DNA of 64,000 bases from Eledone cirrhosa (taxonomy: Eukaryota). The notes below the pieces were generated by a model. That model was given only the letters and a program-made list of their open reading frames with translations. It ran no database searches and was not told the origin of the DNA. Where the stretch lies: the NCBI GenBank assembly GCA_964016885.1, contig OZ024743.1, positions 227,416,001 through 227,480,000 of the forward strand, in the 5' to 3' direction. The translations under genes and the position numbers were made by a program. Positions 1 to 64,000 of this stretch are shown here, one piece after another (the stretch's first letter is position 1; the number at the start of each line of letters is the position of its first letter).

Positions 1-772
1 TCTCACGATTCCTCTATATAGAACAAAAACGTTTTTACGGAGTTCAAAACGATTAACAATTCTACTTTCTATATTAACTAAAATCTCGTCAAGAATATTC
101 AAATTTCTACTTTCTACTTTCTATGTTAACTAAAATCTCGTCTTCACGGACAAGAATATTATAATGAATGAATTACATATTTAGACTTCCAGTATTAAAC
201 AATATTAGACATAAATACCAACAATAGTTTGGACATTATACGCCCTTAGACTGTAGTTTGTAATGAGAAACAATATTTTATATAGAAATGCAATCTAGTG
301 GTAAGAAACTTCAGGCCTGCCATCCTCTAAAAACCCCAAGGGGGAGTACGATGAAAAAGAGTGCCCTAAAACTGGGAGAAATGAGGCAAAATTGGTTGGG
401 AGATCTCCCCGTCAGACGGGGAAAGTTGACAGGTCTCAAATGTTCAGAAAGCTGGACAGAAAAAAGTCGCCAGAGAAGAAATCTACCCCAAGCTAGTGTT
501 TCGGTCCTAAACTTGTTATACTCTTAGGGAAAATTTTAGTGAATAAAGAAATCGTTAATGATTGGCTCGTCTCGAATTATATTCCTTCAGTGTATAAGAG
601 GAGCATCTTCTGAAACTTTTTGCGGATGAAGAAAGGTTGCTACGAATTATGGGGTACGCACCTCCTCGACTAAGAGGTAACCAACTTCAATAATGGTAGT
701 AACATATACTGTGCTCCAACTCACTTTGAAAAGCATTACGCTAGCTACCAGCTATTATTACTACCAAAAGAA

Positions 773-997
773 GGGCGGTGGATTGGCAGTATCAGAAGAA
801 CGTCGGACAACATGTCCTGCGGTTCATAGTTACCTCCCCATAAGTTCTGAGTTCAAATCCCCACCGCTTCATGTTAGCTCTGCTTTTCATCCTTATAGTG
901 TCGATACACTAAAGTACCAGTAATTCACTGTGGTCAATTTAATCGACTATCCCCTTTCCTTCAAATTGCTGACATTGGGTCAAATGTAGCAACAATT
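773..997 (+). mobile_element. tRNA-derived SINE (family 1), diverged copy
   Basis: A-box-like TGGCAGTATCAG, B-box GAGTTCAAATCC and body GCTTTTCATCC...GTCGATA..AAAGTACCAGT, shared with the copies at 9127 and 51841. Confidence 0.8.
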
Positions 998-1877
998 GTA
1001 ACTTTGACAAGAAGTTCTCCACCGCATACATCTCATTGTGTGAAGGTACGACTAATTTTGGTCTATGCCAATCGTTACTCAGCATGCATATCATTGAAGA
1101 TTTCCCTCCGATGTGGTGAAGGTGAAACTAATTTTTGATTACGCACCTATTAAATCGGGAAGAAGTTCAGTTTGTTAGTAAGAATGGTTCGATATAGTGC
1201 TTGTTCTTGTAATTCACATTTAATTCTACAATCCATCCAATTGATTGTAACTTTTAAGACATTTAGACCAGATTTCCGTTGTATGAAAAAACAAACACGA
1301 CTTGAACCCACAAACTCCGTATTCCACCTTACCGAGTAGTTCTATTTACTACTGAATTTTTCCAACAATCAGCCATCTTTTTACATCATAACTTTAGTTG
1401 AAGTTCTTCCATTAGGCACTTCCGTGATATTTTCAAGTTCTTACATTATTCTTTTCCCCCGGTTTTCTTGTGTGATTTTTGTGCCAAAAATAAGGCAAAT
1501 TTTTACCACTAATTCTACCTCCATCTCTATTACATCAAGTTCAATGATTATCTACCACGGGTAAATCACATTAATAATCTACAGTATTAACATTTCGTTT
1601 TGAAATAATTTTGTTTAAATTTATATATTTTGCAGTATTTTCTGTAATTTCGCTTTTATTCTTTATCAAATTCAGCTACATTGCGTATTTTTCCAGAATT
1701 ACAAACATATACTTATTGTTAAAGTCAAAATATTCGTTTAAAACTGACGATTAGACGAGGGTGAACCGTATATATATATATACATATGGGGTAGGGGCGG
1801 TTTTAAAAGAAGGAAGGTGATCCACACATGAAGTAAAGAACTCATGTAGTGAATGTACTTTATTTGACTTGAAAGCC

Positions 1878-1921
1878 GTGCTTTCTGACGATTTTATCAC
1901 TAAATGAAACATAACTAGCAC
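1878..1921 (+). ncRNA. degenerate type I hammerhead ribozyme motif
   Basis: GTGCTTT-CTGACGA-T(TTTA tcac TAAA)T-GAAA-CATAAC-TA-GCAC; core and stem II present, stem I/III register imperfect. Confidence 0.4.
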
Positions 1922-2984
1922 TGAAAAACTCACCTCTGAACATGTGTGCCTGTGTTTGAATGCATTTGACAGTGGTTAATTTATTCGACTCACGATCGCA
2001 AAGTTCGATTTCCAGTGACGCGTACTATCCTAGGGTAACATACCTAATTTTACGTTACTTTTGTCTAGCTAGCTGGGAAAAAGGCGTTGTGCTACGTTGA
2101 ATCTCATTCAGAATTACGTTATGGGTACAAATTTATACAGAATGCTCTGTCACATGAACATTAATTTCACAGCAGGATGTTCCGTTAATGGAAAGAAAAA
2201 CATAGGCGCACACAAACACAGACATACATACATGCACATCGAAATTAACGTACCTTATCTAACCAGGTTTCGTAATCCTTTATATATATATTTGAGCGAA
2301 TTCCGTCCATCACACAATGTGTGTGCGTTTGTGTGAATGTATGTGTGTGTAAAAGGAAGGAAGGGGTTAATGAAAAAATATAATAAAACAGTGACTGGCG
2401 TTCCATTTGCTGCATTGTGTGTGAATGTATGTGTTTGTGCGTATTTGTGTAAATGTATCTGTGTGTGCGTGCTTGTGTAAATGTATCTGTGTGTGTAAAT
2501 GTATGTGTTTTTTCGGCTGTATATCTATGGGTGTTTTTTTTTGTGTCTGTGTTTGCACGATTATAGTTATATACTCATACATATAAATGTATTATATGAA
2601 CATAAGCACCCGCACACACATATACACATACGCGCCAGCTTGTTGAATAAAGTTCTAATGGATAAAATTAACCCAACTCATTGCAAAATCATATGATTAG
2701 TAAGATCTTTCGCTTTACATGAAACACATGACCGGCGGGCTATGGTGAAGTTAAGTGCTTACTTTTACATATTTCTATGGTTAATTTGAGAAAGTTTCAT
2801 CGTGGTACTTGTTAAAATTCATACCATCTTAATGAGTAGCACATTTTCTCATCAAGTAAATGATGTGTACGTTGAATTCGTTTAACTACATCTACAGAAA
2901 GAGGCGCACATAGGCGCACGCATATATACACAGATATACCTGTTTACAAGCACATACATTTAGGAACATCTATATGGATGCATA

Positions 2985-2996
2985 TATATATATATG

Positions 2997-3056
<60 letters not shown>

Positions 3057-3188
3057 CATACATATATGTGCATGCACACACACACACATATATATGTAAG
3101 TGTATATATAAAGGTGTGTGTGTTTTTATACACGCATACACACACACGCACACACATATACATATGTGTGTGTGTGTGTATGTAAATG

Positions 3189-3221
<33 letters not shown>

Positions 3222-3240
3222 GTGTATGAATACATACATA
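2985..3240. repeat. compound (AT)n/(CA)n/(GT)n microsatellite
   Basis: direct inspection. Confidence 0.95.
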
Positions 3241-3536
3241 TGTCTATATCAATATATATTTTTTAGACATTCACTGTTATCAGACGTTAGACTGTGGCCA
3301 TGCTAAAGCACCGCTTCCAGTGCATTTAATTGCTGATATCGACCTAAATGTTAATTTTTCTAACCATTGTATTTATTTTATCGCTCTCTATTTGTCGTAC
3401 AGCGGTGTCAATACGCAATAATGGCAACATGTAAAACAGCACTATTTCGACTGCTAATATATAACATGCATTAATTGCACCCTAAAGAAATTTTCGACGT
3501 TATTCACACCTACATCCCCTCCATATATATGTGTAT

Positions 3537-3554
3537 GTAGATAGATAGGGGGAT

Positions 3555-3641
<87 letters not shown>

Positions 3642-3676
3642 GATGGATAGATAGATGGATAGATAGATAGATAGAT
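3537..3676. repeat. (GATA)n microsatellite
   Basis: direct inspection. Confidence 0.95.
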
Positions 3677-3727
3677 TTCTTTATTTGCCACAAGGGCGCA
3701 CAAGAAAAGAAGACAATACAAAGACAT
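3675..3727 (-). mobile_element. extreme 3' end of Tx1-like LINE family
   Basis: reverse complement TGTCTTTGTATTGTC...CCCTTGTGGCAAATAAAGAAAT matches the 3' end at 56035-56088. Confidence 0.6.
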
Positions 3728-4314
3728 GTGTGTTTCTATGTGCGTGTGAAGTAAGTATTTCTTATTTGCTTACAAATCGACATTACCAACATTTGAAGAC
3801 TTTGAAAATATTTAAACATCTGAATTTCGAAATCTTGGAGCAACGTTGGTACAAGAAGATGAAGATGAAGATGAAGAGGAGAGAAATAAGAAGAATATGT
3901 GCTGTAAGCTATTTAGTAAGATTATCTACGAATTTCTGCCAACTCAACATTCTCTATTTAGTGAAATATTAGTTTCCATCTGTGATTGGTATAATCCATT
4001 TAGAGAAGGAATTGTCGTGAAGTGTTTCACTAATGAATTAATTCTATTAGACATCAGAGAAAATTGAAGACCGATTCCACAGACAGTTTCATTAAATGGA
4101 AGGGATGATTGTTTGGCACCTCTACCAATGTCTGTACTATCATGCTTGCTATTCATTTAGCTTTGTGCTCTCTCTTTCTCTCCCTCTCTTCCTCACTCCA
4201 CCTCTCTCTGTCTCTCTTTCTTTCTCTTTCTCTCTCTCTCTATCAATCTATCTATCTATCCATCTATCTACCTATCTTCCTTTTCCCCTCCCTCTTTTTC
4301 TCGTACCCTTTATA

Positions 4315-4371
<57 letters not shown>

Positions 4372-4454
4372 ATTGAGTGTATATACATATGGAACTATAT
4401 ATGTATTACAAGATATGTGTATATATAAGTATATATATATAAGTATATATATAA

Positions 4455-4552
<98 letters not shown>

Positions 4553-4983
4553 TGTGAGTGTGTATATATGTGTTATGTAGTATATACACGCAAATAGATA
4601 GAGATGGATATGTGTGTATGTAACATATTTTAAGTTTTATGTCTGGTATGATCACGTTTACTTTTTCTAAATAGTTCTACTCTAACATTTCCCAGTTCAG
4701 ACCTCAGTCGGATGTATCCTAATTCCAAAGCAGGATGCTTACTTTCACAGTGAGACTAAACTTATGTTTTTTTTTTGTTTTTTTTTTGTTTAAATCCTTT
4801 GACATGACTGGACACCTATGAGCTGTAAAAGCCATGACTACTTCATTAAAGATACTGAACTCTTAGAAGGGACTGGAGAAAAACTTCGCTCACAATGGTT
4901 CTGAAACTCTTTTATTGCATGCATTATGTATGTGTATATATATATATATATGCCTCGGGAACGTAACATTATTATGTAAGAAG

Positions 4984-5055
4984 CTGTCTGATGATTCATG
5001 GCACTGGGTACACGGAATAGTATGACCACTGTCATCATTGAAATATGTATCACAC
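4984..5055 (+). ncRNA. type I hammerhead ribozyme motif, long stem II
   Basis: TGT-CTGATGA-[ATGGCA.TGG...CCA.TGTCAT]-GAAA-TATGTA-TC-ACA; lies in a ~150-bp island between (TA)n tracts. Confidence 0.6.
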
Positions 5056-5085
5056 CATTATCAATAACTACTTCGCATTTCTTAT

Positions 5086-5176
<91 letters not shown>

Positions 5177-5177
5177 A

Positions 5178-5208
<31 letters not shown>

Positions 5209-5439
5209 ATGTGTGTATGTCTATATTTGTGGTGGGGTTGCTTGAGTGTTATTTTGTATTATGGAAGAATGAATTTTCAATACGTAAACAAAAAGTTCTC
5301 TTCTTATTTCTTCACTTATTCCGTCAAGGCTTGTGGGTCAAAGAAATCAATTATGTATTTTAATAGATGTAATTAGCTAGTATTTCAAAGAATTCGCTGT
5401 TTCATAGGCTTTGTGGAATAAGGCACTATTCTCTTTTAA

Positions 5440-6300
5440 TTGTATTCACCAAAAATATTCTCAAATGTTTTCCTCTACATTTTCTCAAATTATTTCCCCA
5501 AAATTTCAGCATATGTTTGCAAAACAATTTCACAAAAACTTTGTTAAAGTTTTTCACAAATACTTTTTTATTGTTCCTCAAAATTTCCTTAAATTATCCT
5601 GTAACTTCATTCGAACGTTTTCGCAGAAATTTCATTAAATATTTCTTCAAAATTGGTCTTTTAAAATTGTTTACCAAAATTCTTCGCGAAAGCATTACTC
5701 TTGTTTTGTTTCAAAACTTTTCCTGGAAGATTACACAAATTGTTTTCTCAAAATAGCCTCAAATATTTTCTTGAAAATTTTCTACAAAATTGACCACTAA
5801 AATTATCGCAAATTTTTGTTTAATATTCGTCAAAATTCTTTTTCTATTTTCACGAAAAATTAACTTAATATTTTTCAAAAACTTACATAAAGAAATTTAC
5901 AAAACATTCCAACATATTTAATTACAATTTTATGAAACATTTCGTAAAAATATTTCCCGAAAATATCATCAACACGTTTCCACAAAATTCTTTTATACAT
6001 TTCCTCAAACACTTTCTCGAATATATTCCTAAGTACTTTTTAAAAGTTTTCTGAAAATTTCATCAATAATTTGGCTCAATGCTTTCAAAAATTTCATAAG
6101 ATATCCTCCTCAAAATTTCCTGAAATGTTTTCCCCAAATTTGTCCACGTATTGCTTCAGACAAATTGCCTTAAACTTGTCTGAAAATATATACTTAAAAG
6201 TTCGTCAAAATGCGTTTCAAATATTTCATGAGAAATCGTCTTCAAAATGTACTTTTATTCTTGCCAAAGGTTGTTAAAATATGTTCTTAACTCAAATTTC
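5440..6300. repeat. degenerate G-poor minisatellite-like tract (AAAATTT/TTTTC/CAAAA motifs)
   Basis: recurrent short motifs and strong G depletion on the + strand. Confidence 0.6.
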
Positions 6301-6435
6301 CTTCAATAGAGGGTATCGGTTATTTAGCGTAGTGGTTAATTTTACATGATTTTTCTCAACTATAATTTATAGAGATCGAATGAAATAATTTTCAGTTCTA
6401 TATTGAGACGACTACATTTCAAATTTCATACTTTC

Positions 6436-7130
6436 CTGATGTGTAGGTCAAGCGCATATATTAACTGTAAAACTAGAAATGTAGTATATAGCATAAGATG
6501 TACTGAAGGACAATGTAGAGATAAAAATATAGTGTACATAGGTGAGACATCTCGTAGTATAGGGGAACGGATAAATGAACACTGACGAGACCTTCAAGAT
6601 AGTAAAGAATCATCTGTACTCTACCAACATGCTAAAATAGAACATAAGGGTAAATTAGACAACATAGAAATAAAAATAGAATCTACACACAGAAAAGACG
6701 CAATGTTTAGACAAATCACAGAGGCAATAAACATAAATGAATTACAACCAAAATTAAATAGAAAACATGAGTGGAACAGCAACATCACAACTTACAATTA
6801 AGGACAAAATGAAAACACACACACACATAGAACAAACAACCAACCAGTAACATGTAAATAAACAAATAAATAAACGAATATAAACACACACAGACACCCG
6901 GATGTAACACGTGTGCAAACTAAGCACACAACACACACACAAAAACAAGATGGCGTAGGACAGAACAAAGGAGAGGCACAAAACACAAAGAAAAGAATCC
7001 CCAGTCACTGAAGAGGTCACAGAATGTGTGACGAAAGAACTTTGACAATATATAAACAACATCTGGTTGTGGAACCAACCAACCTACCGGAAATTTATAA
7101 ATTCCTAAATTTATAAATTTATTATAATAA
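6436..7130 (+). mobile_element. Penelope-like element 3' fragment: GIY-YIG endonuclease pseudogene plus 3' pLTR-like region
   Basis: translation NCKTRNVVYSIRC..C..VYIGETSRSIGERINEH*RD...LYQHAKIEH...RQITEAINI...LNRKHEW; one in-frame stop; HHR downstream. Confidence 0.85.
7004..7046 (+). ncRNA. minimal type I hammerhead ribozyme variant
   Basis: GTCA-CTGAAGA-G-GTCACA gaatg TGTGAC-GAAA-GAAC-TT-TGAC; stems I and II pair perfectly. Confidence 0.75.
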
Positions 7131-7253
7131 ATTGAAATGAAAGCAACTGGTGCGTGTGTTTCTTATTGGCAACATGACCCTCCCATAGTATAACAATATC
7201 GATTTCAACACACGTTTTCAGATAAAGAATCTTGCTAAACAAATTCAGAAACG

Positions 7254-7328
<75 letters not shown>

Positions 7329-7576
7329 AGAATGAAAGTGAGCAAAATCGAAGTTGCAGCGATTGGCCAGCATCCCTCGAAAAGAAAAACAATATTCGGA
7401 AATTTGCACGAAACACTCAATAAGAAAATATCGATAAATCGATAAGTTACATCTCAGAGTAATAAGCATACGTTAAAGGCGTGTATGTGTGGCTGCATGT
7501 GCGTGTTTGTATGTATGTATGGGTATTTATGGGTGTTTGTATGTATGTATGGGTATGTATGGGTGTTTGTATGGAT

Positions 7577-7870
7577 GGCACGTGGTTTAGTGGTTAGTGT
7601 AAGGTCATGAGTTCGATTCTCGGCACGTTGAATCCTTGAGCATGGGATTATATTTCACTTTGTACTAGTCTACTCAACTGGCAAACATGAATTGCACCTA
7701 TACTTTTAGGGGCCTCGTTACATTCTCTGTCACAGTACACCTCCCTCAAATCTAGGTTAAGGGTATGCTTGCCTGAGGAGTGTTCGGTTACTTCCACGTT
7801 AATTTCATGAGCAGGCTCTTCCGTTGATCGTATCAAGTAGAATGATCGTCGTTGTAAACGATGGAGCACC
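7577..7870 (+). mobile_element. tRNA-derived SINE (family 2)
   Basis: A-box TGGTTTAGTGG, B-box GAGTTCGATTC, then TCCTTGAGCA..ATTTCAC core; related fragments near 1970-2190 and 39975-40090. Confidence 0.7.
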
Positions 7871-8009
7871 CGAGATAGAGAATATATACGTATATATCTG
7901 TTCCTGTGTGTGTGTCTTTAAGAACTGGATAATCATCTGATCACATGTTTCGGCCGGTGAAACTATATCTTGTGACTGTTCGCCGAAACACACACTCACA
8001 CATATGTAC

Positions 8010-8105
<96 letters not shown>

Positions 8106-8438
8106 GCTTACCTATATAATCTTTATCATTATTCTAGGAGTAAACATCATTGCTTAGAAAGGCAATCTTCATGAAGATTAAATGAGTTCTTATATTGCTA
8201 CGTTGGCAACGACCATTCCACTACATATATTCTGCTGGCCACCCCAATATTAATTATGCCCAGTACATGAGAGAGAAAAAGATGGCCTTTCATATCAAAG
8301 AAAAAGGAATTTCTTTGACAAACATACTATCAGCCTCAGAAACCAGAATTATCACTATAAATATACATACTTTCAGACACACGCTCTCTCTCTCCCCCTC
8401 CCTCTCTTTCCTTCTTTCTCTCTCTCTCTCATATATAT

Positions 8439-8480
<42 letters not shown>

Positions 8481-8511
8481 GAATACATATTTATTTATAT
8501 ATATATATATA

Positions 8512-8562
<51 letters not shown>

Positions 8563-9016
8563 CATGTGTATATATAAAGAGATGAGAGACGGTGAGTGAG
8601 ATCCTTTCGTAATATGGATCCTATGATTCGAGATATCGTTATAATCACAAGGAACATAGTTACAATGGCATAATTTCAACCAAAACACATAAAATATAAC
8701 TCTTCACTTTTCATTGATTGGTTCTGTTATAAAATGATGCATTGGCTATCAATATACGCTATAAACATTTGTGGTGCTGTTTTGTCAGCGTATATATATA
8801 AATAAGAGTGTTGTTTATCTTAGTTGTTACGTAGTAACTTCCTGATGATAAGCAGGTCCTAGCGAACCAAACAAAGCACTACACGTCAGAAGTTTATCCC
8901 AGGTAGGGGATTATGAGTGGCGGAGTATTCATTTATCAAATAATTGTTTCTACTTTTGGCACAAGGCCACAAATAATGGTAGTTAAGACGGGATTGAATC
9001 ACCATAATTGTTTATT

Positions 9017-9066
9017 GCATTATTATATTTCTGTTACATGGTTATTCATGTGACTTCGTCAGATGC
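9017..9066 (-). ncRNA. type I hammerhead ribozyme motif
   Basis: minus strand GCAT-CTGACGA-A(GTCACATG aataac CATGTAAC)A-GAAA-TATAA-TA-ATGC. Confidence 0.65.
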
Positions 9067-9126
9067 TTACGCAATCATTGGTGCAGTTAGTATCAGACGA
9101 ATCCCGTCTTAACTACCATTTTTTAA

Positions 9127-9553
<427 letters not shown>

Positions 9554-9966
9554 ACGTGCGCGTGTGTGTGTGTAAATAAATTTTCTCCAAAATGGCTGAC
9601 TGAGTGTATACGTGTTTTTTCTAAAAAAATATTTTTGGATCCTTTTCTTACATAATCTTTCTATTTCATCTTTTATTTTTCATTCTATCACCTATTGCTA
9701 GACTTAGACTAGAGTCAGAGACGTAAAGATCCATTCCTACTATATCAAGCATTAAATTAACATATATCTTCATTATACTGTGTCATTGGCGTTGTTATTA
9801 CCGTTTACTTATTTCCGTATGAGCAAGACAAGGTCAGCCAACAAGACAAACCGTCTAACCCATGCTAGCGTGGAAGAACGGACGTAAAACGGCGAAGATG
9901 ATGATGATGATGATGATATATATATATAAGAAAACGGAAACAACGTATATATATATACAGAGAGAG

Positions 9967-10045
<79 letters not shown>

Positions 10046-10094
10046 TGTGAATGATATAGAGAAGCGTCATATAATTTTACGTATGTGATTAAAT

Positions 10095-10162
<68 letters not shown>

Positions 10163-10167
10163 CTTAC

Positions 10168-10237
<70 letters not shown>

Positions 10238-10424
10238 CTGTTTGTGTGTGTTTGTGTGTGTGTGTTGATGGTTAAATACACACCTTCTTTCTGTTTGTAA
10301 GATGTCGTCCCTTACTTTCATGTATGGTACTATTTCTTCTGGCAATGAAGAATTAACGTACGAAATGTTAAGTTTATTTTCCATTGTTCTACGTTTTGTT
10401 GAAGTCTGATCCTTGCTAGTCTTC

Positions 10425-11540
10425 CCCTCGGATGGAAAATTATTACCATCGGCTTCTTGATACAGTGCACTCGAAGATAGGATTGCAGTTTTAGTTACAG
10501 GAAAAGGAACGGAGGAGCAATTGAGTGTTCTGATTGCAAGAGATGGAAGCGGACAAGTCGCTGAATTCGTTTTAAAGGAAATTCAACGACATAAATTTGA
10601 GGGTAGAATAATTAGTATATTCCTTCGATACCACTCTCCGTAACACCGGCAATCACCAACGAACCAATACAAAAATTAAAGTATCTCTGGCAAAATTCCA
10701 TCTTTTGAAAGGCTTGCCACCATCACATTCCTCAACTTGTTTTGATGAAAGTTTTTCAGATCTTTCCCACATCATCTGGTCCTGGTATCTCACTATTCAA
10801 ATAGTTTCAGGAATGTTGGGACTCTGTAGATAAGTCTCAACCTAATGTCGACAATGATGAGCCCATGTAAGATTTTTACAAGCAAAAAAGGGAGGAGATA
10901 GTTGAATATCAACTGAATGTACTGCTAACTGAAGATGATACCTGAGAAGACAATGCCGATTTTATAAAGCTCTGCCTTCTCTATCTTGGTTGGCAATCTG
11001 TCCCATTCTCCTCGGTTCCAGGAGCTTACCAGAAGAGTTTCTTTGACGAAAGTCTTGGCCTGGAATAGAAGAAAAACATATTTCAAAATCTAACAAAAAA
11101 AGAAAAAAGATGGGAATGAAGAAGGAAGAGAAATGAATAGCTTTCAGTAACAAGGAACTGGGTGAATTATTCCGAAGAAAACAAATAAACTTTTCCATCA
11201 GCTCAACATTGTCCAAAACAATCTGGTTTTTTTCACTATCGGAGATGTCAAAGGATCTGTCGACGCTCTGAAATGTGTTAATGTCACTACTGATTGAGGT
11301 ATTTATGTCATAAAGAATCTCAAAGATTCTACGAAGGATGAAAAACCAGTGTTGTGGATAAAAAGAAACAAAGATTCTAGAGTAAAAACAGGGCTATTTC
11401 TGGTTATAAACATCATTGGTAAAAATGTTTCTCTCTTTAAAGCTAATATTATTGCGTATTTAGTATATATTCTTCCTGCTTATTTTCATTTCATTTCGTT
11501 TTGTCATGTGATTTCCTCGTTGGATTCCGTAAAGAAAGGA
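10425..11540. pseudogene. DNA-transposon transposase relic, apparently with its distal part inverted
   Basis: + strand fragments DGKLLP, EDRIAVLVTG, FDTTLRNTG, ACHHHIPQL, SGPGISLFK, LYLG, VPGA; many stops and frameshifts; coding-like sequence continues on the - strand after ~11030. Confidence 0.6.
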
Positions 11541-11729
11541 CAATATACTACAGACTAGGTCCAAAAAATCTTCATAAATATGTGAAAGTATGCAACCTCT
11601 AAATATTATTCAATTGACCTATAATTCGGCGTTATTTCATCAACTCAAACAAAGGTGTAATCAAAATGAGATGATTGGGTATAGTTTGGCAAATAGAACA
11701 CCATAAAATATATGTATATATACATACGA

Positions 11730-12900
11730 TTGTATATATAGTGGAGCACAAAACGATCATCCAGAATTTCTTCAGGATAAAGAACTAGTCAGCAATGGGG
11801 ATGATGCTACTAATAAAAACTGACCAAGAGGTCATCGAAGCAATCCCCGATGTTAATAGACCTCCTGCATGGCACCTACTTCCCCAAGGCAATATATCTA
11901 TGTGTCATACATGTGAAAAAAATTTCAACTAAATGTTTCTGACCACAACAGATCATGAGGGAGATTCCCTCATTCCCACCAACGTCAAATCATGTGAGGA
12001 AGAAAAACAACACATGCAGCAGCTGCCATGATAACTACAACTATGTCGACACCAACGGCAGTAACAAGAACCGTAGCAAGAAAATCATCAACAGCAACTA
12101 CATTTGGTGACACAGCTGCATCTCAAATAGTACTAAAAACAGTAAAACCAACAAAGGTGCTAACGACAATATCAGCAACACCAACTCCTAATACATCAAC
12201 TGATGGATATGAATTATGGCGAGTGAAAAGAGTGAAAAACTATTTCATACAAAAACGAGAATAAAGAGCAAACCTTCTGACGTCTACCTCTCCCCTCCAA
12301 ATAAAAAATGCAGACAGAAAGATCAAAACCACAAGGCTCATAACACCAACACTAACATTAGCAGTAGCACCCCGAATTCATCAACAACACCAACGTTATC
12401 ACAAGTACACCCCAACCCACACCTGAAACGACAGGAAAAGCAAACCCAACAGAAAGTCAAATACCATAAATTTCACAACTATAAACACAAAAAATTATAT
12501 ATTATTGCACCACAAAGACCAACACATAGACATTAAAAAATACAAAATATAATTACATCATACTCTCCAAGTAGAAGAAATCGTCTTGTACACACTCGTT
12601 CGTTGCCGACATGTGGGTTTATATCGAACATCTGCTCTCAATTATAAGACGGATCCGTCATTCGGCGACATCCATCATGAAGATCGCCCCGCTGTCTTCC
12701 TTTAGTTGGGAAGGGAAGGCGGTTTTAATATGCCTTATGTTCTGGGTCTGGGTGAAAAACCTTGTGTGATAGACGCACTTGACGGGATGGAATATAGGCA
12801 TTTACTTTCCGGCGAAGCCGTAATTAACTTATTTAGGTTCCACTTGAAGAAGAAAACCGAGGCGGAGAGAGTGGTAAGGGTGACCGCGGATTTTTGTGAG
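11730..12900 (+). mobile_element. internally deleted, degenerate Tx1-like LINE (ORF1 remnant joined to ORF2 C-terminus)
   Basis: GMMLLIKTDQEVIEAIPDV resembles GMELLIQADQKSIEEIPEV (60527 ORF); Thr-rich segment; LSGEAVINLFRFHLKKKTEAER resembles LFGQSLINFFKFHLERKVRVER (55307 ORF). Confidence 0.7.
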
Positions 12901-14014
12901 GCTTTTCCTCGAGTAACCTACAAAGATTTTACTTCTCCCATTGGAGGATTTTCCTCGTTTTAGCCTTATTATCCTCTTTTTGTTCATCAATTTTTACACA
13001 CATTCAACAAACACACAAACAGTGTCCTGAATGTTATCGTATTTGCCAATCTTTCGTGGTCCATAAATAATCCATTGTTATTATTATTTCACACAAATAT
13101 ATTGGAACGTTTGTCTTTAAGTTCCGAGGACAACATGCTTCTTTTCAGCTGAAGGACTAATTTTGGATTAATGATACTTTGTTGTTACTCCTTTCTATTT
13201 TACTAATAGCTGTCCTTACAGGACCAATAAAAATGGAGGTTACTTTTCCTGAGGCATTTCACAATCATCTTATCTCCCTTGAAAGATTCTTGTACTTTTC
13301 CATCTCATCGTACTCTCAGAGTAAGTTACGTCAACCGTTATACAAGTAATTTGAACCTGCCATTCTCAACAACGCTCACCGTTTGTGTTGTTATCATTTG
13401 CCACTCTCTTCAAACCATCTTTGTTGCAAGAGCTCCCTATGCAGAGCCCTAACTACACAAAGGTGGTGACGCTTGTAGCTTTTCTGTACCAAGCAACTAC
13501 AATCCCTTACAATGTTTATTACAGATTTGCTTTTCTCATTGCAAATTCTGCATTTGGCAACCTTTCTAGTGTTGACTATTTTCGCTTTGCTAATATTAGT
13601 GTAAGTAAAAATAAATATGTTGTAGCTGTATTTCAAAGGGCCAGCATTGACACGTCGAATCTGGCTGTGAATTGCGTTAAGGTTACTGGTATCTGTAGCA
13701 TGCTCAGCAACCTGCGTGTTAAGTCCATGAGCAGGCTATACCACTGATCAAATTAACTGGAAAACTCGACGTTGGAACGAACAGACGTCTTGCACACACG
13801 CACATGTATGTACAAACGTTAAGTAGTATTTGAGATAGCGGAAGAGCATAAGTGTAATTACGCATATTTTACTTTCATGTGCATTCATAGACCTGGTGAT
13901 GTGCCTATGTGAGTATATGTGTGTACGGGTGTGTGTCACTGTACATGTTTATATATATGCATGTACGCATTAATGTATTCATGTAAGCAAGCATGCAGAT
14001 ATTTATGCGTGTTA

Positions 14015-14108
<94 letters not shown>

Positions 14109-14849
14109 TATGTGTGTGTGTTTATGTATGTTTGCATGTGTCATTGCATGTGTCTAAGCAAGCATGAGTGTATAAATGCTCTTGTATTTTTTATACATAA
14201 GTAATTCTTTTTTCAAATGACAAAAATAAAGGAAACGAAAAACCGAAAAATGAAACGTGGCAAATGACATCCTCAACACACATGGATATCTTTACATAAT
14301 TGTGTATGTGCGTGTTTGCTGTGTGGAATCATATACATACCTACCTAAATGTGCATATGTGTCTGTGCACGCGCGTATGTATATGATGATATAAGCAGCA
14401 TCGATTACCAGCTCTTATATAAGATATTTTACTGTTTTGCGACGACGACTAAACGAAGGAAAAAAAAATTTCAAGAATATGAATGAGGGAGCTGTTATCG
14501 TTTTGATCTGCCGATGAAATAAATGCAAAAAGAATAATAAACTCCACCCACACGACAAAAACACCCCAAATTCCTCCACAAAAAAAAAAAAAAAAAAAAA
14601 AAAATCTCAGTAAAGCTTTCCCTATAAATGTAACACCAATGATGGCATTTTCTCCTACGCATTCTAACCCCCCTCCCCCCTGCTGTAAATAATAGGGAGG
14701 TGGTGTAAGTTCCAAGGAAGAGGAGGCTGAAAACCCTGGGTTTTCATGACATTTTATGCCTGCAACATCACCGCCTTCCTCCAGCTGCTGTTCCTTCTAT
14801 TTGTTTTTATTATTATTTTTATAAAAACTTCAGAAAGAGAAAAGAAAGA

Positions 14850-15335
14850 AACTTATATTATTATTATTATTATTGCCATCGTCGCTATCATCATTATCCT
14901 CGTCGTCATCAACAACTTCATCATCATTATCATCATCAACGTCATCTCCATTTCCTCATAGTCATTAACTCAATCATTATCATCATCATCACCATTAATA
15001 TCATCGTCATTGTCATTGTCATCGTCATCGCCATGCTTGTGATTATCATCACTCTCATCGACGCTGTCGCCGCCACCGCCGCCGTCGCTATCTTCGTCAT
15101 TGTCGGTGTCGTTGAGACATAGGAAGAGATGAAGAGATATTTCAAATTATTCGGTCACCAATGCTTTCAGGGTAAGTAAGGAGTAAAAGAGTGTAAGCAT
15201 CTTAAACATTGCAAATAAGAGCACCGCCACCCCCTTCACACACATACACGTGTGTGTCTTTGAGTTTGGTGCGTATATATATATAAATATATATATATAT
15301 ATGTACACACACACACACGCATACATATATATGTG

Positions 15336-15366
<31 letters not shown>

Positions 15367-16660
15367 TGCGTTTTTCTCTGTTGTTATGCTGGCGTGTATT
15401 AAATACATATAGGCAATTGTCTATTTTATTTTTCTCTTTTGTTTTCTTTCATTTTCAGAACAGATGGGGTGTGTGTGTGGGTGGTTTATTTGTCATCATA
15501 TCTGTTTATGCTGCTCTTGTTGTTGCTGGTGTTGTAGTTATTGCTCTCTCTATCAGTGTGCCAATACAACGACCACCACTAACACCACTTCCACCGCTAC
15601 AAATATCTACCGCTGCCTTCACGACAACAAATATTACCATCTCCACCACTAACACTTACAATCTCCAAGACCAACTCTGTCACCATCATCATCACCAATA
15701 CCAGTAACAACAATAACACTACAACCCTCTACACCACTACTACACCACTATCACTAAAATAACCACTATCATTTTTATTATTACCGCATCAACCTGCGTT
15801 AATTCAGTTATTACCATACCATTACCCTCAACTCCTGTACCATCACACCACCTGCAACGTTTTTACCACCTCTCAATGCTATACCCACCACTATGAGTCT
15901 CACTACGGCCACCAAGACCACCACTACTTATAACCCCAACAACACCACTATCACCACTTTAATGAACAATCTCTCCTACCTCTACTATCATTACTACTAC
16001 CACTATCAGCACAACCACTGCCATCGATACACCACCAGCAATATAACTGCTGCTGCAACCTTTACCACCACTACAACTACCATAATGACCCTCAAAACCA
16101 ACATCAATACCACCACAAACAACACCATCACCACCATCACGACCTCAACAACCACCACCACCACTAAAGCTACCTGAAATATTTCTTCCTAAGGGAACTT
16201 TGCAATCCCATCCCGCTTTACCCAGCATTCATTCCATTAGCACTCCACAACCACCGAGCTACCTGACAAGACACAATCCCCGCTGCCATCTCACATCTCC
16301 ACCTTCCACCCTTATTTCGTCACTCATCCCTCACCTCCATATTCAACCACATGCCGTATATCAACCCTCCACCCTTTTGCATCTTATATCTCCACCCTCC
16401 ACCATAGTACCTCTCATATTTTCAGTCTACACCACTACCATCTCTTCATCCCCTCCCTCAATGGCCGTACCGTTTCATATATCTACCTTCCAGCCCCACC
16501 TCATGCTGCTGTTTGTCATCACCACCCTCTGCACCATGTCATCTCTCATCTCCAGCCTCCAGCACTTATGCAGTCTCTCATCTCTACCCTCCATGCTGCT
16601 ACCTTTCTCTACCCTCCTCCCCCTTGTCTCTTCTGTATCCTCCACATAAAACAAAGCCAC
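14850..16660. repeat. degenerate trinucleotide low-complexity region ((ATC)n,(ACC)n,(ACT)n-like)
   Basis: direct inspection; gives Thr/Ile/Pro-rich pseudo-ORFs. Confidence 0.75.
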
Positions 16661-17127
16661 AACAAAAACAATAAACAATATGGTTTATTAGAGACTGTTC
16701 GATTATGTCCAATCAATAGTATATCGTATTTAGCAGCCCGCACCACAGTTTATTTCATTGTTATTGGAGAAAATGAAGGATGTTTAGGTAGAACTGAGGC
16801 GTGATTCTATTATTTTATTTGTCGGTGGTAGGAGTGGTGTGTAATTCAGAAAATTACTAAAATAGACATGTTGTCCCTAATTACAGATAGAGTAAATAAC
16901 TTCATATTCTGCATTCAAATCCAATCGGAGTCATCATTGCCTTGCATAAAGAAAGGAGTTGTTCAGAATCAGTGAATTGGCGGAATTTTTAAGGATCTGG
17001 AAGGGAAAATTTGTGGTATCTGATTCGGCTCTGAGTGTTGTAAATTAAAATCCCAATCAGAGGTCAACTTGACCGTCTAGGCATTCAAGGTCGATAAATA
17101 AAACACCAATTAACAGCTTGGGTGAAG

Positions 17128-17406
17128 TCTTCTTCTTCTTCTTCTTCTTCTTCTTCTTCTTCTTCTTCTTCTTCTTCTTCTTCTTCTTCTTCTTCTTCTT
17201 CTTCTTCTTCTTCTTCTTCTTCTTCTCCTCCTCCTCCTCCTCCTCCTCCTCCTCCTCTTCCTCCTCCTCCTCCTCCTCCTCATCCTCCTCCTCCTCCTCA
17301 TCCTCCTCATCCTCCTCCTCCTTCTTCTTCTTCTTCTTCTTCTTCTTCTTCTTCTTCTTCTTCTTCTTCTTCTTCTTCTTCTTCTTCTTCTTCTTCTTCT
17401 TCTTCT

Positions 17407-17432
<26 letters not shown>
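17128..17432. repeat. (TTC)n-(TCC)n-(TTC)n-(TC)n polypyrimidine/polypurine tract
   Basis: direct inspection, ~305 bp. Confidence 0.95.
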
Positions 17433-17437
<5 letters not shown>

Positions 17438-17684
17438 CTGTGTAGAAGAAATTGACTTTTGACTTGGATAAGAACTGTAGGGGTTGGTCATAGCAGTACA
17501 CGGCAGGTGTCGTAGCGGTAACCCACAACTCCATGTTTTTTCAACATAAACCCTCCTCCTCCTTCAGTCGATATTTAAAAAAAATACATTGAATTCATTC
17601 GTTATTTCAGAAAATGTATTATAAGGCCTAGTGGTTAGGAAGAAAGGCTTACATTCGAAAGATCGTAGATTCTAATTCTAGTGA

Positions 17685-18715
17685 ATGGTTGGGTCCACTT
17701 ATTTTCATTATTTTCATAAATGACATCATCAAACACAAAACTTTCGCAGATAATTCCTAGCGCCAGAAGGTAATCATTTCACTGGCAGACCAGACATGCC
17801 TTTAATTAGATCTGCCCGTGGTTACCCAATCGGCGACAAAAAGCAATATGTTACTAAACGAGGTTCAATTTGTATTAATTCGCTTTGGAAAAGAGGATGC
17901 ATTGAAGTTACCATATTCTCATCCCTCGGGTGAAACCCTCGTGGCATCAAACAAGACGAGAGATCTTGGTGTAATTGTTGACAACCACTTGAATTACAGT
18001 ACTCACTCAAACACCAAAGGTGACTTGGTCCACAGGATGTGTTCCTGAATTCTCAGAAGTTTCTGGTTTAGAGATATCATACCATCCGCCTACTCTACTC
18101 TACCTTTGTCCGGCCTCATCTTGAATACTTTTTCCATTGTGGTCTCCTCACACGAAACAAAGCATAATGAAAGTTGAGGCACTCCAGAGGTCAATTACAA
18201 AAGCGATAAACTGTATGACACGTTTTGACTATTAGAGTCGACAAGAAGATCTCAAACTGTACTCTCCCTAAGGCTACCCTGGGGGCTATATCATCTCTAT
18301 AATGTAGAAATTATTCCATTAATATTGCCCAAACGATGTTGGCATTACCTTTAATATCCCACTAAGGCTTGTCTCGCGCTCTTTTACCACTACAAAAATC
18401 AAATTCGCATCTCATAACAAATCTACAACACAACTACTTCACCTCAACTGGCCTCGCTCTTTTTAATATTTTACAAAAATACAAGATAGAAACAGATCCT
18501 ATGATACTTAAAGGTTTCTGAGACAAATTCTTCCAAGAATTCCCGAAAAAAAAACATTATCCTCGGATATGTCCCTGAAAACAATGACCCTTTCCTTAAG
18601 AGGGTTATTGTGTACAAATATTACTAGGTTGTGAACCCGTAATCTGAAAGATTTCACCGAGTGGTGTCATTAGGATAGACATAGCATGGGCCAACATTGG
18701 CCAAAATATATCAAA
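17685..18715 (+). mobile_element. CR1/L2-group LINE, 3' part (RT C-terminus), pseudogenised
   Basis: LGPLIFIIFINDI, TFADNS, TRDLGVIVDNHL, FVRPHLEY..WSPH, EALQRSITK, LKLYS; many stops. Confidence 0.85.
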
Positions 18716-18724
18716 GTTATATAT

Positions 18725-21085
18725 ATATATAAGATCAAAAGATGGTTAAAAGAGTTCCATGTATTTTATTATGCGCGTTTCAAAAACAAATATCATCATG
18801 CGAAGACATTTGCGTTTTCGTCAGATAAAATAGGGAGACATGATATGAAGGTTAAAAATCACTTGTGAATAGTGCAGTTCTAAATCAACATATGAAAAGT
18901 AGTTTTAGATTGATGTGTGATATTGGGAAAAAAATTTGAGGGGAGGTTGGAAAGGATGAAAAAGAAGAGGAGATGAGAGTAAAGAATGGAGGGGGAGGAG
19001 TATAATAAGGAAGGATGAGATAGGATGAGAGATGGGTGATAGAGTGAGAGAGATAGCTTTTATAACTGAGAAAAATATATTGTTTTACATAGAGAGGTTA
19101 AAAAACCGTTGGAAGATAATATATAAATTAAAAGAATTGGAAAATTAACGAAGAGAAAAATTTTAGAATAATGTTAAATTAAGGTTTGTATATTGAAGGG
19201 TTTAATAATAATTTAAGGGTTTAATAATATGTGCGATGGAAAGAAATTGTTGATATGTATTATTAAAAAAATATAAAAATATGATAATAGTAATGTAATT
19301 AAGGATATATTGTGAAAAGAAGTAGAAGAGTGGATGAATAAGTGTAATATGTATCAGTTAGATGAGCATGAAAGGGAGAAAAAATAATGAATTGAGGATG
19401 AATAATCTAACGTCAAAAAAATGTTTATGTTTACGAAGGATTTTTCAAGGTGATATTATAAAGTATGTAAAAGGGTAAGGATATATTGTGGTGAGTAGTA
19501 ATGAGAATTGAGAAGTATCTAGGAAGAAAAGGTACAGATTAGAGGTTAGAAATTAAAAGAAAAAAAGAAAAAAAGGAAAAAAAAAAAGAAAGAAAGAGAA
19601 GTGATAAATAGGAGTGATATAGAATGAGTAACTAGTATTATATAATATATAATAAATAACATTGAAATAAGGTAGAAAGATCGGTATATTTTTAAAGAAA
19701 TATATATGTATATATATATGTGCCTTTGAGAAAAGGATTTTTTAAATTGGTAAAGTATTAGATATTAGCTGTATACTTTATGGAATGTTCTGTGGAATTT
19801 ATGCAAGCAGAGAGAAAACAAGTCAGTGCGTCTATTTATTATATAATCTAAATTAGATATAATGGTAAATTTCTCACATAAACAGAGATTACATGTCTTG
19901 GATAGAGAACCATTCAAGTATGTAGAAGCAGAACAAACCTTCCTCCAAGATATGTTATAGTTAATATTTTTGTCTTTCAAGGACCATATGAGTTCTGAGA
20001 GTGCCGTGTTGGTTAATTTAAGTTGGTATTTAAAAGACGAATGATGATTATAAAGACGAGCTTTAAAGGAGGTGGAAGTGGAGCCAAAATAGGTAAAGGA
20101 ATTGGTGTCAGTTATAACTTTACATTCGTAGATTAAGTTTTTTCCAAGACAATGGTTGTTGAGAGGACATTTATTTTTAACAGGGCAATTACAATTGCGA
20201 TTAGAGAGATTAACAGAGTTATTAACAAGTGACCTAGTGTTATCTATAGAAGGAATTGGATTGGAGAAGTTATTTACGATATGAATAATAGTTTCTTGAT
20301 TTAGAATGGGATTAAGAACATTTAATGAAGTTGCGTTTGACGTTGTATTTGGGTTTGCAGAAATTTCCTAGAGTTAACAATGACGTCGGGAGTACTATTA
20401 CTATTATTATGATATTCAGTGTTGGAAGGAAGAGATTTAGTATTTAGTATTTTATTGTTGTGTTTAGAGATAATGTTGGAGATGTTGGAGGAGGTCGAAT
20501 AGGAAAATTGTATAGTGTGTTTGTTAAATATTTTACTATAGATATGTGAGGGAGGGAAGCATTTATTTAAGGCACTAAAGAATAATTTAGGAATACTATT
20601 ATTAATAGAGATGGAGAAAGGAGCATTATACCAGATTATGTTTTTGTATCTAGGTCTTTTATTAAAGTTATTGGAATGATCATGATTAATTATTCTACTG
20701 TAAGATCTTCTAGAATTTGTTTCTTTACTATATTTGATTTCATCAGGATAACCGGCTTTAGAAAGCGCGTTATTATAGTAATTGGCGTTAGCATCAAAGA
20801 TATTTTTATTAGATGATAGGTTGGATATTCTTTTTCCAATATTATAACATTCTTAATATTAGTGGGGTGGTTAGATTTAAAATTAACATAATTTAGGTTC
20901 TCATTGTTTTTATGGGCCAGTGTCAAGATTAAGAGATACATCCAAGAAATTAGCTAGTTTGATGTTGTTATCAAATTCAATTTTTAAGTTATGTTGGTTA
21001 AAGAGATTACGAGATACATCCAAGAAATTAGCTAGTTTGATGTTGTCATCAAATTCAATTTTTAAGTTATGTTGGTTAAAGAGAT
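18725..21085 (-). mobile_element. Penelope-like element (Naiad-type), inverted 5'-truncated arm
   Basis: reverse complement of 21521-23796; RT thumb ANFLDVSLNL..SNHP, CNC...CPL..HCL linker, GIY-YIG and CNLCLCEK tail. Confidence 0.9.
18762..18832 (-). ncRNA. type I hammerhead ribozyme (family A)
   Basis: TATTTTAT-CTGACGA-stem II-GAAA-CGCGCA-TA-ATAAAATA. Confidence 0.8.
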
Positions 21086-24045
<2,960 letters not shown>

Positions 24046-24122
24046 AGGAGTTGTGGTTCGGAACGGATTGAACTCTGCTGTCGGGGTCATTTTTCTCCTA
24101 TATATATATATGTGTGTGTGTG

Positions 24123-24171
<49 letters not shown>

Positions 24172-24505
24172 ATAAATCTTTTTTGTTGGGATATGTAATA
24201 GTGTATATCTATACGCACGGCACTTCCATGTTGTGTATTAGTATGTGACAATATTTCTATAGTTATTAACAACATATGGGTGGATAATATATTCATAGGA
24301 ATTTTATTTAGTGCTGTTTTAACATTAAGTGGGCATATTTTCATATATACACACATACACAGGCATATATATATTTGAAGTTGATAAACACATACACTTT
24401 GTGTACACAGCTTTAATTTTGTACGAGAAATTTAATACCATTAAAGAAAACATGAAATATATATTTCCATGTATATTTCTAAACTAAAATCTTCATATAT
24501 TCAGT

Positions 24506-24549
<44 letters not shown>

Positions 24550-24606
24550 TATTAGGGAGAGAGAGAGAGAGAGGTAGAGATAGAGTGAGATGTATCTATC
24601 TATCTA

Positions 24607-24637
<31 letters not shown>

Positions 24638-24639
24638 CT

Positions 24640-24945
24640 TATGTCAGTTCGCTCTTCAGCGCTACTAGTAAAACGTAACCCAGTACAACCTGTGCATGGT
24701 GGGGTCATCGGCGACTAAACTGGCAAACCCACCAAGCCTGATTGGTGAGGAGGGTGATTTTTGGACATTCTGCAGGATGAAAAACAAAACCCATCAAAGG
24801 GCAGAAGCGCTCGGAGTGTCAACGGTCATCCAATAAAGTGTTGTTTTTTTTCTTTTGTGGAGTGAGAGACTCCAAGTATTCAATAAAACATCTCTCTAAA
24901 AGAAGATCACTATGATATAAAAACTGCGACTTGGTTTGCAATCAA
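24640..24945 (+). mobile_element. probable 5' UTR fragment of an RTE-like LINE
   Basis: GC-richer island next to a microsatellite whose layout resembles RTE 5' ends; no ORF support. Confidence 0.35.
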
Positions 24946-24949
24946 TGAT

Positions 24950-25262
24950 GTAGACCAGCATTTTTTTTTTATTATTTTTGTGGGGGTAAAGTCGAGTAAA
25001 TCGATTCCAGTGTATTAGTGGTACTTTATTTTATTGACTCCGCAAGGGTGAAAGGCAAAGTTAACCTCGGCTAGATTTGAACTCTTAACTTAAAGGGCCG
25101 TAACTCGAAGCATGTTCTCCGACGTTCGACCAATACTGCCAATCCATAGTAATAATAATATTAGTAATAATCGTTTCTACTTTTGACACAAGGCCAGCAA
25201 TTATCCAGTACTTTACTGCTACTTTATTTTATCCACCCCCTAATGAAGAAAGGTAAAGTTAA
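24950..25262 (-). mobile_element. SINE family 1, one copy plus a partial copy
   Basis: reverse complement of the A-box (ACTGCCAATCCA), B-box (GATTTGAACTC) and body. Confidence 0.75.
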
Positions 25263-25286
25263 TCCATAATAATAATAATAATAATA

Positions 25287-25660
25287 TTTCTTTATAAACT
25301 ACTTGGTCTGTAACAGAAAGGACAATACAATATCAGGGACACTGTGGAGTTACAGTAATCTTATAAAAAAAAGATAACAGATAACATTTAACAAATTAAT
25401 AACATTGAAATTCCCAATAGCGATGAGTACAATACACGGGTAAATATGAACCCCACATATTCTAAACCACCGCAAACTTCAAGAGCACAAACGGAAGGTG
25501 CCCTTCTTCTCTTCTCACCAATTACTCCATCCTATAAATGCAGGATCAGAGTAGCTACATTCACTCGGGCCAGTCTCGCTACATTCACTCTCCTTTTAAC
25601 ACATGTACTTGGGGCAGTTCTTCCCTCTTCACACTTACCTTTCTTTCCAAGTTGAACTTG
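25287..25660 (-). mobile_element. Tx1-like LINE 3' fragment ending in (ATT)n
   Basis: APSTCVKRRVNVARLARVNVATLILHL resembles APSPFAKGWVNVARMARVNGPTLTMRL (55582 ORF); 3' UTR similar to 56000-56088. Confidence 0.8.
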
Positions 25661-26225
25661 TAAAAGTTGATGAGAGCTTGGCCAAAGAGGAAAGGGTGTG
25701 TCTGGAATATCTAGGTAAAACTCATTAAAAAACCGAGTGACTTGCGTCTCATACAGACGGACAGATCTTGCCGTATCTCGGATATTGTTATAGGCTTTTC
25801 GCAGCACTTCACATCAGTCACCGAGTGTCGCGGCAGTCTGTCGTGGTAGAAATTGTAAGCCGCTACTGTCTTCGATCCCATGGTCACCTCGAATAGTCGA
25901 GAAAATTGCTACCAATAAGATTTGTTGTTACTGATTTCTAAAATGTCGCTGTTCCGTTCTGTATATAGCTGGCTCTTCTTTTCAGCAGACGAACACTCTT
26001 TGTCCAGCATCTCTATTTTTTTTGCTAAACTAACCTTAGATTAGACCCTAAGGGTTAGGGATGGAGAAAAACTAACCAGCTTCCTAAGCTCCTTGTTAGT
26101 TATCTATAAAACTGTAAGAATTGTTCAATATATAGTTTGTGAAACAATAGAAATAGTAACATACTTACAAGAGCGATGTGAAACACGTGTCGGTAAGCGA
26201 GCAAACATAATAATAATAAAAATAA

Positions 26226-26410
26226 TAATTGTTTCTACTTTTGGCACAAGGCCACCAATTACCCAGTATATTACTGGTACTTTATTTTATCGACCCCGTA
26301 AGGATGAAAGGCAAAGTTAACGTCGGAGGGATTTGAACTCAGAATGGCAAGGGCCGTAACTCAATGCGTCAAAGCATGGCGTCCGACCCTCTACCGATAC
26401 TGCCAATCTA
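26226..26410 (-). mobile_element. SINE family 1
   Basis: close reverse-complement match to 51841-52030. Confidence 0.85.
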
Positions 26411-26814
26411 TCGACCTTAAAATAATAATAATGTTCGGCTATCATATGACATATAAAAATTAAAAAATTAATCAACTCATGTGGAATATGGCGAAAACAC
26501 CATACCAGAGTCACTTTACCAAGTCAGTGCCCTCAAAAACATATACACTCAAACAAATGTACTACCCCTCCTACTTTCGCCACAAACACTTCCACTTAAA
26601 AAAATAAAACCATTTTAATCTAAAAAGCAAATATGAAAAGATATGTGTTTCCATGTGACACACTTTTAATGTAATCCTAGAAGAGCAGTTGAATATGTTG
26701 ACCCGCATTCTGAACGACTGATGGAGAAGGAGCGGTGTTTATTAAATCATATGTTCTAAATTAAATATTGCGATTTTATCATATAAAATATTTAGCAAAT
26801 ATCAGAAACTGGAA

Positions 26815-27040
26815 AAAGGCCAATAATTTCGTGGGAGGTGGAAAAGCTGATTATATCGACTCCAGCACATAACTCGTATTTTATTTTATTGATTGTAGAT
26901 GAAAGACAGAGTTGATCTCAGAATGTGGAGGGTCGTAACGAAATACTGAAAAACAATTTCGTCCGACACGTTAACGATTTTGCTAATTCACCGACTCCAA
27001 TAATAGAGATTTCTAATTTAGGCACAAGGTCAACGATTTG
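26815..27040 (-). mobile_element. SINE family 1, diverged
   Basis: body motifs recognisable in reverse complement. Confidence 0.55.
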
Positions 27041-27078
27041 TGTGGAGGAGCATATATATATATATATATATACTCCTC

Positions 27079-27128
<50 letters not shown>

Positions 27129-27970
27129 ACAAAGAAATACACAGACACATGCGGATACATACATATACATGCATATACCCACATATATCCCTGAATTTGT
27201 GTGGTGCCAACCTTAACCGTTGCTCTATGAATGATAGGGACAAAATAATCTGAATGGATTAGATTGATTTAATATCAGAGCTATAAAATACATTATAAAG
27301 AAAGAAGAAACATTAGATATAAATAAAAAGATATAATATACCTAAATTTCTTCATTATCCTCGACTACGTAGTTTCATGGCTATTATGCAAAAACATTAC
27401 ATCATAGAGATGCAATATTTTTATGAGGTTTGCCGACTTATCAAGAGGACACCTCATTTAGAGTTTCAAAACACGTCCGGCGGAGAGGGAACTTATCACG
27501 TGATACAGCGGACAAGAAACAGAGTTAAGCCTCTTAAGGTTGGCACCACACAAATTCAGATATATATGTGGGTATATGCATGTATATGTATGTATTCGCA
27601 TGTGTCTGTGTATTTCTTTGTATTGTTTATAACTCCCTACGGTAGAGTAACCACTAAAGTATAGTGACAGCTGTTAAGCTTACACTACTCACACTTCTCG
27701 CCCTCCTAGCCAACTCTTCTACGGCCTTGACATAAATACCCCCTCCGCCTTTTGTGGTATTTTTCTCTTGGTTGTAAGAGGCTTAGCTCTGTTTCTTGAC
27801 CGCTGTATCACGTGATAAGTTCCCTCTCCGCCTTTCGTGATTCTATCTCGCGTCCTACGGACGTGTTTTGAAATTCTAAATATCCCGTTATATATAACCT
27901 TATATTTTTCAGAAGATCCCGTTAAGGGGGAAACACCGATTCTTTGCTTAAACTTTAATCTATTATTTTA

Positions 27971-28109
<139 letters not shown>

Positions 28110-28128
28110 GTATATATATATATATTCA

Positions 28129-28166
<38 letters not shown>

Positions 28167-28327
28167 TGAATTCATTCGCCAAAACTAAGGGTTGCCCCCC
28201 TTGTCGAGCCCCACGTGGGTTTTGATAACGGTCAGTCCTTCGCTTGGCACTTGAACTAAAAGCCTGTTGAGAAAGTGACTTCCTTATTCGATCATCTTAC
28301 CAAAAGCTAACATTATTTGTCTAAGCA

Positions 28328-28428
28328 GAGGTTGACTTTGCCTTCCATCCTTACGGGGTCGATAAAATAAAGTACCAGTAATGCACTGGGTAATTGCTGG
28401 CCTTGTGCCTAAAGTAGAAACAATTATT
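28328..28428 (+). mobile_element. SINE family 1, 3' half
   Basis: GAGGTTGACTTTGCCTTCCATCC...AGAAACAATT; flanked by direct repeat ATTATTTGTCTAAGCAGA. Confidence 0.8.
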
Positions 28429-28657
28429 TGTCTAAGCAGACAGTATTTGATGTAGGAGTTGCAGAAACCCAAATGCTGGATTTTACCAACCTTCCAGGGG
28501 TCCGGGTATAATTTTCAATCATATTTTATTTGTTTGGCCTTTTAACTTATGTTGTAACTCTAGTTCACTAGCTTCTATGGAGCGCTTGCCACACATCTCG
28601 GAAGTTGTTTTTCGCTAATTTCCAATAGCGGAAATACGATTCTCGCTTATTTATATT

Positions 28658-28701
<44 letters not shown>

Positions 28702-29602
28702 CACAGGAGATTCCTCATACGAACTAGCGATGGCATGTAAATATTAGTTACTAGTTCAGAAAATATAAGGTTTTCTGATGTTCTGTTATACTAATTGGTT
28801 CTTAAGGATATGTTTCATAATACTGGGCCTCGCAGATGAGAAGAATGATAAACACAAACGAATGAGAATCAAATCCACACTAATTGATCAAATAGATATT
28901 AAAACGCGGATGACTTTGTTCATTACATCTTTTATACTTTCATGATGACGTTGATATCAACATTGATGGTAATGTCGATGGAGGAGAGTATAAGGAATGT
29001 AATAGAACTGCACTAAAGATGATGGTGATGATGATGATTATGAGGATTAGGCTTATGCGAGCGGTGACAGGTACGATTATGTCAGTTTGCTCCTCCAACG
29101 TACACAGTTGACATAAATACACAGACATATATATATATGTCTAAATTTATATACTGAATCCTCTCATTTTTATAATTAATTATCGGAATAATCACGTTTT
29201 CAACTTGCTATGGCTTCAAATTTACTATTCCTTTTATTTTCTCTTTTTCTACGATTGTCATATTTTGTATATCTTATACATTTTTTTTTACACACGTGAT
29301 AGATAACCTTATATTTGCATGTTCTAAGTTAAGAAACATTTGTTATACATATGTCTTGTGAGAAATTACAAATAATTATTTCTATTTTTGGCACAAGGCC
29401 AGCAATTTTCCAGTACATTACTAGTATTTTATTTTAACGACTCTGTAAGGATGAAAGGCAAAGAAATTACAAATAATGATAATACTGAGTATACGTGAAT
29501 ATACACGCGCATATACACATTCATATGTACACGCATATACACATACACACATATATACATCCACCCATCCATATATATATATATATAGATAAATATATAT
29601 AC

Positions 29603-29667
<65 letters not shown>

Positions 29668-29748
29668 CAACCCCTGAGTCAAAAACAAAAAAACACCTTT
29701 TTTATCATTCTCGTTTTTTTTTCTTTCTGTGTTTCTTCCTAACTATTA

Positions 29749-29820
29749 TGCAATTATACACCTGATGATGTCACCGGGTTAATACGTAACCTGGCCACTG
29801 AAATGTGCATAGTGTTTGCA
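29749..29820 (+). ncRNA. type I hammerhead ribozyme motif
   Basis: TGCAA..ACAC-CTGATGA-[CCGGGTTA atacg TAACCTGG]-GAAA-TGTGCA-TA-GTGT-TTGCA. Confidence 0.7.
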
Positions 29821-30482
29821 GTATTAAAATTTAAAGAAATATAACCTGTCAGGCCTCCTGCCAATTACCGTATAATATATATATATATATATATATTTAA
29901 ACAACAGATTAAAGTTTAAGCAAATAATCGTTGCTTTCACCCTTCAACTTTAATCTGTTATTTTAATAAGTATTTGCTTTAGGGTTCTTTTATATTTGAT
30001 ACATATTCATCCTTATCGAGCCTTCTTTGGATTTTAGTCTTCTCATTTATTATTATTACTATATATATATATATATATTAGAAAGTGAGGTTTTTTTTTA
30101 CAAAATGAAAAATAACCGAGGTGTCCTACACGAGTGAAAGTATAAAGAAAAGAGATGTAGACCGATAAAACCGATAGTTTTATCGGTCTACATCAGCCAT
30201 GTAGACCGATAAAACTATTTGTATAAAATAAGAAAATTAAAAAAAAAAAAAAAATTTTTTTTTAAATTAACTTACTTACTTAAATTTTCACTCCAACTAA
30301 TTAGTTTCTGCAATGGGATAAAGACAGTTACGTAATGAACTGTTGAGAATTTCATTGCGTCATCAGGGAAGTCATTCTCAGCCAAGTCTCCAGGCAACGC
30401 GCGGACACTGGGGACTCATATAAAAATAATAATAATTCGGTACATGGAACAGCTATCGAGGACTGGATTCCAGGTACTGAAA

Positions 30483-30605
<123 letters not shown>

Positions 30606-32860
30606 GGAACGTTCTAGCAGCTGTTAGAGTACCCAGTCATAATGTTGCAAGAGCGGCATAAGGCAACTTCTACCCGGGTGAAAACCATACTGTGTCAGTT
30701 AGAAGACCATTTTCCTCTAGAAAAGTAATCATATTCCTTCTGATGATTAGTTCCATGACTTTTCTGATATATGAGGTCGGGGAATCATGTCTATATGTTT
30801 TATCATCTGCTCTGCTTCCTCCTTTATGGATAAGACATATTATACCCTCTTTTAATTTTCCGGGTAGTTTACCACTTGCAAGAGGGCTTTGAAAGAGGAT
30901 CTGCAGTGGTTTTGCGAATGTTCGTGTGCATGTTTTTAGGAAGGAAAACCATCAGTGCCAGCAACTGAATTTCACTTCATTTCATCTATGGCTGATATTA
31001 CATCTTTCTAATTTATATCTATATAGTTGATGGTTGCCATTTCTCTGTGTAATACAGTGGTGTTAATGAGGCAGTCACTTTTGCAAATTTAAAGAAAGCC
31101 TTGGCATTCATCTTTCATGTATTCTATACTCTCCATTTCATGGGAGAGTTTGAGTTCCTTTTCAATGTTAAACAGTGTCTAATTTATATTTTCCTTCTCC
31201 GTCTCTAAAAAAATGTTCCTCTCTCTGGAAATAATAATTTTGTGTCTTCTGTAGACCTTTCATTCGGGGTTAAACAGAGCATGTGGCTTGTCTTATTTCC
31301 ATGAATTGCATACGTTGTAAGTTTACACCTTCCCTAGAAAGACTGTCGATCCAATTTTGCTTCAATATCTTTTCCTGAATCCTTATCTAGTTAGCTTTGA
31401 GGAAGTTTAGGCTGGATAGAAACCGAGTGCTTTCTGTCGGCTGCACATCTATAGTCTTTCTCGGATTATACGTTACTAGTACTCCTATTATCTGATCCAA
31501 GAAATTCGTTAGAGTCATTTTCAGATTGTTGTTGAGCTCCGTGTTACTTGTGAAACAGAGATCCAGGATATTCTCACCTCTTGTTGGATGCTGTACAATT
31601 TGTTCCATGAATATTCTGTTTATAAGGTCCAGCAAGGATTCTGTCTGCCTTTGTTCATGACACGTCATTCTTGATAGGGAGGTGGGGCTTTGGCCCACTT
31701 GCTCTTAGGGAGGCTAAAATCTCCCAGCAATAGTATTTTGAGACAGTGATCCAAATTGATTAGTATTTTTTCCATCTTTCTGAGCATATCTTCAAATTTG
31801 TCTCCATGACTAAAGGCGTCTGGTAGTCGATATGTTACACATATTACCATTTTGCGTTGCTTTATGTTTTATGTTAGTATGTCACTAGAATGTGAGAACT
31901 ACGAATGGTGTGACATCTTCACGGATGTACAAAGCAACTCCACCATGAGTTCTCTCCCTCCTCACAGTACGAAGTGATCATATTGTAGTATGCTTATTTC
32001 CACATTTGCTATGCTAGCTGTCAGGTAAGTTATAATTAGTGCCATGCATGTTGCTTGTGACTAGGTCTCTCGGGTAGGGGACCTTATTCATGTTGATCAG
32101 TTATAACAGGCCTGGTTGTAGCACTGGTTTGGCATTTGTGGTGTCAGTGGTGGCCGCTGATATGGCATTCGCGAAGTTGTCCGTGGTGGCCAACCTTGGT
32201 TCTTTATTTGTCGTGGTAGCTTATGTCGGTGTGACTTACTTTAGCATTGGATCTGATGTAACCATGTCAGCTGCCTCACAATCTTTTCTATAAAAGATTG
32301 TTGCTCCGCAGCTAAAATCTGTACTCCTTTATAGTGTCGGTATGAGCAACATTATCATATTTTCTAGGCCTGTGTACTGCTTTGATTGGAGTATTTTGGA
32401 TTAGCAGATTGGGTATAGCTCGCATAGAGTCTGGAGTGTGCAGTCTATTCCAGCTTCCCCATGTCAGCAGCTCCCTTTCTTATACAACAGAGTAATTGGG
32501 ATTTTATTCTGAGGGTCTCTGTTTTTCTTTTTTCTTGGCTTCTTCGCTTAGCATTTATACATTGGTCGCCTCCTGCCAGTTTATTTACATTTATCTTCTT
32601 ATTGGGGTCTGTCTGATGTGTCTTTAATTTACAATTGACGCATTCCAGTGTTTCATTGTCTTTTTCATCCCTGGTAGTGTCTGTGTCGCAGGACATTTCA
32701 CTCTCAGCTACCCTGGGTCATATGTGACTCGTATGTTTTCTTTTTTTTTTCTTTGTCTTCTTCTTAGGTTTTCTCTTTAAAGATATGGCTCAGAAAATCT
32801 TATGGTGCGTATGATGAAGCAGATCGCCACAGACAGAACATCTATCATCACCAGAGGTGA
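30606..32860 (-). mobile_element. CR1-like LINE 5' part (ORF1 remnant, AP endonuclease, start of RT), pseudogenised
   Basis: GGVALY, TYRLP, LLLGDFSLP, EQIVQHPTRGENILDLCFTSN, IHKGGS; Cys-containing ORF1 remnant LECVNCKLKTH. Confidence 0.8.
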
Positions 32861-32909
32861 AAAATTGTCTTACTTATCTCAACTAATAATTAATTATATA
32901 TATATATAT

Positions 32910-33330
32910 GATCTCCCTTTTCTTTAAATCCATCAACCATGACTGACCCCCAATGATCTTATAGACACCTGTTAGCTTAAGAGAAACTTAAAAATAAGGA
33001 GTGGCACCCCATCCTGAACTTGTTTATATAATTCTTTCTGCCTTTGTTACTCTAAAAATAAACTATAGCTTTGAAGAATTAGCTTTTAATGAATTCCCTT
33101 TTCTATCAACCAAAGACCTACAGCCATCCCACTCCCTACCCTCTCCTACCACCTGAAGAGACCTATAAATACCATACTTATTTTTTGATACCCAGATTCC
33201 TGATGATTTCTAAAGAATTAAACAGTTCTAGTCCTGTAGAATCTCATCTATATTAAAACTTTTATACTCTGCAATGTATTGAGTACCTTACTTACTGTGG
33301 TTACCTCCGACTCAACCCGGAATAACGTAC
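32910..33330 (+). mobile_element. non-coding pLTR-like repeat (family C) between (TA)n tracts
   Basis: homologous to 38141-38385 (-), 37040-37170 (+) and 46706-46782 (-); contains an HHR. Confidence 0.75.
33194..33244 (+). ncRNA. hammerhead ribozyme (family C), core mutated GAAA>TAAA
   Basis: AGATTC-CTGATGA-T(TTC taaa GAA)T-TAAA-CAG ttctagtc CTG-TA-GAATCT. Confidence 0.7.
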
Positions 33331-33331
33331 G

Positions 33332-33365
<34 letters not shown>

Positions 33366-33472
33366 CATATATATAATTTGTATAATAAAATAAATATGCC
33401 TATACTCTCCCAACCTATGAAGTACCTTTTCTAACTATGGTCACCTCCCGAAATATATCGGAAAATCACGAA

Positions 33473-33538
<66 letters not shown>

Positions 33539-33926
33539 TGAGAAAAGGGAGAAGGGGAGAGTTTATTTATTTCTAATTACAATTCTTCCTATGTATTTCC
33601 CTATACATGTGTAGGCTACCATACACATAATATTAAGTAGAGTGAGATTCCTAAACAAAATTTGGTTCAGAGAAAAGAGACGGCAATTCTGGTATTTGCG
33701 AGATTACCTTATTAGATGTGTGATTTGGAAATCAATAACTGGGGTTAAAGTACCTTTCACCTGAACTATGCTGTACTGGCTGGCCTTTTCATCATGCTGA
33801 GTGAGATGAGATGTAAAGAAATTCCGCATTATGGATTAGGATTTGAAAGAAAACGGTGACACTTGAAGGAGAAAATACATGGCCATGTTATCAACAGCTA
33901 AACAATGACTCACCAGGATTAATAAT

Positions 33927-33964
<38 letters not shown>

Positions 33965-34132
33965 AAACCCATACACACACCCATACACACATGCATGCAT
34001 GCATACACATATACATACACACACATACATATATATGTATATATATGTATATAAATATATACATATATATATATATATATACATATGTATATATATATAT
34101 ATATATATATATTTATACACACATACACACAC

Positions 34133-34177
<45 letters not shown>

Positions 34178-34179
<2 letters not shown>

Positions 34180-34338
34180 ATATAAGATCAAAAGATGGTT
34201 AAAAGAGTTCCATGTATTTTATTATGCGCATTTCAAAAATAAATATCATCATGCAATAACATTTGCGTTTTCGTCAGATAAAATAGGGAGACATGATATG
34301 AAGGTTAAAACACACTTGTGAATAGTGCAGTTTTAAAT

Positions 34339-34346
<8 letters not shown>
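34178..34346 (-). mobile_element. solo family A pLTR arm with HHR at 34215-34285
   Basis: near-identical to 18725-18892 and 39090-39256; between (TA)n/(TAA)n tracts. Confidence 0.9.
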
Positions 34347-34370
<24 letters not shown>

Positions 34371-34429
34371 TTCAATGTATAAATGTATTCAGGTACATAT
34401 TCGTATATAGATATTATATGAGAAGCCAC

Positions 34430-35390
34430 TACACTCCATGCTTAGGTTTTATTCTGGAATTTTTGTTGTCTCCCCAATAGGACCTACGCCTGCTATACAA
34501 TGTTTGCTTGCGGTCTTTTCTATCTAGATCGCATAAGTTGCCACTCAGAAACAAATAATATATTTCGTGTGTCATTGTGTAACAGTGAATAAAGAATATA
34601 TTTGATTCGGACATGGCCCATGTATTCAACGCGGTATAAATCCGGAAATTTGACTCGCAACGGATCTAAAATATACAGCCCAACCAAATCGCATATATCA
34701 GTACTATTAACTGATCCCATTGAGACATGGAATAAGTCTGATAGAGTTTATTTTAGGGGCCCAGGCTACTCCATTATTGAAAAATGTGTCTTTTCCTGCA
34801 GTGGGTTATGATCTGTCTGGCCAAGTTATAGACAGTTGTGTATGTAGTACTGAACTCCAAAGCTTTATCCGAAATTGTCCCTGAGATCGCCGGGTCGACG
34901 TCCACTATGTCCAACTCAGTGAATTTAAGTTTGTTCGTGTTGAAGAAGATAAACCACATAACAATAGATTCGCTGTAGATTCCTAATAGTACTGACTAGT
35001 TCTATGAGTATAGATTTGTTAACTAGCTCTATCGCTGTCCGTGCTAGATTTAACAGTCTGCAAGTTGGCTTAGTAGCAAAACCGGCCTTCGCGTTCAATA
35101 GCCATTCTAGTTTCTTATCTACAATAAAGGTGGAGGCTAGGTACTTGGCTTCGCTCTTGATGTTAATTGGTTTACCTACCTTATTACTCAAGTTCTGCCA
35201 TATGCATCTCAGAATCTAACCAACTCACAAATTCTGATGCTATTGCTATAACATTACACGAATTGAAGAATCTTTCGGGTGAAACGCGTGATTTCATGTA
35301 TAGTTTGTTCATTTCTTGTGGAACTAAATCTATAAGGAACTCGTCCTGTAGATTCGGTGCTCTATAATCCCTCGGTCTTTCACTACTCTC
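34430..35390 (-). pseudogene. old Naiad-type PLE reverse transcriptase relic
   Basis: INIKSEAKYLAS, KPTCRLLNLAR..VNKSIL, WF..KLKFTELDIVDVDPAIS..KALEF, MGSVNSTDICDLVGLYIL. Confidence 0.75.
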
Positions 35391-35550
35391 TCTCTCTATC
35401 TACCTACCTATCTATCTAAATATATATATATCTATACACACACGCACACACACACATATATATATAAGCGTTTGCTTTCATTGATATACAAATATATTAA
35501 ACCATATATATATGTGTATATATACACACATATATACACACCCACCCACC

Positions 35551-35605
<55 letters not shown>

Positions 35606-35750
35606 AAATATATATATATATATGGGGGAGGGCAATGCACCAACTTACATATTCTTATACCTATTTTTAGAGTGATTTTAATGACATCCCTATGTGTCTC
35701 GTGAATGTATATTTCATGATAAACATATTGAAATTTTGTGTCATATATAT

Positions 35751-35884
<134 letters not shown>

Positions 35885-36002
35885 CATTATTGTCACTGAT
35901 ATCGTTAAGTTAAATTCAATGTAAAAATCCATAGATTTAATAGCCTGTGAAGATATGGATATCAACAAATTTAATAGTCAGTAAAGATATTTATACCGAT
36001 AA

Positions 36003-36042
<40 letters not shown>

Positions 36043-36107
36043 ATGTATATGTATGTCTCTCTCTTTCTCACTATTTATTTATATATCTATATATGAGAAG
36101 AGAAAGA

Positions 36108-36154
<47 letters not shown>

Positions 36155-36490
36155 TGTGTGTGTTTATTTATTAAAAAGGCCATTTTTTTCTCTTTTTCGT
36201 AAGGTGATACCGATACCAACAAATTTAATACTTATGTAAACATTGATATCAATAAATTTAACCGTTTATGAAAATACTGTTATTGATAAATTCAGTATTC
36301 AGTAAGGATTTTTGATATCTATGAATTTAATACGGTGCAAACATAGTTGTATCCATAAATTAAATTATATCCTGTGAAGATATATAGACATCGATATATT
36401 TTATACTCCATAGAGAAAGCTATATTTATAAATTTCATGTGCCGGAAACATATTGATATCGTATATAGATTGTATAATCTATACGATTAT
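35885..36490. repeat. degenerate minisatellite (TGATATCnATAAATTTAAT-like unit) interrupted by microsatellites
   Basis: about ten diverged recurrences of the motif. Confidence 0.55.
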
Positions 36491-36720
36491 GAAAATCTGT
36501 AGCATTCAATATTATTTAAATTAGATGGGTTAGCTAGACAGATTTTTTTTTTAGTATATTTTTTTCATTATATTTTATTTTAGTGATGTTGTCATTGTTC
36601 CTGTTGTTTTGTGTTTGAAACTGGTGAATCTTTGATCCCGGAATGTTGAATTAATATTCATCTACTTCTGAGATAATATGCAGTTGTTTCATGTATATAT
36701 ATATATATATATATATATAG

Positions 36721-36805
<85 letters not shown>

Positions 36806-37044
36806 ATTATGTCATTTATTTTGTCTGACCCGTTTAGCTTGACTTGTTTTTTGGCTTAGGTGGTTAAAGCCTTCTTGACCGCCTTCTCAGTTTGTATGGC
36901 GTTTATAACCTATGTTTATAGCTCTGGTTTTTTTAGCCTGGAGCGCTTACCAGCATGACTCTGAATTTGCGTTACGTTTCGCTTTTTCTACCCGCCGAAA
37001 TTCGATTCTCGCTGAATTTTATATTTATATGTATATATATCATC

Positions 37045-37098
37045 AGGGTTTCCTGATGATTTCTCCCGAATGAAACAGTTCTAGTCCTGTAGAAGCCT
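37045..37098 (+). ncRNA. type I hammerhead ribozyme (family C), intact core
   Basis: GGGTTTC-CTGATGA-T(TTC tccc GAA)T-GAAA-CAG ttctagtc CTG-TA-GAAGCCT. Confidence 0.8.
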
Positions 37099-37984
37099 AT
37101 ATTAAATATTTATACTCTGGTTTGTATTGAGTACCTTACTTACTGTGTATTTAACCCGGGATAAACTTATATATATTTTTTTTTGTGTGTGTATGTGTGC
37201 GTGTGTGTGTGTATGTGTGTGTGTGTGTGTGTGTATGTGTGTCACCACCCTCGGTTTTAAATCCCCATCCGTTTCCTCCACCTACTATTACCACTAACCT
37301 CTATCCACACACACACACCAATATCCATTTAGAAACTTAGGCACACAGACATTTGCACCATTTCTGCACATATGCATCTACACACCTTACCCAAACCCAT
37401 ATCACCTGCAGACATACCACACATCCCCTCCTTTTAACCACACAAACACACACATATACTTGCACATCTACACATACACCCACGCTTCACCACACACCGC
37501 TTCCGGATTTGACACGATCTCATCACATTCCCCCGTCCCCCTCCACCCCCACACATATATACACACCTACACCATTGCAGGGACTATACATGCACAGACA
37601 TACACTCCAACCCAACACAGACACAATGGTTTCTCAAAACCCACATTCACATACACTCGCTTCCCTCCAGACTCTCACACTTACATCCACACATACACAC
37701 ACACTTTCATCTACACTTTCGCCGCTCGGACACTAATTTTCTTGTTTTCACCCAACCCACCTCCCTCTCTCCACCTCCACCCACCCCTTACACACAATCA
37801 CACCCTTACCATCCCGGACCGCCCTCATTTTCACATTTGTTTAGATTCTTTTTTATATATGTATTTTTTAAATTCTCCTTTTATTTATTTGGATTTTCAT
37901 GTTTATTTTTATTTCTATTTTTCCCGTCCTTTCATGTTCTTCTTGTTAACTGCCCTCCTCATTCCCTCTCAGAGTTCCTCCCTA

Positions 37985-38022
37985 CTTTCCTGACGAAGGA
38001 CTTTTGTCCGAAACGTTCTAAC
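37985..38022 (+). ncRNA. minimal hammerhead-like motif at the end of a pyrimidine/CA-rich PLE-like 3' UTR
   Basis: CTGACGA-A-GGAC tttt GTCC-GAAA-CG-TT; stem I not convincing. Confidence 0.55.
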
Positions 38023-38099
38023 CTCTCCCACTCTCACCAAGCGTTAAGCTAATAACACTATATACCATTGACTCCTGCATTTATTTGATTGTCCTTTTG

Positions 38100-38143
<44 letters not shown>

Positions 38144-38155
38144 TTAATATAGATG

Positions 38156-38206
38156 AGATTCTACAGGACTAGAACTGTTTCATTCATTAGAAATCATCAG
38201 GAATCT
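38156..38206 (-). ncRNA. type I hammerhead ribozyme (family C), intact core
   Basis: minus strand AGATTC-CTGATGA-T(TTC taat GAA)T-GAAA-CAG ttctagtc CTG-TA-GAATCT. Confidence 0.85.
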
Positions 38207-38388
38207 GGGTATCAAAAAATAAATATGGTATTTATAGGTCTCTACAAGTGGTAGGAGAGGGTGGGGAGTGGGATGGGTGCAGGTCATTGGTTGATAGAAA
38301 AGGGAATTCATTAAAAGCTAATTCTACAAAGCTATAGTTTATTTTTATTTATTTATGTTTTTAGAGTAACAAGGGCAGACAGAATTCT

Positions 38389-39096
<708 letters not shown>

Positions 39097-39126
39097 AGAT
39101 CAAAAGATGGTTAAAGGAGTTCCATG

Positions 39127-39197
39127 TATTTTATTATGCGCATTTCAAAAACAAACATCATCATGCAATAATATTTGTGTTTTCATCAGATAAAACA
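39127..39197 (-). ncRNA. type I hammerhead ribozyme (family A)
   Basis: mirror of 39316-39386. Confidence 0.85.
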
Positions 39198-39315
39198 GGA
39201 GAACATGATATGAAGGCTAAAAAACACTTGTGGATAGTGCAGTTTTAAATCAACATATGTTGATTTAAAACTGCACTATCCACAAGTGTTTTTTAGCCTT
39301 CATATCATGTTCTCC

Positions 39316-39386
39316 TGTTTTATCTGATGAAAACACAAATATTATTGCATGATGATGTTTGTTTTTGAAATGCGCATAATAAAATA
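39316..39386 (+). ncRNA. type I hammerhead ribozyme (family A)
   Basis: TGTTTTAT-CTGATGA-AAACACAAATATTAT tgc ATGATGATGTTTGTTTTT-GAAA-TGCGCA-TA-ATAAAATA. Confidence 0.85.
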
Positions 39387-39507
39387 CATGGAACTCCTTT
39401 AACCATCTTTTGATCTCATATTATGTATACTCCAGTCCTACAAACTGTAGAGTGCTTCTTATCCGATATCTGCATTGCTTTATTGTACTACAATAAAACT
39501 CACCTCC

Positions 39508-39589
<82 letters not shown>

Positions 39590-41074
39590 AGTGTGTGTGT
39601 GTGTGTATAAAAGTGTGTGTGTATAGATATATATATGTGTGTGTGTGTGTAGATATATATATATATGTGTGTGTGTGGTGTGTGTGTGTGTGTGTGTGTG
39701 TGTACACAAATGTCATTGCAAAATTTTGACTAGAAATATATGATGCAGACTGTTTAATATGAAGTATGCGATTGCCCATTAAGTGCCTCTCATCAAGAGA
39801 CAGCAGATATGGGTAAAACGACGTAATGCCAATTACAATATCCATCCTTTGTTGACACATCCCCCACATCCCCATTGCTAGATTATCACATTGTTTGCAA
39901 GAGACAGTGAATGCATATTGAACTGAAATCTTAACACACACCTGGTATGTATTTCAACTGAATATTTGTTGTTTACTATGGTCTAGTTGTTCGGGTGTTG
40001 CACACAGGATCAAAAGGTCGTGGCTAGGATTTCTTGATTTGGCTGTGTATTGTGTTCTTGAGCAAATACTTTATTTCAAATTGTTTCTTTTGCTAAGATT
40101 CGTGACCGGCAGATAGTGTCAGCAATGTAATATCCACAGGAAACAATTTCATTACTCCGATCTAACGATCCGCCCTTTACCTTTTTTTATGGATATGTGA
40201 AATATTTTGTTTATAGAGGAGAGTAAAATTAACAGATTTGATGATGTCGATGTTAGTCAAATGATTAAGGTTTCTTCTAGGTTTTTGTGATGTTTACTCG
40301 GAATTGGAATCATCTATGCTACTATTCGACGTGCTAGAAGTAACAGCCAAATTTCCATGAAAATATCCTGTTTCTCTTTACTAATTAGGAAGAGAGAAAT
40401 GATTGTATGAGAATGTCATCCGTTTAATATACCAAATGCCAGATAGTAGTTTTAGATCGGTCGACTGGTTGAGAAACTTAAAGAAGAACATGATAACGTT
40501 GTTGACGTTGTTTAGCACATGATCCGTCCTACTTACAAATATGATCAAGTATGCTGTAATAATGAATATTTCAAATTTGTATCCAGAATAACTATATACA
40601 GTCCATTCCTCTTTTATTTAATGGTAGTGATATATCAGAAAAATTTGCAAGTCGAGCATCCACAATAAGATATTACTCATTGAGTTGTTGCTGTTGTCGT
40701 CGTTGTTGTTGTTGGAAGTGGCGGTGGTGGCGTCATCAACGTGGTGGTATTGGTGCTAATGGCGTAGGTCCATGTGGTGGCCGCCATCATGTGATTGCTG
40801 TTGTTTGTGTTGCTGGTGATATTTCTCGTAGTATTGTTGATGATAGTGCTGGTAGAATTGGTAATGTTGGTGCTATTGTCACAAATATTGGTGTTGTTTT
40901 TGGTTCTCTAGTTGATTCTTAGAGTAATATTGTTATTGGTGTGGGTAACTATGGCAACTAGATAATGGAGATAATACTATACTAAATGTACTTAGGTAAT
41001 TGAACTACTGATACAAAGGGGACGAAGAACTGTATATGTACATACACGTATAAGATTGCACATAACAAACACGT

Positions 41075-42388
<1,314 letters not shown>

Positions 42389-42931
42389 GATAGAGATGAA
42401 GTGATAAAAGCAGAAAGAAAGACATACACGTATACAGACATACAACACATACAGACAAACAGACAGGCAGCCAGTCAGAAAGATGCTAGTGATTATGTTA
42501 ATAGCTGTCATTTTTACAGCTACACCGACTGATCAGAGAAAGAAATAGATTAGATAATTAGACAGGTTTGGTGATATTCTTGCATTGGTAAAGGCATTCT
42601 AAATAATAGTAAGTGACTTCCATGGAGAAATTCTCCTTAGGATTTAGTGATAGAAATCTCCTCTTTCTGCTTCCTTTATCAACACGCAGCTCGCTAGCTC
42701 TAAGAAGCAGCAGATCAATAGATGTGTGATAAACTTTATCAATAAACTTGGTGATGGCATTGCACTCTATAACTGTTAGAAAATTTAGAAATTGTGCGAA
42801 TTCTATCATTCTTTTGTATGTAATGTTCTTTGGTAGTAGTTAGTTAGTGTTACATGTAGAGGGAAATATAGAGAGATATAGATAAAGAAGGAGTGTATGT
42901 TTGTGTAATACACACACACACGCATACACAC

Positions 42932-42999
<68 letters not shown>

Positions 43000-43183
43000 A
43001 GACATTTATATGTGTATAGACATACATATGTATACATATATATATATGTGTACATATATATATGTATACATATATATATATGTATATATGTATATATATA
43101 TATATATATGTATGTATACTTATATATATATATATATGTATACATATGTATGTATACCTATATATATATGTATACATATGTGT

Positions 43184-43258
<75 letters not shown>

Positions 43259-44120
43259 TGTGTGTGTGTGTGTTACGACAGAAAAATAGAGGGGGCTTGT
43301 GAGTGAAACATAATATTAAAGAGATAGTGAGAAAAATTGAGTTGGTGAGAGAAAGATAATGTTAAAAGGGAAAGGGGGAGAAGGGAGGACTGCTTGTATG
43401 AATGATATACACACACACCATGAAGAATGTTATTTTTCCTGTATCTTTTATTGATATATCTAATCAACGTAACTCAACTCTGTCGTTTTCTATTTAAATT
43501 CGATACTTTTAAATCAAGTGTATCAAGGAATATATATTCCGCTGAGAGGGTCTAACAAGTTGGAAACATGTTCTATGCGTTCACTAGTTTTAGGACAAAA
43601 TGGTCCAGCCCTTACTGCATTGTCCTTACTTTCCCCAGACTTAGATTACCTGATATTGCTTGATTCATGCCTTTTGTTTGTGGGATTATTTTAATTGGAA
43701 CAAATGTAAAGGGAGTGCTTGTCTTCAGATTCCATTGATGATCATCCGAAACATCAGATCCTTCTTTTTTGTCAGTCAGTGCAAATATTTTCATTGTACA
43801 CCTTTTGTTTTACATATTTGTGAATATTATTCGTCCATCCAGTAAAACGTGGAATATTCTCGCGATGCCTCTCACTTAATATTCCGGAAACCACAATTGT
43901 CCTCATTACCTCTCCAAGGAACTACGTATGTCTTAGCAATCAATTATCTCCCTTAATAAGGTGGGTTAGCTAATTTCCTTCGACTATAATTGGGAGCCTC
44001 TATCTCTTGATTTCAAACCATTAACTACTAACAAAATTATTCTAACACAGCATCGTACCGTCTTTCTACGAATTTTGCCATCGCACTGACACCTACGTAG
44101 CTGATTGTAAGTATTAGCTA

Positions 44121-44245
44121 CAGCGTGGCCCAAAAGTCGCGATACATAAAAAAATAATTATGTTTTATAAGAAACAATTTATTCAAAATAAATAAATATA
44201 AAACATGATTATTTTTTGATGTATCGCAACTTTTGGGTCACCCTG
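44121..44245. mobile_element. Tc1/mariner-type MITE
   Basis: ~48-bp imperfect TIRs CAGCGTGGCCCAAAAGTCGCGATACAT.../...ATGTATCGCAACTTTTGGGTCACCCTG with TA on both sides. Confidence 0.85.
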
Positions 44246-44977
44246 TATAAGCATTCACCTTTACTGAAATATAACTTTGAGAAAGTTAAACTTTTAATAA
44301 ATCTAGAATTTCTTACTGTTATATGTCCATCTACTTTTGCTCGTTGCGCACGTTCTATTTAGTAGCAATTAGAAACTATCAAGTAAAACCTAGTTATACC
44401 TAGCAGTAGCCACCAACTGCTCCTTACAACATGTAATCTGAATTAACCAATGTGGAAGAGCTTAACTCTCCATAGCTATCACCAAGAAGCTCTATTTGGA
44501 AACTGTCAGCGATTTTCCACACAGGAGTCACGTTTGAACGGTTAGGGGTGTTATTTCGCACTCCTTTAGTAACACAATTCTGAATTCTTAATATACATGT
44601 ATATACGCGTGTACGTTCCTTTTCTGTGTTTGTCTGTATGTGTGCGTGAGTAAACGCATATCAGAGTCTGTCTATACATACATAAACTCACACACATATG
44701 GCGCTGAATTTTATCCAATAAAGCAAGCAAAATATTTTCAAAATGTACAGTTCTAGTTGTTTTGTAAGTCGTATATATCTTGTTCCACCTCCTACATCCC
44801 CACCTCTCTTGTTTTTCACCCTCCACTTCCCCGTTACCTCCTGCTAGTTCATGTATTTTATTAATCGTATTACCTCTCCTTTTCTTTCTTCGCCTCGGTT
44901 GATTTCAGTGAATAAAGCCCCTCCCATATAGATTTGTAACCTTTTGTTGATATAACTAATCACTTATATCAATAATA

Positions 44978-45114
<137 letters not shown>

Positions 45115-45119
45115 ATATG

Positions 45120-45150
<31 letters not shown>

Positions 45151-45205
45151 CTATGTGTATATATATATATGTATATACACATATATATACATATATGTAT
45201 CAATG

Positions 45206-45274
<69 letters not shown>

Positions 45275-45412
45275 GTATGTGTGTATATTTTTGTGTATAT
45301 ATATATGAATATATATATGTATATATATGAATATATATATATAAATATATATATACACAAATATATACAGTATATACACATATATACAAATATATACATA
45401 TATATGTATATA

Positions 45413-45461
<49 letters not shown>

Positions 45462-45677
45462 ATGTGTGTGTGCGTGTGTGTGTGTGTGTGAGTGTGTGTG
45501 TGTGTGTGTGCGTGAGCGTGGGAGTGTATGTGTGAGTGTGTGAGTGTGTGCGTGTATTTATATGCACATACATCCATCGGGAAAACGTTTTTCTTGCCTG
45601 CACATTCCGATTCCTTCTGAAGATATCCATATTTGATAAATATATTTATTAATTTTTGTTTGTTTGTGTCTGTGTAC

Positions 45678-45730
<53 letters not shown>

Positions 45731-46047
45731 TGTGTGGGTGCATTTGTATTTATTCGTGTGTCTGTGCACACGCATGCGCCTGCTTATCTATATCGATAAT
45801 ATTTCATTAAGAAAATTATGTCCACCACCTAAGTGAATGCAAAGTATGCGACTACTTGAAATATAGGCCATGTAACAATGCCTTATATACATGATCGTGC
45901 TATTACTTTCGTGCACTATAAAACAGCTTGCTGAATGAACTAAACATGCTTAAATATTACACAAATATTACACACACGCTTAGGTATATATATATATATA
46001 TATATATAATGTTAAAATATAAATATTAATGTTCTTTTGATCAATTA

Positions 46048-46102
46048 CATTTTATTATACATATTTCGGATGTACAACAGTACGTCCTCATCAGACAAAA
46101 TA
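46048..46102 (-). ncRNA. type I hammerhead ribozyme (family D)
   Basis: TATTTTGT-CTGATGA-GGACGTAC tgtt GTACATCC-GAAA-TATGTA-TA-ATAAAATG. Confidence 0.85.
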
Positions 46103-46210
46103 TAATGATACATGACATACCCTGAGATGTTAAATGGTTAAGATTTAATCAAGGTAGTACCTAATTAAATCTTAACCATTTAACATCTCAGGGTATGTCA
46201 TGTATCATTA

Positions 46211-46265
46211 TATTTTGTCTGATGAGGACGTAATATTGTACATCGGAAATATGTATAATAAAATG
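46211..46265 (+). ncRNA. type I hammerhead ribozyme (family D), stem II base mutated
   Basis: TATTTTGT-CTGATGA-GGACGTA atattg TACATCG-GAAA-TATGTA-TA-ATAAAATG. Confidence 0.75.
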
Positions 46266-46406
46266 TAATTGATCAAAAGAACATCTATTTTATTAATATT
46301 TATATTTTAATATTAATAACTCCGGAAAATTATTTTTTACCGTAGAGTGCTTCCAATCTACTGTAAAACTCATTCTTTGACATACTCATTGAATATTTGT
46401 TAACAC

Positions 46407-46479
<73 letters not shown>

Positions 46480-46857
46480 GACACACATATATATATATAT
46501 AAACATATATATACAAGCTCAAACACACTTACACACACACATATATATATATGTGGTGTGTGTGAGTGGGTGTATTTGCATATATATATTTATATATGTT
46601 TGTATGTGTTTGTATGTGTGTGTATATACAAATTTACATACTTTCATTCAAATATTTATATTTGTCCATGTATGCTGGTATATATCTATGTGTATATATA
46701 TATATAGTAAGTTATTCCGGGTTGAATCGGAGGTAACCGCAGTAAGTAAGGTACTCAATACATAGCAGAGTATAAAAGTTTATATATATATATATATATC
46801 GTACATAGACAAATATAAATATTTGGATGAATGTATATAAATGTACACACACACACG

Positions 46858-46940
<83 letters not shown>

Positions 46941-47012
46941 TCATGTTAAATTTGAACTCTCTTTGAGCACGTGAGATAGCATGTCTGTTTTTCTTGCTAA
47001 ATATATGCGCAG

Positions 47013-49314
47013 ACTCGCATAAAACCACCCACCGGGTGGTTTTATGCTAGTATATATATATTACACATATATACGTGTATATATATATATATATTACACA
47101 CGTAGAAATGTATATATATTTCTGTGTGTATATATATATATATATTACACACACAGAAATGTATATATATTTCTGTGTGTGTATATATATATATATTACA
47201 CACACACAGAAATGTATATATGTTTCTGTGTGTGTATATATATATATATTACACACACCCAGAAATATATATATGTTTCTGTAGCACTCCTCAATTCCCC
47301 CCTCTCTCCCTCCCGCTATCCCCCTCTTGTAGTCTGTCTCTTCCTTTCACTCTCACTCTCTATCTACGCGTGCGCAAAAAACATTCGCACGCGCGCACGT
47401 GTTTTAGCGTCTATTCACTCTCTCTCCCTCTCTCCTTCCCGCTATCCCCCTCTCGTAGTCTTCTCTTTCTTTCACTCTCACTCTCTCTCTCTCTACGCGT
47501 GCGCAAAAAAGATTCGCACGCGCGCACGTGTTTGCACTGTCGGACAGACAGACAGAGAAATTGCTGGTTATATATTATAAGGAGATTACATATACATATG
47601 TAACTATGTATATCATCATCATCATCCCCATTATATATATATATATAATATGGGCCGAAGCTGAAAAAAATTTTGTTTGGCAGCTCTAATTGCGCCTTAA
47701 GTTTATTCAAAAAATTGTATACCAACATATTCGAATACCAGGCACTATTGGAATCAACAATAGCAGCGTCCTGAAGGTCATTACAAAATACAAATTCGCG
47801 AGAATTAGTGTTTAAGGCTTGGAAGGTGGTAAAAAAATCCACAAAATCTTCCATTCTTTTAAAAACAAAATTCATTTTTAATAATATTTAAATAACTGGC
47901 GGTTAGAAAGAAATATTCCTATGAAACTTTAATCATACCATTAGCTTTGAATAAGGAAATTTTTTTTTATTGTCAAAACAAATGTTCAAATGTTAAACTT
48001 CCATTTTTTTTATTATTTCCAATTTTTTCATTAAATTGAACACTGGACATTGGCTTGGCTACTGGAAATTAAATCGTATTTAATTGTATTTAAATTTCTA
48101 ACCTTATTTTATTATTTATATTTTTTCAATAAGAAATTAAAAAAAACAACAAAAATTGAAGGATAAAATTGAACAAATCAAACGTAGGTTATGGAACTGC
48201 GCAATCTGATTAATAAATTACCTCATCAGCAGCAACCTTCTTCAAATGGTCCTTATAATCAGCAGCAACAACCACAAATTCAATGGCAACCTTCTTCGCA
48301 TGGTGTCAAGTCAGAACCGCCTCGAACTGGTTACTTCTGGCTTGTGCAAGGTGTCTCTATAGCAACCAGCGATTCCCTCGGCCTCAGTGACCAAAGTCAG
48401 TGGAGAGGGGAAGGTAATGTTTCTGTAGCATGTGTTTTAGCGTCTATTCACTCTCTCTCGCTCCCTCTCTCCCTTCCGCTATCCCCCTCTCGTAGTCTGT
48501 CTCTTTCTTTCACTCTCACTCTCTCTCTCTACGCACGTGTTTCCACTGTCGGACAGACAGACAGAGAAATTGCTGGTTATATATATAAGTAGACTAGCAG
48601 AAAACCACCCGGTGGGCGGTTTTCTGCTAGTAAATCTGGTGTATATACTGAAATTTTAATCATACCATTAGGTGTGAATAAGGAAATATGTTTTTATTGT
48701 CAAAACAAATGTTCAAAAGTTAAACTTCAATTTTTTGAATTATTTCCAATTTTTTCATGAAATTGAACACTGGACATTGGCTGCTGGAAATGGAAATTCA
48801 ATCGTATTTAATTGTATTTAAATTTTTAACCTTATTTTATTATTTATATTTTTTCAATAAGAAATAAAAAACAACAACAAAAATAATTGAAGAAAAAAAT
48901 TGAACAAATGAAACGTAGGTTATGGAACTGCGCAATCTGATTAATAAATTACCTCATCAGCAGCAACCTTCTTCAAATGGTCCTTATTATCAGCAGCAAC
49001 AACCACAAACTCAATGGCAACCTTCTTCGCATGGTGTCAAGTCAGAACCGCCTCGAACTGGTTACTTCTGGCTTGTGCAAGGTGTCTCTATAGCAACCAG
49101 CGATTCCCTCGGCCTCAGTGACCAAAGTCAGTGGAGAGGGGAAGGTAATGTTTCTATAGCACGTGTTTTAGCGTCTATTCACTCTCTCTCTCTCTCTCCC
49201 GCTATCCCCCTCTCGTAGTCTGTCTCTTTCTTTCACTCTCACTCTCTCTCTACGCACGTGTTTCCACTGTCGGACAGACAGACAGAGAAATTGCTGGTTA
49301 TATATATAAGTAGA
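47013..49314. mobile_element. Helitron/Helentron-like non-autonomous composite with internal tandem duplications
   Basis: GC-rich hairpins ending GCTAGT at 47013-47051 and 48593-48631; ~665-bp duplication 47923-48592 / 48650-49314; internal minisatellites. Confidence 0.5.
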
Positions 49315-49519
49315 TATACATACATGTATGCACGTCTTCACCCGCATGCACACACTTTTATTCCTGCATATATTTACTCAATGCGCACGCATACCCCCGC
49401 CTACATATTAATTTGTTCGTTTTTAACCTCTTTTAATTTATATATTTGTGTGCGTGTGCGTGTTGTTGAGTGCTTCAGTGCATTTCCCTAACAACTATGC
49501 TACTATAATATTTCTATAA

Positions 49520-49875
49520 ATCATCCAGTCGTTTCGGTACAACACTAGACATTCTGGCAGATATCCTGCTCCATCATATCCCGAAATATTGTAGTGTTGA
49601 GACCGTTCGAGTGGTTGATGCTATTGGACCGTGATTCTCTATACTTTCTTCTTGGCGATTTTTTAATTGTGCCCTGGAAAATAACCTTATTCAGGCAGTC
49701 GTGTCGGGATATATAACCGTATCAGGCAAGCTTATTACTTTTACCTGTTACAAGAAATGATTTCTGCCTGCCAGCATATCTGGTGGTTTTCTGCTTTTTG
49801 CATAACAAAGTTGTTTAGTTTGTGCCCTGTGTATGAAATGCGTAATATCCTTCGGAAACACTTTTGCTCAAACGC
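49520..49875 (-). mobile_element. RTE-like LINE 3' fragment
   Basis: AFEQKCFRRILRISYT ... YGYISRHDCLNKVIFQGTI. Confidence 0.7.
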
Positions 49876-49879
49876 TTTC

Positions 49880-51010
49880 TCCTCTTATTCCCCAAATTCT
49901 CTCTCTGATGATGGAATTGTACTTCTTCCAATCATAGTTAGTTTTCCTTCTTTTACAGTCCCTAAGTATTATTGTTTTGTCCATTAAGAGTTGATCCTTA
50001 TTACTTCTGCATTGGCATCTACACTATTTATCTTCCTAGGTGAGAATGTCATTCTCTTCCAAGTGTCCATACATCGCCTCAGCAATGACCCTTGTTAACA
50101 TCTTCCACATAAATGGTAAGCAGGAAATTGGTCTGTAGTAGTAAAGCATTCCCCTTTGCAATATCTTTCAAGTGGATCCCTCTTCTACCTTTGGCAGTCC
50201 ACACCGGTAATTTTTCCTCATCTTTGATCAATTTCTCTGCTATTCTGTAGTGATAAACTCTAAATCATTTCATCCAATATCTCAGTACCCCATCCTAGTG
50301 CTTTCCAATTGCTCATTTCTTTTTCTGATTTCTTGAATGCTTAGCTCCTTGATGGCAGTTCTTTGTTGTAGGAAGGATGCTGTAAGTTTCAAGTCTTGTA
50401 ACCACTCAACATTTTTACCATGCTCTTCCATTTTGCTCCAAATATCTCTCTGAACCTTTCAGCCCTCTCTTCCATAAAGGTCCATTGATTCTACTGGGAA
50501 TTCTTCACTAATTTTCTAGCAAAAGCTCTTCTACTCTACTCTAAACATTTTGTTTTCCTGGTATTGTTTAATTCACTGTTCATATCTTGTATTCTTTGCT
50601 TCTTTACTGTTACATTTGTTTATGTTCATCGACAACAACACAGCACTTTTCCTATGCCATAACTTCTTTTTGGATTGTGTTTATATTCATTTCTTAGTTC
50701 TGCTTTGATGTTTCAATCTAATATTGAAATGACTTTCAAAATAGTGTTGATGCATCCTTGTATTCAACATTTCCACCAGGGTTCCTTATTTCATCTTCCG
50801 TAATTTTGCTTTCTTTTTTTATGCCTGTATCCATATTTTCTGCTGCAATATTTGTTTCCTTAATTAAGGTGTTGGTTTCTGCCATGATGTTTGCTCTGAT
50901 TTTCTTCAGGTTTTCCTTTACTTTCTAAATCTCCTTGTTTACTTTGCAGTGATACTTTTAACGTGACAGATATAACTACTGATGTCTTTCTGTGACTTTG
51001 CTACATATCT
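49880..51010 (-). mobile_element. old Dong/R4-like LINE fragment (pre-RT region and RT start)
   Basis: [44 protein letters not shown]; many stops. Confidence 0.7.
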
Positions 51011-51789
51011 TTCCAAATTATTTTATTTCATTAACGTCATTCACCCCATTTTATTTTCTAGTCTCATTTCTATCATGAAAGACCTCTCCAACAGCCATTT
51101 ATTAATTGGCTACCTCTCTGTCCCCTCCCCTGGTGTTAGCTTCGTGAGGTTTTTCGCTATAGTCATTCAAGGTTTACATCAGTCAACCTCCCATTATATC
51201 TTTAGTTTGATCACTTATTTGCCGTTCTGTTGTCTCAATCATACTCTTATACTTCCACTCCACTGCTGACGTATTCTTCGTTGGTACCGTGGGATCAGTC
51301 TCCCAGGCTCATTTCGAGGTTTACTCAGGAATTAATGCTATATAACAACGTTTACTTGTTTGCTCCAACTAAATCTAGCTCTTGGCTGCCAACCGCTTCC
51401 ACACTGCTGCACAGTGAACTCGACACCTTTACTTTCATTGCCGGACTCAACACCATTACCCCGCAAAGTGATATCATTTACACCGCCAAGTATTTGTACT
51501 TTGCATTTCACTCAAAGAACAGGAGTGTGTTTTAGGGTTACTAACAAAAGGCGTTTTTATTGTTACACCATCACTAGATAATTTGTCAAATATTATTAAT
51601 GGTGGGTGAATATAGTGATAATGGCTCGTGTGAATAGGTTTCCCCTGTGCATGCGCCTGTAGGCTGGTTGATTTGGGGAGAGATTAGCCTTACGAGGTCG
51701 ATAAGATAAAGTACCAGTCAAACACTCGGGTCGATGTAATCGAATCTCCCCTCTCCCCAAATTGATGGCCTAGTGCCTAAATCAGAAAG

Positions 51790-51840
<51 letters not shown>

Positions 51841-52039
51841 CGGCGGTGGATTGGCAGTATCGGTAGAGAGTCGGACGCCATGCTTTCCAGCATAGTTACG
51901 TCCCTTTTCGGTTTGAGTTCAAACCCCGCCGAGGTTAAATTTGCCTTTCATCCTTACGGGGTCGATAAAATAAAGTACCAGTAATGTAGTGAGTAATTGC
52001 TGGCCTTGTGTCAAAAGTAGAAACAATTATTATTATTAT
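51841..52039 (+). mobile_element. SINE family 1, near-intact, with (ATT) tail; partial copy upstream at 51690-51795
   Basis: GGCGGTGGATTGGCAGTATCGGTAG A-box region and GAGTTCAAACCCC B-box. Confidence 0.9.
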
Positions 52040-52802
52040 AGTTGCATTTATCTTGCTTTATGGTCATACGAGTTATCACCAAGTCACAACCAGTGACCTC
52101 AAGAGACAACAAGGTCCGCCATGTTCAAGAAAGAACATACATACACACACATGCATCTTTAGATGTTTAGACTTGTGATGTACTTATATTGACAGGATCT
52201 TCCTTAGTATATGGGCAGTTCCCATTAGTACTCTCTTTTGTATTTCTCCTATACGCGGATTTCCTGGGATTTGCGATAAGTAATCATTAGACCCCTTAAG
52301 TATCATTCCTAGAGAGCCTACAACCACTGGTATTGTTTTAGTTCTCAATTTCCACATTTTTCCACTTTCTATCTCCAGGTCCTTATACTTGCTCAATTTT
52401 TCAAATGTTTTTATAGATACATTCTTGTCTATTGGAACGGACATATCAATTAGCAGGCATACCCTCTTTTTAAAGTCCTTCAGTATTATATCAGGTCTAT
52501 TTGCATCTATTTTTCGGTCTGTTTGGATGCTAAAGTTCCACAAGATTGAGATGTGATCTTTTTCAAGTATAGGAGGTGGTTGATGCTCCCACCAATTCTT
52601 TTGATGGGGCAGGTCAAAATGCTTACACATTATCCAATGTATGTATTGTGCAGCTCTGTCATGCCTGTTTAGGTATTCGGTTGGAACTATAGGACTGCAC
52701 ATTGAAATTATATGATCAATGGTCTCTGGTTGTTTTTTACATACACGGCATAATGGGTTGAAACCATTTTTTATTTTTTATTATGTTGGCTTGGTAATTT
52801 TT
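52040..52802 (-). mobile_element. Dong/R4-like RLE LINE, 5'-truncated copy
   Basis: highly similar to 56133-56887; RHD motif and RPDII..LIDMSVP..K..KY endonuclease. Confidence 0.9.
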
Positions 52803-52809
52803 TTTTTTA

Positions 52810-55800
52810 TTTCTTTCTGGTGGATACGTCTATTACTGTTAGCGGGGGACTGGAATGGCATCTTAGACGCACGCTGGGATTGTGTGGGAGTAGCCGATAG
52901 GATCGGGGGGTGCAAAAGCCTCAAGCACCTACTCAGCCAGTTCCACCTGTCTGACGGGTATCGACTAGATTTCTCCAATGTGCCAGTATGGACATGGACC
53001 AACCGAATGGGGTCATGTAGATCGTATATAGACAGGATCTTCATTAGGAAAATAAATAGAAATAGTGTGGGCTGCCCATTTTTTAAAACGGTCGCCTATT
53101 CAGATCACAAATTTGTGATCTGTACGGTCGACCTAGATAAAACGCGTAGATTAGGACCGGGTTACTGGAAGCTGAACATGTCATTTCCGGCACGTAAGGC
53201 TTACAGGGATCGAGTTAACAATTTAGTTAAGCAAAAGTTGACAGGGGGGAATCATCAACAACAGATGGTGGGGCTTTCAAAAGAGAGATTAGAGTAACTT
53301 CGATAGAGTTCAGCAAAGAACTAGCGTTAGAGAAAAATAGAAAGGAGGGGAGCTGGTAGATAAGTTAGACGAGGCTATTTGTAGTGGCATTGCAACTGAC
53401 GTGCTAGCGGCGAAATGGCATTAGACCATTTCTTCAATGCGAAATACGAAGGTTGCATTGTCAGAGCCATAGGCGCGTGCGCTGAGAAACGAGGGAACCA
53501 AAGCTGTTCGATGGGCCCGCGTGGCGGAGGTGCAGCGTGGTAATAAAACCACAATTTGGTCTTTGGCGAACCGAGACGGACACGAGATAAGCGATTCCAA
53601 GCGGATGTGTGAGGCATTTCGCCAGCACTTTGCTCGGTTGTTCGGGGAGAGTGGCGAGGCAGAGAGAGTAGCGGATTTCAGTCCCTACCTTGACGGCTTG
53701 CCGCGCATCTCGACGGTCAACGCTGAGCGCTGCGAAAAGCTGATTACTTCAGCCGAAATTCAGGACGCCCTTGTCGGCTGCATGAGGCGCAAGTCACCCG
53801 GTTTGGATGGCCTGCCCTACGAGCGTTATGTAAATATGTCAGACTTGTTCTGCGATCTCCTCGAAGCACTCTACTGCAACTGGCAGCAGATTGGGAGTAT
53901 TCCCAGTTCTGTGAGCAGGGGAGTGGTGACGCTGATAAGGACGAGAACAAGAGGGATACATTAGACAACTTCAGGCCCATAACTCTGCTCAACACAGAGT
54001 TTAAGATTTTGGCCAAGGTGTTAGCAAAGAGATTGGCGCTTGTCGTCGAGGATTTGGTTGGGGAGGCGCAAAGTTGCGCAATCCCAGCCATACACGACAA
54101 TCACCACCCCATGCGATACATCATAGAGAGGGTAGTGTGCAAACCTGGCTTCGGTGGGGCACTAATCAATTTAGATCAATCGAAAGCATTCGATAGGGTC
54201 GACCATCGGCATCTGGAGTTTGTCCTCAAAGCAGCTGGCTTCGGCCCTGTCTTCAGAAGCTGGATCGCTGCAATGCACAGCGGCACACGCTCGGTGGTCA
54301 AGGTTAATGGCCACCTCTCGGGACCATTTCGGTTCTCCCGATCGGTCCGTCAAGGGTGCTCTCTCTCTTCCCTTCTGTACGTATTGACTCTCGAGCAGCC
54401 TTTACTGCGGAAGCTGAAGCTGTTACAGGGCATCCCGCTCGAACCGGGACGTGGAAAGGCGGTGTCGGCTTATGCGGCCGACATCACCGTGATGGTGTCG
54501 AACGCCTCAGAAATCGAGGTGGTCGGCACTTTATTGAAGGAATATGAAAGGTTGACAGGAGCCAAACTTAACCCGGAAAAGTCGGTGGGCTTGCAGCTAG
54601 GAACCTAGAGAGGCAAGCCCATGCCGTCCAACAGGCTCGTCGGGCGCTGGACGGACGGACCGGTAAAGTTGCTCGGGGTTTGGTTCGAACCAGACCTCCA
54701 GGTGGAAAAGAATTGGGACGAGGTAACGAGCACAGTAGCCAGTCTCACCCAAAAATGGGCTGGGAGGAAGCTATCACAGAAAGGTCGCGCGGAGGTGGCG
54801 AATGCGTACATCGCGTCCGTCATCTACTACCGCATGACCGTCGTGCCTTGCCCCTGTCCGCGCCTCATCAAGTTGGAACGGCTCCTCTTCAAATTCTTGT
54901 GGAGGGGACAAGTTCCGTTGATAAGGCGGTCCATTAGCTGCCAGCACCCTCTACGCGGACGGCTGGGTGTGCCGTGACTAATGATGCGCAGACATGCGTT
55001 GAGGCTGCGACATCTCCAAATATTCTGCCTCAACGGTGAACAGGTGTGGTCGCCGTTTATCAGACGGGCCTTTCCGCAGCTCATTTCTTTGAGCTGCAGT
55101 CCTGGGTCAAGAAGAGACCGAGACTGGGTGACTGGCACCTGGAATGTTGCCAGGCACTCACTGCCCTCTACCAAGCGGGCAATGCGATCAATGGAACTTC
55201 CACTCTCGAGTTCTATAGAGGATTGGTCGTGGGAAGTGCGATGACGCACTCGGAGAAGCTTTGGGCCTCGACGAAGTCGAACTGACCAGTCTGTACTGGA
55301 GGACTTTTGAGCCGGGGACGATGGACAATTTCCAGAAATCCCTCGCTTGGCAGTGCTACCGGGGGGCTCTGCCGGTTCGGGATAAACTCTACAGGCACGG
55401 AATGCGCACAGAAGGACGAAACCGTTCTACACGCACTTGTCCAATGTCCGTGCATTACTGACTTGTGGAGTTATGTCGAACAGCTACTGTCGCGTGTTGA
55501 ACGAATCCGGCTATCGGCCGAGTCCATAGTGAAAATCGACCCATCGCCTTCCTTAGGTCAGGAAGAGCAGGAAATTTTCCTATGTCTGGTGGCAGTTGCG
55601 AAAGAGGTTATATGGTGGACCAGGTTAAAAGGACTGAAGACAGACACTTTTCTCTTCGGCCAATCCCTCATCAACTTCTTCAAGTTTCACCTGGAAAGGA
55701 AGGTGAGGGTGGAGAGAGAAGTGCTGCCCCCAGTCCATTTGCTAAAGGGTGGGTGAATGTGGCGAGAATGGCTCGTGTGAATGGACCTACTCTGACCATG

Positions 55801-56086
55801 CGCCTATAGGCTAGATAACTTGAGGAGAAGAGTGCTCTACCTGGGTGCCCTAGAAATGCAGGGTGGTTCAGGATTGGTGGGGTACCCGAGTCACCCCAGG
55901 GTCGTCCACCCCCTGTCGGGGAATTTATTTTGTTATTTTTATGCATAGTTTATTTTATATTTGTATATCTTCATTGTTAAATTAGTCCTGCCATTGTGCA
56001 CTTTTACTCGACCTTATTGTAAACCCCCACTGTCCCTGTCTTTGTATTGTCCCCTACATGTCGGCCCCTGTGGCTAATAAATGAAA

Positions 56087-56088
<2 letters not shown>
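52810..56088 (+). mobile_element. Tx1/L1-like LINE, 5'-truncated ORF2 (APE C-part, RT, C-terminal Cys domain), frameshifted
   Basis: AGDWN, SYIDRIF, SDHK, PGYWKLN, KSPGLDGLP, LDQSKAFDRVDH, SVRQGC, AYAAD; 3' AATAAA followed by (ATT)n. Confidence 0.92.
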
Positions 56089-56132
<44 letters not shown>

Positions 56133-56133
<1 letters not shown>

Positions 56134-59100
56134 GTTGCATTTATCTTGCTTTATGTTCATACGAGTTATCACCAAGTCACAACAAGTGACCTCAAGAGAC
56201 AACAAGGTCCGCCATGTTCAAGAAAGAACATACATATTCACACATGCATCTTTAGTGTTTAGACATGTGATGTACTTATATTGACAGAATCTTCCTTAGT
56301 ATATGGGCAGTTCCCATTAGTACTATCTTTTGTATTTCTCCTATACGCGGGTTTCCTGGGATTTGCGATATGTAATCATTAGACCCCTTAGGTATCATTC
56401 CCAGAGCGCCTACAACCACTGGTATTGTTTTAGTTCTCAATTTCCACATTTTTCCAATTTCTATCTCCAGGTCCTTATACTTGCTCAATTTTTCAAATGT
56501 TTTTATAGATACATTCTTGTCTATTGGAACAGACATATCAATTAGCAGGCATACCCTCTTTTGAAAGTCCTTCAATATTATATCAGGTCTATTTGCATCT
56601 ATTTTTCGGTCTGTTTGGATGCTAAAGTTCCACAAGATTGAGATGTGATCTTTTTCAAGTATGGGAGGTGGTTGATGCTCCCACCAATTCTTTTGATGGG
56701 GCAGGTCAAAATGCTTACACATTATCCAATGTATGTATTGTGCAGCTCTGTCATGCCGTATTAGGTATTCGGTTGGAGCTATAGGACTGCACATTGAAAT
56801 TATATGGTCAATGGTCTCTGGTTGTTTTTTGCATACACGGCATAATGGGCTGCACCCATTTTTTATTATGTTGGCTTGGTAATTTTTTGTTGGCAGACAC
56901 TGATCTTGTGCTGATATAATCAGTCCTTCAGTCTCCGATTTCAGTCCAGAGGATGCCAACCACTGATGGGTTAAAGTTTTGTCAACATCAGGATTGTTAG
57001 CTCGCTCTGGGTATTTTCCATACAGAGGCTTTTCTTGTCATTTCTTAGCCAGTTTCTGTAGCAGTTCTTTCTTTGCAGTTACTTTTACCTGCTTTGCCTT
57101 TTCTGTGTTTTCCATTTCAGCAGTAAATGGGACTTCTGAAATTGGTAGTCCATTACTGTATCTTTGTGCATCTTTTGTAATGGAATATGATCTTTTGATG
57201 CTTTCGTGTTTCAAAACGAGTTTGATCATCCAATCATGTGATTCCCTTAGATATGTAGATAATCCAATTGTTGCAGTTTTCAACGCAATGTCTAACTGGA
57301 TTAACCCACGTCCTCCTTCTTTCCTAGGGAGATATATTCTATCTATATCTGCCTTAGGGTGATGAATTCTGTGCATGGTTAAGAATTTTCGAATTTTTGT
57401 ATCGAGCCTACGGATCTCTGTGCTTGACCAGTTGATGACATTGTAACTGTAGGTTACTACTGGTATGGCAAGCGTGTTTATGGCATCGATCCTATTCCTT
57501 GCATTCAATTCCGTTCTTAAGATTGCTCTTACTCTGCGGTAACATTCCTTCCTTATCCTTTCCCTCATTGTCGAGTGCTTGATTCCGTCTCCTTCACAAA
57601 CACCTAGATATTTGTAAGTTTTTTCTTGATCAAGTTCTCTTATCACGTTCCCCCGATCAAGATTAATGTCTGAACTCTTCAGCAGCTTTCCTCTGGTGAA
57701 CGTTGCTTTGGCGCATTTATCTAGTCCAAACTCCATTTTAATGTCATCACTGAACTGCTCCACAGTGGATAATAGCCCTTGCAATTGTTCATCATTTTTT
57801 GCAAATAGTTTCAGGCCATCCATGTAGAACAGGTGATTAATGGTTTTGTCATAGACTTTATATCCATGTTTTGTTTCATTGAGCATTTTACTTAATGGTA
57901 TAAGTGCGATGCAGAATAAAAGCGGTGATAAAGAGTCACCCTGAAAAATTCCACAATTAATATTAACTTCTCCAGCTTCCAGTGATTTTGTTTCACTATT
58001 CAAAAGGAGTGTCGTTTTCCATGAATGACAAAAACCTCCTGACAACGGGGGATATTTTGAAAATCTCTAAACATTTTTCAATCCAACTGTGTGGCAAACT
58101 ATCGAATGCTTTTTATAATCTATCCAAGCAATCGATAGATTTTTGTGTCTATTATGACAATCTTCCAGTATCATTTTGTTAACCAGAAGCTGATCCTTAC
58201 AGCCATATGAGCCTCGTTTACACCCTTTCTGCTCAATGGGAAATAGGTCATTTGTTATCAGGTGGTCATATGTGTATTCAGTTAGGACTGATGTTAAAAT
58301 TTTATACATTGTGGTCAAGCAAGTTATCGGTCTGTAATTTTTGGGATTGTTTGTCTCATCATTCTTCGGAAGCAGGAATGTAATGCCGTTAACTAGCCAT
58401 GATGGTATCTTTTCTGGCTCCTTAACTATTTCATTGTAAAGTTGGGCTAACAGCTCATGAGACTCTGTGAAGGCATTTATCCAAAAGTTTTGTATTTTGT
58501 CTTTTCCTGGGGATTTCTATTTGCTGGTTTTTCTTAGAGCCAAGCGCAACTGTTAAACTGTTATATTTTCCCATATTTGTTCCTCAAGGTGAACTGTATC
58601 TTTCATTTGTCTGTCTATCCATGGGGCATGTATGTTATGAACTTTTTCTTCGGCCCAGATCTTTTCCCAGAATTCTTGCACTTCCTCCTTGGGTGGTATT
58701 GATTTAGCAGTTATTGTTGACTTACTAATTTTTCTGTAGAAATTTCTTTGGTTGTTTTTGAACATATTATTGTCCTTATAGAATCTAGATCGTTTTTCAA
58801 AGCGCCTTATACGAGCAGCTTTGGCCGACACTTTTTGCTTGATTATTTCTATCAGCATGTCTATGTCACATGTTGATTTTATACTGTACTTTTTTTTCAA
58901 TTTTCTAAGTTTAGTTTGTTTAACATGTTCACCTACTTTATAGTTTGTTAAAATTTCTATGTCAGATCGGAGAAGGTTTATTTGGCGATTGATGTTCTCT
59001 TGCCAAGTAGATTTCTTGTGGGAATTCCTTTGTTTTTTCATCTTCACTCCACATAAGTGAGTGGTGACTTTAGCCGATGCATAATAGAGATGATTTAAAT

Positions 59101-59600
59101 CAGTAATGTTTAGTTTGTTTGTGATGATAATGTTTTTGAGAATTATGTTAGTCTTGTGTATTATCAATTGGTTCTGTTTGGAGTTCTGGATCTTAGGGAG
59201 GGTGTCTCGTTGCCCCATGTCAGATTCTTTCATTTTCATCCATTCGATCATAATTTCATCCTTCAAGTTGGCAAGTTCATTCTCATTCATTTCTTTATCA
59301 ATTACGATCTCATTATTTTCATTTGATTTGGAGTTTCATCTTGAGCATGCACTCCCTCCACTTTTTCGATCCTTTCTTTAATTTGTTCTGTTGCCAGTGA
59401 TTCCGCCCCAACCCTGGGATTCGAAGTGTTACAGTTTACTTCGTTTTCACTGACACATGTTTCATTTTCCCTTCGCTGACTTCGTGCTAATAGCTTGATC
59501 TGATCAATTTCTATATCAGTTAGTAACTTTTTTCTTACAATATTTCTTCGTATATTGGCTAGTTTGTTACTGTCAATATAGCCTCTGTTTTCGGGATGTT
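56133..59600 (-). mobile_element. Dong/R4-like RLE LINE, nearly full ORF, disabled
   Basis: NYRPITCL, EQKGC, AWIDYKK, GIFQGDSLSPLLF, LFYMDGLKL (YMDD>YMDG), CRVC..ETIDHIISMC, RHD, RPDII..IDMSVP; flanked by (TAA)n on both sides; stops and frameshifts. Confidence 0.93.
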
Positions 59601-59615
59601 TTCTTCTTCTTCTTC

Positions 59616-59678
<63 letters not shown>

Positions 59679-59892
59679 TGGCGACCTACGTAGTAAATCG
59701 TATCATCGTTAGCTCCGCAAACGTTTGTTATTTTCAGTTGTTCAAAATTGCCATTCATGGAGAATTTTATTGTTAACTGTATATAAGTGCACATACGTTG
59801 TTATCTGAAAAGGACACCCAAAAAAGATTGGGGCTTGAGCTTAAAATTTAAACTTTTATAATTATGAAACAAAAATTTTTCTTTGAAACATC

Positions 59893-61830
59893 ATGGCTGA
59901 CTCAGAGTTATTCCTTTCTCACAAACTAACACCTCACACCGACACCACCATTGTAAATATTACTACGTTTGCCAACACAAAAAAAAATATAAGCAGTAGC
60001 AATATTTTAAATTTGTCTCAGGCAGACATTCATTTCCAGCCATTACCAATGACTGCAAGTGATAAAGCCACCACCACCACCAAAACCGCGACAACCACCA
60101 CCCCCATCACCACCGCGACAACAGAAACAAAAGAAAAAAATAAATTAACTCGTGATATCGAAATAAATTCACCCAAAATGAACGCTTCCACAACGAACAC
60201 CACTGACGCCACCACCACCACAACTGAAACTAAAATTAATAATAACAAAAATAACGATAACAACAACAGCAACAATGACATTAAGAAAACCAGCCTGAGT
60301 TTTGCCAGAGTAGCAAAACAGTGCGAAGCATTTCAGGTAGCACAGGAGAAATTAGAAGAAGCCAAAAAAATGGTAAAGAAAGATGGGTACAGGGTCAGCC
60401 TCACCCCCGCCCCCTAATAAAATGGAGCATCGGCGCCTATGCACCGTGTGTTATCGAACAATTAATATAAAATCGCGCCGAGTGGAACGGGCATCCGAGT
60501 CCCAAATCTAAAAAGCTTTTGGACATGTGTGGCCAAAGAAACTCCACATCAGACGTGGGCAGAAGTATGGAACCGTGGACGTGTTCTTTGAAACACCACG
60601 GGAGGCTAAAGAACACTCCATGGCCCCATTAAGAAGTGACGATTTCACACTCGTCCCAAGCTATTGTGGACAGAGACTCGTAAATATCATGGTCACCCAC
60701 GTTCCACCGGCCATCGAAATTCCCTGGCTAATAGCTGCCGTCCTCGCCCGCATCGAAGCCAACACCAAGATAATCGAAATAGCGAAAGAAAAGCAGGAGA
60801 ACTGGTCCGGATCTGGGATGGAGCTCCTGATCCAAGCGGACCAAAAAAGCATTGAGGAGATCCCAGAGGTAATAGACCTCACTGACGGCAGCCACCTCAC
60901 CGTAATTGTCGAGGGCAGAAGGCCTAGGTGTGTCGTTTGTGGTGAAGGAACCCACCTAAGGGCTTTCTGTCCTCAGGTTAAAAGGTTGAGGCCACCTCTC
61001 CTACCCACTCAAGTGACTCAACCATCAACACCACCAGCAGCAGAGATGGCAGCAACAACTGTAGCAGCAACAACAGAAGCAACTATAACAGCAACAACCC
61101 CAGCAACCATAACAAAGCCAACACAACCACCACCCAACGCTTCAGAACTAGCACCAGCGCCTACACTATTCACTACGCCACAAACAAAACTAACGCCTGT
61201 GGAGGATTTTCCACTCCCCGGCCTATCACAACTGGAGACAGATTGAGACGACGAGGAGTGAGGAACGGTTTCAGGAAAGAAGAAAAAAAGAAACCAAAAA
61301 AGAAAAAAATTCTCTTCCTTCCCCTCCAAAAACAAAATACAGGGGGAAACAAATAAACTATCAAACAAAAAAGTTAGGACAGATATGCCACCATCGACAC
61401 CAGCATCACCAAGCCCATCACCACAAAACCAACACCATCACCATCATTAACCCCAACACCACAAAAGTCACCAAAAAGGGAAACAGAAACAAACCCACAA
61501 CAAACGCAAACAAAACAAAACAACCAAAACGATACACACTACACAGCATTAAATTTGAACAACAACCAATTATTACACTACATCCAACAGAACACCAGCA
61601 TCACAGAAAAATACTACACAACAACCCAAAAGTTCTCACCACCTCCACACATACAAATCACCCGCATCACACAGAAAACGTACATGACACTAAAACAAAA
61701 ATTCCCCAAAGACATCGGAGACTTCCGACAAACACTCTCCAGGAGGATTTATAAGGACATCCTTCCTGAGGAGGCCACAAGCAGTGAAAAGGATGGAAAA
61801 ACCGTCCTTTCTCTACGAGAAGTAAGGTAA
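59893..61830 (+). pseudogene. ORF1 (gag-like, zinc knuckle) of a Tx1-like LINE starting at ~59677
   Basis: SFARV motif, VEGRRPRCVVCGEGTHLRAFCP (CX2CX4HX4C), Thr/Pro-rich tail; frameshift near 60410 and stops near 61246. Confidence 0.8.
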
Positions 61831-61864
61831 GTGGTCTTTCCCATCTTTTCCACTCCATTTCAAC

Positions 61865-64000
61865 ATGACCTCACTAAATGCGCGTGGCTTGGGGTCGTCA
61901 TGGAAGCAGGGCCACCTGCTCAACGACCTCAGGTCACTAAACATAGATGTAGTGGCCATCAGCGAGACCAGAATCTCCGAAGCACAGGCCTTCGCACCGA
62001 CCTTCGGCGGCTACGATGTGTACGCATCTCCCAGCCATCCTGGATCGGAGGGAGGAGTTGGTGTGCTTTTTCGGAGATGTTTGGATCTCGCCATATGGGC
62101 CATCTTCCTGGACCCAGAAGGTAAGTTGGTGGTGCTGGACGTGACCAGCGGAGACGGGCAAGCTTTCAGGCTAGTGGCCGTCTATGCCCCGACAGGAGTA
62201 GGGCGGCCTGATTTCTTACGGCGTGTGGAGACTTTTCTTGGAACGTCCCGCTCTTTAGTGTTAGTGGGCGACTGGAACGGGATCTTAGATGCACGCTGGG
62301 TGTGTGTGGGATTATCGATTAGGGGAGGAGGGTGCAAGAGTCTCACCAACCTGCTCAGCCGTTTTGAATTGTCTGACAGGTACCGATTGGATTTCCTGAA
62401 TGTGCCAATGTGGACTTGGACAAATCGCGTTGGGTCATCCAGATCATATCTCGATAGAATATTTTGTAGGGAAATTAATAGGTCTAGCATAAGCTGTCCA
62501 CAATTCAAGATAATCAGCTACACGGACCACGAATTCGTGATCTGTGTGCTTGACTTAGATAGGCTTCATAGACGAGTACCCGGCTACTGGAAGCTAAACG
62601 CGTCCTTACCAGGCGCGCAAGGCCTACAGAGACCGGATTAGCGAACTAGTTAAGCGAGCGTTGACGGTGGCCATCGTCAACAACAAGTGGTGGTTTGCTC
62701 TGAAAAGAATCATTAGAATAGAATCCATTAGGTTTAGTAAGGCTTTAGCTATAGAGAAAAATTAGACGAGGCGCTTAGCAAAGGCATAGCGACCGACGTT
62801 CTTGCGGCGAAATTGGCCCTTGACCAATTCTTCAATGCAAAGCACGAAGGCTACGTTGTCAGAGCTAGGGTGCGTGCTCTCAGACACGAGGGGACGAAAG
62901 CCGTTCAATGGGCCCGAGTGGCGCAGGCGCGTCGTGGCAACAAAGCCACGATCCGGTCTTTGGTGGACCACGACGTGCGCATGCTACTCGATCCCGGGCA
63001 AATGTGTGAAGCTTTTCAGCGACACTTCGCTCAACTGTTCGGGGGCAGCGGCAGGCCGGATCGAGGGATGGACTTTAGTGTCTACCTCGACGGACTGCCG
63101 CGGCTCTCGGCCACTGAGGAGGAGTGTTGCGAAAAGCCGATAACAGCCGCTGAAGTACGGGAGGCAATGACTGGCTGCACAAGGGGTAAATTGCCTGGTT
63201 TGGATGGTCTGCTCTATGAACTTTACGTACAAATGCCAGACTTGTTCGGAGGCCTCTTGGCGGACGTCTACTGCAACTGGCAACAGAACGGGAGATTTCC
63301 AGCTCTGTGAGCCGAAAGCTGTGGCGCTGCTGAGAAAGGATCCGAACAAGGGGGATAACATAGATAATTTTATGCCCATAACTCTGCTAAACACAGAGTT
63401 CAAGATCTTGGCCAAGGTGCTAGCAAAGAGGTTGGCGCTTGTCGTTGGTGGTCTGGTGGGAGAGGCGCAGACATGCGCCATTCCCGACAGATCCATCCAC
63501 GACAACCTCCACCTCATGCGATATATCGTAGAAAGGGTAGCTAGGGAACCTAGCACGGGTGGGTCCTTGATCAATTTAGATCAGTCGAAAGCTTTCGATA
63601 GGGTCGACCATCGTTACCTAGCGGCAGTCCTGAGGGCGGCTTGCTTTGGGCCCGTCTTCAGAGGCTGGATCGCTGCCATGCACAGCGACATCTGCTCTGT
63701 GGTGAGAGTGAACGGTCACCTTTCGGAACATTTCAACATCATGCGCTCGGTCCGCCATGGACATCGCCTCTCGTCCCTCTTGTACGTATTGACTCTCGAG
63801 CCATTACTGCACAAAATGGAGACGTTGAGGGGTGTCCCGCGCGAACTAGGATCGGGAAGATCCGTGTCAGCATATGCCGACGATGTCACCGTAGTGGTGT
63901 CGAACGCCAACCACATCGAGGCGATCGGCACTACACTAACAGAATACGAAGCGGTGACAGGAGCAATGATCAACCAGGAAAAGTCAGTGGGCCTGCAGCT
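61865..64000 (+). pseudogene. ORF2 (AP endonuclease + RT) of a Tx1-like LINE; runs off the window end
   Basis: SLNARGL, ISET, GGVGVL, VYAP, VGDWN, SYLDRIF, TDH, GYWKLN, PGLDGL, LDQSKAFDRVDH, AYADDVTV; frameshifts. Confidence 0.92.

Follow-up and report, generated by a model that had tools for sequence, protein, structure and literature searches.

The window analysed here is a 64,000-nucleotide stretch of the Eledone cirrhosa genome (contig OZ024743.1), and the feature of interest within it is a palindrome with a tail, together 423 bases, which lies in (TA)n on both sides. The centre of the palindrome falls between positions 39256 and 39257, with no spacer. The two 167-bp arms (39090-39256 and 39257-39423) differ by a single mismatch, 39096 A against 39417 C, and pairing continues for one base beyond them (39089 with 39424), giving arms of 168 bp, before it ends at 39088/39425. 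The first-pass annotation had described a near-perfect zero-spacer palindrome with a hammerhead on each strand, and this description is borne out, with 168-bp arms, one mismatch and an 87-nt tail. The features discussed below are as follows, with RNA positions counted from a putative capped start.

39042-39088, unstranded: left (TA)n target, which the inverted arm adjoins directly.
39089-39256, minus strand: inverted arm, a tail-less pLTR copy running on the minus strand from its own +1 (39258) to the proposed priming site 1, the TA-rich pLTR end.
39127-39197, minus strand: the same type I hammerhead motif in the inverted arm, found with the same relaxed descriptor as its plus-strand counterpart; predicted cleavage at 39135.
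39255-39258, unstranded: ATAT centre, common to both arms; the putative capped RNA begins with these four self-complementary bases.
39257-39424, plus strand: direct arm, a pLTR, RNA +3 to +170.
39316-39386, plus strand: type I hammerhead motif, found with a descriptor that allows one mismatch in helix II.
39425-39511, plus strand: tail of 87 nt, the portion of the 5' UTR between the proposed priming sites 1 and 2.
39512-39574, unstranded: right (TA)n target, resuming after the tail.
18725-23887, plus strand: long, internally deleted copy (the 5.1-kb element), with a pLTR subtype other than that of the palindrome.
34180-34346, minus strand: solo tail-less pLTR with the same +1 as in the palindrome, directly on (TA)n.

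A target-site duplication is unreadable in a (TA)n target. The 3' end of the tail is predicted to form an 8-bp hairpin next to an AC-rich stretch. The outer end of the inverted arm is identical in most of 50 sister loci on one contig (C1).

A palindrome of this kind could in principle be a fold-back read artefact. This is excluded by flanks that differ, by a tail on one arm only, and by the recurrence of the exact 22-nt centre at 867 loci in the 3.0-Gb genome, where the reversed control sequence occurs 0 times. A contig from one public run (X1), which may be the assembly's own sample, also crosses the centre of a family member; it covers 39218-39300 with four other letters and perhaps comes from another locus. 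No piece from the public sequencing runs spans the window palindrome together with its flanks, and run X22 yielded 0 matching reads. One contig of a further run (X5) has a loose end compatible with a palindromic junction, and is too thin to count.

The palindrome is the ORF-less 5' end, pLTR plus tail, of a Penelope-like element (PLE), probably of Hydra-clade type. Long genomic copies of the element have the order pLTR, tail, ORF, 3' UTR, pLTR, with the tail running on into the ORF, and it is from this order that the arm is identified as the pLTR and the tail as the next portion of the 5' UTR. Within the window, the direct arm and tail match the final part of the 5.1-kb element, its 3' end at 23627-23887, with 91% identity. 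That element consists of an inverted tail-less arm (18725 to about 21010) and a direct arm with a tail (about 21090 to 23887), so that the palindrome can rightly be called its miniature, the order being the same in both: inverted arm, direct arm, tail.

The features of an EN+ PLE are all present in the family. Natural copies (L036 and L055) retain open frames of 805 and 781 amino acids, and each is a single ORF in which RT, with YRDD, is followed by a C-terminal GIY-YIG-like LIYECKV...YFGST...FKARLYNH. The Atlas neighbours of the ORF carry RVT_1, HTH_animal and GIY-YIG, with scores of 0.95-0.97; sequence scans of Pfam and the PDB with the 805-amino-acid ORF gave no match. The pLTRs stand in partial tandem or inverted arrangement with a one-sided tail, and they carry a hammerhead motif, identified by its motif and conservation and with cleavage predicted only. 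Compared by eye with the description in section 11 of PMC8557442, the protein shows the Hydra-type motifs: DKT (as SDKTNN), CxCX5C (as CNCPVKNKC), CxxC (CNLC before CEK) and CxH (CLH after INRR) around E and N, together with insertion into (TA)n. The C-terminal GIY-YIG, the RW and DKT motifs, the CxCX5C linker, the CxxC and CxH beside E and N, the hammerhead in the pLTR and the (TA)n target are all shared with the Hydra clade as that section presents it. The differences are RWI in place of RWK, and a unit of about 3.65 kb against a length which the section gives as 'generally <3 kb'. A further difference is an asparagine-rich stretch between RT and endonuclease, seen both at 20322-20852 and in the L036 ORF, as reported in rotifer Penelope elements. 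Five full-length copies (L037, L047, L050, L052 and L281) have a seamless 3' UTR-pLTR piece upstream and are therefore partial tandems. A possible origin is that the cDNA, having reached the capped end, moved across to the 3' pLTR, much as in retroviral strong-stop transfer.

We next consider how often the palindrome occurs. The figure of 867 loci is a lower bound for short insertions with the same centre, and the locus is thus not unique. Sister loci were drawn from contig C1 in listing order or from the top BLAST matches, and are not a random genome-wide draw. Most of the 50 loci on contig C1 share the plan seen in the window: one arm lacks a tail and stops at the TA-rich end of the pLTR, and the other is tailed. 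Among the first 100 arms, about 20 and about 30 palindromic junctions were counted by eye for the two pLTR types. Copies in which the element start is joined directly to (TA)n give 539 junctions genome-wide, copies with A or G before ATATG (R-ATATG) number 2614, and the upstream context native to one subtype was counted 1787 times. In total the family has roughly 9,000 arms in the genome. A centre set by self-complementarity alone was considered and rejected: a longer palindromic word at +116 in the arm seeds 32 palindromes, against 867 for the observed centre. Taken together, the counts of 539 and 2614 and the comparison of 32 with 867 indicate that the centre is a fixed 5' end, aided but not set by self-complementarity.

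The first-pass annotation had left it undecided whether the palindrome was a mobile unit or a one-off insertion. It is neither. The number of loci argues against a unique event, and the distribution of the window's own haplotype argues against a separate lineage. This exact 108-nt haplotype is present in 1099 arms, and of the first 30 of these, 26 stand at the ends of long copies, two in one palindrome and two at other junctions. Because the haplotype resides mostly in long copies, the palindrome is a recurrent by-product of the element and not a lineage of its own. The one haplotype and two broad types that were followed gave no sign of an independent non-autonomous family of SINE- or MITE-like kind with haplotypes of its own.

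The junctions also give information about the start of the RNA. Among the R-ATATG copies the additional base is G in 84 of the first 100 listed, which corresponds to about 2,200 copies with an extra G before ATATG, whereas the loci concerned contain about 15% G and 34% A. The neighbouring positions give far smaller numbers, with 133 cases of G or C before CATATG and 381 of a base other than A before TATG. When 74 G junctions were compared with the adjoining sequence, 51 were not explained by the next base of the partner, 11 could be accounted for by microhomology, and 12 are possibly the complement of the native C at -1. A cap-like base on both arms was found at 4 of 89 junctions (L106, L184, L233 and L239). 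An extra G at full-length junctions is a known mark of a copied cap in L1 (PMC11702581), and it is likely that here, too, the G was copied from a cap and that the capped RNA starts at the A of 39255. The first-pass annotation had pointed to a CATATG already existing in the parent element as a hint of self-primed snap-back synthesis. That sequence is indeed there, at 23627-23632; it is not needed for the centre, in which only ATAT is shared and whose A is the likely RNA start. On this view the centre consists of the first four bases of the RNA, and the C of CATATG is explained as the base complementary to G at +5.

The distribution of tails follows a simple rule. Of 139 short loci, 14 had no scorable second arm, and among the remaining 125 exactly one tail was present in 121, none in four and two in none. 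The same was seen when long two-armed copies were read by hand (one tail in 18 of 20, none in two, two tails in none). Of these 18 one-tailed long copies, 11 carry the tail on the shorter arm and six on the longer, and one is complex. We also collected 55 loci in which the arm that reaches +1 is tail-less and its partner carries the tail. In 18 of the 55, the partner starts at +155 or later and is nearly tail only, and the long copy L041 is built in the same way. Partner ends between +155 and +168 account for seven of the 55, a cluster that fits a collision of two enzymes and would fit ATAT microhomology as well. Among (TA)n-ATATG copies, 15 of 20 are solo and tail-less, three are solo with a tail and two have a partner, from which it follows that site 1 is usable without a partner.

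The two arms of a locus are closely related. At 16 polymorphic columns in 99 loci, the arms agree in 97.9% of comparisons, against 63% in 1000 shuffles; this permutation test was used instead of a count of private alleles (23 on both arms, 94 on one), which is blurred by three misaligned or truncated loci. The median arm difference is 1 of 148. The alleles of the tail match the subfamily of the arm in all nine informative tail-only loci, leaving out L072, which has an internal deletion. Rare alleles are shared even between arms of long copies that are separated by kilobases (L040, L045 and L054). The two arms would thus normally derive from one RNA. This is not an absolute rule, because one locus (L193) has arms from two subfamilies.

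We propose that cDNA synthesis is primed from both target strands, at two fixed sites of one RNA, and that the two cDNAs join through ATAT, a reading to which we give a probability of roughly 0.7. It is built on the copy number, the fixed ends, the one-tail rule, the tail-only partners, the extra G and the shared alleles. In this mechanism, the element's protein would nick both strands of the (TA)n target, and from each nicked strand a cDNA would be started on one and the same capped RNA, one cDNA at site 1 (about +165, the TA-rich pLTR end) and the other at site 2 (+257, the end of the tail). The downstream cDNA could then either stall in the tail, or displace the upstream cDNA and reach the cap, after which the two cDNA 3' ends would be joined by microhomology or a template jump. 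When both cDNAs reach the cap, both would end in ...CAACATAT, so that they could anneal via the self-complementary ATAT. Each annealed end would then template the second strand of the other, to give a zero-spacer palindrome with a tail on one arm. The short RNA template may be the 5' end of long transcripts, or may come from 3' pLTRs or palindromes with an internal promoter. At several loci, and at the joint 39258/39255 of the run X1 contig, repeats of 8-40 nt of the element's first bases are stacked at the junction (L008, L011, L012, L063, L113, L116 and L202), and both arms of L011 contain the repeat in mirrored form. It is as if the enzyme had re-copied the 5' end of the RNA several times.

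The main alternative is the self-primed snap-back suggested in the first-pass annotation. Here a cDNA primed at the tail end would reach the 5' end of the RNA, fold back, copy its own arm and attach, at the TA-rich end of the pLTR, to the opposite side of the target break; the endonuclease would sometimes trim the tail of the first arm. Such a route readily explains identical arms and gives exactly the same sequence for the window locus, which has two complete arms; the 8-40 nt stutters of the first bases at the junction in several loci would also suit it. There is precedent, in that self-priming has been proposed for head-to-head PLE palindromes (PMC3846280) and snap-back is documented for R2 proteins after full-length cDNA synthesis (PMC11371274). 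However, a zero-spacer centre offers only a 1-2 bp stem for priming, and some two-tailed copies would be predicted, where 0 of 125 were seen. The sister loci place the greater strain on it, because snap-back requires the second arm to be part of the first. Unless trimming at site 1 is invoked, which would make tail-only partners possible, it fails for such partners (18 of 55), for the tail on the shorter arm (11 of 18), for cap-like bases on both arms (4 of 89) and for the chimeric locus. Snap-back as the cause is therefore not supported by the sisters, and we regard it as unlikely, if less so for copies with two complete arms such as the window palindrome. Two separately primed first strands, as in two-ended priming, are needed because of the tail-only partners, the tail on the shorter arm and the cap-like bases on both arms.

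Much less probable is an origin at the DNA level, either as a foldback or MITE-like element or through gene conversion in a cruciform that would have removed differences between the arms once they were in place. Homogenisation is possible for perfect inverted repeats with short spacers, and the low median difference between the arms would agree with this. It does not extend to arms kilobases apart that share rare alleles. In addition, an extra G, graded truncations and a tail on one side only are what reverse transcription leaves behind, and there is no terminal inverted repeat at both outer ends. The tail-only and extra-G classes already go most of the way to refuting this origin.

The hammerhead motifs bear on the last alternative. 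On the plus strand, CUGAUGA is at 39324-39330 and GAAA at 39367-39370, helix III is the palindromic AUGCGCAU, and cleavage is predicted 3' of 39378, after AUA. The relaxed descriptor gave three further hammerhead matches in the window and 0 in 30 shuffles of it, and it missed the right arm of the 5.1-kb parent. A strict descriptor gave no match in the window, because helix II contains a C-U mismatch which it disallows; Rfam at the gathering score gave no match in the window either. A comparison of 228 distinct arms shows stronger conservation in the hammerhead core than elsewhere in the arm (major-allele frequency 0.993 against 0.949). The variants common in helix II alter one side of the helix and leave its pairing intact. 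The single-arm RNA (+1 to +257) folds no better than its shuffles (z -0.79), and its lowest-energy fold is not the hammerhead (-4.0 kcal/mol for the hammerhead target fold against -9.9 kcal/mol). Two same-sense hammerhead copies co-fold through helix III when folding is computed, and the form with a short palindromic helix III is described as active in dimers in PMC4209133. The transcript of the full palindrome is computed to form a single hairpin of -281.5 kcal/mol, and we agree with the earlier expectation that pairing of the arms would block the ribozyme. As the antisense arm comes first on either strand, ribozyme folding is not expected in a through-transcript. That each strand has a hammerhead follows from the duplication of the arm, in which the motif was carried along as a passenger. 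A centre set by the ribozyme cut was also considered and discarded, the predicted cut lying at +124 and the ends at +1, about +165 and +257.

The least probable reading, to which we attach very little weight, is that the palindrome is a mobile lineage of its own, with a viroid- or retrozyme-like hairpin RNA that carries a ribozyme in each polarity and replicates or retrotransposes as a unit: although the many loci with one centre and the well-kept core with paired helix II changes speak for it, palindromes arise in every subtype sampled, the 108-nt haplotype lies mostly in long copies (26 of 30), junctions differ widely among sisters, insertions end at the two priming sites and not at the ribozyme cut, the antisense arm, first in a transcript of either strand, pairs with the ribozyme, and the two same-strand copies that this ribozyme type needs are absent. 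The ambisense, viroid- or retrozyme-like architecture earlier attributed to the locus accordingly finds no support. In viroid-like agents, the plus and minus polarities of a circular replicon carry different ribozymes; here there is one sequence in chromosomal DNA, an exact inverted duplicate of a single dimer-needing ribozyme. Non-LTR retrozymes consist of head-to-tail units with same-strand hammerheads, whereas the present units are head to head with one motif per strand.

Similar arrangements are found elsewhere in the window. A second hammerhead-bearing family, at 46007-46410, consists of an inverted arm, a short spacer, an arm and a tail, in (TA)n, and has 2153 arms genome-wide. Nine of 10 short two-armed loci of this family have one tail, none has two, and two are tail-only; inspection by eye of four copies that reach the apparent start revealed no extra G. 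Its tail shares GTAGAGTGCTT, a candidate protein-binding motif, with the tail of the palindrome. Beside the palindrome, at 38851-39044 and 38385-38526, (TA)n holds another short repeat, whose two inverted arms are 50 bp long and which is extended on one side. It was matched in about 50 of the sister loci, which makes it a very common family, and was possibly made by the same route as the palindrome. A third short unit in the same (TA)n cluster (38653-38818) has inverted arms, a 19-nt spacer and a one-sided extension. The region 52026-64000 is occupied by nested, broken non-LTR retrotransposons, labelled here from their translations: on the minus strand, two copies of an RT that ends in a type IIS-like endonuclease (52184-52777 and 56276-59335), and on the plus strand, two copies of an APE-RT element (52716-55756 and 60512-64000).

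Several parts of this picture are already in print, namely inverted pLTRs with junction palindromes, one-sided tails and opposite-strand hammerhead pairs. The closest counterparts are the EN+ PLEs of Adineta vaga (PMC3846280, with an overview in PMC8557442), which have head-to-head pLTRs, a junction palindrome, a tail at one end, AT-rich targets and an Inr-like start in the pLTR. In contrast to these, the copies described here are ORF-less and stereotyped, there are at least 867 with the exact centre, and the tail is 87 nt long instead of 30-40 bp. The same two papers propose self-priming on an antisense template or resolution by the endonuclease; the present copies instead suggest a sense RNA on which two first strands were primed.

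In vitro work on the Poseidon element of Anolis (PMC11167929) provides the nearest biochemical parallel. Both target strands were cleaved and extended by this anole PLE, two RT start sites bounded the tail, and a dimer was predicted; the AC-rich start, the AT-rich target and a ribozyme cut that was not needed are further similarities. Poseidon belongs to another clade, however, and the text consulted does not link two-strand priming to inverted copies or describe a short palindromic product. Twin priming by L1 (PMC11702581) is also alike, in that both target strands prime on one RNA, joining is head to head through microhomology, and a cap-derived G is found at full-length ends. As described there, a minority of L1 insertions involve the second primer, which lands wherever chance allows, and there is hardly any overlap between the two pieces. 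Here both positions are fixed, copies with two arms are common, and in many cases the downstream cDNA continues through the template of the upstream one. Finally, the animal non-LTR retrozymes (PMC4209133) are likewise non-coding pLTR derivatives with a type I hammerhead of the dimer-needing kind. They form head-to-tail arrays cut into circles, where the palindrome is head to head with one motif per strand. Schistosoma has dual minimal hammerheads on opposite strands, 100-700 bp apart (PMC4209133; bioRxiv 10.64898/2026.07.22.740005). Neither a two-ended model for PLEs nor a high-copy capped palindrome was found in the literature searched, which had most subscription journals, including several older Penelope papers, outside its reach.

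The origin of the tandem and inverted structures of PLEs, and of their one-sided tail, is listed as an open question in section 15 of PMC8557442. Two-ended priming would explain these long-puzzling inverted ends. With rather less confidence, though we put it somewhat above even odds, we suggest that PLEs integrate from both ends by default. A dimeric RT-endonuclease would prime both strands at two fixed sites of one RNA, leaving a one-sided tail and inverted copies and, when priming takes place at the 5' pLTR, capped strong-stop palindromes by the thousands. Short, young copies of the family number in the thousands, and the RNA start, the two priming sites and the joining step can be read from their junctions, which makes PLE integration testable. 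Opposite-strand hammerhead pairs in animal genomes can be by-products of insertion, which calls for caution in searches for viroid-like RNAs. Inverted copies of Penelope yield siRNAs in Drosophila (PMC3681739), and a genome with many perfect hairpin loci, such as this one, could in the same way feed small-RNA silencing.

Follow-up and report, generated by a model that had tools for sequence, protein, structure and literature searches.

A hammerhead-bearing palindrome of Eledone cirrhosa is a short head-to-head insertion of a Penelope-like element, probably made by two separate reverse transcriptions

The DNA between positions 46007 and 46410 of the window (the whole stretch analysed, 64,000 nt of Eledone cirrhosa contig OZ024743.1) is, as judged by its coding parent, a short insertion of an endonuclease-bearing Penelope-like retroelement with motifs of the Hydra clade, here called family D. 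Its two halves lie head to head and were probably made by two separate reverse transcriptions of sense RNA, the products of which were then joined. The parent element was found, and its copies have fixed outer ends (+159 and +251/254), inner ends that are independent of each other and pile up at one base, and arms of the same source. Positions in the element are numbered from the A of TAATC-A-CTACC (+1) in the parent, which reads ...TTAATCACTACCTTGATTAA... across the centre region. The window copy is made up as follows.

45987 to 46008, no strand: (TA)n target, left flank, from the sequence; tail-less arm ends run into (TA)n in 44 of 47 cases (109 loci).
46007 to 46158, minus strand: inverted tail-less arm, element ~+159 to exactly +1 (predicted transcription start), from mapping of this locus (L031).
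46048 to 46102, minus strand: minimal type I hammerhead motif in the family form, predicted cleavage at 46056/46055, from the drawn core and stems.
46152 to 46162, no strand: head-to-head junction AGGTA-G-TACCT with a 1-nt spacer, from the window and parent sequences.
46158 to 46312, plus strand: forward arm, element +3 to ~+159 (pLTR downstream of the predicted start), from mapping.
46211 to 46265, plus strand: the other hammerhead motif, its stem II altered by three substitutions since insertion, with cleavage predicted after 46257, from the drawn core.
46290 to 46317, plus strand: AT-rich hairpin with the putative internal reverse-transcription start (~+159, TTTAATA), from folds and arm ends.
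46313 to 46409, plus strand: tail of ~95 nt, on the right arm only, ending TTT(AATA), from comparison of copies and the full-length copy L119.
46410 to 46474, no strand: (TA)n target, right flank, from the sequence; tail ends run into (TA)n in 64 of 65 cases (109 loci).

The preliminary description of this DNA had reported a palindrome with inverted arms and two outward-pointing hammerheads, a tail on the right only, (TA)n on both sides, and a hammerhead stem I of TATTTTGT/ATAAAATG with a UA site, and all of these were confirmed. The arms, 46022-46149 and 46164-46291, are 128 nt long and 95% complementary, and lie within a self-inverted match of the window at 46015-46301 (92.8%). The fold of the palindrome has z = -32.7, and equal stability was reached in 0 of 100 shuffles. 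Four substitutions, a 1-nt indel and a 9-nt indel, the latter a deletion in the left (inverted) arm relative to the right arm, distinguish the two arms, a divergence near the family mean of 2.9% between arms within one copy (75 pairs). At the junction the left arm stops at +1 and the right arm begins at +3, with the T at 46158 common to both; together with its tail the right arm covers +3 to +251.

The hammerhead cores, CTGATGA...GAAA, are located at 46219-46249 (+) and 46094-46064 (-). A narrow Rfam scan of each arm gave no hammerhead match at E<=10, and thus the motifs are called hammerheads from a core and stems drawn by hand. Over the whole window only miRNA-like matches, from repeats and the palindrome, were found among the 150 Rfam matches listed. 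In a free fold of each hammerhead alone, the hammerhead structure was not formed (z -1.2 and -1.6). The minus-strand motif is the family form, and its short, near-palindromic helix III is predicted to need a dimer by the rule given in PMC4209133. Three of the arm substitutions fall in stem II of the plus-strand motif, one of which breaks the core-adjacent closing pair (G-C to G-G). The hammerheads would be passengers of the pLTR: they lie on opposite strands, and a transcript spanning the unit is predicted to bury both in one long duplex. Further hammerhead-like cores were noted in the window at 4988-5043, 7008-7036, 29762-29803, 37990-38013 and 37053-37075 and, on the minus strand, at 9028-9062 and 38178-38200, and several further minimal hammerhead families are present in flanking loci.

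A search of the genome with the whole unit gave 1729 candidates, of which the best 40 were scored, all spanning nearly the whole unit at 91–94% identity. An exact 21-mer of family D occurs 2407 times genome-wide. When the tail alone was the query, copies extending upstream without inversion were obtained, and extension of these led to a reverse transcriptase with a C-terminal GIY-YIG nuclease. L119 is a full-length copy with a direct pLTR pair, in which the 5' pLTR runs via the tail into an ORF whose ATG lies ~60 nt past the tail end. In this and other long copies the motifs DITSYY, GASDS, YRDD and then VYK...YIG follow one another in a single ORF broken by frameshifts. The three frameshifted ORF pieces gave 0 matches to Pfam, and a PDB search of such pieces gave no match; the top Atlas match for the ORF (0.97) is a eukaryotic cluster (38% PF26215).

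As judged by a comparison of motifs rather than by placement in a tree, the family D protein matches the Hydra clade as described in PMC8557442. The GIY-YIG domain lacks the two internal cysteines (there is no CCHH motif and a single cysteine between VYK and YIG), and the DKT motif (VKSDKTNNL), the CxCx5C linker (CNCRNKTDC) and the CxxC and CxH motifs around the conserved E and N (CALCTME and CPH) were all found. The (TA)n target is likewise that of the Hydra clade, as is the hammerhead, which lies in the pLTR and has a short palindromic helix III; its core and stems I-III were drawn, and its cleavage is predicted. Family D differs from the Hydra clade in having RWR (RRLRWRAF) in place of RWK, and in a unit of ~4.3 kb rather than under 3 kb. 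Its pLTRs form partial tandems, direct in L119 and inverted in 52 of 80 loci, and the tail is present at one end (outer ends +159 and +254), its length being above the published 30–40 nt. Penelope-like elements typically have a 5'-truncated copy inverted next to them and a tail on one side (PMC8557442). Since the inverted copy, the one-sided tail and the hammerhead are thus already published, the window palindrome is an expected product of a known class.

Two other classes were considered and ruled out, namely a non-LTR retrozyme, as the arms are inverted and the sequence runs on into an ORF, and a MITE or fold-back DNA transposon, as the ends are asymmetric, the junctions copy-specific and the 5' truncation variable. 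An upstream ORF piece in L047 was rejected as part of the parent, as it belongs to another element hosting the inserted copy. A candidate intron (GTAATT at ~+112 to TAG at +189) has a weak donor and was not seen at the corresponding position of family A, a second family of such palindromes in the window.

Arms were mapped on L119 with the secondary insertion of that copy masked. The first 100 of the 2407 21-mer matches, taken in order of position, represent 80 loci in which one arm must reach +3; a second sample of 30 tail-selected loci is free of that bias. The 80 loci include 52 clear pairs, the other 28 being single tailed, single tail-less, ambiguous or complex (L186, L191, L192, L224, L240, L246 and L248 were excluded as ambiguous or complex). 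Outer ends are fixed, at ~+159 in inverted arms and at +251/254 in tailed arms; each lies at a TTTAATA and is followed by (TA)n. Inner ends vary independently between the two arms. On the 5' side the inverted arm extends beyond the tailed one by more than 30 nt in 27 of the 52 pairs, and by more than 300 nt in 13 (for example, -3283 against -164 in L207 and -1871 against +68 in L200); the tailed arm is longer in 11 pairs and the arms are even in 14. No overlap between arms was found in 6 pairs. Among the tail-selected loci inverted pairs of varied lengths occur in only 16 of 30, and the inverted arm is the longer by more than 30 nt in 5 of these 16. In 10 of the 80 loci a tail-less arm was found, but no tailed partner. 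Part of the inequality between arms may have arisen through later deletions at the centre of these unstable palindromes.

A tail is present on both arms in L009 (G000:C1:398091399-398091897) and L248, and on neither in L271; hence either end can use either start. Tailed arms often halt at +129 to +137 (about 46283-46291 in the window), just 5' of the AT hairpin with the +159 start, as if the second start had halted the first cDNA; such stops were seen in 5 of 30 tail-selected copies and 6 of 80 position-ordered loci.

Genome-wide, +1 is the last parental base in at least 502 of the 2407 arms, a lower bound set by a search pattern that requires A or T eleven places on. Under the same constraint 345 arms continue past +1, a count that misses one main subfamily. 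In a sample of 101 arms, 22 end at +1, 8 at +2 and 8 at +3 (three of the 16 ends at +2/+3 being variants of long arms), 51 run past, and no single position from -2 to -15 has more than 2 ends.

The centre had been described as a small hairpin, AGGTA g TACCT. This sequence is indeed present at 46152-46162, but AGGTA is the reverse complement of the parental TACCT, and hence the centre is a symmetry axis only. The parent has a different, weak 7-bp hairpin overlapping the site (TTAATCA/TGATTAA, -6 to +14, -3.0 kcal/mol as DNA). It provides the basis for an unlikely alternative, close to the hypothesis of PMC3846280, in which a single cDNA folds over at a hairpin close to its 3' end and serves as its own template, unequal arms arising through later deletions initiated at the centre. 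This hairpin is real, 39 centres genome-wide carry the sequence predicted from it, and the two arms of a copy have variants in common. Palindromes are also prone to central deletions. However, the 39 hairpin-type centres compare with at least 502 arms ending at +1, where a cDNA would have no paired 3' end in family D or in family A, and family A has no hairpin ending at its centre, yet the same pile-up at a TCA motif. The expectation that centres are tied to parental hairpins is thereby contradicted. At 16 simple centres the spacer is absent in 5, one base in 7, two bases in 1 and more in 3. A fold-back loop needs a minimum of about 3 nt, and thus the spacers of 0–2 nt at 13 of the 16 are too short for it. 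Ten of the 39 hairpin-type centres were examined; the strand of the tail carries the loop in 5 and the opposite strand in 3, with 2 loci tail-less, as expected if two strands were joined by microhomology. Self-copying accounts neither for an inverted arm that in many copies exceeds the tailed one by kilobases and in 10 of 80 loci occurs by itself, nor for the fixed outer end at +159. The family D copies therefore argue against the published self-priming, antisense-template hypothesis (PMC3846280).

The hot spot of arm ends looks like an RNA start in its sequence context: +1 falls on the A of a TCACT that resembles an Inr and is preceded at 31 nt by a TATA box, and a TATA-like box ~30 nt upstream was found in all 14 parent pLTRs printed, including those of a subfamily with otherwise different upstream DNA. 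A pair of TATA plus TCACT has been reported in rotifer pLTRs (PMC3846280), and the start of fly Penelope maps within the pLTR (PMC2377424). The base after +1, counted by eye, is C in 38 of 100 arms listed, as compared with an expected 15–20% (p 1e-5 to 1e-8), although these arms are not all independent as both strands of some loci are included. In four junctions a single extra base stands between two +1 bases. A copied cap is known to leave an extra G in full-length L1 (PMC11702581), and by analogy the extra C at arm ends resembles a copied cap; microhomology with the other arm accounts equally well for some of the extra C's.

It might instead be proposed that +1 is a strong reverse transcriptase stop, caused by structure or bound protein, on a longer RNA, with two cDNAs still joined head to head. 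The start site is a prediction from sequence, 51 of 101 arms pass +1, the 7-bp hairpin spans the site, and four pairs combine a short and a long arm, all of which would suit such a stop. Nevertheless, stalling at this hairpin is expected at its 3' base (+14) and not at +1, the TATA spacing and Inr-like motif suit a start site, the excess of extra C is found in two families, and the long arms are accounted for by read-through RNA from tandem copies. A stop of this kind is considered quite unlikely.

Both arms of a copy come from the same source. Variants common to the two arms number 147, as compared with a mean of 30 and a maximum of 55 in 2000 permutations, and at eight subfamily-diagnostic sites only 1–4 pairs per site among about 65–75 are discordant. 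As junctions also differ between copies of family D, the inverted arm is made anew with each insertion, as had been proposed. Common variants are expected also under fold-back priming and gene conversion, and hence do not discriminate between the models. Both arms reach +3 in 26 pairs, of which 11 are short/short, 11 long/long and 4 mixed (p 0.0005); this concordance (22 of 26) favours one RNA or one source, while the mixed pairs remain. Two separate insertions, the second copy landing inverted at the 5' edge of an older copy or in the same (TA)n run, would be conceivable for a family so abundant (2407 matches) and so directed to (TA)n, but most junctions are without (TA)n, the close pairs among the first 100 matches comprise 19 head-to-head and 0 tail-to-tail, and the concordance at the diagnostic sites largely refutes this very improbable alternative. 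Hardly any weight is given to a self-standing palindromic element, MITE-like or a two-ribozyme retrozyme, spreading as a fixed unit, as the best 40 of 1729 matches that cover nearly the whole palindrome were selected for likeness, junctions vary by copy, inverted pairs make up only 16 of the 30 tail-selected loci and vary in length, the sequence runs on into the coding parent and the hammerheads are on opposite strands.

Two separate reverse transcriptions could proceed as follows. The protein, probably as a dimer, would cut both strands of the (TA)n target. One cut end would prime at the tail end of the RNA and the other ~95 nt upstream, both at TTTAATA. Both cDNAs would head for the 5' end of the RNA and, on RNA from the pLTR promoter, reach the end of the template at the capped +1 base. 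End-joining would then connect the 3' ends of the cDNAs with 0–2 nt of microhomology or filler, and each would prime the second strand of the other. Since both starts lie near the mRNA 5' end, a monomer transcript would yield short stubs like the window copy; long arms would need read-through RNA from tandem copies. A precedent is provided by the anole Poseidon relative, for which cutting and extension of both strands, two reverse-transcription start sites bounding the tail, use of uncleaved RNA and a predicted dimer were reported in vitro (PMC11167929). With modest confidence, the proposal can be generalised to two-ended target-primed reverse transcription that starts at two fixed sites of a single capped sense RNA, with run-off cDNAs joined 3'–3'; the centres would then map start sites family by family, and antisense self-priming would be wrong for these elements.

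The layout as such is known. Partial-tandem pLTRs, a head-to-head inverted copy at the 5' end, a one-sided tail, a pLTR hammerhead, TATA plus TCACT and an AT-rich target have all been described for Penelope-like insertions (PMC8557442; PMC3846280; PMC2377424), whereas here the tail is ~95 nt rather than 30–40 nt and both arms often shrink to the 160/250 nt downstream of the promoter. The published reading of the junction palindromes, self-priming on an antisense template, is not supported by the family D copies. Like family D, Anolis Poseidon has two tail-bounding starts near the ORF start, an AT-rich target and no need for hammerhead cleavage, but it starts within the ORF, at an AC-rich stem-loop, whereas family D starts upstream of the ATG in AT-rich sequence; inverted copies are not explained in the parts of that paper covered (PMC11167929). 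In LINE-1 twin priming, too, the second target end primes a second cDNA, giving an inverted 5' part, microhomology at the joint and an extra 5' G, but the LINE-1 pieces abut with 1–10 bp of loss or gain and the internal site varies (PMC11702581). In family D the second start does not vary, and true palindromes result, as the cDNAs usually share sequence, up to kilobases of it. The workings are alike and the product differs, and a LINE-1-type twin priming product proper was ruled out, as the arms overlap in all but 6 of 52 pairs. Animal non-LTR retrozymes (bioRxiv 10.64898/2026.07.22.740005) are similarly short, non-coding and pLTR-related with a type I hammerhead, but they are direct tandem repeats with two ribozymes on the same strand, while the window unit is an inverted truncation of a coding element.

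The origin of the inverted repeats and tail of Penelope-like elements is listed as an open question (PMC8557442), and in the literature searched no proposal was found that two-ended priming creates the Penelope inverted repeats, most subscription papers, older Penelope structure papers and supplements lying outside that search. Here, the models can be told apart on natural products that number in the thousands and have ends defined to the base; two cDNAs copied from capped sense RNA are favoured over self-priming, and the sites to mutate in the existing in vitro system are named. The model also accounts for the many short two-hammerhead palindromes in such genomes, which are likely not functional ribozyme units.

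Family A is represented in the window by a palindrome (39084-39511), a long head-to-head copy (18718-23890) and a single copy (34003-34346). The long copy is a 5-kb pair with reverse transcriptase and GIY-YIG remains on both arms that are 44–63% identical to those of family D (tblastx). Family D had been taken as independent of family A and unrelated to it outside the hammerhead. The pLTR DNA is indeed unrelated except for the hammerhead and a GTAGAGTG motif, but the proteins are homologous and the elements paralogous, and the recurrence of the design is thus inherited rather than an independent invention. From that recurrence a general hairpin-primed mechanism had been argued. The design does recur and one general mechanism is retained, but not hairpin priming, as the TACCT of the parent is merely mirrored; the recurrence in these paralogous elements points to the start site. 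The A of TTTTC-A-TATG is the centre of the family A palindrome and also the end of the single copy (34346). There are 9022 matching family A arms in the genome, and by eye 36 of the first 100 leave the parent after the TCA base, 16 of these 36 with C next, while three loci read +1, C, +1. No clear TATA box was found upstream of the TCA in family A.

The tail motif ACTCC...GTAGAGT is common to families D and A. In the form ACTCC...G(TA/TC)GAGTG it lies just 3' of the tail-less arm end at 46319-46348 and 39430-39462 in the window and in the upstream sister copy of L038. ACTCC...GAGTG is retained in both families and in a third, sister family, and its two halves might form a stem (CGG/CCG vs CAG/CTG), a pairing supported by free folds only in A; it is a candidate positioning signal for the internal start.

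Two more short palindromes, 38725-38818 and 38926-39048, lie beside the family A unit, and the repeat of the latter is also the secondary insertion within L119. In L047 (1-390) and on the minus strand of L083 a family D copy is nested within another repeat, the ORF of which we take to have candidate Naiad-like features (a long RT2-3 region). Elsewhere in the window, direct repeats of 779 bp (52026-52803 and 56119-56888, 96%) surround a GC-rich stretch, with a reverse transcriptase ORF between them at 53727-54608 (RVT_1, E 1.7e-22) and 74% related DNA at 62755-64000. LINE-type remains are present at 56276-58066 (-) and 61826-62641 (+), with RVT_1 and zf-RVT, and an endonuclease/exonuclease/phosphatase domain.
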